From Squalus acanthias (taxonomy: Eukaryota): a DNA stretch of 64,000 nucleotides. Numbering within the stretch: position 1 is the first letter of the stretch; every line of letters begins with the position of its first letter. Shown piece by piece: positions 1-64,000 of this stretch. The translations under genes and the position numbers were made by a program. Location: contig CM059432.1 in the NCBI GenBank assembly GCA_030390025.1, positions 11,656,001-11,720,000 on the forward strand, in the 5' to 3' direction. The notes under the pieces are model-generated. The model saw only the letters and a program-made list of their open reading frames with translations. It searched no databases and was not told where the DNA came from.

Positions 1-89
1 AAGGTCTGGGCTATCTCTCCCTAAAGGAAAGGAACAACCCGAGAATGTTACCGTCCTCCAGATAGTGCTTTTAATAAGTTTAGCTAGAC

Positions 90-2929
90 TGTAACGTCCC
101 GGATATTATGAGGGTCCGGAAAACTCCCTCAGAATTCTGTAACTCTTCACCAAAGAGTGTGCAGAGATTGAGTCGCGAGTTATTGATACAGAAGAATTAT
201 GTGAGATAATTCTAAAAATATATAGAGATTTATTAAAAGAACCGACATGCAATTTACAGTTGGTGAATCAGTCAATCGCAACGTTAACAGTTCTAAAAAG
301 AGAAAAAATACTATCTTATTATTAACAGAGAATCTTACTTTTAAATCTTAACTTCGCTACAGTATTACAGTTCTTAAAGTTTTCGATACAGGATATCCAT
401 CAATATCAAATACCTTTGATCCCCGAGGTACAAAGAGTTGGAGACCACAGAGCCGCCTCTGAAGCTGAGAATCGCTTTTCTCGATTTAAAGCGAGTCTGA
501 TATCCCATTTGAAACTTCAATATTTATACCCTTTTTCAGTTGTATTTCCTTTAAAGTTTCTGCTGACCCAAGTTAATTATCCCTATTCATCTTTCTGCCG
601 ACCTCTGCAATTCTTACTGATACATCAGCTTGTAATATTCCAGAATCTTGTCTCATCTCCAGGTATTCTGGGTTGACCATATAAAACGGTGTGAAGGGTA
701 GGTGTTCCTTATTTTATGTCATCTTTACGAGGGCAGATGTTCCTTATCTTATGTGCCATCTTTACGAAGTTTAAATTAGAACACCTTATCCAGGGTGAAT
801 CATTGTTTTTGTTCCCAAAGGTCAGCCTGTCGGAGCCCTTCACCTTCTGTTTCAATAAGGTTATTTATTCAGGGTCAACAACTGTCTTATCTCAATAGCC
901 AGAATTCTTTCATAGCTATTTCATAGTTAGGTTTCTAAATTTCCAAACCCAGTTTGTCATGTTTTAATAAGGCCAGAATTCTTTCATAAGATACTGTATT
1001 TTTCTGAATAGGTTGTATGGCTTATTCCTTCACAGTCTGACCTGACTAGGCATATCTCCCAGTCTGAGCTGACTAGGTATATCTCCCTGACTGACCTGAC
1101 TAGGTATATCTCCCAGTCTGAGCTGACTAGGTATATCTCCCAGTCTGAGCTGACTAGTGAAATATCCCAGACTGACCTGACTAGGTATATCTCCCAGTCT
1201 GACCTGACTAGGTATATCTCCCAGTCTGAGCTGACTAGGTATATCTCCCAGTCTGAGCTGACTAGTGAAATATCCCAGACTGACCTGACTAGGTATATCT
1301 CCCAGTCTGAGCTGACTCGGTATATCTCCCAGTCTGACCTGACCCGGTATATCTCCCATTCTGAGCTGACTAGGTATATCTCCCAGTCTGAGCTGACTCG
1401 GTATATCTCCCAGTCTGACCTGACTAGGTATATCTCCCAGTCTGAGCTGACTAGGTATATCTCTCAGTCTGACCTGACTAGATATATCTCCCAGTCTGAC
1501 CTGACTCGGTATATCTCCCAGACTGACCTGACTAGGTATATCTCCCAGACTGACCTGACTAGGTATATCTCCCAGTCTGAGCTGACTAGGTATATCTCCC
1601 AGTCTGACCTGACCCGGTATATCTCCCAGTCTGAGCTGACTAGGTATATCTCCCAGTCTGACCTGACTAGGTATATCTCCCAGTCTGAGCTGACTAGGTA
1701 TATCTCCCAGACTGACCTGACTAGGTATATCTCCCAGTCTGAGCTGACTAGGTATATCTCCCAGACTGACCTGACCCGGTATATCTCCCAGTCTGAGCTG
1801 ACTAGGTATATCTCCCAGTCTGACCTGACTAGGTATATCTCCCAGTCTGACCTGACTAGGTATATCTCCCAGACTGACCTGACTAGGTATATCTCCCAGT
1901 CTGAGCTGACTAGGTATATCTCCCAGTCTGAGCTGACTAGGTATATCTCCCAGTCTGAGCTGACTCGGTATATCTCCCAGACTGAGCTGACTCGGTATAT
2001 CTCCCAGTCTGAGCTGACTCGGTATATCTCCCAGTCTGACCTGACTCGGTATATCTCCTAGTCTGACCAGACTAGGTATATCTCCCAGTCTGAGCTGACT
2101 AGGTATATCTCCCAGTCTGACCTGACTAGGTATATCTCCCAGTCTGACCAGACTAGGTATATCTCCCAGACTGAGCTGACTAGGTATATCTCCCAGACTG
2201 ACCAGACTAGGTATATCTCCCAGACTGAGCTGACTAGGTATATCTCCCAGTCTGACCTGACTAGGTATATCTCCCAGTCTGACCAGACTAGGTATATCTC
2301 CCAGACTGAGCTGACTAGGTATATCTCCCAGACTGACCAGACTAGGTATATCTCCCAGTCTGACCTGACTAGGTATATCTCCCAGTCTGACCTGACTAGG
2401 TATATCTCCCAGACTGAGCTGACTAGGTATATCTCCCAGACTGACCAGACTAGGTATATCTCCCAGACTGAGCTGACTAGGTATATCTCCCAGTCTGACC
2501 AGACTAGGTATATGTCCCAGTCTGAACTAACTCGGTATATCTCCCAGTCTGACCAGACTAGGTATATCTCCCAGTCTGACCTGACTAGGTATATCTCCCA
2601 GTCTGACCTGACTAGGTATATCTCCCAGACTGAGCTGACCCGGTATATCTCCCAGTCTGACCTGACCCGGTATATCTCCCAGTCTGACCTGACCCGGTAT
2701 ATCTCCCAGTCTGACCAGACTAGGTATATCTCCCAGTCTGACCTGACCCGGTATATCTCCCAGTCTGACCTGACTAGGTATATCTCCCAGTCTGAGCTGA
2801 CTCAGTATATCTCCCAGTCTGAGCTGACTAGGTATATCTCCCAGTCTGAACTAACTCGGTATATCTCCCAGTCTGAACTAACTCAATATATCTCCCAGTC
2901 TGACCTGACTCGGTATATCTCCGCCAACA
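90..2929 (-). mobile_element. Probable LTR-like element with an expanded minisatellite in its U3-like part; left boundary uncertain
   Basis: Minus strand begins TGTTGG at 2929, with TATAAATA at 528-521 and AATAAA at 234-229. A 17-bp direct repeat lies at 898-914 and 972-988. No convincing TSD. Confidence 0.4.
1033..2922. repeat. 27-bp minisatellite, ~70 copies
   Basis: Unit CAGTCTGA(G/C)CTGACTAGGTATATCTCC; the 9-aa periodic ORFs (SQSDLTRYI, GDIPSQLRL) confirm the 27-nt period. Confidence 0.97.
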
Positions 2930-3324
2930 ATACATTGAGTCCCTTTGAAGTCTCAGGAAATGGGAACTCCCAATGTGTAGAGTCCCTGTCCCTCCCTTAC
3001 GACGAGAGTGTCAAGTTCCAGCCATTAGGGAGAGAAGCTCCTTTAAAAAAAAAAAATTCTTTATTCCTCATCTTCTGTGGCCTCAATCTGATCTGTTGGA
3101 GAGCTGTACTGATTGAATTTTGTGGAGAAATTAGTTTTAAACTCATGTTTTTCGCTGGTAGCAGTCCCATCTGATGCAAGAGGCTCTGCCCCGCTTGGTT
3201 GTGCTTGGATTGGAGGTCAATGGCACTTCGGCAGGGCTGTTCATTGTTTTAAACTTGAGAAGGGACAGAGTGTCATTGTTCAGCTTGTGTTCAACACTGC
3301 CTCCGATCAGTTGTGCCATTCAGT

Positions 3325-3772
3325 AGAATTACATCGAATGTACCGGACTGAAACAGGCCATTCTGCCCAACTGGTCTATGCCGGTGTTTGTGCTTCACAC
3401 GATCCTCTTCCTTCCTTACTTCATCGAACCCCATCAACATACCCTTCTATTCCTTTCTTCCTCATGCGCTTATCTAGCTTCCCCTTAAATGCATCTACGC
3501 TAATCGCCTCATCTGCTCCCTGTGGTCGCGAGTTCCACATTCTCACCACTCTCTGCGTAAAGATGTTTCTCCTGAATTTCTTATTGGTGACTATCGTATA
3601 TTTATGGCCCCTAGTTTTGGACTCTGCCACAAGTGGAAACATCTTCTCTACGTCTATCCTATCGATCCCCTTCATAATTTTAAAGATCTCTATTGGGCCA
3701 CCTCTCCGATTTATTTTTTCTAGAGATCAGAGCCCCAGCCTGTTCAATCTCTCCTGATCGTTGTACTCTCTC
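3325..3772 (-). mobile_element. CR1-clade LINE 3' fragment
   Basis: ORF 3421-3675 (...FPLVAESKTRGH...FTQRVVRMWNS...) is the CR1 ORF2 C-terminus, followed by a CR1-type 3' UTR. Confidence 0.85.
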
Positions 3773-4189
3773 AGTGTGCAGTCTCTTTACAACATGCTTT
3801 GGAACAATGTGATCCTGCTTATAGTGCTACATATTGATCCTTCTAAGAGTCTAAAAAAATCCTTTTTTGTTTTGTGTATAGAGTTACTCATTTTTCTTTT
3901 ACAAGAAACATTCAAGGAGACAGTACTGAGTCACAAGTAAAATCAGAGTTGGGAAAAAAATTCCTCTTGATCAAAATTTCATCTGCTATTTCTCGCAAAA
4001 TTGCAGAGCTCTATGAATATTTTCAACAGAACAAACATTTACTAAAGTACTAGTACTGACAGAAATGTAGGACAGAGAAAAATTGGGACAACGTGAAGCA
4101 AGGTTTGTGGGTAGATGACATGCACCCCACAGAATATTTTTGTAATACTATATTGATGATAAACAGAGTGGTCCTGGATGTGGCCGTGT

Positions 4190-4480
4190 GATCAAACATC
4201 ACATGATCAGATGTCACACGATCAAACGTCACACGATCATATGTCACGTGATCAAACGTCGCATGATCAGATGTCACACGATCAAATGTCACATGATCAT
4301 ATGTCACGTGATCAAACGTCACACGATCAGATGTCACGCGATCAAATGTCATATGATCAGATGTCAAGCGATCAAACATCACATGATCAATGTCACGCGA
4401 TCAAACATCACATGATCAGATGTCACGTGATCAAACATCGTGTGATCAGGTGTCACGTGATCAAACTTCATGTGTTCAAA
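4190..4480. repeat. 15-bp minisatellite (GATCA[A/G/T]A[C/T]GTCACA[C/T]), ~19 copies
   Basis: GATC recurs every 15 nt; 5-aa periodic ORFs (HDQMS). Confidence 0.92.
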
Positions 4481-5608
4481 CCTCCAGGGGTACGTCCAAC
4501 CAGTGTTGACAGCCCGAGGAGTATCTGGGTCCCAGTCTAGATTCTGACTGGTCCAGTGGATTACTGCTGATTTTCGGGGTCAGTTTAATTATACAGAGAG
4601 GAAGACTGCTTGAACCAAATGAAGGGGAAGTTCTTATAAGACAGTCTATCTGAGCTCTTCATTGTAAGATTATCACTGCACTCTTTATTAGAGTTCTTAA
4701 GTACAATATCATATTCTGCACACTAATGAAAACGCATTTTTAGTTTAAAAAAAACATTCGCCTCGATTTTTACAGGGGTGGGTGGTGCACAGGAGAGCCC
4801 AGTAGTGAGCGAAGAACCTGGCAAGGCCGTGGTCGTGGAGGCCAATGTTCCCCATAAGGCGCGCGTCCGCGCCTCACTCGGGAGGTCCCGCACAGGCCGC
4901 TGACGAGCTGTTGCCGCTGGAAGATACCGTGCACGTTGCGGCTTAATTCCTGGAAACTCCAGGAATGATCCTGGAGGGTTGGCCGCAGTACCTGTCCCGG
5001 ATTCAGTGGCGAGTTGTGTAGTGAATTGGCGCTGGTGCCTCCGGAGGTGCCGAGAACCCCTGGAAGAAGATATAAAGGTTGCCATGAGAGAAAGGGAGCC
5101 ATTTTCGTCCTGGTTGTGGACAGAATGAAAAGGGTGGAAGGCAGGAGTGATTAAATGACATGAAACCAGCAAGTGCATTGTTGGCCTAAGGACTTCTTTG
5201 AGAAAGTGTCTGCAGCCAGGAAGTAAATGCTGCCCTGGGCTAAACTGGTTAAATTATGAGGACAGGTTGCATAGACTAGGCTTGTATTCCCTTGAGTATA
5301 GAAGATTAAGGGGTGATCTAATTGAGGCGTTCATGATGATTAAAGGAGTTGATAAGGTAGATAGAGAGAAACAATTTCCTCTGGTGGGGGTAGTCCAGAA
5401 CAAGGAGGCGCAACCTTAAAATTAGAGCTAGGCCATTCAGGGGTGATGTCAGGAAGCACTTCTTCACACAAAGGGTAGTGGAAATCTGGAACTCTCTCCC
5501 CCAAAAAGCTGTTGAGGCTGGGGGGTCAATTGAAAATTTCAAAACTGAGATGGATAGATTTTTGGAAATACTCAGCAGGTCAGGCAGCATCTGTGGAGAG
5601 AGAAACAG

Positions 5609-5645
5609 AGTTAACGTTTCAGGTCAATGACCCTTCGTCAGAACT
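5609..5645 (-). ncRNA. Minimal type I hammerhead ribozyme motif (antisense arm)
   Basis: Minus strand reads AGTT-CTGACGA-A-GGGTC(ATT)GACCT-GAAA-CG-TT-AACT. Confidence 0.8.
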
Positions 5646-5651
5646 GGAAAA

Positions 5652-5688
5652 AGTTCTGATGAAGGGTCATCGACCTGAAACGTTAACT
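5652..5688 (+). ncRNA. Minimal type I hammerhead ribozyme motif
   Basis: AGTT-CTGATGA-A-GGGTC(ATC)GACCT-GAAA-CG-TT-AACT: stem I AGTT/AACT, intact core, stem II, palindromic stem III (AACGTT), NUH=GUU. Confidence 0.8.
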
Positions 5689-5980
5689 CTGTTTTTCTCT
5701 CCACAGATGCTGCCTGACCTGCTGAGTATTTCCAGCATTTGCTGTTTTTATTTCAGATTTCCAGCATCCGCAGTATTTTGCTTTTGTATTGATAGATTTT
5801 TGTTAGGCAAGGGTATTAAGGGATGCGGAACCAAGGCGGGTAGATGGAGTTAAGATACAGATCAGCCATGATCGAATTGAATGGCCGAACAAGCTCGAGG
5901 GGCTGAATGGCCTCCTCCTGTTCCTAAAAATGTTTTCTGTCATCCTTCTAAAATGGATTTTTTCACCCCATCCATCACAG

Positions 5981-6211
5981 GTGATCGAATCCATGGGAAT
6001 TCTTGTTTACAAAGCCTTGGATTGGGGCCTGAAGGATAATGAAGAACGAGAACTCAGCCCGCCACTTGAACACTTGATAGATCGCATGACAAATATCCTG
6101 GATGAGGGACTGGCGGCAGAAGGAAACTTTGATGAAGGATACGACGCTCAGGATGAAGAGGAAGAACAGAAAGAAATTATCACCATAAGAAATTTTAAAC
6201 ACGTAATGATG
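5981..6211 (+). CDS. SPIRE1: Spire actin nucleator (SPIRE1-like), internal coding exon in the KIND domain
   Basis: Acceptor ...catcacag| and donor |gtgagt; 231 nt, phase 0/0. Encodes [38 protein letters not shown]...IRNFKHVMM, matching the Spire KIND motif YKALD[YW]GLxxxEERELSP. The paralogue (1, 2 or other) is not certain. Confidence 0.93.
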
Positions 6212-6504
6212 GTGAGTCCTCGCTTTATTTTAAATGATCATATCCTGTGCGACATGTTGTCTTGTATAACGGATATTCATTTATGGGATACTCATAAACG
6301 AGCGTAATAACTCTCACCAAGCAACACAGACCTATTTGCAATCAGGACTGACCTTTTGCTCACTATTTAAATATTTGCAGTTTTATGTTGACCTCACGGC
6401 GATCAGAGTAAGATAGATCAGTGAAATCCGTTACAAAGATGTGTGGCGCAACGCTGTACAATATAGGATTGGAGATTGGTGCCTTACCGGGGGAATGATG
6501 AGGA

Positions 6505-6820
6505 TAACATAGAATTTACAGCACTGAAACAGGCCATTCGGACCAACTGGTCTATACCGCTGTTTATGCTGCACACGAGCCTCAGTTGATTCAGGTAAAC
6601 TAACCTCGTGCCAAGGATTGCAATGAACCATCTAACCCTATCGGCATAACTTTCTATTCCTTTCTCCCTCGTGTGTTTATCCAGCTTCCCCTTAAATGCA
6701 TCTATGCTAGTCGCCTCAACCACTCCCTGTGGTAGCGAGTTCCACATTCTCACCACTCTCTGGGTAAAGAAGTTTCTCCTGAATTCCTCACTGGATTTAT
6801 TAGTGACTAGCTTATATTTA
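6505..6820 (-). mobile_element. CR1-clade LINE 3' fragment
   Basis: Encodes VRMWNSLPQGVVEATSIDAFKGKLDK, followed by the 3' UTR. Confidence 0.8.
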
Positions 6821-6974
6821 CAAGTTTAAAAGAAAAGAGGCCCCCAGATGAAAGATGGTTAATATGCTCACCAAACGCTGCTTCTCCCGGAGACTAAATA
6901 ATAAAACGATTTGTTAGCTTGCCTGGGTATTCAGAAATACGCCTCTCAAAGGATTTGGAGATGGGAAAGAGTGT

Positions 6975-7510
6975 GGGGGCAAATCAACTAGCGCCTGGGC
7001 GCAGCGCCGCTAACGCCTCCCGCGAAATTCAGCAGGAGGTTAGTGGCGGCGCTAACCGTTAGCACCGCGCGGCGCTGTGCCGCCAGCGATGACGTCATCG
7101 CTGTGCGCAGCGCCCCACGACTTACCGCCGGACGCTATGTCCACCGGGATCAGGGGGGCCTACCAGCGGCCGGGGCGGCGCTAGTTAAAGGGGAGGTGGC
7201 AGGTGGCCATTTTTGTTGCTGGCCACCTGCCAGCACCTACCCCCCGTTGCTGTCCCCCGTGAAGCCCCTCCGCGGGGTGCCGGCACTCCCAATCCCTGGT
7301 GGCCCAGCTGGGCGCCGGGGCGCGCTGCGCCAGGCCCCTCCCCTTTAATAAGGGGAGGAAGGCCTGCAGTACCGCAGCATATAGCGCCGCGGTTTTGGCT
7401 CGCAGCGCCCCAAGAGGGACGCGGGGCGCTTCCAGTAGCGCCCCTCCTCCCTCTCGGGACGCGACCTGGGAAAATCGGCGCCCAAAGGGGGCGCTACCCA
7501 ATTTTTACCC
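6975..7510. mobile_element. GC-rich non-autonomous DNA transposon (PIF/Harbinger-type MITE)
   Basis: Reverse-complement relative of 24240-24723; ends ...CAATTTTTACCCC. Confidence 0.65.
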
Positions 7511-8421
7511 CTATGGGTTTTACTATGAGCAAGGGAGTCAAAGTTGGAGACGAGGAAGTGGTTTGAGCAGATCGACATTGAGCATTAAGAAAAGTAAATC
7601 TAATTCGTAATGAAGCAGTAAGGCATTCTATTAGTTAACCCACGCAAATACTGTAATAGCTATGTGATTGGTGAATGCAAATACACCCTGGAATACCCTG
7701 AAAATGCTTCTCCAGGACTCACTCGTCCATTTCAATATTCAGTGTATCTGATACCTTACAGATGCAACTTCTATATTTTTAGCTGTCTACATCTCTACAA
7801 AGGTGATAAAAAATTATAACACAGTTGATTCAGATAAACTAACCTCTTGCCAAGGATTGCCAACGAGTTCTATGCGTTCCCACTTGACAGATTTCCTGAC
7901 CAGAGCTTTAATTCTTTAACGTGTAATCCTGATCCAAGTATTAAACGTTCGTCTGTTTATCCGTGTTTTAATTTCTCAGCGCGCTGCATGTCATCAATCA
8001 TCATTGACACGCCGACAGCTTTGTGTGAAATGATCACATATTGTATCGATGAGTTTTGATACTGATTAATGTGCAACGCGACTGATTTAATTGGGCAGAA
8101 GATAGGAAAGTGCGATTGCCAGCTGCGTCAGAAACAGCTGGAGTGCAAGCAGATCGTTGGTAGCTTAAACTACCGTTGTTTCAATGACAGTTTAATTGCA
8201 AGAATTTTATGGCTGCAATCTGCTGTAACTATTTTTGTTGCATCCTTCGATTTAAATTTGGGTGGTCTCATTCTTTTAAAATGTACACCAGGGCACGTTA
8301 ATTAATAAATGGAGCACGCAGTAACTTTGCTGTTTCTAGCGTTTCGCTCTCATTAGGGAGAATATTCTGCTCCCGTCCATCTGGCGTCAGGCAGATTTGG
8401 GGCAACACTGTGGGCGGCGAG

Positions 8422-9102
8422 ATAGAAAAAAACATAGAAAAATAGGAGCGGGAGTTGGCCATTCGGCCCTTCGAGCCTGCTCCGCCATTCAATAGGATCA
8501 TGGCTGATCCTCTATCTCAATACCACATTCCCGCTCTCTCCCCATACCCCTTGATGCCTTTTGTGTTCTAGAAATCTATCTATCTCCTTCTTAAATATAT
8601 TCAGTGACTTGGCCTCCACAGCCTTCTGTGGTAGAGAATTCCACAGGTTCACCACCCTCTGAGTGAAGAAATTTCTCCTCATCTCAGTCCTAAATGTCCT
8701 ACCCCGTATCCTGAGACTGTGACCCCTCGTTCTAGACCCCCCCAGCCAGGGGAAACATCCTCCCTGCATCCAGTCTGTCTAGCCCTGTCAGAATTTTATA
8801 CGTTTCCACGAGATCCCCTCTCATTCTTCTAAACTCTAGTGAATACAGGCCTAGTCGACCCAATCTCTCCTCATACAACAGTCCTGCCATCCCAGGAATC
8901 AGTCTGGTGAACCTTCGCTGCACTCCCTCTATGGCAAGTATATCCTTTCTTAGGTAAGGAGACCAAAACTGCACACAGTACTCCAGGTGTGGTCTCACTA
9001 AGGCCCTGTACAACTGCAGTAAGACATCCTTGCTCCTGTACTCAAATCCTCTTGCAATGAAGGCCAACATACCATTTGCCTTCCTAACTGCTTGCTGCAC
9101 CT
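8422..9102 (-). mobile_element. CR1-clade (HER1-like) LINE 3' fragment
   Basis: ORFs 8732-9100 and 8512-8769 (LVRPHLEYCVQFWSP, FFTQRVVNLWNSLP) joined by one frameshift; 3' UTR present. Confidence 0.92.
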
Positions 9103-9164
9103 GCGTGTTTATAATGATAAAATTGGTGAGCGTTCAGAAGTTCATAGGTTAATCAGAGAGAAAG

Positions 9165-9490
9165 AAAGGAAAGAATTTGCATTTCTATAGCGCCTTTCAC
9201 AACCTCAGGACCTCCCAACATGCTTTACAGCCAATGAGGTACTTTCTGAAGTGTAGTCACTGTTGTAATGCAGGGAAACGCAGCAGCCAATTTGCGCACA
9301 GCAAGCTCCCGCAAACAGCAATGAGATAATGATCAGATAATCTGTTTTTTTTTAAGTGATGTCGGTTGAGGGATAAATATTGGGCAGGTGAACGCCGCTG
9401 CTCTTCTTCAAAAGAGTGCCGTGGGATCTTTTACATCCGCCTGAAAGGGCAGACAGGGCCTCGGTTTAACGTCTCATCCGAAAGACGGTG
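9165..9490 (-). mobile_element. DeuSINE (SacSINE1-type) fragment
   Basis: Deu-domain GGATGAGACGTTAAACCGAGGCCC on the minus strand plus an L2-like tail. Confidence 0.8.
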
Positions 9491-9769
9491 CTTCTTTTAA
9501 ATTGTTTTTTGGGTGTCCTGCGCCGGGGCTGTCTTTCTGTTCTGGGCACCCACATGCTTTTCCTGGACTATAATGGTAAGCTGGAGAGAGAACGAAGACA
9601 CAATCGTCGGACTATGATAAGGGTAAGTGATATGGAGCAGCACGACATCCCCCACACACGTCAACACTTATCACCTGTCGAACGATCTGCTGCCTGGACG
9701 CTACAATTTGGCCACAGAGCTCCTGGAGATTGTGAAAAGGCTCACGTCTGAGGGATAAGTAACAAATCA

Positions 9770-10260
9770 CTTGCTCCAGTCGTCATAACCGGCTGATCAT
9801 CTTATCATTTCAAATTCCAAACCGGAGTCCCTCAAAAGAGTGTACTTGGCTCCATTCTGTTTCATGTCTTCATCAATGACCTGATGGATGTCACCAAACA
9901 TGACCCTCTCTATGCTGACAACACTGCCCCCCCCCCACTGAGTGTGTTAGCAAATCACTGCGGACACAGATATAGACAGCATTGGAAAGTGAGTGGGGGA
10001 AGTGGTGAGCCTCCGTCAAGAGAGTTGGATGCTGATGATGTCTGTTCTGTAAGGGTATGAAAGTACCTTCAGTTACAAATGTTCAGCTCCTTGGCTTGAT
10101 AATCTCATTTGATCTAGGCTGAGGTAAATGTGATGAAGGTGGCTGAAAATGCTGGAAGAAAAGTGAGTTCAGTTCCTCAGCACCTTCAGTGCTCGACAAC
10201 TCCTAAACTCAACTATTGATGACATATTTAACTGTGTTAATTATGTGGCCACTGTTGGAG
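9770..10260 (+). mobile_element. Old, decayed LINE reverse-transcriptase fragment
   Basis: 9825-9925 translates as GVPQKSVLGSILFHVFINDL...YADNT, matching the RT motifs GVPQGSVLGP and YADD. Confidence 0.65.
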
Positions 10261-10284
10261 GCTGAACCAATTTGCACACAGCAA

Positions 10285-10700
10285 GCACCACCTTAAACAT
10301 TCACTCCCTCCACCACCGGCGTACCGTGGTTGCAGTGTGTACCATCTACAAGATGCACTGCAGCAACTCGCCAAGGCTTCTTTGGCAGCACCTCCCAAAC
10401 CCGCCACCTCTTCCACCTAGAAGGACAAGGGCAGCAGGCGTGTGGGAACACCACCACCTCCAGGTTCCCCTCCAAATCACACACCATCCTGACTTGGAAA
10501 TATATTGGCCGTTCCTTCATCGTCGCTGGGTCAAAATCCTGGAACTCCCTCCCTAACAGCACTGTGGGAGTACCTTCACCACATGGACTGCAGTGGTTCA
10601 AGAAGGCGGCTCACCACCACCTTCTCAAGGGCAATTAGGGATGGGCAATAAACGCTAGCCTTGCCAGCGATGCCTAGATCCCATGAATGAATTTTAAAAA
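10285..10700 (+). mobile_element. LINE 3' end, second family (ORF ends ...HHHLLKGN*)
   Basis: Encodes KSWNSLPN...FKKAAHHHLLKGN. The same end recurs at 23410-23850(-), 32305-32650(+), 48172-48420(+) and 57420-57512(-). Confidence 0.75.
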
Positions 10701-10704
10701 ATGG

Positions 10705-11030
10705 TCCCACAAATAGCAGTGAAATAAATGACCAAATCATCTGTTTTTAATGATGTTGATTGAGGGCTAAATGTTGGCCAGAACACCAGTCAAACTCCTT
10801 TGCTCTTCTTTGAAAAGTGCTAAGGGATCTTTTATGTCCACTTGAGAGAACAGATGGGGCCTTGGTTCTACATCTCATCCAAAAGGTAGCACCTCTGACA
10901 GTGCAGCACTCCCTCAGTACTGGACTGAAGTCTCAGCCTAGATTATGTGCTCAAGCCTCTGGAATCAAGACTTGAACCCACGACCTTCTGACTCCGAGGC
11001 GAGAGTGCTACCAATAAGCCAAGGCTGACA
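10705..11030 (-). mobile_element. DeuSINE (SacSINE1-type), diverged
   Basis: tRNA-like head (TGGCTTATTGG...GGTTCAAG) and Deu-domain on the minus strand. Confidence 0.75.
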
Positions 11031-11269
11031 CCTGCATTCAGAGTCTGTGTTCATGGGGGGGTCAAAGGATGAGGGAGGGTGTAGGGGAAACACCTCCAAG
11101 GCAGATAGACATCCCTGGAATCCCTTTGATCATCCTCCTTCATTTGCCTCCGAAAAAATCTCAAGATCGGGGAATGCTAAAAAATATACCAGTTTTGACA
11201 ATTTGAGTTGCAGCACTCTAAGTGTAGCAGCTCACCTTTGAGAGAATGCCCCCTCAAAGGGCAAAACAT

Positions 11270-11840
11270 GAGTTAGAACACTGGTCCGGCCCCAGCTGGA
11301 GCATTGTGTCCAATTCTGGGCACCACACTTTAGAAAAGATGTGAAGGCCTTAGAGAGGGTGCAGAAAAGATTTACTAGAATGGTTCCAGGGATGAGGGAC
11401 TACAGTTACGTGGATAGACTAGAGAAACTCGGGTGGTTCTCCTTGGCAGAGAAGGCCAAGAGGAGATTTGATAGAGGTATTCAAAATCATGACGGGTTTA
11501 GACAGAGTAAATAAAGAGAAATCGTTTCCAGTGGCTGAAGGGTTGATGACCAGAGGGCACAGATTTAAGGTGATTGGCAAAAGAACCAGAGGCGACACGA
11601 GGAAAAATTTTTTACACAACGTGTGGTTAGGATTTGGAATGCGCTGCCTGATCGGGTGGTGGATACAGCTTCAATAGTAGCCTTCAAAAGGGAATTGGGT
11701 AAATACTTGAAGGAGAAAAAATTGCAGGGATATGGGGCAAGAGCAAGGGGGGGAGTGGGAGTAACTGAATTGCTCTTCGAAAGAGCCGGCGCAGACTCGA
11801 TGGACCGAATGGCCTCCTTCCGTGCTGTACTGTTTGTTCT
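11270..11840 (+). mobile_element. CR1-clade LINE 3' fragment
   Basis: Encodes LVRPQLEHCVQFW...IEVFKIMTGLDRV...RIWNALP. Confidence 0.85.
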
Positions 11841-13174
11841 GTGCTTCTGTGACTGGTCTTTAATGCCCAATGTCTATAGCTGCACTGTGCAGACGGCAGA
11901 AATCAGTCACTGGGAATAGGAAATTGCAGGAGATCCCATTTGCATACGTTAATGAAGCTGTGTGTGCGAGGTCACGGTCTGCTGATGTTAAAGACCCCGT
12001 GGCAAATAGCGCGACGTGTGACTGCAGCTGGTGAAATGCTCTCGTGTCCCATTTCCTGGCCCCCGCTTGTCTGAATCTTTCAGGCAGGGACCAGCCCACC
12101 AAGCTGGAAAATCTGCTTTTCAAAATATGAATGAGAGAAAATGCACAGTGACCACAAATTGGACCAATCGGCTCATCTCGTTCATCTTTCCGTAGAAACC
12201 TGGAATCTCATCATCACAGCACCTGTTGAATGAAGAGTATTAATCGCTCTTCCTGACATTAGTCCGGAACTTGCCTTTTAATAGTTTGGTCTGCAGACCC
12301 TTGACCGACGCTCATGGTTTAAACTAATACACTGAAATGAAAAAAGATCACAACAGACTCTTGCAACTGCAGGCACCTTGGACCCTTCAGACCGGCTGAT
12401 AGGGTATCTCTGCAGAATTTATAGCCCTTATTTTCCGAGGCTCCGTGCCGACAGTTGACGGCGATGGAAACTCTGACCCCGAACTCACCCACTTGATTCG
12501 CGTTCTGCGCGATTTCTTTTTTCCGACGGACGATAGTCCGGGGAAATGAAGAGACCTTACCGCAGGCACTGTGCAATCCACATTGCCAAATGAGAAATGC
12601 GCCACTTGGGTCACATCCCAAGCGCACTGCAGAAATGGACCTGACCTGCTTCAGAGTGCTTCCTAAGCTAGTTTGTTGTTTGATTGAATGTTGAAGTCTA
12701 GTTTTTTTTTGGCAGTGAGCATCTCTCTGCCCGTACATTAAAAACACCTCGCAATTTTCTTCCCCCCTCCACATTATTGCTTTTTTGGCATAAGCCATCA
12801 TTTTGCCAAGACATGCTTTTCTGGAACCTTGGCAGTTACTGCAGCACGTGTTACCTCTAACCAAGTTGGGATACCCAATCTTTTTGGGTATTGTGTGCCA
12901 ACGGTCTCTGTGGGGCCAGTTACAGCACTTATGAGAAGTGCTCTTCTTTGCTTGATCTCTCACTCCTTTGGAGCTTCCCTGAAGATGACTGTGAAGGTGC
13001 TACTCGCTCTACATTTGAGTAAGTCTATCCTGCAGCACTGCAGTGCTGTTGGACGTGTACCACTGCATCCTGCAGCAATATCAGAGATGCACTGCTGTGC
13101 ATACTCCACCAGCTATTGCAGACTGCTCCTGATGGCCTCAAGGTGTACAAATCCCTCCATGGCACTCTGAAGAA

Positions 13175-13612
13175 AGGTTGAGCAGGTTGGGCCTATACTC
13201 ATTGGAGTTTAGAAGAATGAGAGGGGATCTTATTGAAATGTATAAGATTCTGAGGGGGCTTGACAGGGTAGATGCAGAGAGGATGTTTCCCCTCGTGGGG
13301 GAATCTAGAACTAGGGGGCATAATTTCAGAATAAGGGGGCACCCTTTTAAATCGGAAAGGAGGAGGAATTTCTTCTCAGAGAGTCATGAATCTTTGGAAT
13401 TCTCTTCCCCAGAGAGCTGTGGAGGCTGGGTCATTGAATATATTTAAGGTGGAGATAGACAGATTTTTGAACGATAAGGGAGTCAAGGGTTATGGGGAGC
13501 GGGCAGGGAAGTGGGAGCTGAGCCCAAGATCAGATCAGCCATGATCTTATTGAATGGCGGAGCAGGCTCGAGGGGCCAAATGACCTACTCCTGCTCCTAC
13601 CTCTTATGTTCT
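13175..13612 (+). mobile_element. CR1-clade LINE 3' fragment
   Basis: Encodes RLGLYSLEFRRMRGDLIE; 3' UTR and TATGTTCT tail. Confidence 0.88.
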
Positions 13613-13922
13613 TATCTCTGCGCTCCTCCAATTCTGGCCTCTTGAGCATCCGCAATTTCCTTCGCTCCACCATTGGCGTCCGTGCCTTCAGCTGCCTAGG
13701 CCCTAAGCTCTGGAAACTCTCCCTAAACCTCTCCGCCTCTCCTTCATAAGAACATAAGAAATAGGAGCAGGAGTAGGCCATTCGGCCCCTCGGCCCTTCG
13801 AGCCTGCTCCGCCATTCAATAAGATCATGGCTGATCTTCGACCTCAACTCCGCCTTCCCGCACTATCCCCATATCCCTTAATTCCCTTCGTTCCCAAAAA
13901 TTTATCGACCTCTGTCTTGAAT

Positions 13923-16156
13923 TAAGGTCCTGAATTTAAACAAGGGGAATTATGATGCCATTAGACGGGAACTGAGTAGGTCTGATTGGACAACGTTCCT
14001 GGGAGGACTGGAGGTAGATAAACAATGGCAAGCATTTAAAGATAGAATGACAAAATTGCAAAAATTGTTTATACCAATCTGGCATAAAAGGAAATCTAAA
14101 AAGGTGACTCAACCGTGGATAACAGGGGAAATTAGAGACAGCATAAAATCCAAAGATAGGGCATATAAAATAGCCAAAAAAAGCGCCAGAGCGGAAGATT
14201 GGGAACAGTTTAAGATAGAGCAAAGGAGGACAAAGGGCTTAATCAAGAGGGGCAAAATAGCTTACGAAAGCAAGCTGGCGGAAAATATAAAAACTAACTC
14301 CAAAAGCTTTTATAAGTATATCAAGAGGAAAAGACTGGTGAAAACCAAAGTTGGTCCATTGCAGTCAGATATGGGGGAATATATAACGGGAAATAAGGAA
14401 ATGGCAGACCAACTAAATGCATACTTTGGGTCAGTCTTTACGAAGGAAGACACAAAAAACCTCCCTGGGATATCGGGAAAAATAGGGACATTGGCAAAGG
14501 AGGTACTGACGCAAATCAATATCTCTAAGGATATGGTGTTAAGGAAGCTAAAGGGATTGAAGGCGGACAACTCCCCAGGGCCTGATAACATGCATCCTAG
14601 GGTACTGAAGGAGGTGGCCCTAGAGATAGCGGATGCACTAAGTATGATTTTTCAGAATTCATTAGACTCGGGAACAGTGCCCATGGATTGGAGGGTAGCT
14701 AACGTTACCCCACTATTCAAAAAGGGGGGTAGGGAAAAAGCAGGTAATTACAGACCTGTAAGCCTTACATCAGTTGTGGGCAAAATGCTGGAGTCCATCA
14801 TTAAGGATGAAATAGCGGAGCACTTAGCAAATGGGGACAGGATAGGACAGAGTCAACATGGATTTACAAACGGTAAATCGTGCTTGACTAATCTATTGGA
14901 ATTTTTTGAGGGAGTAACTGGTAAAATAGATGGGGGAGAGCCAGTAGATGTGGTGTACCTGGACTTCCAAAAGGCCTTCGACAAGGTCCCACATAAAAGA
15001 TTAGCATGGAAAATTGAAGCTCATGGGATAAAGGGGAAAGTATTGACGTGGATAGAGAACTGGCTGTCAGATAGAAAACAGAGAGTTGGAATAAACGGCT
15101 CATTTTCTGAATGGCAGGCAGTAACAAGTGGGGTACCGCAGGGATCTGTCCTGGGTCCCCAGCTGTTCACAATTTACATTAATGACCTGGATCAGGGAGT
15201 CGGATGCAGCATTTCCAAATTTGCAGACGACACTAAACTAGGAGGGGGGGTGGGCTCAGAGGAGGAGACCAGGAAGCTCCAGAGCGATTTGGACAGACTG
15301 GGTGATTGGGCGGATAAATGGCAGATGCACTATAATGTGGACAAGTGCGAAGTTATCCACCTTGGGTGCAGGAACGGGAGGGCAAATTATTATTTAAATG
15401 GCAATAAATTGGGAGAGGGGGAAGTACAGAGAGACCTGGGTGTTCTTGTACACCAGTCACTGAAGGCGAGCATGCAGGTGCAACAGGCGGTCAAGAAGGC
15501 AAACGGTATGCTGGCCTTCATAGCAAAAGGGTTGGAATACAGGAACAGGGATACCTTGCTGCAGCTGTACAGGGCACTGGTGAGACCACACCTCGAGTAC
15601 TGTGTACAGTTTTGGTCGCCTCATCTGAGGAAAGATGTTCTTGCCATGGAGGGGGTGCAGCGGCGATTCACCAGGCTGATACCAGGAATGGCGGGATTGA
15701 CCTATGAGGAGAGACTATGTAGTTTAGAGATGTACACACTGGAGTTTAGAAGATTGAGAGGGGACCTCATAGAAGTGTATAAAATTCTGACAGGTCTAGA
15801 CAGACTAGATGCAGAAGGAATGTTTCCCTTGGCGGGTGAGAACAGAACTAGAGGACATAATTTAAGGATAAGGGCTAAACCATTTAGGACAGAAATGAGG
15901 GGGAATTTCTTCACTCAGAGGGTGGTGAACCTGTGGAACTCATTGCCACAGAGGGCAGTGTACGCCAGCTCATTAAATATATTTAAGAGGGAATTAGATA
16001 TATTTCTACAGGCAAAAGGGGTTAAGGGTTACGGAGAGAAGGCGGGGACGGGATACTGAATTGGAGGATCAGCCATGATCTCATTAAATGGCGGAGCAGG
16101 CTCGAAGGGCCGGATGGCCTACTCCTGCTCCTATCATCTATGTATCTATGTATCTA
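13923..16156 (+). mobile_element. Young 5'-truncated CR1-clade (HER1-like) LINE
   Basis: Open frame across almost the whole insert; (TATCTATG)n 3' tail; TSD TGAAT at 13918-13922 and 16157-16161. Confidence 0.93.
14047..16059 (+). CDS. CR1 ORF2 reverse transcriptase (5'-truncated, no endonuclease domain), 670 aa from the first ATG
   Basis: Motifs NYRPVSLTS, YLDFQKAFDKV, SGVPQGSVLGP and FADD; the frame is also open 41 codons upstream, to 13924. Confidence 0.93.
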   Translation: MTKLQKLFIPIWHKRKSKKVTQPWITGEIRDSIKSKDRAYKIAKKSARAEDWEQFKIEQRRTKGLIKRGKIAYESKLAENIKTNSKSFYKYIKRKRLVKTKVGPLQSDMGEYITGNKEMADQLNAYFGSVFTKEDTKNLPGISGKIGTLAKEVLTQINISKDMVLRKLKGLKADNSPGPDNMHPRVLKEVALEIADALSMIFQNSLDSGTVPMDWRVANVTPLFKKGGREKAGNYRPVSLTSVVGKMLESIIKDEIAEHLANGDRIGQSQHGFTNGKSCLTNLLEFFEGVTGKIDGGEPVDVVYLDFQKAFDKVPHKRLAWKIEAHGIKGKVLTWIENWLSDRKQRVGINGSFSEWQAVTSGVPQGSVLGPQLFTIYINDLDQGVGCSISKFADDTKLGGGVGSEEETRKLQSDLDRLGDWADKWQMHYNVDKCEVIHLGCRNGRANYYLNGNKLGEGEVQRDLGVLVHQSLKASMQVQQAVKKANGMLAFIAKGLEYRNRDTLLQLYRALVRPHLEYCVQFWSPHLRKDVLAMEGVQRRFTRLIPGMAGLTYEERLCSLEMYTLEFRRLRGDLIEVYKILTGLDRLDAEGMFPLAGENRTRGHNLRIRAKPFRTEMRGNFFTQRVVNLWNSLPQRAVYASSLNIFKRELDIFLQAKGVKGYGEKAGTGY

Positions 16157-17129
16157 TGAATACACTCAATGACTGAGCATCCACAGCTCTCTGGGGTAGA
16201 GAATTCGAAAGATTCACAACCCTTTGAGTGAAGAAATTTCTCCTTATCTCAGTCCTAAATGGCTGACCCCTTATTCTGAGACTGTGACCCTGTGTTCTAG
16301 ACTCCCCAGCCAGGGGAAACATTTTCCCAGCATTAACTCTGTCAAGCCCCTTAAGAATTTTATATGTTTCAATTAGGTCACCTCTCATTCTTCTAAACTC
16401 GAAGGAATATAGGCCTAGTCTACTCATTTTCTCCTCATAAGGCAATCCCCTCATCCCAGGAACCAGTCTAGTAAACTTTTGTTGCACTCCCTCTAAGGCA
16501 AGTATGTCTTTCCTTAGGTAAGGAGATCAGAACTGTACACAGTACTCCAGGTGTGGCCTCACCAACGCCCTGGTACCTCTCCTCCTTTAAGACGCTCCTT
16601 AAAACCTACCTCTTGGTCATCTGTCCCAATATCTCCTTACGTGGTTCGGTGTCAAACTTTATCTGATCATCGCTCCTGTGAAGCGCCTTGGGACGTTTTA
16701 TTACTACTGATGGGAGACTTAACCGCCAACGTTTCCCACTGTCTTCTATCTTAATCAGCTCTGCTGAACAGGCGTCAAGTACATCCGCCTGAAGCAGTCG
16801 GGGTCCTTCGTTAAACCTGCAGATCAGGGGGTCCGATGACATCGATCACCGCAGTCCTGCAGGATAGACTGATGCTCCTAGGTCAGTTACCATTTTCAAA
16901 TGTGAAGGCCATTGTAGCTTTCCTGCCAGGTGAGGGTGGCGGGATGAGGAGCCAGGGCCAGAAGAATCATAGAATCATAGAGATTTACGGTACAGAAGGA
17001 GGCCGTTCAGCCCGTCGAGTCCGTGCCGGCTTCATTGCTTCATTCATCTCCCCTCAGCCTCCTCTGTTCCAAAGAAAACAGAGTCCAGCCTATCCAATCT
17101 TTCCTCACAGCTAAAATTCTCCAGTCCTG

Positions 17130-17462
17130 CTGGAGGTGCTGTCTTTCGGATGAGACATTAAAATGAGGCCCCGTCTGCTTTCTCAGTTGGACATTAAAGA
17201 TCCCATGGCACTATTTTCGAAGAAGAGCGGGGGAGCTATCTCCGGTGTCCTGGGGCCAATATTTATCCCTCAATCAACATCACTAAAACAGATTATCTGG
17301 TCATTATCACATTGCAGTTTGTGGGAGCTTGCTGTGCGCAAATTAGCTGCCGTGTTTCCTACATTACAACAGTGACCACACTTCAAAAAGTACTTCATTG
17401 GCTGTAAAGCGCTTTGGGACGTCCGGTGGTCGTGAAAGGCGCGATAGAAATGCAAGTCTTTC
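17130..17462 (+). mobile_element. DeuSINE (SacSINE1-type), 5'-truncated
   Basis: Deu-domain plus AAGCGCTTTGGGACG...AAATGCAAG tail. Confidence 0.85.
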
Positions 17463-18384
17463 TATTGGATGATCTTCGACTGTCAGTCAAACAGCCATTT
17501 TTTTCCCCCAATCCCCAATATATATTTTAATCACTAATCAATGAAAGTGTGCAAAAGAAAATGAAAATATTACACTTTTTTTTTAATGCCCCTATCATTT
17601 TTCTCCCGGGTTGCTTGCAGCAGCGTCCAGGAGATTAATTTTTAATTCCTAGAGACTCCAAGGACAATCCTGAAGCGCTGGCAACCCTAGCATTCAATAC
17701 AGCGTGAGACTCGGAATGTCTGAATTATTAGTTAATGATCTGCGAGGCTTGACATAATTTTTCAATCATTGAGGCCCATTTTCAAACTCCAGTAAATGAA
17801 GATCAATTTACTGCCAGCATCATTATCCCGCCCTTTCATACAGTACTTAGGAAATATAAATTCACAGTTGATAATTTTTTTCTTTTCATATATATATCAT
17901 CATTTTTTTTTGTTACACAGGGGCAGGGTACATTGAAGCCTTTCTTGCTAGGCCACAAGAGGAACAGCACTGACTTGCACTGTAATTGCAGTAATCCCCT
18001 GTAGATTGTCTGTACGGCTTGCTATTGGCTGGAACAGATGACCGAGAAAACTAAAGGTCGCGATCACAGTAGGGGGAAGGTACGCTGGTAGTCTGGTCGC
18101 TATGGCAACTCTGCGTTTTTTCATGTAACAAGGAAAGACACTAAAACCCCTTTATTAAATTCACAAGCGTAGAAACCCGCAGGAGTCATTTCATTTCATT
18201 TAAAAAATTTAAAAAAATCCTGCATCGTTTAGTTTGTTGCTGGAGATTTTTTTGACAATAGATTTTTACGCGGCGAGTGGTTATGCACTGCCTGAAAGGG
18301 TGGTGGAGGCAGATTCAATCGTGGCTTTCAAAAAGTCGAATTGGATAAGTACCTGAAGGAAAAAAAATTTGCAGGGCTAAAAAG

Positions 18385-18840
18385 AAAAGAAAGACTTGCA
18401 TTTCTATCGCGCCTTTCACCACCACCGGACGGCTCAAAGCGCTTTACAGCCAATGAAGTACTTTTTTGAAGAGTCGTTGAAATGTAGCGGCAGCCAATTT
18501 GCGCACAGCAAGCTCCCACAAACAGCAATGTGATAATGACCAGATAATCTGTTTTTGTTATGTTGGTTGAGGGATAAATATTGGCCCAGGACACCAGGGA
18601 TAACTCCCCTGCTCTTCTTCGAAATAGCGGCCGTGGGATCTTTTACATCCACCTGAGAGAGCAGACGGGTCGGTTTAACGTCTCATCTGAAAGACAGCAC
18701 CTCTGACAGTGCAGCACTCCCTCAGCACTGCACTGGAGTGTCAGCCTAGCTTTATGTGCTCAAGGCCCTGGAGTGGGACTTGAACCCACAACCTTCTGCC
18801 TCAGAGGCGAGGGTGCTACCCACTGAGCCACAGCTGACAC
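18385..18840 (-). mobile_element. Full-length DeuSINE inserted in a + strand CR1 3' end (18280-18380 / 18841-18950)
   Basis: tRNA A/B boxes, Deu-domain and tail present; the CR1 sequence resumes on both sides. Confidence 0.85.
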
Positions 18841-19651
18841 GGCTACGGGGAAAGGGCGGGGGGGAGTGGGACTAGCTGAAGCGCTCTTGTAGAGAGCTGG
18901 CACGGGCTCGACAGGCCGAACGGCCTCCTTCTGTGCTGTAACCTTTCTGTGAGAGTTGGATTTCCTGGAGAGCCGTAGATAATGTGATAATGACCAGATA
19001 ATCTGTTTTAGTGATGCTGATAAAACTTGGTTATAATGAGCATGATACAATAGTTTTGTAACTGGTGTTGAGAACATTAGGCCTGTGAATTATGTAGTGA
19101 AATAGAAGTATTTGGTCCCATCATAGATTGGAGTAAAGTTTCCTCCTGCCTCTGTCTGAGGTGAACCATTATGCAAAATTATGTACATCATTAGTCTGAA
19201 CTGTGATGTGTATGAGCTGAATTTTAATCTGATGCCATATAAGTGCCAGAATATTCATGTTGGATATCTACCAGGTAAATTTGGCTTGTGTGCAAACTGG
19301 CTTGGCATATAAGGGGTGGAAATGCTGGAATCATTTTTAAAAGTGCCTGGGTGCCGTGCTGGGGGGTGTGACTGAAGAGACTTTCTGGAAAGATAAGCTA
19401 AGGTGGACCAGATGGCCTGCCCCATCTGACAACGAGGAATAATTTGACATCCCAGCAACTGCTCACAGTTATTGCTGCTGTGACGACCCTCTTCGTTTGA
19501 ACTCGGCTGCGGCCATTGCCAGGTTAGGCTGGAGGTGTCCGCTCTTGGTAGGGGGGGGGGTGAAGATAGGGAACTCGCTCCCACACAGAGCGCTTGAGGC
19601 GAATAGCATAGATGCCTTTAAGGGGAAGCTAGATGAGTACACGAGGGAGAA

Positions 19652-20108
19652 AGAAAGAACTTGCATTTACATAGCACCTTTCACAACCACCGGACGTCCC
19701 AAAAGCGCTTTACAACGAATAAAGTACTTTTGAAGCGTAGTCACTGTTGTAATGTAGGAAATGCCGATTTACGCACAGCAAGCTCCCACAAACAGCAATG
19801 TGATAATGACCAGATAATCTGTTTTAGTGATGTTGGTTGAGGGATAAATATTGGCCCCAAAACACTGGGGAGAACTCCTCTTCGAAATAATGCCATGGGA
19901 TATTTTACAACCACCTGAGAGGGAAGACGGGACCTCAGTTTAACGTCTCATCCGAAAGACGGCACCTCCGACAGTGCAGCACTCCCTCAGCACTGCACTG
20001 GGAGTGTCAGCCTAGATTTTTGTGCTCAAGTCTCTGGAGTGGGATTTGAACCCACACAACCTTCTGACTCAGAGGCACGAGTGCTACCCACTGAGCCACA
20101 GCTGACAC
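19652..20108 (-). mobile_element. Full-length DeuSINE inserted in a + strand CR1 3' end
   Basis: Head TGTCAGCTGTGGCTCAGTGG...GGTTCAAATCCC; the CR1 sequence AGAAAG is repeated on both sides. Confidence 0.85.
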
Positions 20109-20448
20109 TAGAAAGGAATAGAAGGAAATGCTGATAGGGTTAGATGAAGTGGGAGGAGACTAATGTGGAGCATAAACATGGACTGTTTGGGCCGAATGGT
20201 CTGTTTCTGTGCTGTAAATTCGATGTCATTCTATGTAAAGGGGGCGGGGGAGGGACAGTCAGTTTTGACCAAAAAGCTGCCACTGGAGTCAGGCTTTGAA
20301 AAAGAAACACCAAACGTCAACTCTGGGTTTTGGAAACAGGACTGCACAGGCAGCCAAGTGCTGTGGAAAGGTTGAATAGACAGGAGACTGCTGGGAGACT
20401 GCTGGGAGGGAGGTTCTGCCTGGACTGGAGAATGGCTGCAAAGATATT

Positions 20449-21177
20449 GGGCCTGAATTTGCGACCGGAGGCCTCCCATCATCAAATGTTCGACGCATTT
20501 ACCGGGTGTTCCGGGAGATACGGAGGCCTGCGATCCTGGGCCTCTCCTGGTAGAAATGCGTAGAGGCCCACGTATCCCAGGGACGCAGGCGGTTCGCGAG
20601 CACCCCTGGGATCACATGGGCCGGCCCAACCAATGAAAGAAGGGAATCCCCCTTCATACTTACGGGGTATCCGTACGTGCGGAATTGTCATAAGTATAAA
20701 TGGGGATGACTTAAAAAATACACGAACACATGAAATACATTTTCTTTTAAATTACATATATAAAATTAATTAAAATGGCATTTAATTAGATATTTTAAAT
20801 AAAAATTTAATTTTTAAAAATTTTTTAGCGATGTTTTAACGGGGCTAAAAATAAACTTATCTTATTGGACGGGGTTTTTAATGTTTAAGTGAGTGCTAAA
20901 ATTTTATTTTTCTATTTTTTAAAACTCTTATGCTGGTAAAAGCAGGCCATACGCCAGCTTTTACCAGGCGTAAGAATTCCGCGGCCTTTCAGCGGGCGGA
21001 AGTTGGGCAAATAGCGCAACTCTCCACCCGCGCAGGTCCATCTCCCGGGGATGTGGAGGATCTGTCAAGAGGATTGCAAGTGCCGGGTTTTAGTACGTGC
21101 GCTTCGCGTGCCTAAACCCGGCACTTGCGCGGCCCCTACGGGCCGTGCGCACCCGTAGGGGTCGCAAAATACGGCCC
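20449..21177. mobile_element. PIF/Harbinger-type MITE, 729 bp
   Basis: TIRs GGGCCTGAATTTGCGAC / GTCGCAAAATACGGCCC; 3-bp TSD ATT; GC-rich arms around an AT-rich core. Confidence 0.8.
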
Positions 21178-21651
21178 ATTATTCTGTTTAAATTAAATAA
21201 GACGACCCACCAGAGTGCGGGGTAAGCAACACATGTTCTTTATTTGAATTATTACAAGTTGCATCAATTAAACGAAGTGACTCTGAGAATACGCAATGCT
21301 CTTGACCTTTCACCTTACTGTGGAGTAATTCGAGCTAGTCTTCACCTGCGATCCTGTGTTAACTCAGCCCGCCTTAGGATAGATTGAAGAAGTACACGTG
21401 TGTAAGACATGGAGGTGTGGAGCAGATCACAAGGGAGTGTCATTCATACTGCACAAGTAGATTTAGGGGCGGTGTGAGCCATAGATTCACACAGAATATT
21501 ACAGCACAGCAACAGGCCATTCGGCCCAACAGGGTTATGCCTCCTCCCACCTTACTTCATCTCACCCTATCAACATATCCCATAAAAGTAAAAGCAAAAT
21601 ATTGTAGATGCTGGAAATCTGAAATAGAAACAGAAGAAACACCAGAGCCAC

Positions 21652-21925
21652 TGGGAGTGGGGGAGGTGTGGGCCGGTGCTGGGAGTGGGGGAGGTGTGGG
21701 CTGGTGCTGGGAGTGGGGGAGGGTGTGGGCCGGTGCTGGGAGTGGGGGAGGTGTGGGCTGGTGCTGGGAGTGGGGGAGGTGTGGGCTGGGAGTGGGGGAG
21801 GTGTGGGCTGGTGCTGGGAGTGGGGGAGGTGTGGGCTGGTGCTGGGAGTGGGGGAGGTGCGGGCTGGGAGTGGGGGAGGTGCGGGCTGGAGGTGGGGGAG
21901 GTGTGGGCTGGTGCTTGGGGTGGGG
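21652..21925. repeat. G-rich 28-bp minisatellite (GGGAGTGGGGGAGGTGTGGGCTGGTGCT) with 22-bp variants
   Basis: About 10 tandem units read directly. Confidence 0.9.
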
Positions 21926-21964
21926 TGCACGTTCGGCGGGGTAGTCGGCAACTCTAAGGTCTAT

Positions 21965-22262
21965 ATAAGAACATAAGAATTAGGAGCAGGAGTCGGCCAT
22001 GCTGCCCCTTGAGCCTGCTCCGCCATTCAATAAGATTGTGGCTGATCTTTGACCTCAACTCCACTTTCCTGCCCGATCTCCATATCCCTTGATTCCCCTA
22101 GAGTCCAAAAATCTATCGATCTCAGCCTTGAATATACTCAACGACTCAACATCCGCAGTCCTTTGGGGCAGAGAATTCTAAAGATTCACCACCCTCTGAG
22201 TGAAGAAATTCCTCCTCATCTCAGTCTTAAAAGGCCGACCCCTTATCCTGAGACTATGCCCC
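21965..22262 (-). mobile_element. CR1-clade LINE 3' end
   Basis: ATAAGAAC tail, 3' UTR and an FFTQRVVNLWN-type frame. Confidence 0.85.
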
Positions 22263-22354
22263 CTAAGGTCTACCCACCTCTCTCCGCCACATTCCCAGCC
22301 CATGGAAGTCTTCTCCTCTCCCAGATTTTCAATGCTCCCCCCCCGCCCCACCAC

Positions 22355-22594
22355 TATTCTGCTGTAACCACTTACACCTCCTCTGGACCTATCTTTTGTT
22401 TCTTTACTTGTCCCAGTATCTCCGCCTTTTGCCTCGCACCATCATCCCTTTTGTCATTTAATCACTCCTGCCTTCCACCCGATCACCCTTTGTTCTTTTC
22501 CTGCCCCCACCTCCCCTTTTCCCTGGCTCTGTATTTACTTAAAAAGCTGTTCACCTCTAGACACCTTCCAGTTCTGCTGAAAGGTCATCGACCT
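22355..22594 (+). mobile_element. Penelope-like pseudo-LTR fragment with a broken hammerhead
   Basis: Reverse-complement relative of 57640-57870; ends AGTT-CTGCTGA-AAGGTCATCGACCT, lacking GAAA. Confidence 0.65.
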
Positions 22595-22954
22595 ATAAAA
22601 GTTAAGGTGAGCAGAATGCTTACGGGGCACGCCTGACAACTCTGAACCTAAGAATGTGTCCACGGCAGACCTGAACTTCGAACGCGGCTTTATATTGTAA
22701 ACAAAATGGTGACAGATTTTTAAAGAAAAGGAATTGAGTGATTTGCTTGGTTCATCTTCTCCTTTCTCATGTTGGTTGATTCTTGTCATTCAGAATTGGC
22801 AGTGTCTCATGGAGATTTTCTAGCTGTTTTTGCTCACTTTTGATTTGTACGTTTCCTACCTCCGCAATTCTGATTGTCATGTTTTATTTTGAGTCAGTCA
22901 ACAAAGTGGGACACCAGAGCATGACGCCTGCAGTTGAATGGTGCTTTGTTTTGA

Positions 22955-23335
22955 CTTGAGCTCAAAATCTAGGCCGACACTCCCAGTGCCGCGCCGAGGG
23001 AGTGCTGCACTGTCGGAGGTGCCGTCTTTCGGATGCGACATTAAATCGAAGCCCCCGTCTGCTCTCTCGGGTGGACGTAAAAGATCTCTTGTCACTATTT
23101 CCAAGAAGAGTAGGGGAGGTGTCCCCGGTGACCTGGCCAATATTTATCCCTCACTAAAAAAAAACAGATTATCTGGTCATTATCTCATTGCTGTTTGTGG
23201 GAGCTTGCTGTGCGCAAATTGGCTGCCGCGTTTCCCACATTACAACAGTGACTACACTTCAGAAAGTACCTCATTGACTGTAAAGCGCTTTGGGACGTCC
23301 TGAGGTCATGAAAGGCGCTGTAGAAATGCAAGTTT
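22955..23335 (+). mobile_element. DeuSINE (SacSINE1-type)
   Basis: Deu-domain and tail. Confidence 0.82.
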
Positions 23336-23409
23336 TTAAATTCTATATAACAGATAGGAGGACGTGCGCGTAAATATACCGTATTTGTAGTATTTTTTTT
23401 AATATTCGT

Positions 23410-23850
23410 TTTTATGGGATGTGGGCGTCGCTGGCAAGGCCAGCATTTATTGCCCATCCCTAGTTGCTCTTGAGAAGGTGGTGGTGAGCCGCCTTCTTGA
23501 ACCGCTGCAGTCCGTGTGGTGAAGGTACTCCCACAGCGCTGTTAGGGAGGGAGTTCCAGGATTTTGACCCAGCGACGATGAAGGATCGGCGATATACTTC
23601 CAAGTCAGGGTGGTGTGTGACTTGGAGGGGAACTTGGAGGTGGTGGTGTTCCCATGCGCCTGCTGCCCTTGTTCTTCTAGGTGGAAGAGGTCGCGGGTTT
23701 GGGAGGTGCTGCCGAAGAAGCCTTGGCGAGTTGCTGCAGTGCATCTTGTAGATGGTACACACTGCAGTCACGGTGCACCAGTGGTGGAGGGAGTGAATGT
23801 TTAAGGTGGTGGATGGGGTGCCAATCAAGCAGACTGCTTTGTCCTGGATA
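23410..23850 (-). mobile_element. LINE 3' end, second family
   Basis: ORF 23460-23882 ends KSWNSLPN...HHHLLKSN. Confidence 0.78.
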
Positions 23851-24239
23851 TAAGATAGATAGATATTGGTGGATGACAACACCTTCCTTATAAAATAGGA
23901 ATTTTACAAAAATCAACAGTTGCTAATTTTTTCCCCCCATTTTTCAATCAGTAATCCTTGCTGCTTTCGTCCCTCACAGGCTAGTTGAGGTGACAAGTGG
24001 CAGCACATGCAGTACGATGGGTATTCAAGAGCTGGTTACTGTGATGATGAACCTGCTTGCCTAAGTCTTTAACTGTGATTATACACAGAGGGAGGAACAA
24101 TTACACAATTAGTGCCTGCTGCTCCTGTTGTGTCAACAGAACTGGTGTTCTGTGGTGGACGGTCGGGAGTAGGTGGCCCCAAGATTGCCCAACACTGTGA
24201 CAGCACAACTAAAATACCCCAGCACGGATTAGAATCATA

Positions 24240-24723
24240 GGGGTAAAAATTTTAACGCCCCAAAAAAGTTAGCGCCCCTGCGGCCGATTTTCCCAGGTAG
24301 CGTCCCTCTTGGGGCGCTGCGAGCCAATATCGTGGAATATCAAGAAGTGAGTGCCGGGCTCACGGAGAGTGGGGGGGGGGGGGGGGCTTCACGGGGGCCG
24401 GGTTCAGCAGCGGGGGCAGGTGCTGGCAGGCAGCCAGCAACAAAAATGGACGCCCGCCACCTCCCCTTTAACTAGCGCCGGCCCGGCCGTAGGTAGGCCC
24501 CCCTGACCCGGCCGGCGGTAAGTCAGGTGGTACCACCCAATATTACAGCCGGGGCGTGAGCGGGGCGCTGCGCATGGCGATGATGCGATCGCCGGCGGTG
24601 CAGCGCCGCGCGGGGCTAACTGTTAGCGCCGCCGCTAACCTCCCACTGAAGTTCGTGGGAGGTGTTAGCGGCACCGCGCCCAGGCGCTAGTTGATTTGCG
24701 CAAATCAACCGAATTTAGCCCCC
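24240..24723. mobile_element. PIF/Harbinger-type MITE inserted in a CR1 tail
   Basis: Ends GGGGTAAAAATT / AATTTAGCCCCC with 3-bp TSD ATA; related to 6975-7510. Confidence 0.75.
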
Positions 24724-25451
24724 ATAGAAACTTACAGCACAGAAGGAGGCCATTCGGCCCATTGTGTCTGTGCCGGCCGACAAAGAGCTAGCCAGCCCAA
24801 TCCAACTTTCCAGCTCTTGGTCTGTAGCCTTGTAGGTTACAGCACTTCATAGAGTCACAGTAACGGCACAGAAGGAGGCCATTCGGCCCATCGAGTCCGT
24901 GCCGGCTCTCTGTAGAGCAATCCAGCCATTCCCATTCCCCCGCTAGTGTATATCCAAGTACTTTTTAAATGTGATGAGGGTTTCTGCCTCTACCACCCTT
25001 TCAGCGGCGAGTTCCAGACCCCCCACCACCCTCTGGGTGAAAAAAGTTCTCCTCAACTCCCCTCTAATCCTGCTGCCAATTACTTTAAATCTATGGATTT
25101 GGCAAGACTCCGGCAAATCTAGAGATAAGAAGATTAGAATTTTTCCCCACAGTGTAACAGATATGTAGAATATACTTCCAACTTGGATAGTGCCATGCTG
25201 AATAAATCCTTTGAAACGGTCATTGGGCCCGGTTAAGGAAGTGATTAAAATTTATAGGTATATAAGCAATGTTCCCTCTAAGCTGTGCTTTGTTGTGCGC
25301 GGCCTGTTTATTTCAGTGCGCGGTCCCTTTATATGTCTGTGCATGTGCGGTATTTTCAATGGAAGAGCTTGTGAGCAGATTACTGCACAACTGCGCATGC
25401 TCGCAGCTTAGAGGGAGCATTGTATATAAGTACAGATACAGATAAAACCAA

Positions 25452-25781
25452 CTTCTTCTCTTCTTAGGCAGTCCCTCGGAACTGAGGATGACTTGCTTCC
25501 ACATTAAAAATGAGTTCTCAGGTGACTGAGTCCAATGCGGGACCTACAGTCTCTGTCACAGGTGGGGCAGACAGTGGTTGAAGGGTGCGGGTGGGTGGGG
25601 TGCTTGGGTAGACATGCGCTCCTTGCGCTGCCTGCGCTTGGCTTCTGCTTGCTCCCGGCGAAGAGACTCGAGGTGTTTGGCGCCTTCCCGGATGCTTCTC
25701 CTCCACTTTGTGCGGTCTTGGGCCAGGGATTCCCAGGTGTCAGTGGGGATATTGCACTTTTTCAAGGAGGCTTTGAGGGTG
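25452..25781 (-). mobile_element. RTE-clade LINE 3' fragment
   Basis: Encodes LKASLKKCNIPTDTWESLAQDRTKWRRSIREG; (GAA)n tail. Confidence 0.85.
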
Positions 25782-25929
25782 ATAAACCAACAACGTGAGG
25801 AGCACTGTGTGACTCCAGTTCTGTTGTTCGCCTGCGGAATACGACAGGGTTGGCGGAATAATATTAGATCATTTTCTGTGGCATTCTTGTACAATGCAGG
25901 AATAAAATTCCAGATTTAGGGATAAAACC

Positions 25930-26272
25930 ATGAGGGGTCTAGACAGAGTAGAGAGAGAGAAACTGTTCCCATTGGCGGAAGGGTCGAGAACCAGAGGACA
26001 CAGATTTAAGGTGATTGGCAGAAGAACCAAAGGCGACATGAGGAAAAACTTTTTTACGCAGCGAGTGGCTATGATCTGGAATGCACTGCCTGAGAGGTTG
26101 GTGGTGGCAGATTCAATCTTGGCTTTCTAAAGGGAATTGGATAAGTACCTGAAGGAAATTTTTTTTGCAAGGCTATGGTGGAGTGGGACTAGCTGAAGTG
26201 CTCTTGCAGAGATCCGGGACGGGCTCGACGGGCCGAATGGCCTCCTTCTATGCTGTAACCATTCTATGATTC
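25930..26272 (+). mobile_element. CR1-clade LINE 3' fragment
   Basis: Encodes MRGLDRVEREKLFPLAEGSRTRGH...FFTQRV. Confidence 0.85.
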
Positions 26273-26634
26273 AAAAATGCAGGGAATTTCCTGTTCTTGG
26301 AAGTGCGGCCTATGATTACTCAGTTCTTTCAAAGCATTAGATAAATGAGGGAAAGTCCATGACAGTAAAATTACACACATTCTACTAAGGGATGGACTCG
26401 ATGGGCTGAATGATCTGTCCTTGTAATGTAACAGCAGCACCCTTTAAATGCTGTTGAGACGTTGTTGGTGTAGATTTACAGTGAAATAATCGGCAGTTGA
26501 TTGCAAGGAAATTGTGGATGCTGTTTCCAACCCTGAAATAATTATCTGTCACTGGAAAACAAGCATCAGTGATGATCTCGCAATAATGCAGACAGTTCTG
26601 ACCTACAGATAGACACTGCGAACAGTTCAGTAAC

Positions 26635-28122
26635 GGCCCGGAACTTGCAGTCCTGATGGTGACAATTTGGCAGCATTCGCCGCCATTTCGCCTTTGAAAC
26701 TGACCCCAGCTTCAGGATTTAGCGCGCGCGCAGCCTAACGCGAAAAACCCTGAAGGTGCGGTCTGTCATTCACTGCTCCTCCGCAGGCTGCGCTGTCCCC
26801 CCCCCACCCCCACCCCCAGAGCCGGCAGTCAATCAAATCGCTGATCTGAAGAAAACGTCTCCTTTTCCCAACGAATATTGCTGTTGGACACCCCATAAAA
26901 AGTTAGACCCATTCAAATAAGGTGTAACTGTTTTTTTTTACGGTGATCCGAGTAATAATGACTGATAAACAACTGTTCTGGGCCCTGAAAAACTAATTTT
27001 ATATTGGTGGAATGTCAAATTTCTCCATTAAGTTAAGAATTATTAGGGGGAAAAATTCGGTTGGTTTTGCGCCTCCCGTTAACGCCTCTGGGGGACGCTA
27101 ACGGGGCGCTAGGAACTTAGCGCCCGAGCGTGGCGATTTTAGCGCCGCTCGCGAAATTGACCAGTCGTTTTTGCGGCGGCACTAAACACTACCGCCAAGA
27201 TCTCTTGCGCCCGCAGATCGTGACTTCGGTCGAGCGAGCAACGCCCCGGACCGGATATTGAGCCGCGCCCCCTGCCTTAGCGCCAGCCGCTAGGAACGAC
27301 AGGTAGAGGGGAACGTTTTCAAGTCGGGAAGGGGATGGGGGAGCGCTATTTAAAGGCGGGCACTTCCTGCCTTTTGTCGGCAAAATTTTTGGTACACGCT
27401 TTTGAGGTTCCTAAACGCCGAGCTCTTTCCCTGGGCCGATCCATTAGTGTTTCAGACACAATTGCTTTCGAGGTCTCTCCAGGCCGAGATTCAAGGCTGC
27501 AATGAGCAGGGAGTGGCTGGCCAGCAAGATGGCCCCTCCCCTTTAAGAACAGGACGGCGCCAGTCTGTCTGGCTTCCATGGTAACCGACATCGCCTGAGC
27601 TTCGGTAGTGTTCTGAGGTAGCGCCTCGCTCCTTGACGTTTGCGCCTTAAGAGAGGTGTGTAGCGCCTGATTTAGCGCTCAAATCACCTCCAGGGGGCGA
27701 TAGAAGCGAATTTTGTAGTCTGAGGCGATAATTAGCGTCGGGCACTAAACTTTGCCCCCGGCCGATATTAGCGCCCCAAAATGGGCGATACCGAAATTTT
27801 CCCCCTTAGACTTCAAAATTAATTTTAAAAATTGTCTTTTTTAAAATCTGCCCATGATATTTCAGCTTCTACCTTAACCCAATGAATGTAAAAAAAAAAA
27901 TCTTTATTTCGCTCTCTGTAAATTTTTTAAAAAGTGATTGATTATTAGTGCTCTCTACATCCTGGTTCCCTGTCTGTGGAAATTTTGCGTCGTGATTGGC
28001 TGCTTAGACAGCTTGCTGACGTCACAGCAGCTCGCGCTATGGGATTCCCACTAAACTGCGCCGATTCCTGCTGCATGTCGGAAAAGCCCGGACTTCTCGC
28101 CACTGACCGTGAGTTGCGGGCC
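26635..28122. mobile_element. Older Harbinger-type MITE hosting a nested younger MITE
   Basis: Imperfect TIRs GGCCCGGAACTTGC / GTGAGTTGCGGGCC; TSD not preserved. Confidence 0.5.
27046..27805. mobile_element. PIF/Harbinger-type MITE, 760 bp
   Basis: TIRs GGGGGAAAAATTCGG / CCGAAATTTTCCCCC; TSD TTA at 27043-27045 and 27806-27808; CpG-rich. Confidence 0.85.
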
Positions 28123-28693
28123 AGTAGCCTCAGCGAAGCTGCTGATTTGGGCTGTCCTGCGGTTCATACGGCCAAGTAGCAGATTAATGAAGGTGAGGGA
28201 GAGAAGGGAGTGGGACGTGCAGATTTTCAGCTGCAGTTCATGTGGCTGAGCAGAAGAAGGTTTGTTTTGACTTTGAGTCAAGATAATGAGGCACGAACAT
28301 GCGAGCTCAGTTTTGGCTGGAGTTTAAAGGGAAAAGTCTGGGAATAGATACAAAACAAAGTCGGCAGTTTTAAGATGTCGAGAAAGTGGTTATTAATGCA
28401 TCCTAATGAAGCCCTTTTTAAGCAGCTTATAATTTTTGTGCACGTTTGTGTGAAATGAGAGTCATTTTGTGGAAATTCTGTGATTATTACTGACAATTAA
28501 CTTATATGTTCGTGTTAGCAAGAAGCTAGAATTGAAGCAAATTGTGTGGTTAAATATTTTATAAATATATAGCATGCGTAATATTGTATAAATACATAAC
28601 ATGTATAATATTTTATTTATATAGCAGATATGATATTTTGCATATATATAGCATGTATAATATTTTATAAATATAGCACGTATCATATAAATA

Positions 28694-29335
28694 TCTTCTT
28701 CTTAGGCAGTCCCTCGGAACCGAGGATGACTTGCTTCCACATTAAAAATGAGTTCTCAGGTGACTGATGAGTCCAATGCGGGACCTACAGTCTCTGTCAC
28801 AGGTGGGGCAGACGGTGGTTGAAGGGGCGGGTGGGTGGGGTGCTTGGGTTGACGTGCGCTCCTTCCGCTGTTTGCGCTTGGCTTCCGCTTGCTCCCGGCG
28901 AAGAGACTCGAGGTGTTCGGCGCCTTCCCGGATGCTTCTCCTCCACTTTGAGCGGTCTTGGGCCAGGGATTTCCAGGTGTCGGTGGGGATGTTGCACTTT
29001 TTCAAGGAGGCTTTGAGGGTGTCCTTGAAGCGTTTCCTCTGCCCACCTGGGGCTCTCTTGCCGTGTCGGAGCTCCGAGTAGAGCGCTTGTTTTGGGAGTC
29101 TCATATTGGGCATGCGGACGATGTGGGCATGCGGACGATGTGGCCCGTCCATCGGAGCTGATCGAGCGTGGTCAAAGCTTCGATGCTGGGGATGTTGGCC
29201 TGAGCGAGAACACTGACGTCAAACCATCGTCAACACCTTCACTGAAGCATATGAGAGCATGGGCCTTACACTAAACATCTGTAAGACAAAGGCCCTCTAC
29301 CAGCCTGCCCCCGCCCCGATTATCAAAATCCACAT
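28694..29335 (-). mobile_element. RTE-clade LINE 3' part with an inverted 5' segment (29220-29335)
   Basis: ORF 28742-29152 ends CPTCDRDCRSRIGLISHLRTHF; 29220-29335 matches 53965-54095 in the opposite orientation. Confidence 0.85.
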
Positions 29336-29974
29336 TGTAATGTAAGAAACGCGGCAGCCAATTTGTGCACAGCAAGCTTCCACAGACAGCAATGTGACAA
29401 TGACCAGATAATCTGTTTTAGTGCCACGGGATCTTTTACGTCCACCTGAGAGGGCAGACGGGGCTTCGGTTTAACGTCCCATCCAAAAGACGGCACCTCC
29501 GACAGTGCAGCACTCCCTCAGCACTGCACTGGAGTGTCAGCCTGGATCGAACAGGTGAAGGTAATTAGCCGAAGCTGGGGGCTCATAGCTGGTTGTCTTC
29601 GATTTGACCAGTTTTAAGCTGGACAAAGTTTAGGTTGATCCAGGTCTTTGGTCAGCTAGGCAGCTTGAGAGAACGGCAACAGCAGCAGCAGTGAGTTCAA
29701 TGGAGGAGGCGATGCAGAGCTCACTATATTCAGCATTACTGAATACGCACTAATGAGCAAAACACTGTTGTTTTACGGACATGACGCCTGGCCATTACTG
29801 TGCTAAATACAATTTTTGGATTATCGGATGCAAGTACTTTGACAAAAACAATAGCCAGAGTTTCATATATTCACTCAAATAATTTGAGGTGTCATTAAGT
29901 TACTATTTTTACTGGGAAATGAGACACCCTTACAGCCACTGTGCCCAGTGGTACTTTACATAAGAGTACACAGG

Positions 29975-30442
29975 ATTACATAGTATATACGGCACAGAAA
30001 CAAGCCATTCGGCCCAACCAGTCCATGCCGGCGTTTATGCTCCACTCGAGCCTCCTCCTGTCTTTCCTCATCTAAATCTATCCGCATAACCCTCGATTCC
30101 CTTCTCCCTCATATGCTTGTCCCCTTAAATGCATCTATACTTTTCGCTTCAACCACTCCCTGTGGTAGCGAGTTCCACATTCTCACCACTCTCTGGGTAA
30201 AGAAGTTTCTTCTGAATCCCCTATTTGATTTCTTGGTGACTATCTTATATTGATGGTCTTTAGTTATGCTCTTCCCCACAAGTGGAAACATTCTCTCTGT
30301 ATCCACTCTATCAAAACCTTTCATAATTTTAAAGACCTCTATTAGGTCACCCCTCAGCCTTTTTTCAAGAGAAAAGAGTCCCAGCCTGTTCATCCTTTCC
30401 TGATAGGTATACCCTCGCATTTCTGGTATCATCCTTGTAAAT
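29975..30442 (-). mobile_element. CR1-clade LINE 3' fragment
   Basis: ORF 30109-30432 is a CR1 C-terminus. Confidence 0.87.
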
Positions 30443-31189
30443 AGCCATATAGCCCTCAGACTTTCAACGTAACAGGAGTATCATTACATTCGGTAATGAA
30501 GCATTAACTTAAGAGATTTGAGTTTAAAAAAAATCTATAAACAGAATTTCATTATAAGCATGTGCTGTTAATGGGTTTCTTTTATAATGGTCTTCATTTT
30601 ATTCCATTTCATTTTCCACATCCATTTAATGTAATAGTCCATTACCACGGCCACCTACTTCTTCTACACAAGGTTGCCCGCCTGTGCCCTTATCCAACAC
30701 CCATCACTGAAATCCCCATCTGTGTCTTTGCCACCTCCAAGGTTTCTCAAATGCTCTCCATGCGGACCTCCTCAGCCCCACCTTACACAGACTCCGACTC
30801 TACCAGAAAGCTGCTGCTCATATCCTAGCCTGCGACAAGTCCCACAGTCCCATTATCCCCATCCTGGTCGACCTCCAATGGCCTCCGCAGAAAGAAAGAA
30901 CTTGCGATTTATTTGGCACTTTATCTAATGTCCTGAGGATGTCCCAAAGCGCTTGACGACTGAGGGATTACTTATGGCCACTGCTGGTTTGTAGGCAAAC
31001 ACGGCCGACAGCTCACCGCAAGGCCCCACAAACAGCAAATGAGACGGAATACCGGTTATTCTGCTTTGATTGTGTCAGTTGGGGTTAGGGAAGTTAGCCA
31101 CCTCACCGGGAGAACTCTCTCTTCCTCTTGCAGTCGTGAAATCCTCCTCCTTGTTTTCGAATTCCTCTGCGGCCTCACTCCTCCTAACT

Positions 31190-32005
31190 ACAACAACACC
31201 AACAACTTGTATTTCTATAGCGCCTTTAAAGTAATAAAATGTCCCAAGGTGCTTCACAGGAGCGTCATAAAACAAAATTTGACACCGAGCCACATAAGGA
31301 GAAATTAGGGTAGGTGACTAAAAGCTTGGTCAAAGAGGTAGGTTTTAAGGAGCGTCTTAAAGGAGGAAAGAGAGGTAGAGATGTTTAGGGAGGCAATTCC
31401 AGAGCTTCAGGCCTTGACAGCTGAAGGCACGGCCACCAATGGTCGAGCGATTGTAATCAGGGATGCTCAAGAGGCCAGAATTAGAGGAGCGCAGATATCT
31501 CGGGGGGGTTGTGGGGCTGGAGGCGATTACAGAGCTAGGCAGGGGTGAGGCCGTGGAGGGATTTGAAAACAAGGATGAGAATTTTAAAACCAGGAGCCAA
31601 TATAGGTCAGTGAGCACAGGGGCGATGGGCGAACGGGACTTGGTGCGTGTTAGGACACGGGCAGCCGAGTTTTGGATGACCTCAAGTTTACGTAGGGTAG
31701 AACGTGGGAGGCTAGCCAGGAGTGCATTGGAATAGTCAAGTCTAGAGGTAACAAAGGCATCGACGAGGGTTTCAGCAGCGGATGAGCTGAGGCAGGGGCT
31801 GCGACAGGCGATGTTATGGAGGTGGAAATCGGAAATAGTGATGTCGTGGACATGTGGTCGGAAGGTCATTTCAGGGTCAAATATGTCTCCAAGGTTGTGA
31901 ACAGTGTGGTTCAGACAGTGGCCAGGGAGTGTGGTAGAGTCGGTGGCTAGGGAACGGAGTTGGTGGCGGGGACCGAAGACAATGGCTTCGGTCTTCCCAA
32001 TATGC
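31190..32005 (-). mobile_element. L2-clade LINE 3' fragment
   Basis: Encodes KTEAIVFG...AFVTSRLDYSNALL...IQNSAAR...GGRAFS; (TTG)n-type tail. Confidence 0.88.
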
Positions 32006-32784
32006 AATCTTCTCCAGCCCTATATCCCAGAACACACCCACTGCGCTTCCAGATCTGAGTCAGTGGCAAAGCTTTTATCCATCGTATTCTTTCACCCTGG
32101 AATCCTCTTCCTAAACTTCCCTTGTCCTTGTTAAGCTCGCCCCCTCCCTTCGTAAATCTCCTTAATAACTAGATTTCACCACGTCTTCAACTTACTTTCT
32201 TCTTTCTGTTCACCCGCTACCCTTCCAAACTCCCGGGGAACTTTCTGTACCTGAGTTCCAGCTAAATTCACCGCCCTTCCGCTGCACTCCCACTGGTACT
32301 AATTACAGGATGCACAGCCCCAACTCGCCAAGGCTTCTTCGACACGACCTCCCAAACCCGCGATCGCCACCTCCTAGCTGGACAAGGGCAGCAGGCCCAT
32401 GGGAACACCACCACCACAAAGATCCCCCTCCAAATCACACACCATCCTGACTTGGAAATATATCGCCGTTCCTTCATCGTCGCTGGGTCAAACTCCTGGA
32501 ACTCCCTCCCTAACAGCGCTGTGGGAGCACCTTCACCACACGGACTGCAGCGGTTCAAGAAGGCGTCTCACCACCACCTTCTCAAGGGCAATTAGGGATG
32601 GGCAATAAATGCTGGCCTTGCCACGACGCTCACATCCCGAGAATGAATTTTAAAAATGACAGCGCGTGTATGCTAGAAGGGCCGTGGTTTTTTGGGCCCA
32701 TTTTTAAAAACATAATGCTACTAGACTGATTTCATTAGTTCTGCTCCTTGCTATTTCTAACCATTTATGAAGGCAGATTATTAT

Positions 32785-33250
32785 AGAATCGAATCATAGA
32801 ATGGTGACAGCACGGAAGGAGGCCATTCGGCTCGTCGAGCCCGTGCTGGCTCTCTGCAAGTGCACTTCAGCTAGTCTCACACCTCCGCCCTTTCCCCGTA
32901 GCCCTGCAAATTTCTTTCCTTCAGATACTTATCCAACCCCCTTTTGAAAACCGTGATTGAATCTGCCTCCACCACCCTTTCAGGCAGTGCATTCCAGATC
33001 CTAACCACTCACTGCGTAAAAAAGTTTTTTCTTACATCGCCTTTGGTTCTTCTGCCAATCACCTTAAATCTGTGTCCTCTGGTTCTCGACCCTTTCGCCA
33101 ATGGGAACAGTTTCTCTCTCTCTACTCTGTCCAGAGCCCTCATGATTTTGAACACCTCTATCAAATCTCCTCTCAATCTTCTCTGCTCTAAGGAGAACAA
33201 CCCCCAGCTTCTCCAGTCTATCCACATAACTGAAGTCCCTCATTCCTGGA
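32785..33250 (-). mobile_element. CR1-clade LINE 3' fragment
   Basis: Encodes SLEQRRLRGDLIEVFKIM...FFTQ. Confidence 0.85.
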
Positions 33251-33437
33251 AAGTTTTTTGAAATTGCTGATTTTGGAAATGTGATGGACAAAACGGGTAG
33301 AATTTCTGTCAGTTTCCTCGTCTCCCACTGTAGCTCTCTTGATTTCCCGTCAACGTTACGGTGGGAGATCGGGAGAATCCCCGCGGAAACCCCCAGAGGG
33401 CTGTGGATGCTCAGTCAATGAGTATATTCAAGACTGA

Positions 33438-33933
33438 TGTTGGTGAAAAATGAATTCACTCGAGTCTGTCTCAAAGCAGAAGATCACAGTTTATTTAACA
33501 GAGCGCTCTGGGAGAAGAGCTATAGACCCCGCGGTCTAGTGATCCACTTCTCGTCGTTACAGTGGTCTCGGAACTTCTTTTATACATTATAGGGTCGGAT
33601 ACGCAATTCATTACATACAAATGTCTTCACCCAATCACATTCCCCCAGCAACAAGCGCCTAATTTTAAACTGCACTTTAAGCTATATTTTTACTTCCCTA
33701 ACGAAACTATAGACATCGGAATGTTGTGTCACCTCTGTCTAGTCGGACTGGCTGGTCATGCGGTGATTGGTTCTCAAATGTAACCGTTGTACTGTTATTA
33801 ACTTAGTGGGCCTCGCACGTACGCATGTTGACCACAGACATTACTCATCGCACTGTGTCAACGAAACCATTCTGTATTTACGAATTTACCTTTTATATTA
33901 CACTCTTTAAGCCCTATAATTTTTACTCTAACA
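33438..33933 (-). mobile_element. Solo LTR, 496 bp, inside a CR1 3' end
   Basis: Ends TGTT...AACA with 4-bp TSD CTGA (33434-33437 / 33934-33937). Minus strand has CCAAT (~33768), TATAAAAG (~33580) and AATAAA (~33492). Removing it restores CR1 AAGACTGAGATCGAT, as seen at 62821. Confidence 0.88.
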
Positions 33934-34364
33934 CTGAGATCGATAAGATTTTTGGACACTAAGGGAACCAAGGGATTTGGGGATAGGGCGAGAAAGTGGG
34001 AGTTGAGGTAGAAGATCAGCCATGATCTTATTGAATGGCGGAGCAGGCTCAAAGGGCCGAATGGCCTACTCCTGCTCCTATTTCTTATGTTCTTATGTTC
34101 AAACGTGGTTACGGTGAGTCGGAGAATATATTGTTGCTAGGCGGGGGAAGGGGCAACGAATGCCAGTTTACGCTGAAAGATGTGGAAAGGAGTGAGAGTG
34201 GTTTTCAGAGACCGCAAAGCAAGTGTTCTTTGATTGGTGCCTGGAAAATAACTAAGTATTGTTCTCTTCCCCTCTACAGCTAGATAAGTTAAAGCGTTCC
34301 CTCGCATACCACATTTGTGTTACCATGGGAAGAAAGGGAAATTTGGAAAGCAACGTGATGGCTC

Positions 34365-34740
34365 AGTCTGACACTCCAGTGCAGTGCTGAGGGAGCGCTA
34401 AACTATCGGAGTTGTCACTTTCGGATGAGACATTAAACTGAGGCCCTGTCTGCCCTCTCAGGTGGACATAAACGATCCTGTGCCACCATTTAGAAGAGGA
34501 GCAGGGGAGTTCTCCCCAGTGTCCTGGGGCCAATACTTATCCCTCAATCAACATCACTAAAGAAACAGATTATCTGGTCATTCTCGCGTTGCTGTTCGTG
34601 GGATCTTGCTGTGTGCAAATTGGCTGCCGCGTTTCCTACACTACTACAGTGACTACACTTCAAAAAGTACTTCATTGGCTGTAAAGCGCTTTGGGACGTC
34701 CGGTGGGCGCGAAAGGCGCTGTAGAAATGCAGGTTCTTTC
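34365..34740 (+). mobile_element. DeuSINE (SacSINE1-type)
   Basis: Deu-domain and tail. Confidence 0.8.
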
Positions 34741-35050
34741 TTGTTGGCCGACACTTGTGACAGAAATGATGCAGGGTCAGACTGCCCGCCCAACAGCACA
34801 AAAGGTGCAGCCTACACTCGGCCCATCGCAGGGCTGAGCTGCCATGAGACGAGGGCCGCCTCAGTCCCAATAGATGCTCCTATTGGACTGCAGCAGCCAG
34901 CCATCTCTGCACTCCCACCACTCAGGTAGCACCTAGGAGAAGCGCAGTTTAAGAGTCACATTAGTAGCACCAAGGGAAAGCACATTGGGTTAGAGGCTCG
35001 CATGCCCGCACACACAATTAGTTTGAATAAAATTACGGTGACACTGAAGT

Positions 35051-35072
35051 TGTGTGTGTGTGTGTGTGTGTG
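35051..35072. repeat. (GT)n microsatellite
   Basis: About 10 GT units. Confidence 0.9.
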
Positions 35073-35738
35073 GACATTGTTCTTGAAAAGGCCGTTCTCA
35101 CTGGGTGGCATGAATATGAGCTTTGTTCCTTATTGCACATAGAGGCAGATCTGCGGATGGTGGCATATTTATGGATGGAAGGTGGAGGATGTAGACAGGG
35201 CTGTCAATCCATTGGAAAAATGTCGTAGCGAAAGGGAGGTCTGTATGAGACTGGTGGGAATGCCTTTTGCAGCTGCAAAAGGGTTATTTTACGCATCCTC
35301 TTCAAACTGCTGCTGCACATCTGGCTGATACGCCTGTTGTCCTTGGGGCTCCATGATGAGCCTGTTTAGTGAGGAACAGTTCTGGATTCAACCTGAAGTG
35401 TGCATTCAACATGTCAGTGGTGGGCTTTATTGCATCTATGCTCATCTCGGGCCCTGGGATGTGGGGCAGAGTACCATCAGCCATGGCTGCACAGGAGAAC
35501 CTTAATCAGCCGAGACTGGCCTTTCTGGCTGAAAGAGTACTGCCACATTGGACTAGCTTCGAATGAAGGCATCATGGCAACTTGTAAGGAAGTGAGCATC
35601 CAGGAGCATTCATGCTGTTCTGTATGTTGCAGAATTAGGGAGCAGGACTGTGCCAGGTGTGCACCTGGGCCATTCAGATCTCTCCTCTAACTGGTGCAGT
35701 GCACAGGTGACACAGAAGACAATCAATCTGAATATATT

Positions 35739-36504
35739 GGCCCAAAAATTCAGCCGTTCCCGGGTGAGTACACAGTCCGTACTCACCCGTATTCATTCCC
35801 GAAGTGCCGGTTTCCTGCATGCATTGCGCATGCGCGGGAAACCGGAACTTCCGGTATGGTGAAGGGGGCGGTTCCTAGGTGAACCGCGTGCACGGTAGAG
35901 GCTGCACGCACGCAGCAAACTTAGATTTTTTTTCAGGTTTCAACGCGAGGGTAAGTATTGAAGATTCTACGCTAGTAAAAAGGAGGCGCAAGACCCCTTT
36001 TGAACAAGGTAAGTAGTTAATTAAGTATAATTTAAAAAAAATTTCAACAGGTTTATCTTTTTTAGATACTTTGAAGAAAGGTAAGTTTATTTTTATAACT
36101 TTTAAAAAGATCTTTAATTTTTTCAAAAATTTAAATTTTTGTTTAAAGTGGTTAATTTATTTAACTATAGTTATTTTATAAATGTGATGGTTTTTAAAAA
36201 AAAAATTATTTGAAGTTTAGCTGTTCTTTTGGGGCTGATTTCAATTCACAGATTTGACAGGTCTCCTGTCAAATCTATGAAGGAAAGATGGTCTGCTGCC
36301 ATTGGCTCTCCATGGCCCACGTGATCCCAGGGGTCGCATCGCACTAACTGCGCCCCTGGGACACGCAAGCACTGCGCGCCGGCAGTTGGGAGAGGCCTGG
36401 GACCCGAAGTTCCCGTGGGCCCAAAACACAACGTCAGGCGCGGTGGGTAAGAGCGCGCGCGATCCTTACCCCCGCGGCAAGCCGGCCACGCGAATTTCTA
36501 GGCC
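35739..36504. mobile_element. PIF/Harbinger-type MITE related to 20449-21177 (opposite orientation)
   Basis: TIRs GGCCCAAAAATTC / GAATTTCTAGGCC; flanks ATT/AAT; shares the GGCCCACGTGATCCCAGGG motif and AT-rich core. Confidence 0.7.
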
Positions 36505-36549
36505 AATTCCGCTGCTAAAGTGTGTGTGCGTCCCTCTGCGAACCAATGC

Positions 36550-36895
36550 CGTGGCGCTTCACAGGAGTGTTATCAAATCAAATTTGACACCGAGTCACAT
36601 CAGGATATATTAGGACAGGCTTGGTCAAACAGGTAGGTTTTAAGGAGCGTCTTAAAGGATGAGAGAGAGGTCGAGAGGTGGAGAGGTTTAGGGAGGGAAC
36701 TTCAGATCTTAGGGCCCAGGCAGCTGAAGGCACAGCCGTCAATGGTGGAGCGATGAAAATCGGGGATGCTCAAGAGGCCAGGATTGGAGAAACGCAGAGA
36801 TCTCGGAGGGTTGTAGGGGTGGAGGAGGTTACTGAGATCGGGAAGGGCGAGGCCATGGAAGGATTTGAAAACACAGATGAGTATTTTAAAATCTA
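36550..36895 (-). mobile_element. L2 LINE 3' fragment
   Basis: Same 3' sequence as 31250-31590. Confidence 0.8.
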
Positions 36896-37367
36896 AGCAC
36901 TTCTTGAGATCAAATAAAAAGTAAATAATATCACGTGGTGCACAATATTATTCTGCTGCTGAGGTGACGTGTGTCCCGTGCTAATATGTTAACCATGTCC
37001 CCTTAGGGTATCAGTTATGTTTAGTAAACACTGGGTGAGTTCATTCAAAGGTTCTTTGCTATTCTGGTTGGAGCTCAGAACCCTGGATTTGTTTCTTGAG
37101 AAGGTCAGTTAAGAGGCCGCGGACATTAGTATTTTTTGATGCTAGAGAGTTTTTTTCAGTCTATTCCAAATGACATGTTTCTTTATACATTTTTAAATTT
37201 CTGGCAGGGAAGTTTATCGTCCTACCAACCCTCTGCGTAAAGGAATTTCTACTAATCTCTTTTAGTGATTATCTTAATTTTTTTCTCTGGAAAAGAGAAG
37301 ACTGAAGGGTGACCTGTTAGAGGTCTTTAAGATTGTGAAAGGGTTTGATAGGGTAGACAAAGAGAAG

Positions 37368-38203
37368 GCTAGCGGAATGGGCAGACAAGTGGCAGATGGA
37401 ATTTAATACAGAGAATTGTGAGGTGATGCATTTTGGCAGAAGGAACAGGGGGAGGCAATATACACTTAATGGCACAGTTTTAAAGAGTGTGCAGGGACAG
37501 AGGGACCTGGGAGTTAATGTGCATAGGTCCCTGAAGGTGGCAGGACATATTGAAAGAGTGGTTAACAAAGCATATGGGATCTTGGGCTTCATAAATAGAG
37601 GTATTGGGTACAAAAGTAGAGAAGTTATGCTGAACCTTTATAAAGCGCTGGTTAGGCCACAACTGGAGTATTGGGTCCAGTTCTGGTCACCACACTTTAG
37701 GAAGGATGTGAAGGCCCTTGAGAGGGTGCAGAGGAGATTTACCAGAATGGTTCCGGGGATGGGGGATCTTAGCTACAAGGACAGGTTGGAGAAGCTGGAT
37801 TTGTTTTCATTAGAGCAAAGGAGGTTGAGGGGTGATTTGATAGAGGTGTACAAGACTATGACGGGTTTGGATAGGCTAGACGGGGAAAGGCTGTTCCCAC
37901 TAGTTGATGGTACAAGGACTAGGGGGACACAGATTTAAGGTTTTGGGCAAAAGATACAGGGGGGACGTGAGGAAAAACTTTTTTACGCAGCGAGTGGTGA
38001 TGACCTGGAATTCGCCGCCGACGGAAGTGGTGGAAGCGGAGACACTCAATGTTTTCAAGGGGAGCCTGGTTAGGCAGTTGAAGGAAATAAACTTGCAGGG
38101 CTACAGGGATAGAGCGGGGCAATGGGACTGACTGGATTGCTCTACAGAGAGCCGGCACGGACTCGATGGGCCGAATGGCCTCCTTCTGTGCCTCTATGAC
38201 TCT
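37368..38203 (+). mobile_element. CR1 LINE 3' fragment nested in another CR1 (37290-37367 / 38204-38520)
   Basis: 180-aa ORF (WQMEFNTENCEVMHFG...LVRPQLEY) and a CTATGACT tail, after which the outer CR1 resumes. Confidence 0.85.
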
Positions 38204-38724
38204 ATGTTTCCACTTGAGGGGGGAGACCAAAATTAGAGGCCATAAATATGGTAATCACTAATAAATCCAATCGGGAATTCAGAAGAAATTTCTTTACCCA
38301 AAGAGTGGTGAGAATGTGCAACTCGCTACCACAGGGAGCGGCTGAGGCAAATAGTACAGATGCATTTAAGGGGAAGCGAGATAAACACATGGGGAGAAAG
38401 GAATAGAAGGATCTGTTGATAAGGTGAGATGACGAAGGGTGGGAGGAGGCTGGTGTGGAGCATAAACACCAGCACGGCCCAGTTGGGCCGAATGGCCTCT
38501 TTCTGTAAATTCGATGTAATTTGATGCCCTCTAGTTACTGTCTCACCAACTTTTTAGGCCGGGAGCTGCAGGGTGTCCGGTGAAATAACATTGGGCGAGG
38601 CAGGAATTGCTCCGAGGAAGTACTTCGCCGTTTGTTTCTTTTCATCATTTGATATCTCTACTTTCACAAGGTTATTTTTACCGACAATCTTTAGTGTAAC
38701 TTTGAACAAATATTATTTCTTTTA

Positions 38725-40040
38725 GCTGCCTCTGCGGCTTCCCTCCCTTCCCCTAACCCACCGGGTCAAACTTCCTCTCAGGTTCCCATTGCCCGAGCCC
38801 TGAACTCGCATCTTTCTCCAGTTTCTCTCCTATCTCTGCTCATTGACCTCTCCGCGCTCATCCTGTCCATGAGACTCACCTCCTGCTCCCTCGACCCTAT
38901 TCCCACTAAACTGCAGACCACCCAACATACCTTCCTGGCTCCCATGTTAGCTGACCTTGTTAACGGTTCTCTCTCCTCAGGTACTGTCCCCCTCTCCTTC
39001 AAAATCTGCCGTCATCACCCCTCTCCTCAAAAAACCAACCCTTGACCCCTCTGTCCTTGCAAACTACCGCCCCATCTCCAACCTCCCCTTCCTCTCCAAA
39101 GTCCTTGAACGTGCTGTCGCCTCCCAAATCTGTGCCGATCTTTCCCGGAACTCCATGTTTGAATCCCTCCAATCAGGTTTCCACCCCTGCCACAGTACCG
39201 AAACAGCTCTTATAAAAGTCACAAGTGACATCCTTTGTGACTGTGACAGTGGTAAATTATCCCTCCTCGGCCTTCTCGACTTGTCTGCAGCCTTTGACAC
39301 GGTTGACCACACCATCCTCCTCCAACGTCTCTCCACTGTCGTCCAGCTGGGTGGGACTGCACTCGCCTGGTTCCATTCTTATCTATCTAATCGTAGCCAG
39401 AGAATCACCTGCAATGGCTTCTCTTCCCGCTCCTGCATCGTTGCCTCTGGTGTCCCCCAAGGATCTATCCTTGGCCCCCTCCTATTTCTCATCTACATGC
39501 TGCCCCTTGGCGACAGCATCCGAAAACACAGCGTCAGTTTCCACATGTATGCTGACGACACCCAACTCTACCTCACCACCACTGTCTTGAAATTGCCTGA
39601 CTGCTTGTCCGACATCCAGTACTGGATGAGCAGAAATTTCCTTCAACTAACCCTGCCACAAACTCCGTTCCCTAGCCAGCGACTCCACCCCTCTCCTTGG
39701 CATCTGTCTGAGGCTGAACCAGGCTGTTCACAACCTTGATGTCATATTTGACCCTGAAATGAGCTTCCGACCACATATCCACACCATCACTAAGACCACC
39801 TATTTCCACCTCCGTAACATCGCCCGTCTCCAGCCCTTGCCTCAGCTCATCTGCTGCTGAAACCCTCATCCATGCCTTTGTTACCTCTAGACTCGACTAT
39901 TCCAGCGCACTCCTGGCTGGCCTCCCACATTCCACCCTACGTAAACTTGAGGTCATCCAAAACTCTGCTGCTTGTGTTCTAACTCGCACCAAGTCCCGTT
40001 CTCCCATCACCCCTGTGCTCACTGACCCACATTGACTCCC
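38725..40040 (+). mobile_element. L2-clade LINE fragment with RT domain
   Basis: ORF 38957-39739 contains NYRPISNLPFLSKVLE, LLDLSAAFDTVDH, GVPQGSILGPLLF and YADDTQLY. Confidence 0.92.
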
Positions 40041-40616
40041 GATAAGGAGATATTAAGACAGGTGAGCAAAAGCTTGGTCAAAGAGGTATTTTTTAAGGAG
40101 CGTCTTAAAGGAGGAGAGAGAGGCGGAGGAGTGTAGGGAGGGAATTCCAGAGCTTAGGGCCTTGGCAGCTGAAGGTACGGCCGTCAGTGGTGGAGCGAAG
40201 GAAATCGGGGATGCTCAAGAGGTCAGAATTGGAGGAGCTTTGGTCCTGAGCCACCTCCTGCATCAGTCCCCTAATATTGCTGCTTCATACGATGCCTGCG
40301 TTTTCACAATTTTAACTCTCATGAGTAAAGCCGAGCCCTCAAACACTACAGAAACCTTTCCTTTACAGAGAGCTATCTTGTTAGAGAATGCTCTGCTGCT
40401 ACTAATTTCAAAGTAACTGCAGCGAGTAAAATCTATTTGAGCGGTTTGTTAAGTCGTGCACCTGACGTTGACACTGGCAAACAATCCGGATGCTTATTTT
40501 CTCCATCGCATTTTAGTTTCCAAATCGTTTTAACATATCAATGACTGTGATGAGCATTGGTGGTGTGCGGTGAAGGTCATTGCACAGGTTCAGGAAACCT
40601 CGATCTAAGCTCGAGG

Positions 40617-41086
40617 CAGCCGTGGCTCAGTGAACGGCGCTCTCACCTCTTGAGTCAGAGGTTGTGGGTTCACAGTCCCACTCCAGAGACTTGAGCACAC
40701 AAAGCTAGGCCGACACTCCACTCCAGTGCAGTGCTGAGGGAGTGCTGCACTGTCGGAGGTGCCGTCTTCCGGATGAGACGTTAAACCGAGGCCCCGTCTG
40801 CCCTCGCAGGTGGACGTAAGAGATCCCGTGGCACTGTTTCGAAGAAGAGCAGGGGAGTTATCCCCGGTGTCCTGGGCCAATATTTATCCCTCAATATCAA
40901 CATCACAAAAACAGATTATCTGGTCATTATCACATTGCTGTCTGTGGGAGCTTGCTGTGCGCAAATTGGCTGCTGCGTTTCCCACATTACAACAGTGACT
41001 ACACTCCAAACGTACTTCATCGCTGTAAAGCACTTTGGAACGTCCGGTGGTTGTGAAAGGCGCTATACAAATGCAAGTCTTTCTTT
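40617..41086 (+). mobile_element. Full-length DeuSINE (SacSINE1-type)
   Basis: tRNA-derived head, Deu-domain and L2-like tail. Confidence 0.88.
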
Positions 41087-41435
41087 CTCTGCTGACATTA
41101 AAGTGCCTGAAGTTCCTCTACTCTGTGGCGCCCCCACATGTGCCAGATGTGCACCTGCAGCAGATAAATTCTGACCAAAAAGAAGTTTTGGGTGCTGGCC
41201 TTTCGGTCCACCCACGCTGCTCCTGGACCCTGCCAGCAAAGGAAGATCGTCTCTCCTGGTGCAAAATGAAGTGGAGCGGAGCGAAACGAGTACTGGCTGC
41301 CCGGGCGCAGTTGTGAAGCTGGGCTTTCGGGGGGTGCTCCATCAAGATGTCTGAGAAGATCTGGTGGTATCTTACTGCGGCCAGTAGCCACGTTCGAATG
41401 ACCTTGCTATGTTACGGCATCCCCTTTTGAGACAT

Positions 41436-41740
41436 CATAGAAAACATAGAAACATAGAAGATAGGAGCAGGAGTAGGCCATTCAGCCCCTCGAGCCTGCT
41501 CCGCCATTCGATGAGATCATGGCTGATCATCCAAACTCAGTACCCTGTCCCTGCCTTCTCCCCACATCCCTTGATCCCTTTAGCTTTAAAAAATATATCT
41601 AACTCCTTCTTGAATATATTTAATGAATTGGCCTCTACTGCCTTCTGTGGTAGAGAATTCCACAGGTTCACCACTCTCTGGGTGAAGAAATTCCTCCTCA
41701 TCTCAGTCCTAAATGGCTTACCCCTTATCCTTAGACTGTG
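41436..41740 (-). mobile_element. CR1 LINE 3' end closely related to the young copy at 13923
   Basis: Ends FKKELDIFFKAKGIKGCGEKAGTGY; (CATAGAAA)n tail. Confidence 0.87.
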
Positions 41741-42069
41741 CTTACATCTTTCCATAAGCAAGCGTGCCTTGGCTGGCACAGAGTGCATGCACACGACTAA
41801 CTGCCCATGAGTGGGGTAGCTCGCACAGGATCACCAGTTTGCCTTTTAATTGCCGTATAATGGGGTCTAAATTTAACATGGTTTGAGCCCATTTTATGGG
41901 CCTAAGACAGATGCAGCGATACCCAGTTTAGCAGGGCCGAGGCCCACGCCCCATCTGCAGGGGCATTCAGGCCACTGCTAGCTTGGTCGGTGCCTTTTTA
42001 TTTTAGGAGGGGCGAAGGGAGAAAGGACTCTTGAGTGATGTTCTTGAGAGAGATGGAGAACTGAAGAGT

Positions 42070-42200
42070 TGTACTCGCCCTTGCTACCCTTGTGAGGTCA
42101 TTGAAGCGCTATCTGCACTACATCCAGGTCCTGGGGGGGGTGAAGCTCCTGCAGTTGAAAATCTCAGCGGTCTCTCTCCCATACCCATACTGTTCAGTGG
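42070..42200 (-). pseudogene. Fossil of a Harbinger-type Myb/SANT-like DNA-binding ORF
   Basis: Minus strand 42132-42079 reads RTWM*CR*RFNDLTRVAR, matching the RTWxQCRKRFNDL helix motif with two stops, followed by a decayed donor (gcgagt). Confidence 0.65.
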
Positions 42201-42282
42201 GGTATGGTGTTGCTCCATGTTGTGTTCATGAAGATCGTGGCAATGACTCATGCATGTCATGGATCATGTCAGTAGTCTAATG

Positions 42283-42748
42283 TGTCAGCCGTGGCTCAGT
42301 GGGTAGCACCCTCGCCTCTGAGTCAGAAGGTTGTGGGTTCATAGTCCCACTCCAGAGACTTGAGCACAAAATCTAGACTGTCACTCCAGTGCAGTACTGA
42401 GGGAGTGCAGCACTGTCGGAGGCGCCGTCTTTTGGATGAGAGGCTAAACCGAGGTCCCGTCTCCTCTCTCAGGTGGATGTAAAGTATCCCATGGCACTAT
42501 TTTGAAGAGTAACAGGGAGTTCTCCCGGTATCCTGGCCAATATTTGTCCCTCAACCAGCATCACTAAAACAGATCATCAGGTCATTATCACATCGCTGTC
42601 TGTGGGAGCTTGCTGTGCGCATTTGGCTGCCGTGTTTCCTACATCTCAACAGTGACTGCATTTCAAAAAGTACTTTGTTAGCTGTAAAGCGCTTTGGGAT
42701 GTCCTGAGGTCGTGAAAGGCGCTGTATAAATACAAGATCTTCTTTCTT
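42283..42748 (+). mobile_element. Full-length DeuSINE (SacSINE1-type)
   Basis: A box TGGCTCAGTGG, B-box-like GGTTCATAGTCCC, Deu-domain and tail. Confidence 0.88.
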
Positions 42749-44921
42749 TAGTGACCAACTAGCGAGTGCCAGCCTTTGGAGGAAGGTAAGAAAGGTGTCT
42801 GCAGGGACGTGTTTGCTTCAAGGTGACATCCCTGAGAGTGGAAGATTGGAGCCTCGCCAACCTTCTGTGGCAGGCTCAATAATCTGATACTGGAACCAGG
42901 CAGGTCCACAGTGTTTCAGGGCATTGTTAACAATTAGACAGCCAGGCTGGCTGACCAGAGGGGTAGGCCGGTCACTGGACTTTGATCCTTCCTCCCAACC
43001 CTGGCTTGAAACAGCCCCGAAAGCCAACACCCTGGCAGGTATGAGGCGGTCCTGGCTGAACAGACAGGTGAAGCTTACCAGTACGCTGTCAACCGGATTT
43101 GTTCCAACAGGGAGAGAGAGAGCGAGAGCATTCCACATCAGGCAATCAGAATCTCCTGCGGCTTGGTTTGAAGTCTTTAATGGGTTTCCACACGTCAGCC
43201 ACCTGGGCTGGCCAAAAAAAAAAAGACCAAATTGTATAATCATTGCTGTAATGGTGGAAATTGTCAATCACAGTCTTCGGCTGTTGACAGAAGCTGCGGA
43301 AAGTTCTAGGAGTTTAAGACGGTCGTGGAAGTTTCTGCATTGAGAATAGGAAAATTCCGGAACTAGGGGGCCATAACTATAAGCTAGTCACTAATAAATC
43401 CAATCGGGAATTCAGGGGATACGTCTTTACCAGGAGAGTGGCGAGAATGTGGAACTCGCTACCACAAGGAGCAGTTGAGGCGAGCAGCATAGATGCACAT
43501 GAGGGAGAAAGGAATAGAAAGATATCTCGACGGGGTGAGATGGAGTAGGGGTGGGAGGAGGCTCGTGTGGAGCATAAACACCAGCACGGACCAGTTGGGC
43601 CGAATGGCCTGTTTCTGTGCTGTAATTACTATGTGATACCGTGTAACTAAAGGGCCAGAGCACTTTTAAGTAAAATAAAGTTTTTCCAAGTGATCAGATA
43701 TGTGACAAGAGCTGTGGGCATTTAACGGAGTAGTTGGAAAAAAGTCCTAACACGGCATAAAGCCTGGCTTGTTCAGGCTGGCTGGGTCATGGAGAGAGTT
43801 ACTGGAAGCTGTCGGTTGTTTATTTGCCGGGCTTCTGTACAAGCAGCTACACATCAAAATCACTCTGGGCACATTTCCATTTTGTGCGTTAATGAGGTGC
43901 AGACCCAACACTGCCTCGAGGGCTTGAGGTGCTGTTTCACATAAAAATTTTGTACACCGGACTGTTTTTTTTAATTCACATCCGTTTCTGCCCCGTTGCC
44001 GCCCGAGAGTTAGAGTGCGTGCCAATTTATCCGCATTACAGCAAAACAACTCAATCACATATTTGGCATGACAGAAATGGAATAAAATTCTGCCTCTGGC
44101 TTGTTCTTTGAGGTCTCCTGATCCGAGCGGGAGGTATTAATGGTGGCGTGCAATGTCAACTGTACTGAGCTGCAAAAACAAGCCGTCAAAAAAAAAATGC
44201 TGCAATTTACGACTAATTCAAATGCTTCCTACCTTGTAGCAAAGTTGCATCAAATTCAGAAATTTTCATTGACGAAATAACCTAATCACATTTGCATAAA
44301 GCGAAAAGCTGAGTCCTCCGGAATATGCCCTTTGTGGCGGTGGGCTGAAGAGGTGGGCTGCGGGATATGTCCTGCCTTGCTCGGTAACCTCACTGAAATT
44401 GGTTTTTGCAGCTTAGTGCCAATGTCGATTAATGTTGTTGCTTTTATTTTGAGGCTATTTACCCTCCCACGAGGGAATGTACTTTTTTAAAAAATCAAAA
44501 AAATCTGTTAATTTCCGCCCTGCCCTCGGTTCTGCACTCCTGTAGCTGAGAGGGCCGAACGGACAGTCTGCTCCCAGGCCTCTGCCAACAGCCCTGGCTC
44601 AGTGGGTCGAACTCCCACCTCTGAGTCAGAAGGTCGTGGGTTCAAGCCCCCACTCCAGCCCGACTCTCCAGTGCAGTGCTGAGGGAGTGCTGCACTGTCG
44701 GAGGTGCCGTCTTTCGGATGAGACGTTAAACCGAGGCCCCGTCTGCCCTCTCAGGTGGACATAAAGGATCCCACGGCACCATTTCGAAGAAGAGCAGGAG
44801 AGTTCTCCCCGGTGTCTTGCCCGATATTTATCCCTCGGCCAACATTACAAAAACGGATTATCTGGTTATTAGCATGTTGCTGTTTGCGGGACCTTGCTGC
44901 TGCATTTCCTGCACTACACTT

Positions 44922-45350
44922 TAACAGCCCGATACGAGACTCCCAAAACAAGCGCTGTACTCGGAGCTCCGACACAGCAAGAGAGCCCCAGGTGGGCAGA
45001 GGAAACGCTTCAAGGACACCCTCAAAGCCTCCTTAAAAATGTGCAACATCCCCACCGACACCTGGGAATCCCTGGCCCAAGACCGCACAAAGTGGAGGAG
45101 AAGCATCCGGGAAGGCGCCGAACACCTCGAGTCTCTTCGCCGGGAGCAAGCGGAAACCAAGCGTAAGCAGCGCAAGGAGCGCACGTCAACCCAAGCACCC
45201 CACCCACCCTGCCCCTTCAACCATCGTCTGCCCCACCTGTGACAGAGACTGTAGGTCCCGCATTGGACTCATCAGTCACCTGAGAACTCATTTTTAGTGT
45301 GGAAGCAAGTCATCCTCGGTTCCGAGGGACTGCCTAAGAAGAAGAAGAAG
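44922..45350 (+). mobile_element. RTE-clade LINE 3' fragment inserted in a DeuSINE (44588-44921 / 45351-45430)
   Basis: (GAA)n tail; TSD ACACTT at 44916-44921 and 45351-45356. Confidence 0.87.
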
Positions 45351-45959
45351 ACACTTCAACAGCACTTCATTGGCTGTGAAGCACTTTGGGACATCCTTGA
45401 AAAGCGCTATATAAATGCAAGTTCTTTCTTTTTGTGTGAGATTGACATCGTGGAAACTTTCCACCTGATTAACCCACCCGTCTCCCACCATCAGGCTCTC
45501 AGAGTGGAAGAACTAAACATCACTCTGAGCATATTGGTGCTCCACTGTTGTGGCTTGTGTGCAGATTGATTTTAGATATGAGAATTGTTTTTTTTTTGGC
45601 GGGGCTTGACCTGACAACACCTGAGACTCACTGATTCAAAATATACCGCAGATTATGAGAAAGTGATTCTCCTATGAAAGCTGCAGTGTTGCTTGGAGCA
45701 GGAACAATTTCCTGTCGCATAGAGCTTTCCTGGAACTGAACCTCATCCAACCTTTACAGACGACAGGGTGGATTTTCATCTTCACTGCCTTGGGTGGTAA
45801 TCTGGCAGAGCGATCGCCTGCCCTTTATATAACCCGCTCAATTTTCATTCCCAGCGATTGCCACCTAGGCAATGACGCAAATCTACCCCGACAACTCCAT
45901 TCAATCACAAGCAGGTCAAATAAGTATCTTAGACAGCACTCAGCCAGGCTAAAGGCTTT

Positions 45960-46300
45960 TTTTATTCATTCACGGGATTTATTGCCACCTTCTTGAATAC
46001 AACTGAGTGTCTTGCTGGGCCATTTAAGAGTCAACCACATTGCTGTGGGTCTGGAGTCACATATAGGCCAGACCAGGTAAGGATGGCAGATTTCCATTCC
46101 CTAAAGAACATTTATTGCAACAACAATTCTGTAGTTTCATGGTCACCATGATTGATATGAGCTTTTTATTCAAGATTTATTTAATTAACTGAAATTTAAA
46201 TTCCTCAGCTGCCGTGGTGGGATTTGAACTCATATGTCACCAGACTCATTAGCCTCTGGATTACTAGTCCAGTAACATAACCACTATGCTATTGTAGCCC
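45960..46300 (-). mobile_element. Second tRNA-type SINE family, diverged copy
   Basis: Reverse-complement relative of 61795-62270. Confidence 0.7.
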
Positions 46301-46554
46301 CAGCTGTAGTCCATGTGTTGTCAGTTCCTACTCGGCCCAATTGCAGGCTGTAAGGAAGGACCGCAAAAACTGTACAATTAAGGTCAGAAGAAGTTCATGA
46401 ATGTTGAAAATCTGACATAAAAACAGAGAAATGCCCATGTGGGTCAGTCAGCATCTGAGATAGAGAAGCTAGGTCGACGATTCGGGTTTTCACTTGGGTG
46501 GAGTGAAAGGTACGCGACTAAAGCTTTTCTTCCTTTTTGTTTTTCTCTCGTCAG

Positions 46555-46680
46555 TTGTGCGCTGCTCACCTAACGACACCGCCAGAGGCTCCGAACCATT
46601 ACCAGGCCGTGTGCCGGGCACTGTTTGCAGAGTCCATGGAGTTACGGACCTTCTTGGCCAAAATCAAAAGTGCTAAAGAG
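46555..46680 (+). CDS. SPIRE1: Spire (SPIRE1-like) next coding exon, end of the KIND domain
   Basis: Long pyrimidine tract + tcag|, donor |gtaaga; 126 nt, phase 0/0. Encodes [42 protein letters not shown], containing the Spire hallmark [10 protein letters not shown]. This frame is not in the ORF track. Confidence 0.95.
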
Positions 46681-46959
46681 GTAAGAGGTCATCCGCGTGC
46701 CGCCAGCTAGCAGGTAAAGAGCAGGCACGGCTGGTATTGGTCACCCGCTTCTGAATTTCCACCAATGCTGCTTTTTAATGTAATCTCCAGGAGAGGTGCA
46801 AGAACAACCTGACCCTTTTTTTTGGTGTTTTTCCCCTTTCCTTCCTTCCCCATGGGGCAGCGCCTAGTCTTTGCTCCCCAGGCTACCTTCAAGGTATGGA
46901 TGAATTCAGAAACTTTTTATAGAGATGCGTTACACAGCAATGAACAACACGGATACAGG

Positions 46960-47420
46960 CTGTGTTATGAAGAAAGGTTGAGCAGGTTGGGCCTATACTC
47001 ATTGGAGTTTAGAAGAATGAGAGGTGATCTTATTGAAACATAGAAGATTCTGAGCAGGCTTGACAGGGTGATGCTGAGAGGATGTTTCCCCTAGTGGGGG
47101 TATCTAGAACTAGGGGGCATAGTTTCAGAATAAGGGGTCGCCCATTTAAAACGGAGATGAGGAGGAATTTCTTCTCTCAGAGGGTCGTGAATCTTTGGAA
47201 TTCTCTACCCCAGAGAGCTGTGGAGGCTGGGTCATTGAATATATTTAAGACAGACAGATTTTTGAACTATAGGGGAGTCAAGGGTTATGGGGAGCGGGCA
47301 GGGAAGTGGGAGTTGAGGCCAAGATCAGATCAGCCACGATCTTATTGAATAATATTGAATAAGCAGGCTCGAGGGGCCAAATGGCCTACTCCTGCTCCTA
47401 TTTCTTATGTTCTTATGTTC
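46960..47420 (+). mobile_element. CR1 LINE 3' fragment
   Basis: Encodes YEERLSRLGLYSLEFRRMRGDLIET...FFSQRVVNLWNSLP. Confidence 0.88.
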
Positions 47421-47559
47421 TAGGCCACTCGGTCCAACAGGTCCATTTTAGTGTTTATCCTCCACACGAGCAGTGGTCCTAATCCCATGTGTCTACCCTG
47501 TTCCCATATCCCTCTTTCCATCAACCATCTACCTAATCTATTCTTAAATGTTGACATGA

Positions 47560-48010
47560 CCTCATCCAAAACTCTGCTGCCCATATCCTAACTCGCACCA
47601 AGTCCCGCTTACCCATCACCCTTGTGCTCACTGACCTACATTGCCCCCCGGTCAGGCAATGCCCTGATTTTATAATTCTCAACCTTGCGTTCAAACCCCT
47701 CTATGGCCTCGCCCCTCCCAATCTCTGTAACCTTCTCCATCCCTACAACCCTCCAGGTTCTCCATGCTCCTCCAATTCTGGCCTCTTGCCATCCCCGATT
47801 TACTTCACTCCACCATTGCCGGCCGTGCCTTCTGTTGCCTAGGCCCTAAGCTCTGGAATTCCCTGCCTAAACCTCTCCGCCTCGCTACCTCTCTTTCCTC
47901 CTTTAAGATGCTCCTTAAAACCTACCTCTTTGACCAAGTTTTTGGCCACCTGCCCTAATATCTCTTTATGTGGCTCGGTGTCAAAATTTTGTCTGATAAT
48001 GTTCCTGTCA
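47560..48010 (+). mobile_element. L2 LINE 3' fragment
   Basis: Encodes AGRAFCCLGPKLWNSLPK...FKMLLKTYLF. Confidence 0.82.
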
Positions 48011-49004
48011 TAAGAACATAAGAACATAAGAAATAGGAGCAGGAGTAGGCCAATTGGCCCCTCGAGCCTGCTCCGCCATTCAATAAGATCATGGCTGATC
48101 TGATCCTAACCGCCAATCTACTATCACAGAAGTGCCTTGGGACATTTTATTACATTAAGGGCGCTATAACAGACGCATGGGAACACCACGACCCCCAACT
48201 TCCCCTCCAAGTCACACATCATCCTGACTTGGAAGTATATCGGCCGATCCTTCATCGTCGCTGGGCCAAAATCCTGGAACTCCCTACCTAACAGCACTGT
48301 GGGAGTACCTTCACCACACGGACTGCAGCGGTTCAAGAAGGCAGCTCACCACCACCTTCTCAATTAGCGATGGGCAATAAATGCTGGCCTTGCCAGCGAT
48401 GCCCACATCCCATAAAAACGAATTAAAGAAATATAATTGGAACCGGTTGTTATGCCTTTCATAGCCTCACAAATCTGCTCCTTTTCTCTGTCCTAAATCT
48501 CTTACATTTATATCTGTGTCCTCTCATGCGAGACCCTTCAACCACTGCAAGCAGTCTGTTTCCATCTACCCTGACCCAACCATAATTTCAAACATCTCTA
48601 TCAAATCAACCCGTGTGTCATATTTTTATGATGTTTGTTATTTTGTTCTGCTTTGGTTTCACACTCAGCTGCTGAGAAGCAAACTCTGTCAGTGCCACGA
48701 TTGTCTGGCTTCTTTCCTATCTGATACTCCCAGCCCCGCCAGGAGACACCTACCATCAATGCCTAGGATCTCCCACTCGGTGTGTTTCAGATCAGAAGCT
48801 GAATGGAGTGAGGGATCGAACCTGCGTTATCCCTTTCCACCAGACTGAGCCTTTAGTCATCCAGTATTCATCACTACTGATCGGGAGGCAGGATTTCCAC
48901 TAATTGTAGCAAAGTCGTAAACCGCCGCTCCCCTCCACCCCTCACCTTCCCGATTGGCTGTGTTCTGATTAAAGGGGTGCAAAACAATCTCCCTTTGCTT
49001 GGTA

Positions 49005-50660
49005 CTTCTACTTTCGTATGGCACGAAAGCTTATTATGGGATGTCTAGTTTGGCTGTCCATTCGATGACCTCCTGAGATGCCGAGTGGAGAAATGAGGTG
49101 CCTCCCGCAACAGATCTCAGTGGGCAGGTTGATGCGATGTGTTCCATGGTCTGGGACTCACGGCCACAGTCGCACTTCGGGGTCATCCCTCATCTTCCAC
49201 TTGTGGAGCTGGTGGGCGCATCGTCTGTGCCCTGTGTGGATTCGGTTGAGCGCCGTCCACTGTCTGTGAGGGAGGTCGAAGCCAGGGACCTCTGCTGTTG
49301 GGTCAGTGATGAGGTGTTGGTTCTTTTTGTTGCATGTGTCCCATGATCCCGTCCATCTGGATAGTGGGTCAATACCAGCTGCGTGAATATTGGCTGCTGT
49401 TTCCCAGAATGGCCAGCGCGATTCTAAGTGCTTTCGTGGTGGGTTTTTCAAGCCTTTGTGAATGGGAAGGTTGGTGTCGCTCATGGTTTTTCCATCTTGG
49501 AGCCTGGTGGCATCGCAGGGAATGGCAGGCGGGGCGATGTGGGACAGCACCGGCAGCCACTCAGTTGGGAGTAGACTTGAGCATCCCTGACACCATCCTT
49601 GACATGAATCTTGTCATTCATGTATGAAGTAATACTGGGCGGCCTGCTGGTGGCGCTGTCCAGGGAGAGTATAAATACTCGGGCATGGGCCCAGCTTGCT
49701 TGGGACATTCCTCAACAGGAACTAGTGAAGGACACAACTAAACCTCCATGTTGAAAAACAGTTGATTAAAGCTTTGTTTAACGCTGAGACCAAGTGCCTA
49801 GTAGTTTTCTTACGTCAATCCTCATGGTGGTGTTTAGCTGCACGTCCACGATCTTTGTGTGGAGGCTGCAGGACCATGAGGCAGAGCGGTATGCTGCAGC
49901 AGAGTAGACGAGGGCCACTGTTGCAGTGTGAAGTGTTCTGGCTGTGCTTCCCCCGTGACGCTCCAGCGAGTTTCCAGACCACGTTCACCCTAGTTTTACT
50001 TTTTGACTGGTGTTGGTGAGATGCGGCCGATAGGTTGAGAGTCCTGTTCAGGGTGACACCCGGGTATTTTGGGTGGGGTTCATGGGTAAGTCTCCTTCCT
50101 CAGAATGAAACGTTGAGTTCTTTCCCGCCGACGTTGTTGTTCAGATGGAACGCTGACAAAACTGTCTTCTCTGGATTGGGGCGGAGGGGCCAGGTCCAGA
50201 AGTAGCGTTCCAGTAGGTCCCGGTCGCTTGTGAGCATCCTACTTGCTTCCTCTAGTGTTGATGCCTGTGTCAGCAGTGCTGTGTCATCGGCATAGGTGAA
50301 CATCTGGGATTTGGTGCAGGGCATGTCTGCCGTGTAGCTGTCGGAAAAGGCTTGGTGGGGGAGGGAGAGTTACAACGGGCAGAGCATCTGGCATTTTTGT
50401 TATGATTCTGTCATACATAAGTGATGTGATAAAGTGTTGTGACATGCCTTCCATTGTGTGTTTGGAGGTAAAACATAGCTTGCCACTTGCACCTGAAGTT
50501 GCTGTCTGTTTAAGGCCGATAATGGTAACAGATGAAGTCAACGTAGTTGCATTCATTTATTTGTCTATCTATTAATTTCTTTATTGTGCTAGTGAGAGCA
50601 GTGGTGAGTCGTTGCCAGCTTCTTGTTTTTAAGACATCTTCAGTGCGCACGGGCTTCCAC
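49005..50660 (-). mobile_element. Vingi/Ingi-like non-LTR retrotransposon, 5'-truncated and degenerate
   Basis: Motifs FTYADDTAL, LRPNPEKT..SAFHLNN, PKYPGVTLNRTL, LSHIAPP and PGFDLPHRQWTALNRIHTGHRRC; 3' end GCCATACGAAAGTAGAAG. Confidence 0.75.
49600..49817 (+). mobile_element. Short solo LTR, 218 bp, nested in the Vingi-like element
   Basis: Ends TGAC...GTCA with 5-bp TSD ATCCT (49595-49599 / 49818-49822); TATAAATA at ~49670 and ATTAAA at ~49765; excision restores the host frame LNTTMRMVSGMLKSTP. Confidence 0.85.
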
Positions 50661-51024
50661 TGAGCCTCTAGGCCTGATTTTAACCAGGAGAGGAAATTGG
50701 AGGGGTAGGGAAGGGTGGGTGCGGGTGCGTAATATGGGCGCCAACCCACACCCCCTCCCCCCCCAACCTCGGCAGAGTCAGGCCCGGATGATTTTAACTC
50801 CAAGGCCTCTTCTGCCTGTTGACTGCCCGGAATGGGCGGGAAGCCGCAACTGGTCGGCGGGCGTGAGCAGAATGTAACTCGTGACAGGTGGGTTTTGGGA
50901 GTGGGGTGGTCTCCACGTTCGGGAAGGTGGGAGCCTGAGGAAGGGGAACCATAAAACTTCCATGTGGGGGCCCGGATGAAAGTTTAAAAAAAAAGTTTAA
51001 AACTTACCTGTTTGGACTTCTTCA

Positions 51025-52063
51025 GACCTTGGCTCCCCTTCCCACTATCGTCCCCCAGCGGGAGAGTTCTGACCTTGGCTCCCCTTCCCACTATCGTCCC
51101 CCAGCGGGAGAGTTCTGACCCTGGATCCCCTTCCCACTATCTTCCCCCAGCGGGAGAGTTCTGACCCTGGATCCCCTTCCCACTATCTTCCCCCAGCGGG
51201 AGGGTTCTGACCCTGGATCCCGTTCCCACTATCTTCCCCCAGCGAGAGAGTTCTGACCCTGGATCCCCTTCCCACTATCGTCCCCCAGCGGGAGAGTTCT
51301 GACCCTGGATCCCCTTCCCACTATCTTCCCCCAGCGGGAGGGTTCTGACCCTGGATCCCGTTCCCACTATCTTCCCCCAGCGAGAGAGTTCTGACCCTGG
51401 ATCCCCTTCCCACTATCGTCCCCCAGCGGGAGAGTTCTGACCCTGGATCCCCTTCCCACTATCTTCCCTCAGCGGGAGAGTTCTGACCCTGGATCCCCTT
51501 CCCACTATCGTCCCCCAGCGGGAGAGTTCTGACCCTGGATCCTCTTCCCGCTATCGTCCCCCAGCGGGAGAGTTCTGACCCTGTATCCCCTTCCCCCTAT
51601 CGTCTCCCAGCGGGAGAGTTCTGACCCTGGATCCTCTTCCCACTATCGTCCCCCAGCGGGAGGGTTCTGACCCTGTATCCCCTTCCCCCTATCGTCTCCC
51701 AGCGGGAGAGTTCTGACCCTGGATTCCCTTCCCACTATCGTCTCCCAGCGGGAGGGTTCTGACCCTGGATCCCCTTCCCACTATCATCTCCCAGCGGGAG
51801 AGTTCTGACCCTGGATCCTCTTCCCACTATCGTCCCCCAGCGGGAGGGTTCTGACCCTGGATCCCCTTCCCGCTATCGTCTCCCAGCGGGAGAGTTCTGA
51901 CCCTGGATCCCCTTCCCGCTATCGTCCCCCAGCGGGAGGGTTCTGACCCTGGATCCCCTTCCCACTATCGTCCCCCAGCGGGAGGGTTCTGACCCTGGAT
52001 CCCCTTCCCGCTTTCGTCCCCCAGCGGGAGGGTTCTGACCCTGGATCCCCTTCCCACTATCGT
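51025..52063. repeat. 46-bp minisatellite, ~22.5 copies
   Basis: Unit GACCCTGGATCCCCTTCCCACTATCGTCCCCCAGCGGGAGAGTTCT, head-to-tail with no spacers. Confidence 0.96.
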
Positions 52064-53185
52064 GGGGAAGACACAACACCTTCCCCGCTCGGGCCTCCAG
52101 TTAAAATTACAGTCGGGCTTGGATGATGCCATCAGACTCTGATCTGCCTGGTCTAAGGTGGGACCCCACTGGCTTCAGACGGATGCCCTTGGGCCTGCTG
52201 AGAAGAGCAGGTTAAAATAGGAGCCAGCGGGAGCGGTGCAGGATGTTAACGGGTAAGTCTGCCCGTTGATTGTAATGGCCCGGTTTCCTGGTAGGGTTAA
52301 AATCGCCCCTTGTACCTTGATGCTGAGTATATTGAGCAGTCCATTCAGACCAAAGGAAATCAATAAGTGCTACAATGGGTGCCGTGATTGACAGGTTCAG
52401 GACAGAGATCAATCAAGCAGAGCAATCTAGTGGGCTAAACTCTCAGCCGGTCTGGAGGGATAGAGCTATTAACTTGCAGGTGAAAGATCGTTAAAGGTAA
52501 TTAACGGGACGCCGTATTTTAAAATGAACAGTTAACCATTAAAAAAAAAGGCCTGCTCCCAATCCTTGGCTTCTTGCCATCTCAGGATGTATGGATGACC
52601 TTTGGACTGTGATGGTGTTCCTGCCTCACCACTCGTCATTCTACAATTGAAGGTCTCCTCGCCTTGTACGATAATTTTGTCCTTGTAGAGACAAGATTTT
52701 AACCCGACTCGCTCAGCAGAAACCTGGCGGGTGGGCAGTTAAAATCACCCTGGCTCTGACCTGTCCGAGAGCCGCCATGATCGCAACATCTGCAATTTTA
52801 GTGCAGTATCAAAATACTGCAGATGCTGGAACCTGAAATAAAAAAAACCAGGAAATGCTGGAAATACTCAGCAGGTCAGGCAGCATCCTTGGAGAGAGAA
52901 AGAGAGAGAGACAGAACAGGAGAACTTTTATCTCAAGTACCTCCCTATCTCTGGCAAATCAGCGTAATATTTGGTGGGGTGCAAAAACCAGCCTTCCGCC
53001 CGATCCCGTCTGTTAAAATTACCCCCTTACCAAAGTCTAAAAAGGTTCCAGCGTTTTCTGTTGTTATTTCTAAAAAGGTTATGGTGGTACAGCAGACGTC
53101 GTCGGGCTAAACCTTTTCATGTGATTTTTATGCATCAAGTTGAGTGCGATCATTGGATCTATCAACAACAACAACTTGTATTTAT

Positions 53186-54601
53186 CTTCTTCATAGGCAG
53201 TCCCTCGGAACCGAGGATGACTTGCTTCCACATTAAAAATGAGTCTCTGTCACAGGTGGGGCAGACGGTGGTTGAAGGGGCGGGTGGGTGGGGTGCTTGG
53301 GTTGACGTGCGCTCCTTCCGCTGTTTGCGCTTGGCTTCCGCTTGCTCCCGGCGAAGAGACTCGAGGTGTTCGGCGCCTTCCCGGATGCTTCTCCTCCACT
53401 TTGTGCGGTCTTGGGCCAGGGATTCCCAGGTGTCGGTGGGGATGTTGCACTTTTTCAAGGAGGCTTTGAGGGTGTCATTGAAGCATTTCCTCTGCCCACC
53501 TGGGGCTCTCTTGCCGCGCCGGAGCTCCGAATAGAGCGCTTGTTTTGGGAGTCTCGTATCGGGCATGCGGACGATGTGGCCCGTCCATCGGAGCTGATCG
53601 AGCGTGGTCAAAGCTTCGATGCTGGGGATGTTGGCCTGAGCGAGAACACTGACGTTGGTGCGCCTATCCTGCCAATGGATTTGCAGGATCTTGCAAATGG
53701 TGGTACCTCTCCAGTGTTTTGAGGTGCCTGCTGTACATGGTCCACGTCTCTGAAGCATATGGGAGGTCGGGTATCACTACTGCTCTGTAGACCATGAGCT
53801 TGGTGCTGGGTTTGAGGTCCTGGTCTTCAAACACTCTCTTCCTCAGGCGACTGAAGGCTGCACTGGCACACTGAAGGCGATGTTGGACTTCGTCATCGAC
53901 GTCTGCCCTTGTTGACAGTAGGCTCCCGAGGTATGGAAAGTGGTCCACGTTGTCCAAGGCCTCATCATGGATTTTGATAATCGGGGAGCAGTACTGTGTG
54001 GCGGCGGCAGGTTGGTAGAGGACCTTTATCTTATGGATGTTTAGTGTAAGGCCCATGCTCTCGTACGCTTCGGTGAAGGTGTTGACGATGGTTTGGAGTT
54101 CGACCTCAGAGTGTGTGCAGACGCAAGCGTCGTCTGCATACTGTAATTCGATGACAGAGGATGGGACGACCTTGGATCTGGACTAGAGGCGATGGTGGTT
54201 GAACAGTTTCCCGTTTGTTCTGTAGATTAGCTCCACTCCAGCGGGGAGCTTACTGAGGCTGAGATGGAGCATTGCAGCCAGGAATAGCGTTGGTGCGATG
54301 ACACAGCCTTGCTTGACCCCGGTCCGTACGTGAATTGGGTCTGTGGTGGATCCGTTGGTCAGGATCACGGCTTGCATGTCGTTGTGAAGCAGGCGGAGGA
54401 TGGTGACAAACTTTTGAGGGCAGCCGAATTTGAGGAGGACACTCCATAATCCCTCACGGTTGACGGTGTCGAAGGCCTTTGTGAGGTCAAAAAAGGCCAT
54501 GTACAGTGGTTGGTGCTGTTCCCTGCATTTCTCTTGTAATTGACGCGCAGTGAAGATCATGTCCATTGTGCCCCTTAGTGGGCGGAATCCGCATTGCGAC
54601 T
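53186..54601 (-). mobile_element. RTE-clade LINE, 1.4-kb 5'-truncated copy
   Basis: Motifs FFDLTKAFDTVNRE, GVKQGCVIAPTLF, YADD and FPYLGS; (GAA)n tail; near-TSD CTTGTATTTAT / CTTGTGTTTAT inside an L2 tail. Confidence 0.92.
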
Positions 54602-54819
54602 CTTGTGTTTATAAAGCGCCTTTAACGTAGTAAAATGCTCCGAGGTGCTTCACAGGAGCGATTATCAGACAAAATCTGACACTGAGCCACAAACAGCAAT
54701 GTGATAATGACCAGATAATCTGTTTTTGTTATGTTGATTGAGGGATAAATATTGGCCAGGACACCGGGGAGAACTCCCCTGCTTTCCTTCAGAAATAGTG
54801 CCATGGGATCTTTTACATC

Positions 54820-55189
54820 TGTCACGATACAGAACGTGACTTGACATCATGGCCGGTCTTCCCAGGTGTTTTTTTTTTAAAAAGACTAACACAAGAACCT
54901 ACACAAATTGACAGGATATGCAGCCAGCAGGTGGTTTGACACGTTGGACCCCCTGGGACACATCTCATTGTCTTGGCTGTGCTCTTTGATGTAGGGAAAG
55001 ATTTGAATATATTTTGTCTGTGTTTAAATTGTGAATTCTGGGAGATTCTCTCACTGCTAACTTACCTGACGAAGGAGCGAACTGTTCCGAAAGCTTGTAA
55101 AATTAAATAAATCTGTTGGACTATAACCTGGTGTTGTGCGACTTCTCATTTTTGTCCACCCCAGTCCAACGCCGGCATCTCCACATCAA
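54820..55189 (+). mobile_element. Penelope-like pseudo-LTR (second family), 370 bp, inserted in a minus-strand DeuSINE
   Basis: 13-bp TSD GATCTTTTACATC (54807-54819 / 55190-55202); hammerhead core followed by AATAAA and an internal inverted repeat GTTGGACT/AGTCCAAC. Confidence 0.8.
55062..55100 (+). ncRNA. Minimal type I hammerhead ribozyme motif
   Basis: TTAC-CTGACGA-A-GGAGC(GAACT)GTTCC-GAAA-GC-TT-GTAA: stem I TTAC/GTAA, stem II with one G-U pair, palindromic stem III (AAGCTT). Confidence 0.75.
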
Positions 55190-56174
55190 GATCTTTTACA
55201 TCCACCTTAGAGAGCAAACGGGGCCTCGGTTTAACGTCTCATCCGAATGACGGCACCTGTGACAGTGCAGCACTCCACTGGAGAGTCAGCCTTGATTTTT
55301 TGTGCTCAAGCCTCTGGAGTGGGACTTGAACCCACAACCTTCTAATTCAGAGGCGAGGGTGCTGCCCACTGAGCCACAGCTGACATGGTGAGGGTCACGA
55401 AACAAGCCAACTGACCCGACAAGCTGCCCTTTGTACTTGGTCACAGCACCCCACCACACCCCTTCCTCGCTTTATTCCCATACTTCACAATCCTCTCTCC
55501 TCCACAAACACACCACCTTGTCCCTTTATCTACCCTATCTGTTCCCCTTAATATCTTGAAAACTTTGATCAGATCACCCCTTAACCATCTAAATTCCAGG
55601 GAATACAACCCTAGTTTGTGTAATCTCTCCTCATAATTTAACTCTTGGAGTCATTCTGGTAAACCTACGCTGCACTCCCTCCAAGGCCAATATATCCTTC
55701 CTAAGGTGTGGTGCCCAGAACTGCTCACAGTGTTCCAGGTGTGGTCTAACCAGGGCTGTGTAAAGCTGAAACATGACTTCTACCCTCTCGTAACTTGGTG
55801 GCTTGAATGTTTCTCTTGCATCTCAGTAACTAAAACTCTACACATTGCTCAAGGTGAGTATGACCCGGGCACTGCAGATTGTATACGACTTACTCTGACT
55901 CATTTTACTGCTAGCAATATAGTTCAACATTGCGTTGGTTTTCTTTATTGCTGCTCCACATAGCTGTATGTAAATGTTGAGTCTCCCCCAGATCTCTTGC
56001 ACCTTTAGCTAGTTCTACACAACAGTGCATGGACGACACACATTCTTCCTTTAATGTACAGTACCGTAAACTTGTCTGTATTAAATTTCATCTGACACCG
56101 TTTCCAGATTTTATTTAACTCCTTTCAGAGGTCCCCGGCTGCTTATTTAGAATCAACCACTCCCTTTCCCTCAT

Positions 56175-56550
56175 TCAAAATCTAGGTTGACACTCCAGTG
56201 CAGTACTTGAGGGAGTGCTGCACTGTCGGAGGTGCCGTCTTTCGGATGAGACGTTAAACCGAGACACCGTCTGCGCTCTCAGGTGGACGTAAAAGATCCC
56301 ATGGCCACTATTTTGAAGAAGAGCAGGGGAATTATCCCCGGTGTCCTGGGCCAATATTTATCCCTCAATCAACATCACTAAAAACAGATTATCTGGTCAT
56401 TATCACATTGCTGGTTGTGGGAGCTTACTGCGCGGAAATTGACATTTACTGCATTACAACAGTGACTACACTTCAAGAAGTGCTTCATTGGCTGTAAAGC
56501 GCTTTGGGACGTCCTGAGGTCGTGAAAGGCGCTATAGAAATGCAAGTCTT
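56175..56550 (+). mobile_element. DeuSINE (SacSINE1-type)
   Basis: Deu-domain and tail. Confidence 0.85.
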
Positions 56551-57564
56551 ATTTTCATTTAGAATTTAACCAATGCATCTTGAATTTCTGAATCAAGTCA
56601 TTGACATAGATTAAAACCCGGGCCACAATCCCAACAACAACAACTTGCATTTATATAGCACCTTTAACGTAGTAAAATGTCCCAAATTAGTCGCTTCACA
56701 CAGGAGCGATTATCAAACATAAGTTGACACCGAGCCACGTAAGGAGATGTCAGGACAGGTGACCAAAAGCTTGGTCGAAGAGGTGGGTTTTAAGGAGCGT
56801 CTTAAAGGAGGAGAGAGAGGAGAGGTAGAGAGGCGGAGAGGTTTAGGGAGGGAATTCCACCAAAGCACACCGATGTGACAATAAGGTCGGAGCAGTTCTG
56901 TGACATTCCGGCACGGCAGAGGTGGTCCGGAAGGACCCCAACAGTAGCACAGCTGCACCAAGCCCTTCAGTCCCTAAAGGAGCTAAATGGGTGCCCAAAA
57001 TGTTTTTGGGCCCCTTCAGCCTGCTCCAAACGGGTGCTCTGCTGCCAGGGCAACTGCTCTGGCTTGTGCTGGTGGCTACCTCATTGCCCGCTGCCCACAC
57101 TGGGTGCCTCGGGCACGTTGTAGGCCTGACATCTCCACGCGTGATTTTCTGGGCTGCCCACCCATAAACGACCCCAGCGATTAGAGGCAGCGCTGCTATT
57201 GCCGGAGAATCGCCGCTGCAGTTATATTTGGAATTTGCTGCTAATTTCTGCAATGCCCTTGGCAGCAAACTGCTAATGCAAACGGGCTATAAGAAGAGAA
57301 TGCGGAACAATAGAATTAATTAATCTCATTGGGGCACCTTGGCAGAGACTTGATTCCTTCTGATTAACTAATTCACCCGACCTAAAGAAGTCACAGCAAG
57401 CAGCTCTTTTTTTTTTATCCATTGGATGTGGGCGTAGCTGACAAGGCCAGCATTTATTGCCCATCCCTAATTGCCCTTGAGAAGGTGGTGGTGAGCCGTC
57501 GCCTTGAACCGCTACAACCGAGTGGCTTACTTGGCCATTCCAGAGGGCAGTTACATATAGGCCA

Positions 57565-57900
57565 GAAATAAAAACAGAGAATGCTGGAAACACTCAGCAG
57601 GTCAGGCAGCATCTGTGGAGAGAGAAACAGAGTTAACGTTTCAGGTCGAAGACCCTTCGTCAGAACTGGAAAAAGTTGGAGATGGAACAAGTTTTTAAGC
57701 AAGTGTAGGGGCAGGGAAAGGGGGGAGCAAAGGACAAAAGGGAAGGTCTGTGATAGGATGGAAGGCAGGAGAGATTAAGAGACAAAAGGGATGATGGTGC
57801 AAGGCAAAAGGAGATGGTAATGGGACAAGTTAAGAAACAAAAGATGGCTCTAGATGAAGTTTAAATGGCAATGGCAGAATGAAAGACAGCTGCCATGTGA
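57565..57900 (-). mobile_element. Penelope-like pseudo-LTR fragment (same family as 5564)
   Basis: Near-identical to the left arm at 5564-5655, then continues without inversion. Confidence 0.8.
57631..57667 (-). ncRNA. Minimal type I hammerhead ribozyme motif
   Basis: Minus strand AGTT-CTGACGA-A-GGGTC(TTC)GACCT-GAAA-CG-TT-AACT. Confidence 0.8.
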
Positions 57901-58914
57901 GAGAGAGAAAAAAAATTAGATTTATTTAATTAACTGAATTTAAATTCAGCATCTGCCGTGGTGGGATTTGAACTCACGTCTCCAGATCATTAGCCCCAGG
58001 CCACTGGATTACTAGTCCAGTAACATAACCACTGTACCCACAGTCTTTCAATTTGCAATCTCCCCATGCCTAACAAAACTTCACTCAGCTATGAGGCCCA
58101 GCTCCTTGCACGCTGTAAAGCAGACGCGTCTGAATGTCAGCTGACTGACGACAGCAGTCACCCCCCTTAACTGGATGGGTGGGGATAGGGCCGCCCATTA
58201 AACGAGTGGCTCAGTCCGCGGGAAATCAAAACCAGCTAAATCGGTTCCTAAGAATTTGTTCCAAGGAAGCAGATGCCAAACTCTTGCATGTGCTAATTAA
58301 GTGGCTTTTACTTTATAATCATAGAACGATACAGCGCAGAAGGAGGCCATTCGGCCCATCGTCCCTGTGCCGGCTCTTTGAAAGAGCGATCCAATTAGTC
58401 CCACGCACCCCCCCCCCCCCCCCCCCCCCCTGGCTCTTGCCCCATAGCCCTGCAAATTTATTTTCCTTTTGCAGAGATAATTGCAGAGATTCATGTTTGA
58501 TGTACTCCGGGAAGATTATTCTTAGTGAAACCTGGCAGCTGTGATTTCTGAAGAAGAAAGTTGGGAGTTCACAGTGCATTGGATGATAAGAAGGGAGGAT
58601 TGATGTGTGTCTCGAATAGCACCATGGGGCCCATCTGTAGCAGGGGTATTAACCTCGACAGACCGGATGGGAGAGTTTCATTTATCTCACTATTCAGTCT
58701 GTTGAATACAACACCCTCCGCTACCGATGGGTCTGTGACTTTACTGAAACAGCCACACTTCCATGGACAACCTGTGATACACACTAGAAGAAACAATGGC
58801 AAAAATTATTTTAAGTGTATTTTAATCTTTTTAAATTAAAGGGGCACTGTTATTTACGGAATCAAACAGTCTACTCCAAGCACTCTATTTCCATAACCGC
58901 TGGAAAGCCAAGAG

Positions 58915-59720
58915 AGAAAGACTTGCATTTATTTAGCGCCTTTCACGACCTCAGGATGTCCCAGTGGGCCTTAAAGCCAATGAAGTACTTTTTCAAGTGT
59001 CGTCATTGTTGTGATGTGGGAAACGCAGCAGCCAAAGAGGGCAGACGGGGGTCTGAGTTTAACGTTTCATCCGAAAGACGGCACCTCCGACAGTGCAGAG
59101 CCCAAATTTCTAGACCGTTGTGTGGAATGGGTCCCCAAAGGACATCCTCTATTTCACATTCGTCTCAATTACTGTAGACAAATCACAAGCGCATTCTTTC
59201 CGCCAAAATTGCTCCCCTCTCCGGAAGGCAGTGGCCGGGGCTTTCTGGCCCCCTTTGCCTGAGGCGCATCTCTGGTGGGCTGAGACTTCCACCTGCCGCA
59301 GAGATGTGCCCCTGACCCCGGCCAAACGTATAGCCTCGAGGATATTTAAACGCAGGAGGTCAGCTTGCAGGCTCTGTTGGGAGAGCTGTGTTGAAATAGG
59401 GATAAAAGAAAAAAAAGACTTGCATTTCTATAGCGCCTTTCACGACCTCAGGATGTCCCAATGGGCTTTACAGCCAATGAAGTACTTTGTGAAGTGTCGT
59501 CGTTGTTGTAATGTAGGAAACGCAGCAGCCAAAGAGGGCAGACGGGATCTCAGTTTAACGTTTCATCCGAAAGACGGTACCTCTGACAGTGCAGCACTCC
59601 CTCAGCACTGCACTGGGAGTGTCAGCCTCGATTTTTGTGCTCAAGTCTATGGAGTAGAACCTGAGCCCACAAGCTTCTGACTCAGAGACAAGTGTGCTAG
59701 CCACTGATTCACAGCTGACA
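58915..59720 (-). mobile_element. Two internally deleted DeuSINE copies (58915-59098 and 59410-59720)
   Basis: Both carry the junction GCAGCAGCCAA|AGAGGGCAGACGGG. Confidence 0.8.
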
Positions 59721-59828
59721 TCTTGAAGAATTCACCTTAATGAAGAGTTCACGCTGCAGCAGACGCGACAAGAAGCAGTTTTCCAGAAACTGATAGATTG
59801 CACCAGTAACCGTATCATTGGACCCCAT

Positions 59829-60686
59829 GGGCTGGATTTTACCAGCCCTGAGGAGGCGGGTCTGGAGGTGGGACTGCTGGGAAAATCAAAAAGATTGGCA
59901 GTGGGTCCCGAACCCGCTCCCAACTCGCATCTAAACAATATTCCCGGGAGTCAGGTCCCCGATTTGCGCAGGGACCTGACTCCTAGCGGCGGGAAGAGGA
60001 TTATAGCCACTTAACTGCCTGTTAACAGGTAGTTAACAGACAATTAATAGGCTTTTTCCCATTTTGAGACTTCTGCTGCGGGCTTCCCAACGTTGGGGAA
60101 CCCCGCCAGGGTAAGTGAGGCATGATGTGGGTCTGTTGTAATGTTTGTGTATAGATGACAGTTGCAGAAGTGGTGTGAAGGATACAATGGGACACTGGTG
60201 AGTATCAGAGGTAAGGAAATGGTGGGAAAGTCATTTTTAATGTGTTTAGATTTTTCTGTAGGTGACAAGCTTTGAAGTGTTTGTGTGGCCTCACCTCATT
60301 GGGAGAAGTGACAGATCGCTTCTGTACCCTCACCTGCAGCTGCCATCTGTTTTATCCTAAGGAGAGAGTAATTGGAGAGCCTGGATGCAAGGGCTCACCT
60401 TTGTACAGTGATTGTCAGTGTTTGACAGCACCTCAATGCTGTCAAATCATCTGTCAAAAATAAATGGTTCATGACCCTCTAAGAAAACCGGCAGATGAAG
60501 CGTCATCAACTGACGTCATCTGACACCGGATTTCCCTTAATTGGCCGGCAAGCCCGCAGGGCGGGCATAACGAGGCCAATCAGGGGAAAATAGCGTCTGT
60601 GCGTCGGATGTCGCTGGGGGGCGGGATTAGAACCCGGAAGGCAGCTTTCCCGCCCCCAACTTGTCTCGGCAGGTAAAATCCAGCCC
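59829..60686. mobile_element. PIF/Harbinger-type non-autonomous element, 858 bp
   Basis: Perfect 15-bp TIRs GGGCTGGATTTTACC / GGTAAAATCCAGCCC; flanks CAT/AAT. Confidence 0.75.
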
Positions 60687-61794
60687 AATATCCACATCTC
60701 GGCGAGGGTGTGGGTGAGGCCCAAATCGGCCGAAGACCGCGGCAAGGCCGGGGATGTGTAGGCCCTGCCGATCCTAATGCCGCGACTCTGGTTTGCTAAT
60801 TAGGCCCCCGCCTGCCTTTTGCAGGTGCCTTGTCCATGGCCTGCATTCTGCACTTTGAAATTTAATGGGGCGGGAATGGGGCTTGTTTGCCCGGCGCTCA
60901 ATGTTCCCTTTAAATTTTTGTTGGGTGCGTGGCCCATTCAAATTTCCGTGTATGCGAAGTTATTTCTAAAGCCGGTGAACAGCCTGCGCGGGGCCACGCA
61001 GTTTAACGGGAACATTGCCGGTGCTGTTATTTTACCCCTCTCCGACTCTCGTTGGCGGGGGGAGGGGGGAACGGGGGGGTGGGGGGGGTGGGGGTGGTTA
61101 AAATCGAGGCCATCATGTACCTGGTGAAAAATATCCCGCTTCAGGATGGAAGATTCCGAAAGCAGCATCAAACATGTCTGACGGCAGCGAGTGACAGTGG
61201 GGCGTCGCATGTGTGCGGTAACTCTCTGGTATAACGTGCAATTTAAGCTTGACACGGCCTTACACTGATCACAGCGTATCTCACCTCCCTTTGTTTCTGG
61301 CGCATTCCTGCAACGTTTTACTCTCCCGAACTCCGATGTATCTGCAGGAGCTGCTGAGGTCCACTCCCGACAGACCAGCTTAAGATTCAGGCGAATGCTG
61401 TGGGATCCTTCAGCAAACAAATGAGTACTTTGAGGTTTGGCTTAGACAGATCCCAAAATAGAGCCTCGCAGCTTCACCCTTCCGATTGATGTGTGATTAT
61501 TGGCCTCTGTGAAGGGCTGTCCGTGTCTGAAGATAGGTTATAATTTCAGTCATTAAGTCTGCTCTGGTATTTTAAGCAGACGTTACTGCATATTCAGTGA
61601 TCTTAATAATGACTATTTGAAAAGCAGCATTTTTTTAAATGACTAAGGCACTTGTTTTTCTTATTGGGAGGGGGAGGAAAGGGGTGTTATGTTGTCATAC
61701 CACTTGTCCTCTCCCTTCCATCGTGTTTAACTATAGGTTATGAAGCATTAGGTGCTCAATATTTGTGATTGTTTATATCTGTGCTCGCACAGTG

Positions 61795-62270
61795 GGTACG
61801 GCGGCATGGTGGTTATGTTACTGGACGAGTAATCCAGAGGCCTGGATGAATGATCTTGGTGATCTTGGTTAGACATGAGTTCAAATGCCCACCATTTAAT
61901 GAATTTAAATTCAGTTCATTCAATAAATCTGGAAATGGAAAGCTAGTATCAGTAATGGTGACCGTAAAACTACCGGATTGTTGTAAAAACCCAGCTGGTT
62001 CACTAATGTCCTTTAGGGAAGGAAATCTGCCGTCCTTACCCGGTCTGGCCTATATGTGACTCCAGACCCACAGCAATGTGGTTGACTCCTAACTGCCCTC
62101 TGAAATGGCCCAGCGAGTCACTCAGTTGTACCAAACCGCTGCAATGAAGGCAGACTGCAGTGTTTCAAGAAGGCGGCTCACCACCACCTTCTCAAGGGCA
62201 ATTAGGGATGGGCAATAAATGCTGGCCTTGCCAGCGACACCCACATCCCATGAATGAATGAATAAAAAAA
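61795..62270 (+). mobile_element. Second SINE family, near full length (tRNA-like head, LINE-derived tail)
   Basis: Head GGCATGGTGG...GAGTTCAAAT; the last ~100 nt nearly match the 3' end of the LINE at 10285-10700 and 32305-32650. Confidence 0.78.
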
Positions 62271-62721
62271 AAACTTGTATTACGCGGTCATATAGTTAGA
62301 TATTACGGGCACACTCCTGAATGTAAGAATATGAGACCACTTACAGGAGTGACTAGCACCATTGTACCTGAGAGAATATCTAAGGCGAGACCCTACTATT
62401 GTGACATTGTGCTATACACCATTTCAATTCAACTACTTCCATAGAATGAGCATCATTACAAGAGTTTGTGGTCTTTCATGTTATGCATTTGCTTGCGTGT
62501 AGTGATTGATTGGGCAGCTAACGAGTACTAACGCTTGTTGGAAAATGGTTGGTTGTGTTTCTGCAGTGATTTGACTGGGGCCGTTTTTCGCTGCTATCCA
62601 GTCCTGCTCAAGTCGCGCAGGAAGGAATTGCACATGCTCTGTTTTAGTTGAAGACCAGAAAGCGCGTGTGTCAGCTGGAGCAGTAGTAGAGAGTCCTTCA
62701 TTAGGATTAGCCAGGTCTCAG

Positions 62722-62980
62722 ATGACCGAGATGAGGAGAAATTTCTTCACTCAGAGGGTTGCGAGTTTTTGGAATTCTCTACCCCAGAGGGCAGTGGATG
62801 CTCAGTCGTTGAGTATATTCAAGACTGAGATCGATAGATTCTTGGGCACTAAGGGAATCAAGGGATATGGGGATCGGGCAGGAAAGTGGAGTAGATGTAG
62901 AAGATCAGCCACGATCTTATTGAATGGCAGGCTCGAAGGGCCTAATGGCCGACTCCTGCTCCTATTTCTTATGTTCTTAC
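62722..62980 (+). mobile_element. CR1 LINE 3' end
   Basis: Encodes EMRRNFFTQRVASFWNSLPQRAV, followed by the 3' UTR. Confidence 0.85.
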
Positions 62981-63466
62981 GTTCTCACGCAGGGCAGCAG
63001 GTGGAGGGCTACAATGTGCCTCGGTGCTGCGTGTCCAGTAAAAGGGGTGTAAATCAGCCAGGGTTCCACTTCCTGCTTGCTCTGCAGTAGCACCTGCTGG
63101 AAGCGCACGTGTATGGACATTGGTCGTGATGCCCTCTACGGTCCAACAGCCTGCTGAGGCTCACTGTCTATGTTCACACATGAAGAATGGCACTGGGTTG
63201 AGATATAGTAAGGGTGCGTGAAGCCGTACTTCAGTAAGAGTTGACGCTTTCAGGGTAGGAGGGGAGAAAATGGGCACAAGAATTGTCCGGGCCAATTTGG
63301 CTCCATTTATTCGCGCAACCGCGCAATGAAACAGGAGGGTTTCTGGTTGACTGATTGGATGGCTCTTTCAAAGAGCCGGCACGGGCACGATGGGCCGAAT
63401 GGTCTCCTCCTGCGCTGTATCGTTCTATGGTGCTCTGTCCTAATCTGTTATCTGATTGATTGGCAG

Positions 63467-63550
63467 AATCTGAAGAAGATGCAGGTACTGAACAAGGGTG
63501 TAAGCACTCAACCCAACATGGAGCTCGACGAACTCAATAACTTTGACTGG
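63467..63550 (+). CDS. SPIRE1: Spire (SPIRE1-like) following coding exon, linker ending in DW
   Basis: tggcag| and |gtaaga; 84 nt, phase 0/0. Encodes NLKKMQVLNKGVSTQPNMELDELNNFDW, resembling SPIRE1 NLKKIQ...LEELKNADW. Confidence 0.9.
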
Positions 63551-64000
63551 GTAAGATGCTGTGGTCAGTCGATCAGTGCCTCCTTTTTTATCATTAATAT
63601 TTTTAACAAAGCAAAATTTCGTATTGTACAGTCATCTGCAAAGTTCTGGTATCTGCGGGACCTTATAAGCACTCGAGCATTTCGCATATATCGGGATTGA
63701 ATTATAGTGTCAGAAAATCACCCCTTTCACCTGCCACTACTCGCCCAAACACCACACCCTACTGCGGACTCGCTCTCTGCCACTGGCTACAATATACTGA
63801 CATTGCCTCGCCCCCTTTAGTTCGGCCTTCACTCACCTGCCAAGAAGCAGCCTGAACCCCGCCTATACATAGCAGCGCCAAGTTGAACGCAGTCACTTAT
63901 ATAAGAGCAGAAAAGAGGGCAGAGCAGGTCAGTCGCCATCTGAAAGAAAAGAGAGAGGCCAGTGTTTCATGCCAGTCACTCGCCGCCTGAAAGGGTGGTA

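Follow-up and report, generated by a model that had tools for sequence, protein, structure and literature searches.

Head-to-head end fragments of an abundant repeat, likely a dead Penelope-like insertion, in an intron of a spire1-like gene of Squalus acanthias

Several described systems resemble the insert reported here. For Pen2a of Adineta, an adjacent, inverted and 5'-truncated pLTR overlapping the direct pLTR was described, together with a one-sided 31-bp tail, TSDs of 8–10 bp and frequent head-to-head palindromic junctions, and self-priming on the antisense template was proposed (PMC3846280). The adjacent inverted pLTR form is presented as a general feature of Penelope-like elements (PLEs) in PMC8557442. 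In Poseidon PAc of Anolis (PMC11167929), the enzyme, a predicted dimer with a preference for ATT, cleaves and extends both strands, and the ribozyme required protein, was dispensable for insertion and gave no in vivo RNA-seq ends at the site. Among minimal hammerheads (min-HHRs), single motifs showed no cleavage and dimers low cleavage, and dual motifs were found on opposite strands, 100–700 bp apart (PMC4209133); among hammerhead dimers of Xenopus, one of nine was cleaved (bioRxiv 10.64898/2026.07.22.740005). In frog, palindromic repeats undergo heavy hyper-editing, which was also found in a shark relative (PMC5625713). The form of the insert has thus already been described, and the locus is one more copy. 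We are confident in reading it as head-to-head short end-fragments of a very abundant repeat, likely left by a Penelope-like insertion that is dead and 5'-truncated and probably has no consequence for spire.

The window, i.e., the whole 64,000-nt stretch of S. acanthias DNA that was analyzed, contains the KIND-domain exon of a spire1-like gene at 5981–6211 on the plus strand (Pfam E = 4e-24). The product of this exon shares 95% identity with a Pristiophorus japonicus spire1-like protein, the best 43 matches in a protein search are all from cartilaginous fish, and the peptide also matches human Spire1 structures. The next spire exons follow at 46555 and about 63467 (+), and the three exons together indicate that the plus strand is the sense of the spire pre-mRNA. 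The true acceptor AG of the KIND exon is at 5979–5980, with the end of the insert 190 nt upstream, which agrees with the first-pass annotation of an insertion about 190 nt before the acceptor of a Spire exon. Just 3' of the exon, at 6256, organisms B and D of the public runs carry a 10–11-nt insertion relative to the window.

The insertion splits an older LINE 3' end at 5248–5926 (+), which is homologous to many LINE copies in the window and which we take to be CR1-like. Its flanks, 5248–5549 and 5803–5926, belong to a single LINE 3' end and are homologous to an RVT_1 ORF at 13921–16056 (+) over its end and its 3' flank. This ORF is a 712-codon stop-free LINE ORF2 fragment that overlaps inverted LINE pieces at 15570–16572. 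A Pfam search with the 56-aa peptide of the LINE flank gave no match. At 5888–5926, public contigs show many joints stepping back 33–39 nt, and the 3' end of this LINE family forms short tandem repeats elsewhere in the public-run genomes. Long tandem repeats were also found by self-comparison of the window at 1030–2922 (period about 27/54 nt) and 51021–52063 (period about 46/92 nt).

The insert is a fold-back of two copies of the element end, an inverted and shorter left arm at 5563–5645 (−) and a sense right arm at 5652–5734 (+). The arms measure 83 nt each, are 96% complementary and enclose a 6-nt loop at 5646–5651 (+), which, with the next 4 nt, continues the antisense of the family's upstream sequence. 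Three mismatches are present (5637G/5660T, 5626A/5671C and 5602G/5695T), appearing as two G-U and one A-C in plus-strand RNA. The spacer and mismatches are as first annotated, whereas the arms had been given as 82 bp. The right arm is followed by a one-sided 3' extension at 5735–5790 (+), which includes an optional ~35-nt tail and leaves the right arm ~56 nt longer than the left. The predicted folding energy of the 227-nt insert is −167.2 kcal/mol (z = −25), and none of 200 shuffled sequences was equally stable. The arm pair at 5563–5734 is the tightest of the 193 inverted BLAST pairs found when the window was compared against itself, 19 of which lie within 3 kb.

A TSD flanks the insert. Twelve base pairs are perfectly repeated (5553–5564 = 5791–5802), and if one mismatch, at 5552, is allowed, the repeat reaches 15 bp (5550–5564 and 5788–5802, +). 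The 11-bp TSD annotated at first is therefore real but forms only part of the repeat. Since the uninterrupted target can be seen in paralogous LINE contigs and in paralogues within the window, the TSD is read as 15 bp long, the left copy having since acquired one change. The target and the element share nucleotides at both junctions: the last 2 nt of the left copy also pair with the right arm, and the first 3 nt of the right copy also match the end of the element.

These features are the ones expected of Penelope-like (EN+) insertions, namely a min-HHR in the pLTR, a head-to-head adjacent inverted 5'-truncated copy, a short TSD at an AT-rich target and an optional 30–40-bp tail on one side only, the left arm stopping ~20 nt short of the nearer family end. 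The insert shares the overlapping head-to-head inverted 5'-truncated copy with Adineta Pen2a and with the scheme in PMC8557442, and shares with Pen2a the tail on one end only, the TSD, the AT-rich target and the insertion into a non-LTR element (PMC3846280). In contrast to Pen2a, only stumps of about 140 and 93 nt are left in the shark insert, with no ORF, and the overlap is 4 nt rather than 15 and the TSD 12–15 rather than 8–10 bp. Poseidon PAc likewise has a pLTR hammerhead upstream of two alternative 3' ends and an ATT at the right junction (PMC11167929). The first-pass assignment to a Penelope-type element is thus upheld by motif, architecture, tail and TSD, all of which match published descriptions, and the insert likely consists of end-fragments of a dead, 5'-truncated PLE.

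No RT or GIY-YIG ORF occurs inside the insert. An open frame of 44 codons at 5659–5790 (+) starts at an ATG that lies 26 nt upstream of the predicted cut in the right arm, the same spacing as for the ORF start of PAc (PMC11167929); the left arm and a sister copy at 57.6 kb, however, have ACG in place of this ATG. One protein search with this frame returned no match, and the other returned 15 proteins, none of which has an RT or GIY-YIG domain; 10 of the 15 were looked up and none is named. The only matches are of a kind that we regard as spurious, repeat-derived predicted proteins. Because no link to an RT or GIY-YIG ORF was found, membership among the Penelope elements rests on motif and architecture.

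The sequence also suggests how the insertion may have arisen. The element endonuclease would have made staggered nicks 12–15 nt apart at an AT-rich spot of the old LINE, and two copies would have met with their 5' ends at an inverted microhomology of 4 nt, native to the element and located just upstream of the hammerhead. This microhomology, by which the arms overlap, is seen by comparison with one sister copy, at 57.6 kb. The joint may have formed by twin priming, in which each target strand primes one reverse transcript and the two anneal at the 4 nt, or by self-priming of an antisense template, as proposed for Pen2a (PMC3846280). The two-strand extension and predicted dimer of the PAc enzyme favor twin priming (PMC11167929), but both routes are compatible with this single locus. 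A simple snap-back of tail-primed first-strand cDNA is excluded, because the loop would then lie on the opposite strand and the second arm could not be the longer one, whereas the loop is antisense on the plus strand and the right arm is ~56 nt longer.

The repeat family to which the insert belongs is extremely abundant in the four of 21 public runs that were analyzed. Over the insert, contig depths add up to 1.4–7.1 million in three DNA-type runs, compared with 6–8 on the unique flank, a measure that does not equal copy number. Five further family fragments occur in the window, all of them single, unpaired pieces with variable ends. Two are longer copies with ~250 nt upstream of the hammerhead, one at 57565–57880 (−) with an intact hammerhead and without the tail, and one at 22356–22605 (+) with a decayed hammerhead core; their upstream ~250 nt are 76% alike. 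The other three are short 3' fragments at 52810–52906, 21590–21633 and 46401–46467, all on the minus strand and antisense to spire. Among window copies and public contigs, the 3' ends of the family fall near 5752–5754 or 5787–5790, ~35 nt apart. No family copy was found in viral contigs, and six metagenome and three prokaryote genome matches were all rejected as chance matches of 21–31 nt in GC-rich DNA.

Relative to the 57.6-kb copy, all three arm differences are C-to-T changes on the sense strand of the element, two of them at CpG; none is compensatory and none falls in the catalytic core. This pattern fits a young insertion under ordinary decay, and the intact core would also be compatible with selection.

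A descriptor scan of the window found four hammerhead matches, compared with none in each of 100 first-order Markov simulations. Two are in the insert, at 5652–5688 (+, predicted cut after 5684) and 5609–5645 (−, predicted cut after 5613), one is in the sister copy at 57631–57667 (−), and one, at about 55062–55100 (+), belongs to a different family. The motif at 5652–5688 is of the minimal type I, with the core boxes, a stem I of 4 bp, a stem II of 5 bp with a G-U closing pair, the palindromic 15.2–16.2 positions and an NUH triplet, here GUU. Its core (GAAA-C-G-U-U) has no helix III loop, which makes it a minimal and not a complete monomeric hammerhead; of the complete fold that had been annotated on each strand, the presence of the motif on both strands is borne out and its completeness is not. 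The other family, at 55062–55190 (+), has a 6-bp stem II and an AAGCUU palindrome, followed by ~90 nt that resemble a Poseidon-type tail.

The motif fits the metazoan Penelope min-HHR consensus in the supplement of PMC4209133. Like the min-HHRs described there, it has CUGANGA plus an extra purine, a 5-bp stem II, a 4-bp stem I, GAAA-C-G-U-H without loop 3 and a U-rich 5' flank. It differs in that its 10.1–11.1 pair is G-U instead of G-C, although G-U and CGUU ends occur among the variants listed, and in that the two opposite-strand motifs of the insert are only 6 nt apart. No shark sequence is present in the searched part of this supplement, the remainder of which might hold shark entries. A comparison with Rfam hammerhead models had been proposed at first annotation, and the covariance search of the insert, at all thresholds tried, returned no hammerhead at either arm, only sub-threshold miRNA-hairpin and other chance matches. 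This absence is one half of what had been named at first annotation as refuting the reading. None of the four descriptor matches in the window, the sister copy at 57.6 kb included, reached the gathering score, so the Rfam miss is not special to the copy at 5563–5734. Lacking a helix III loop, each motif has no active monomer fold by the logic of PMC4209133, and cleavage by one copy alone is improbable.

The sense ribozyme had also been said to be locked in a duplex by its own antisense copy, and the folding model predicts just this, the cost of the sense hammerhead fold being 54.9 kcal/mol in context and 1.7 kcal/mol without the left arm. In the pre-mRNA, the 83-bp hairpin would hold the sense hammerhead shut. 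The lock is probably superfluous, because ribozymes of this kind depend on a dimer or on protein. The hairpin is also a likely ADAR target, by analogy with palindromic Harbinger repeats (PMC5625713). The notion of self-silencing as a meaningful feature is not supported, as monomeric min-HHRs are uncleaved (PMC4209133), the PAc ribozyme needs protein (PMC11167929) and the head-to-head form is a routine by-product of insertion (PMC3846280, PMC8557442).

Nor is it supported that closeness to the splice site matters, contrary to the first-pass annotation. The usual branch-point zone is 18–40 nt from the acceptor. The hairpin ends ~246 nt before the acceptor and is far from that zone. In a presumed RNA run (X12), a 3689-nt contig covers 5979–6211 without differences and is spliced at the normal site, and the contigs of this run, as contigs only, give no other depth on 5940–5978. 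The exon is spliced normally as far as the X12 contigs show, in which rare isoforms drop out and whose source animal may lack the insert. The intron with the insert would thus be removed normally, and the case for neutrality draws on this one RNA run.

One alternative gives the fold-back a role in splicing, namely that the hairpin hides a strong cryptic 3' splice site brought in by the sense copy and so allows a copy in sense orientation to be retained in the intron, which we consider improbable. By a crude pyrimidine count, the site at 5688–5706 (+), with 13 of 15 pyrimidines and a CAG, is stronger than the true acceptor (11/15), and only 32 of the 687 clean YAG sites on the plus strand of the window score as high. 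This site lies inside the duplex, with a predicted unpaired probability of 0.0, compared with 0.68 at the true acceptor, and use of a cryptic acceptor would shift the frame or meet stops. Furthermore, the single family copies with a pyrimidine tract are all antisense to spire (4/4), and the other sense fragment ends before the tracts. However, a set of four would be antisense by chance one time in 16, and a second site at 5738–5756 (+), with 12 of 15 pyrimidines, lies outside the long duplex with an unpaired probability of 0.32. Neither a donor nor an exonised form of the insert was seen in the contigs of four public runs. The literature covered, with subscription journals, Repbase and Dfam outside it, held nothing on point on splice-site masking by PLEs and no report on point of the family in shark. 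The broader proposal, that sense ends of this Penelope-like family carry strong acceptors in shark introns and that a fold-back survives selection by burying both acceptor and ribozyme, likewise has a slim chance of being right.

Another alternative makes the insert a regulatory switch, in which a self-silenced ribozyme and ADAR act near the acceptor to tune the cleavage or splicing of spire pre-mRNA, editing freeing the hammerhead. The predicted lock, the catalytic core intact on both arms and the A-C mismatch at 5626 are in keeping with it. The hyper-editing of palindromic repeats in frog, with the shark relative in the species list, points the same way (PMC5625713). The palindromic Harbinger repeats of Xenopus resemble the insert in being ~200 nt of self-complementary sequence that forms dsRNA without a neighboring inverted copy, but they belong to a DNA transposon with a palindromic consensus, whereas the shark insert is a retroelement by-product for which editing is only predicted (PMC5625713). 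Such a switch is nevertheless very improbable. The min-HHR monomers are uncleaved (PMC4209133), the PAc ribozyme needs protein and gave no in vivo RNA ends at the site (PMC11167929), and eight of the nine Xenopus dimers were not cleaved (bioRxiv 10.64898/2026.07.22.740005). The only other plus-strand hammerhead in the window, at 55062, is from another family and 49 kb from the insert, and the dimer, as modelled, reaches its cofold minimum (−19.7) in a fold more stable than the hammerhead (−9.9). Editing would presumably strike the core adenosines too, and inverted pairs are common in the window. There is also no RNA-only excess of A-to-G places, with four in X12 and five in the DNA run X1, as counted in contigs that pool the whole family and are not specific to the locus.

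A MITE-like unit, mobile as an entire hairpin, is an exceedingly improbable identity for the insert. The TSD and the length of the inverted arms would suit such a unit, but the arms are not terminal, a 56-nt extension being present on one side, and the five other fragments in the window are single and unpaired, with variable ends.

We attach hardly any probability to the palindrome being an assembly artefact from a fold-back read or misjoin. Among the contigs listed from four public runs, none bridges the junctions, which would be in line with an artefact, yet contigs built from short reads break off at a repeat of such abundance. The three arm differences of CpG-decay type and the flanking TSD argue against an artefact, as does the LINE, which continues in register across the insert. 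No orthologous empty site was found among the listed contigs of the four runs, and the joints that skip the insert are most likely paralogous LINE copies. Finally, a non-LTR retrozyme, with head-to-tail tandem units bearing hammerheads, is rejected by the head-to-head arrangement of the insert.

Taken as a likely Penelope-like by-product, the single locus matters little. Its value lies in being a clean junction specimen, with its 4-nt inverted microhomology, loop strand and unequal arms, for the question of how head-to-head copies of Penelope elements are made. If the masking of a cryptic acceptor were true after all, a by-product of insertion would work as an inbuilt safety catch and influence how the copies of a huge repeat family are oriented within genes, and if it held genome-wide, hairpin insertions would be shown to protect host splicing.
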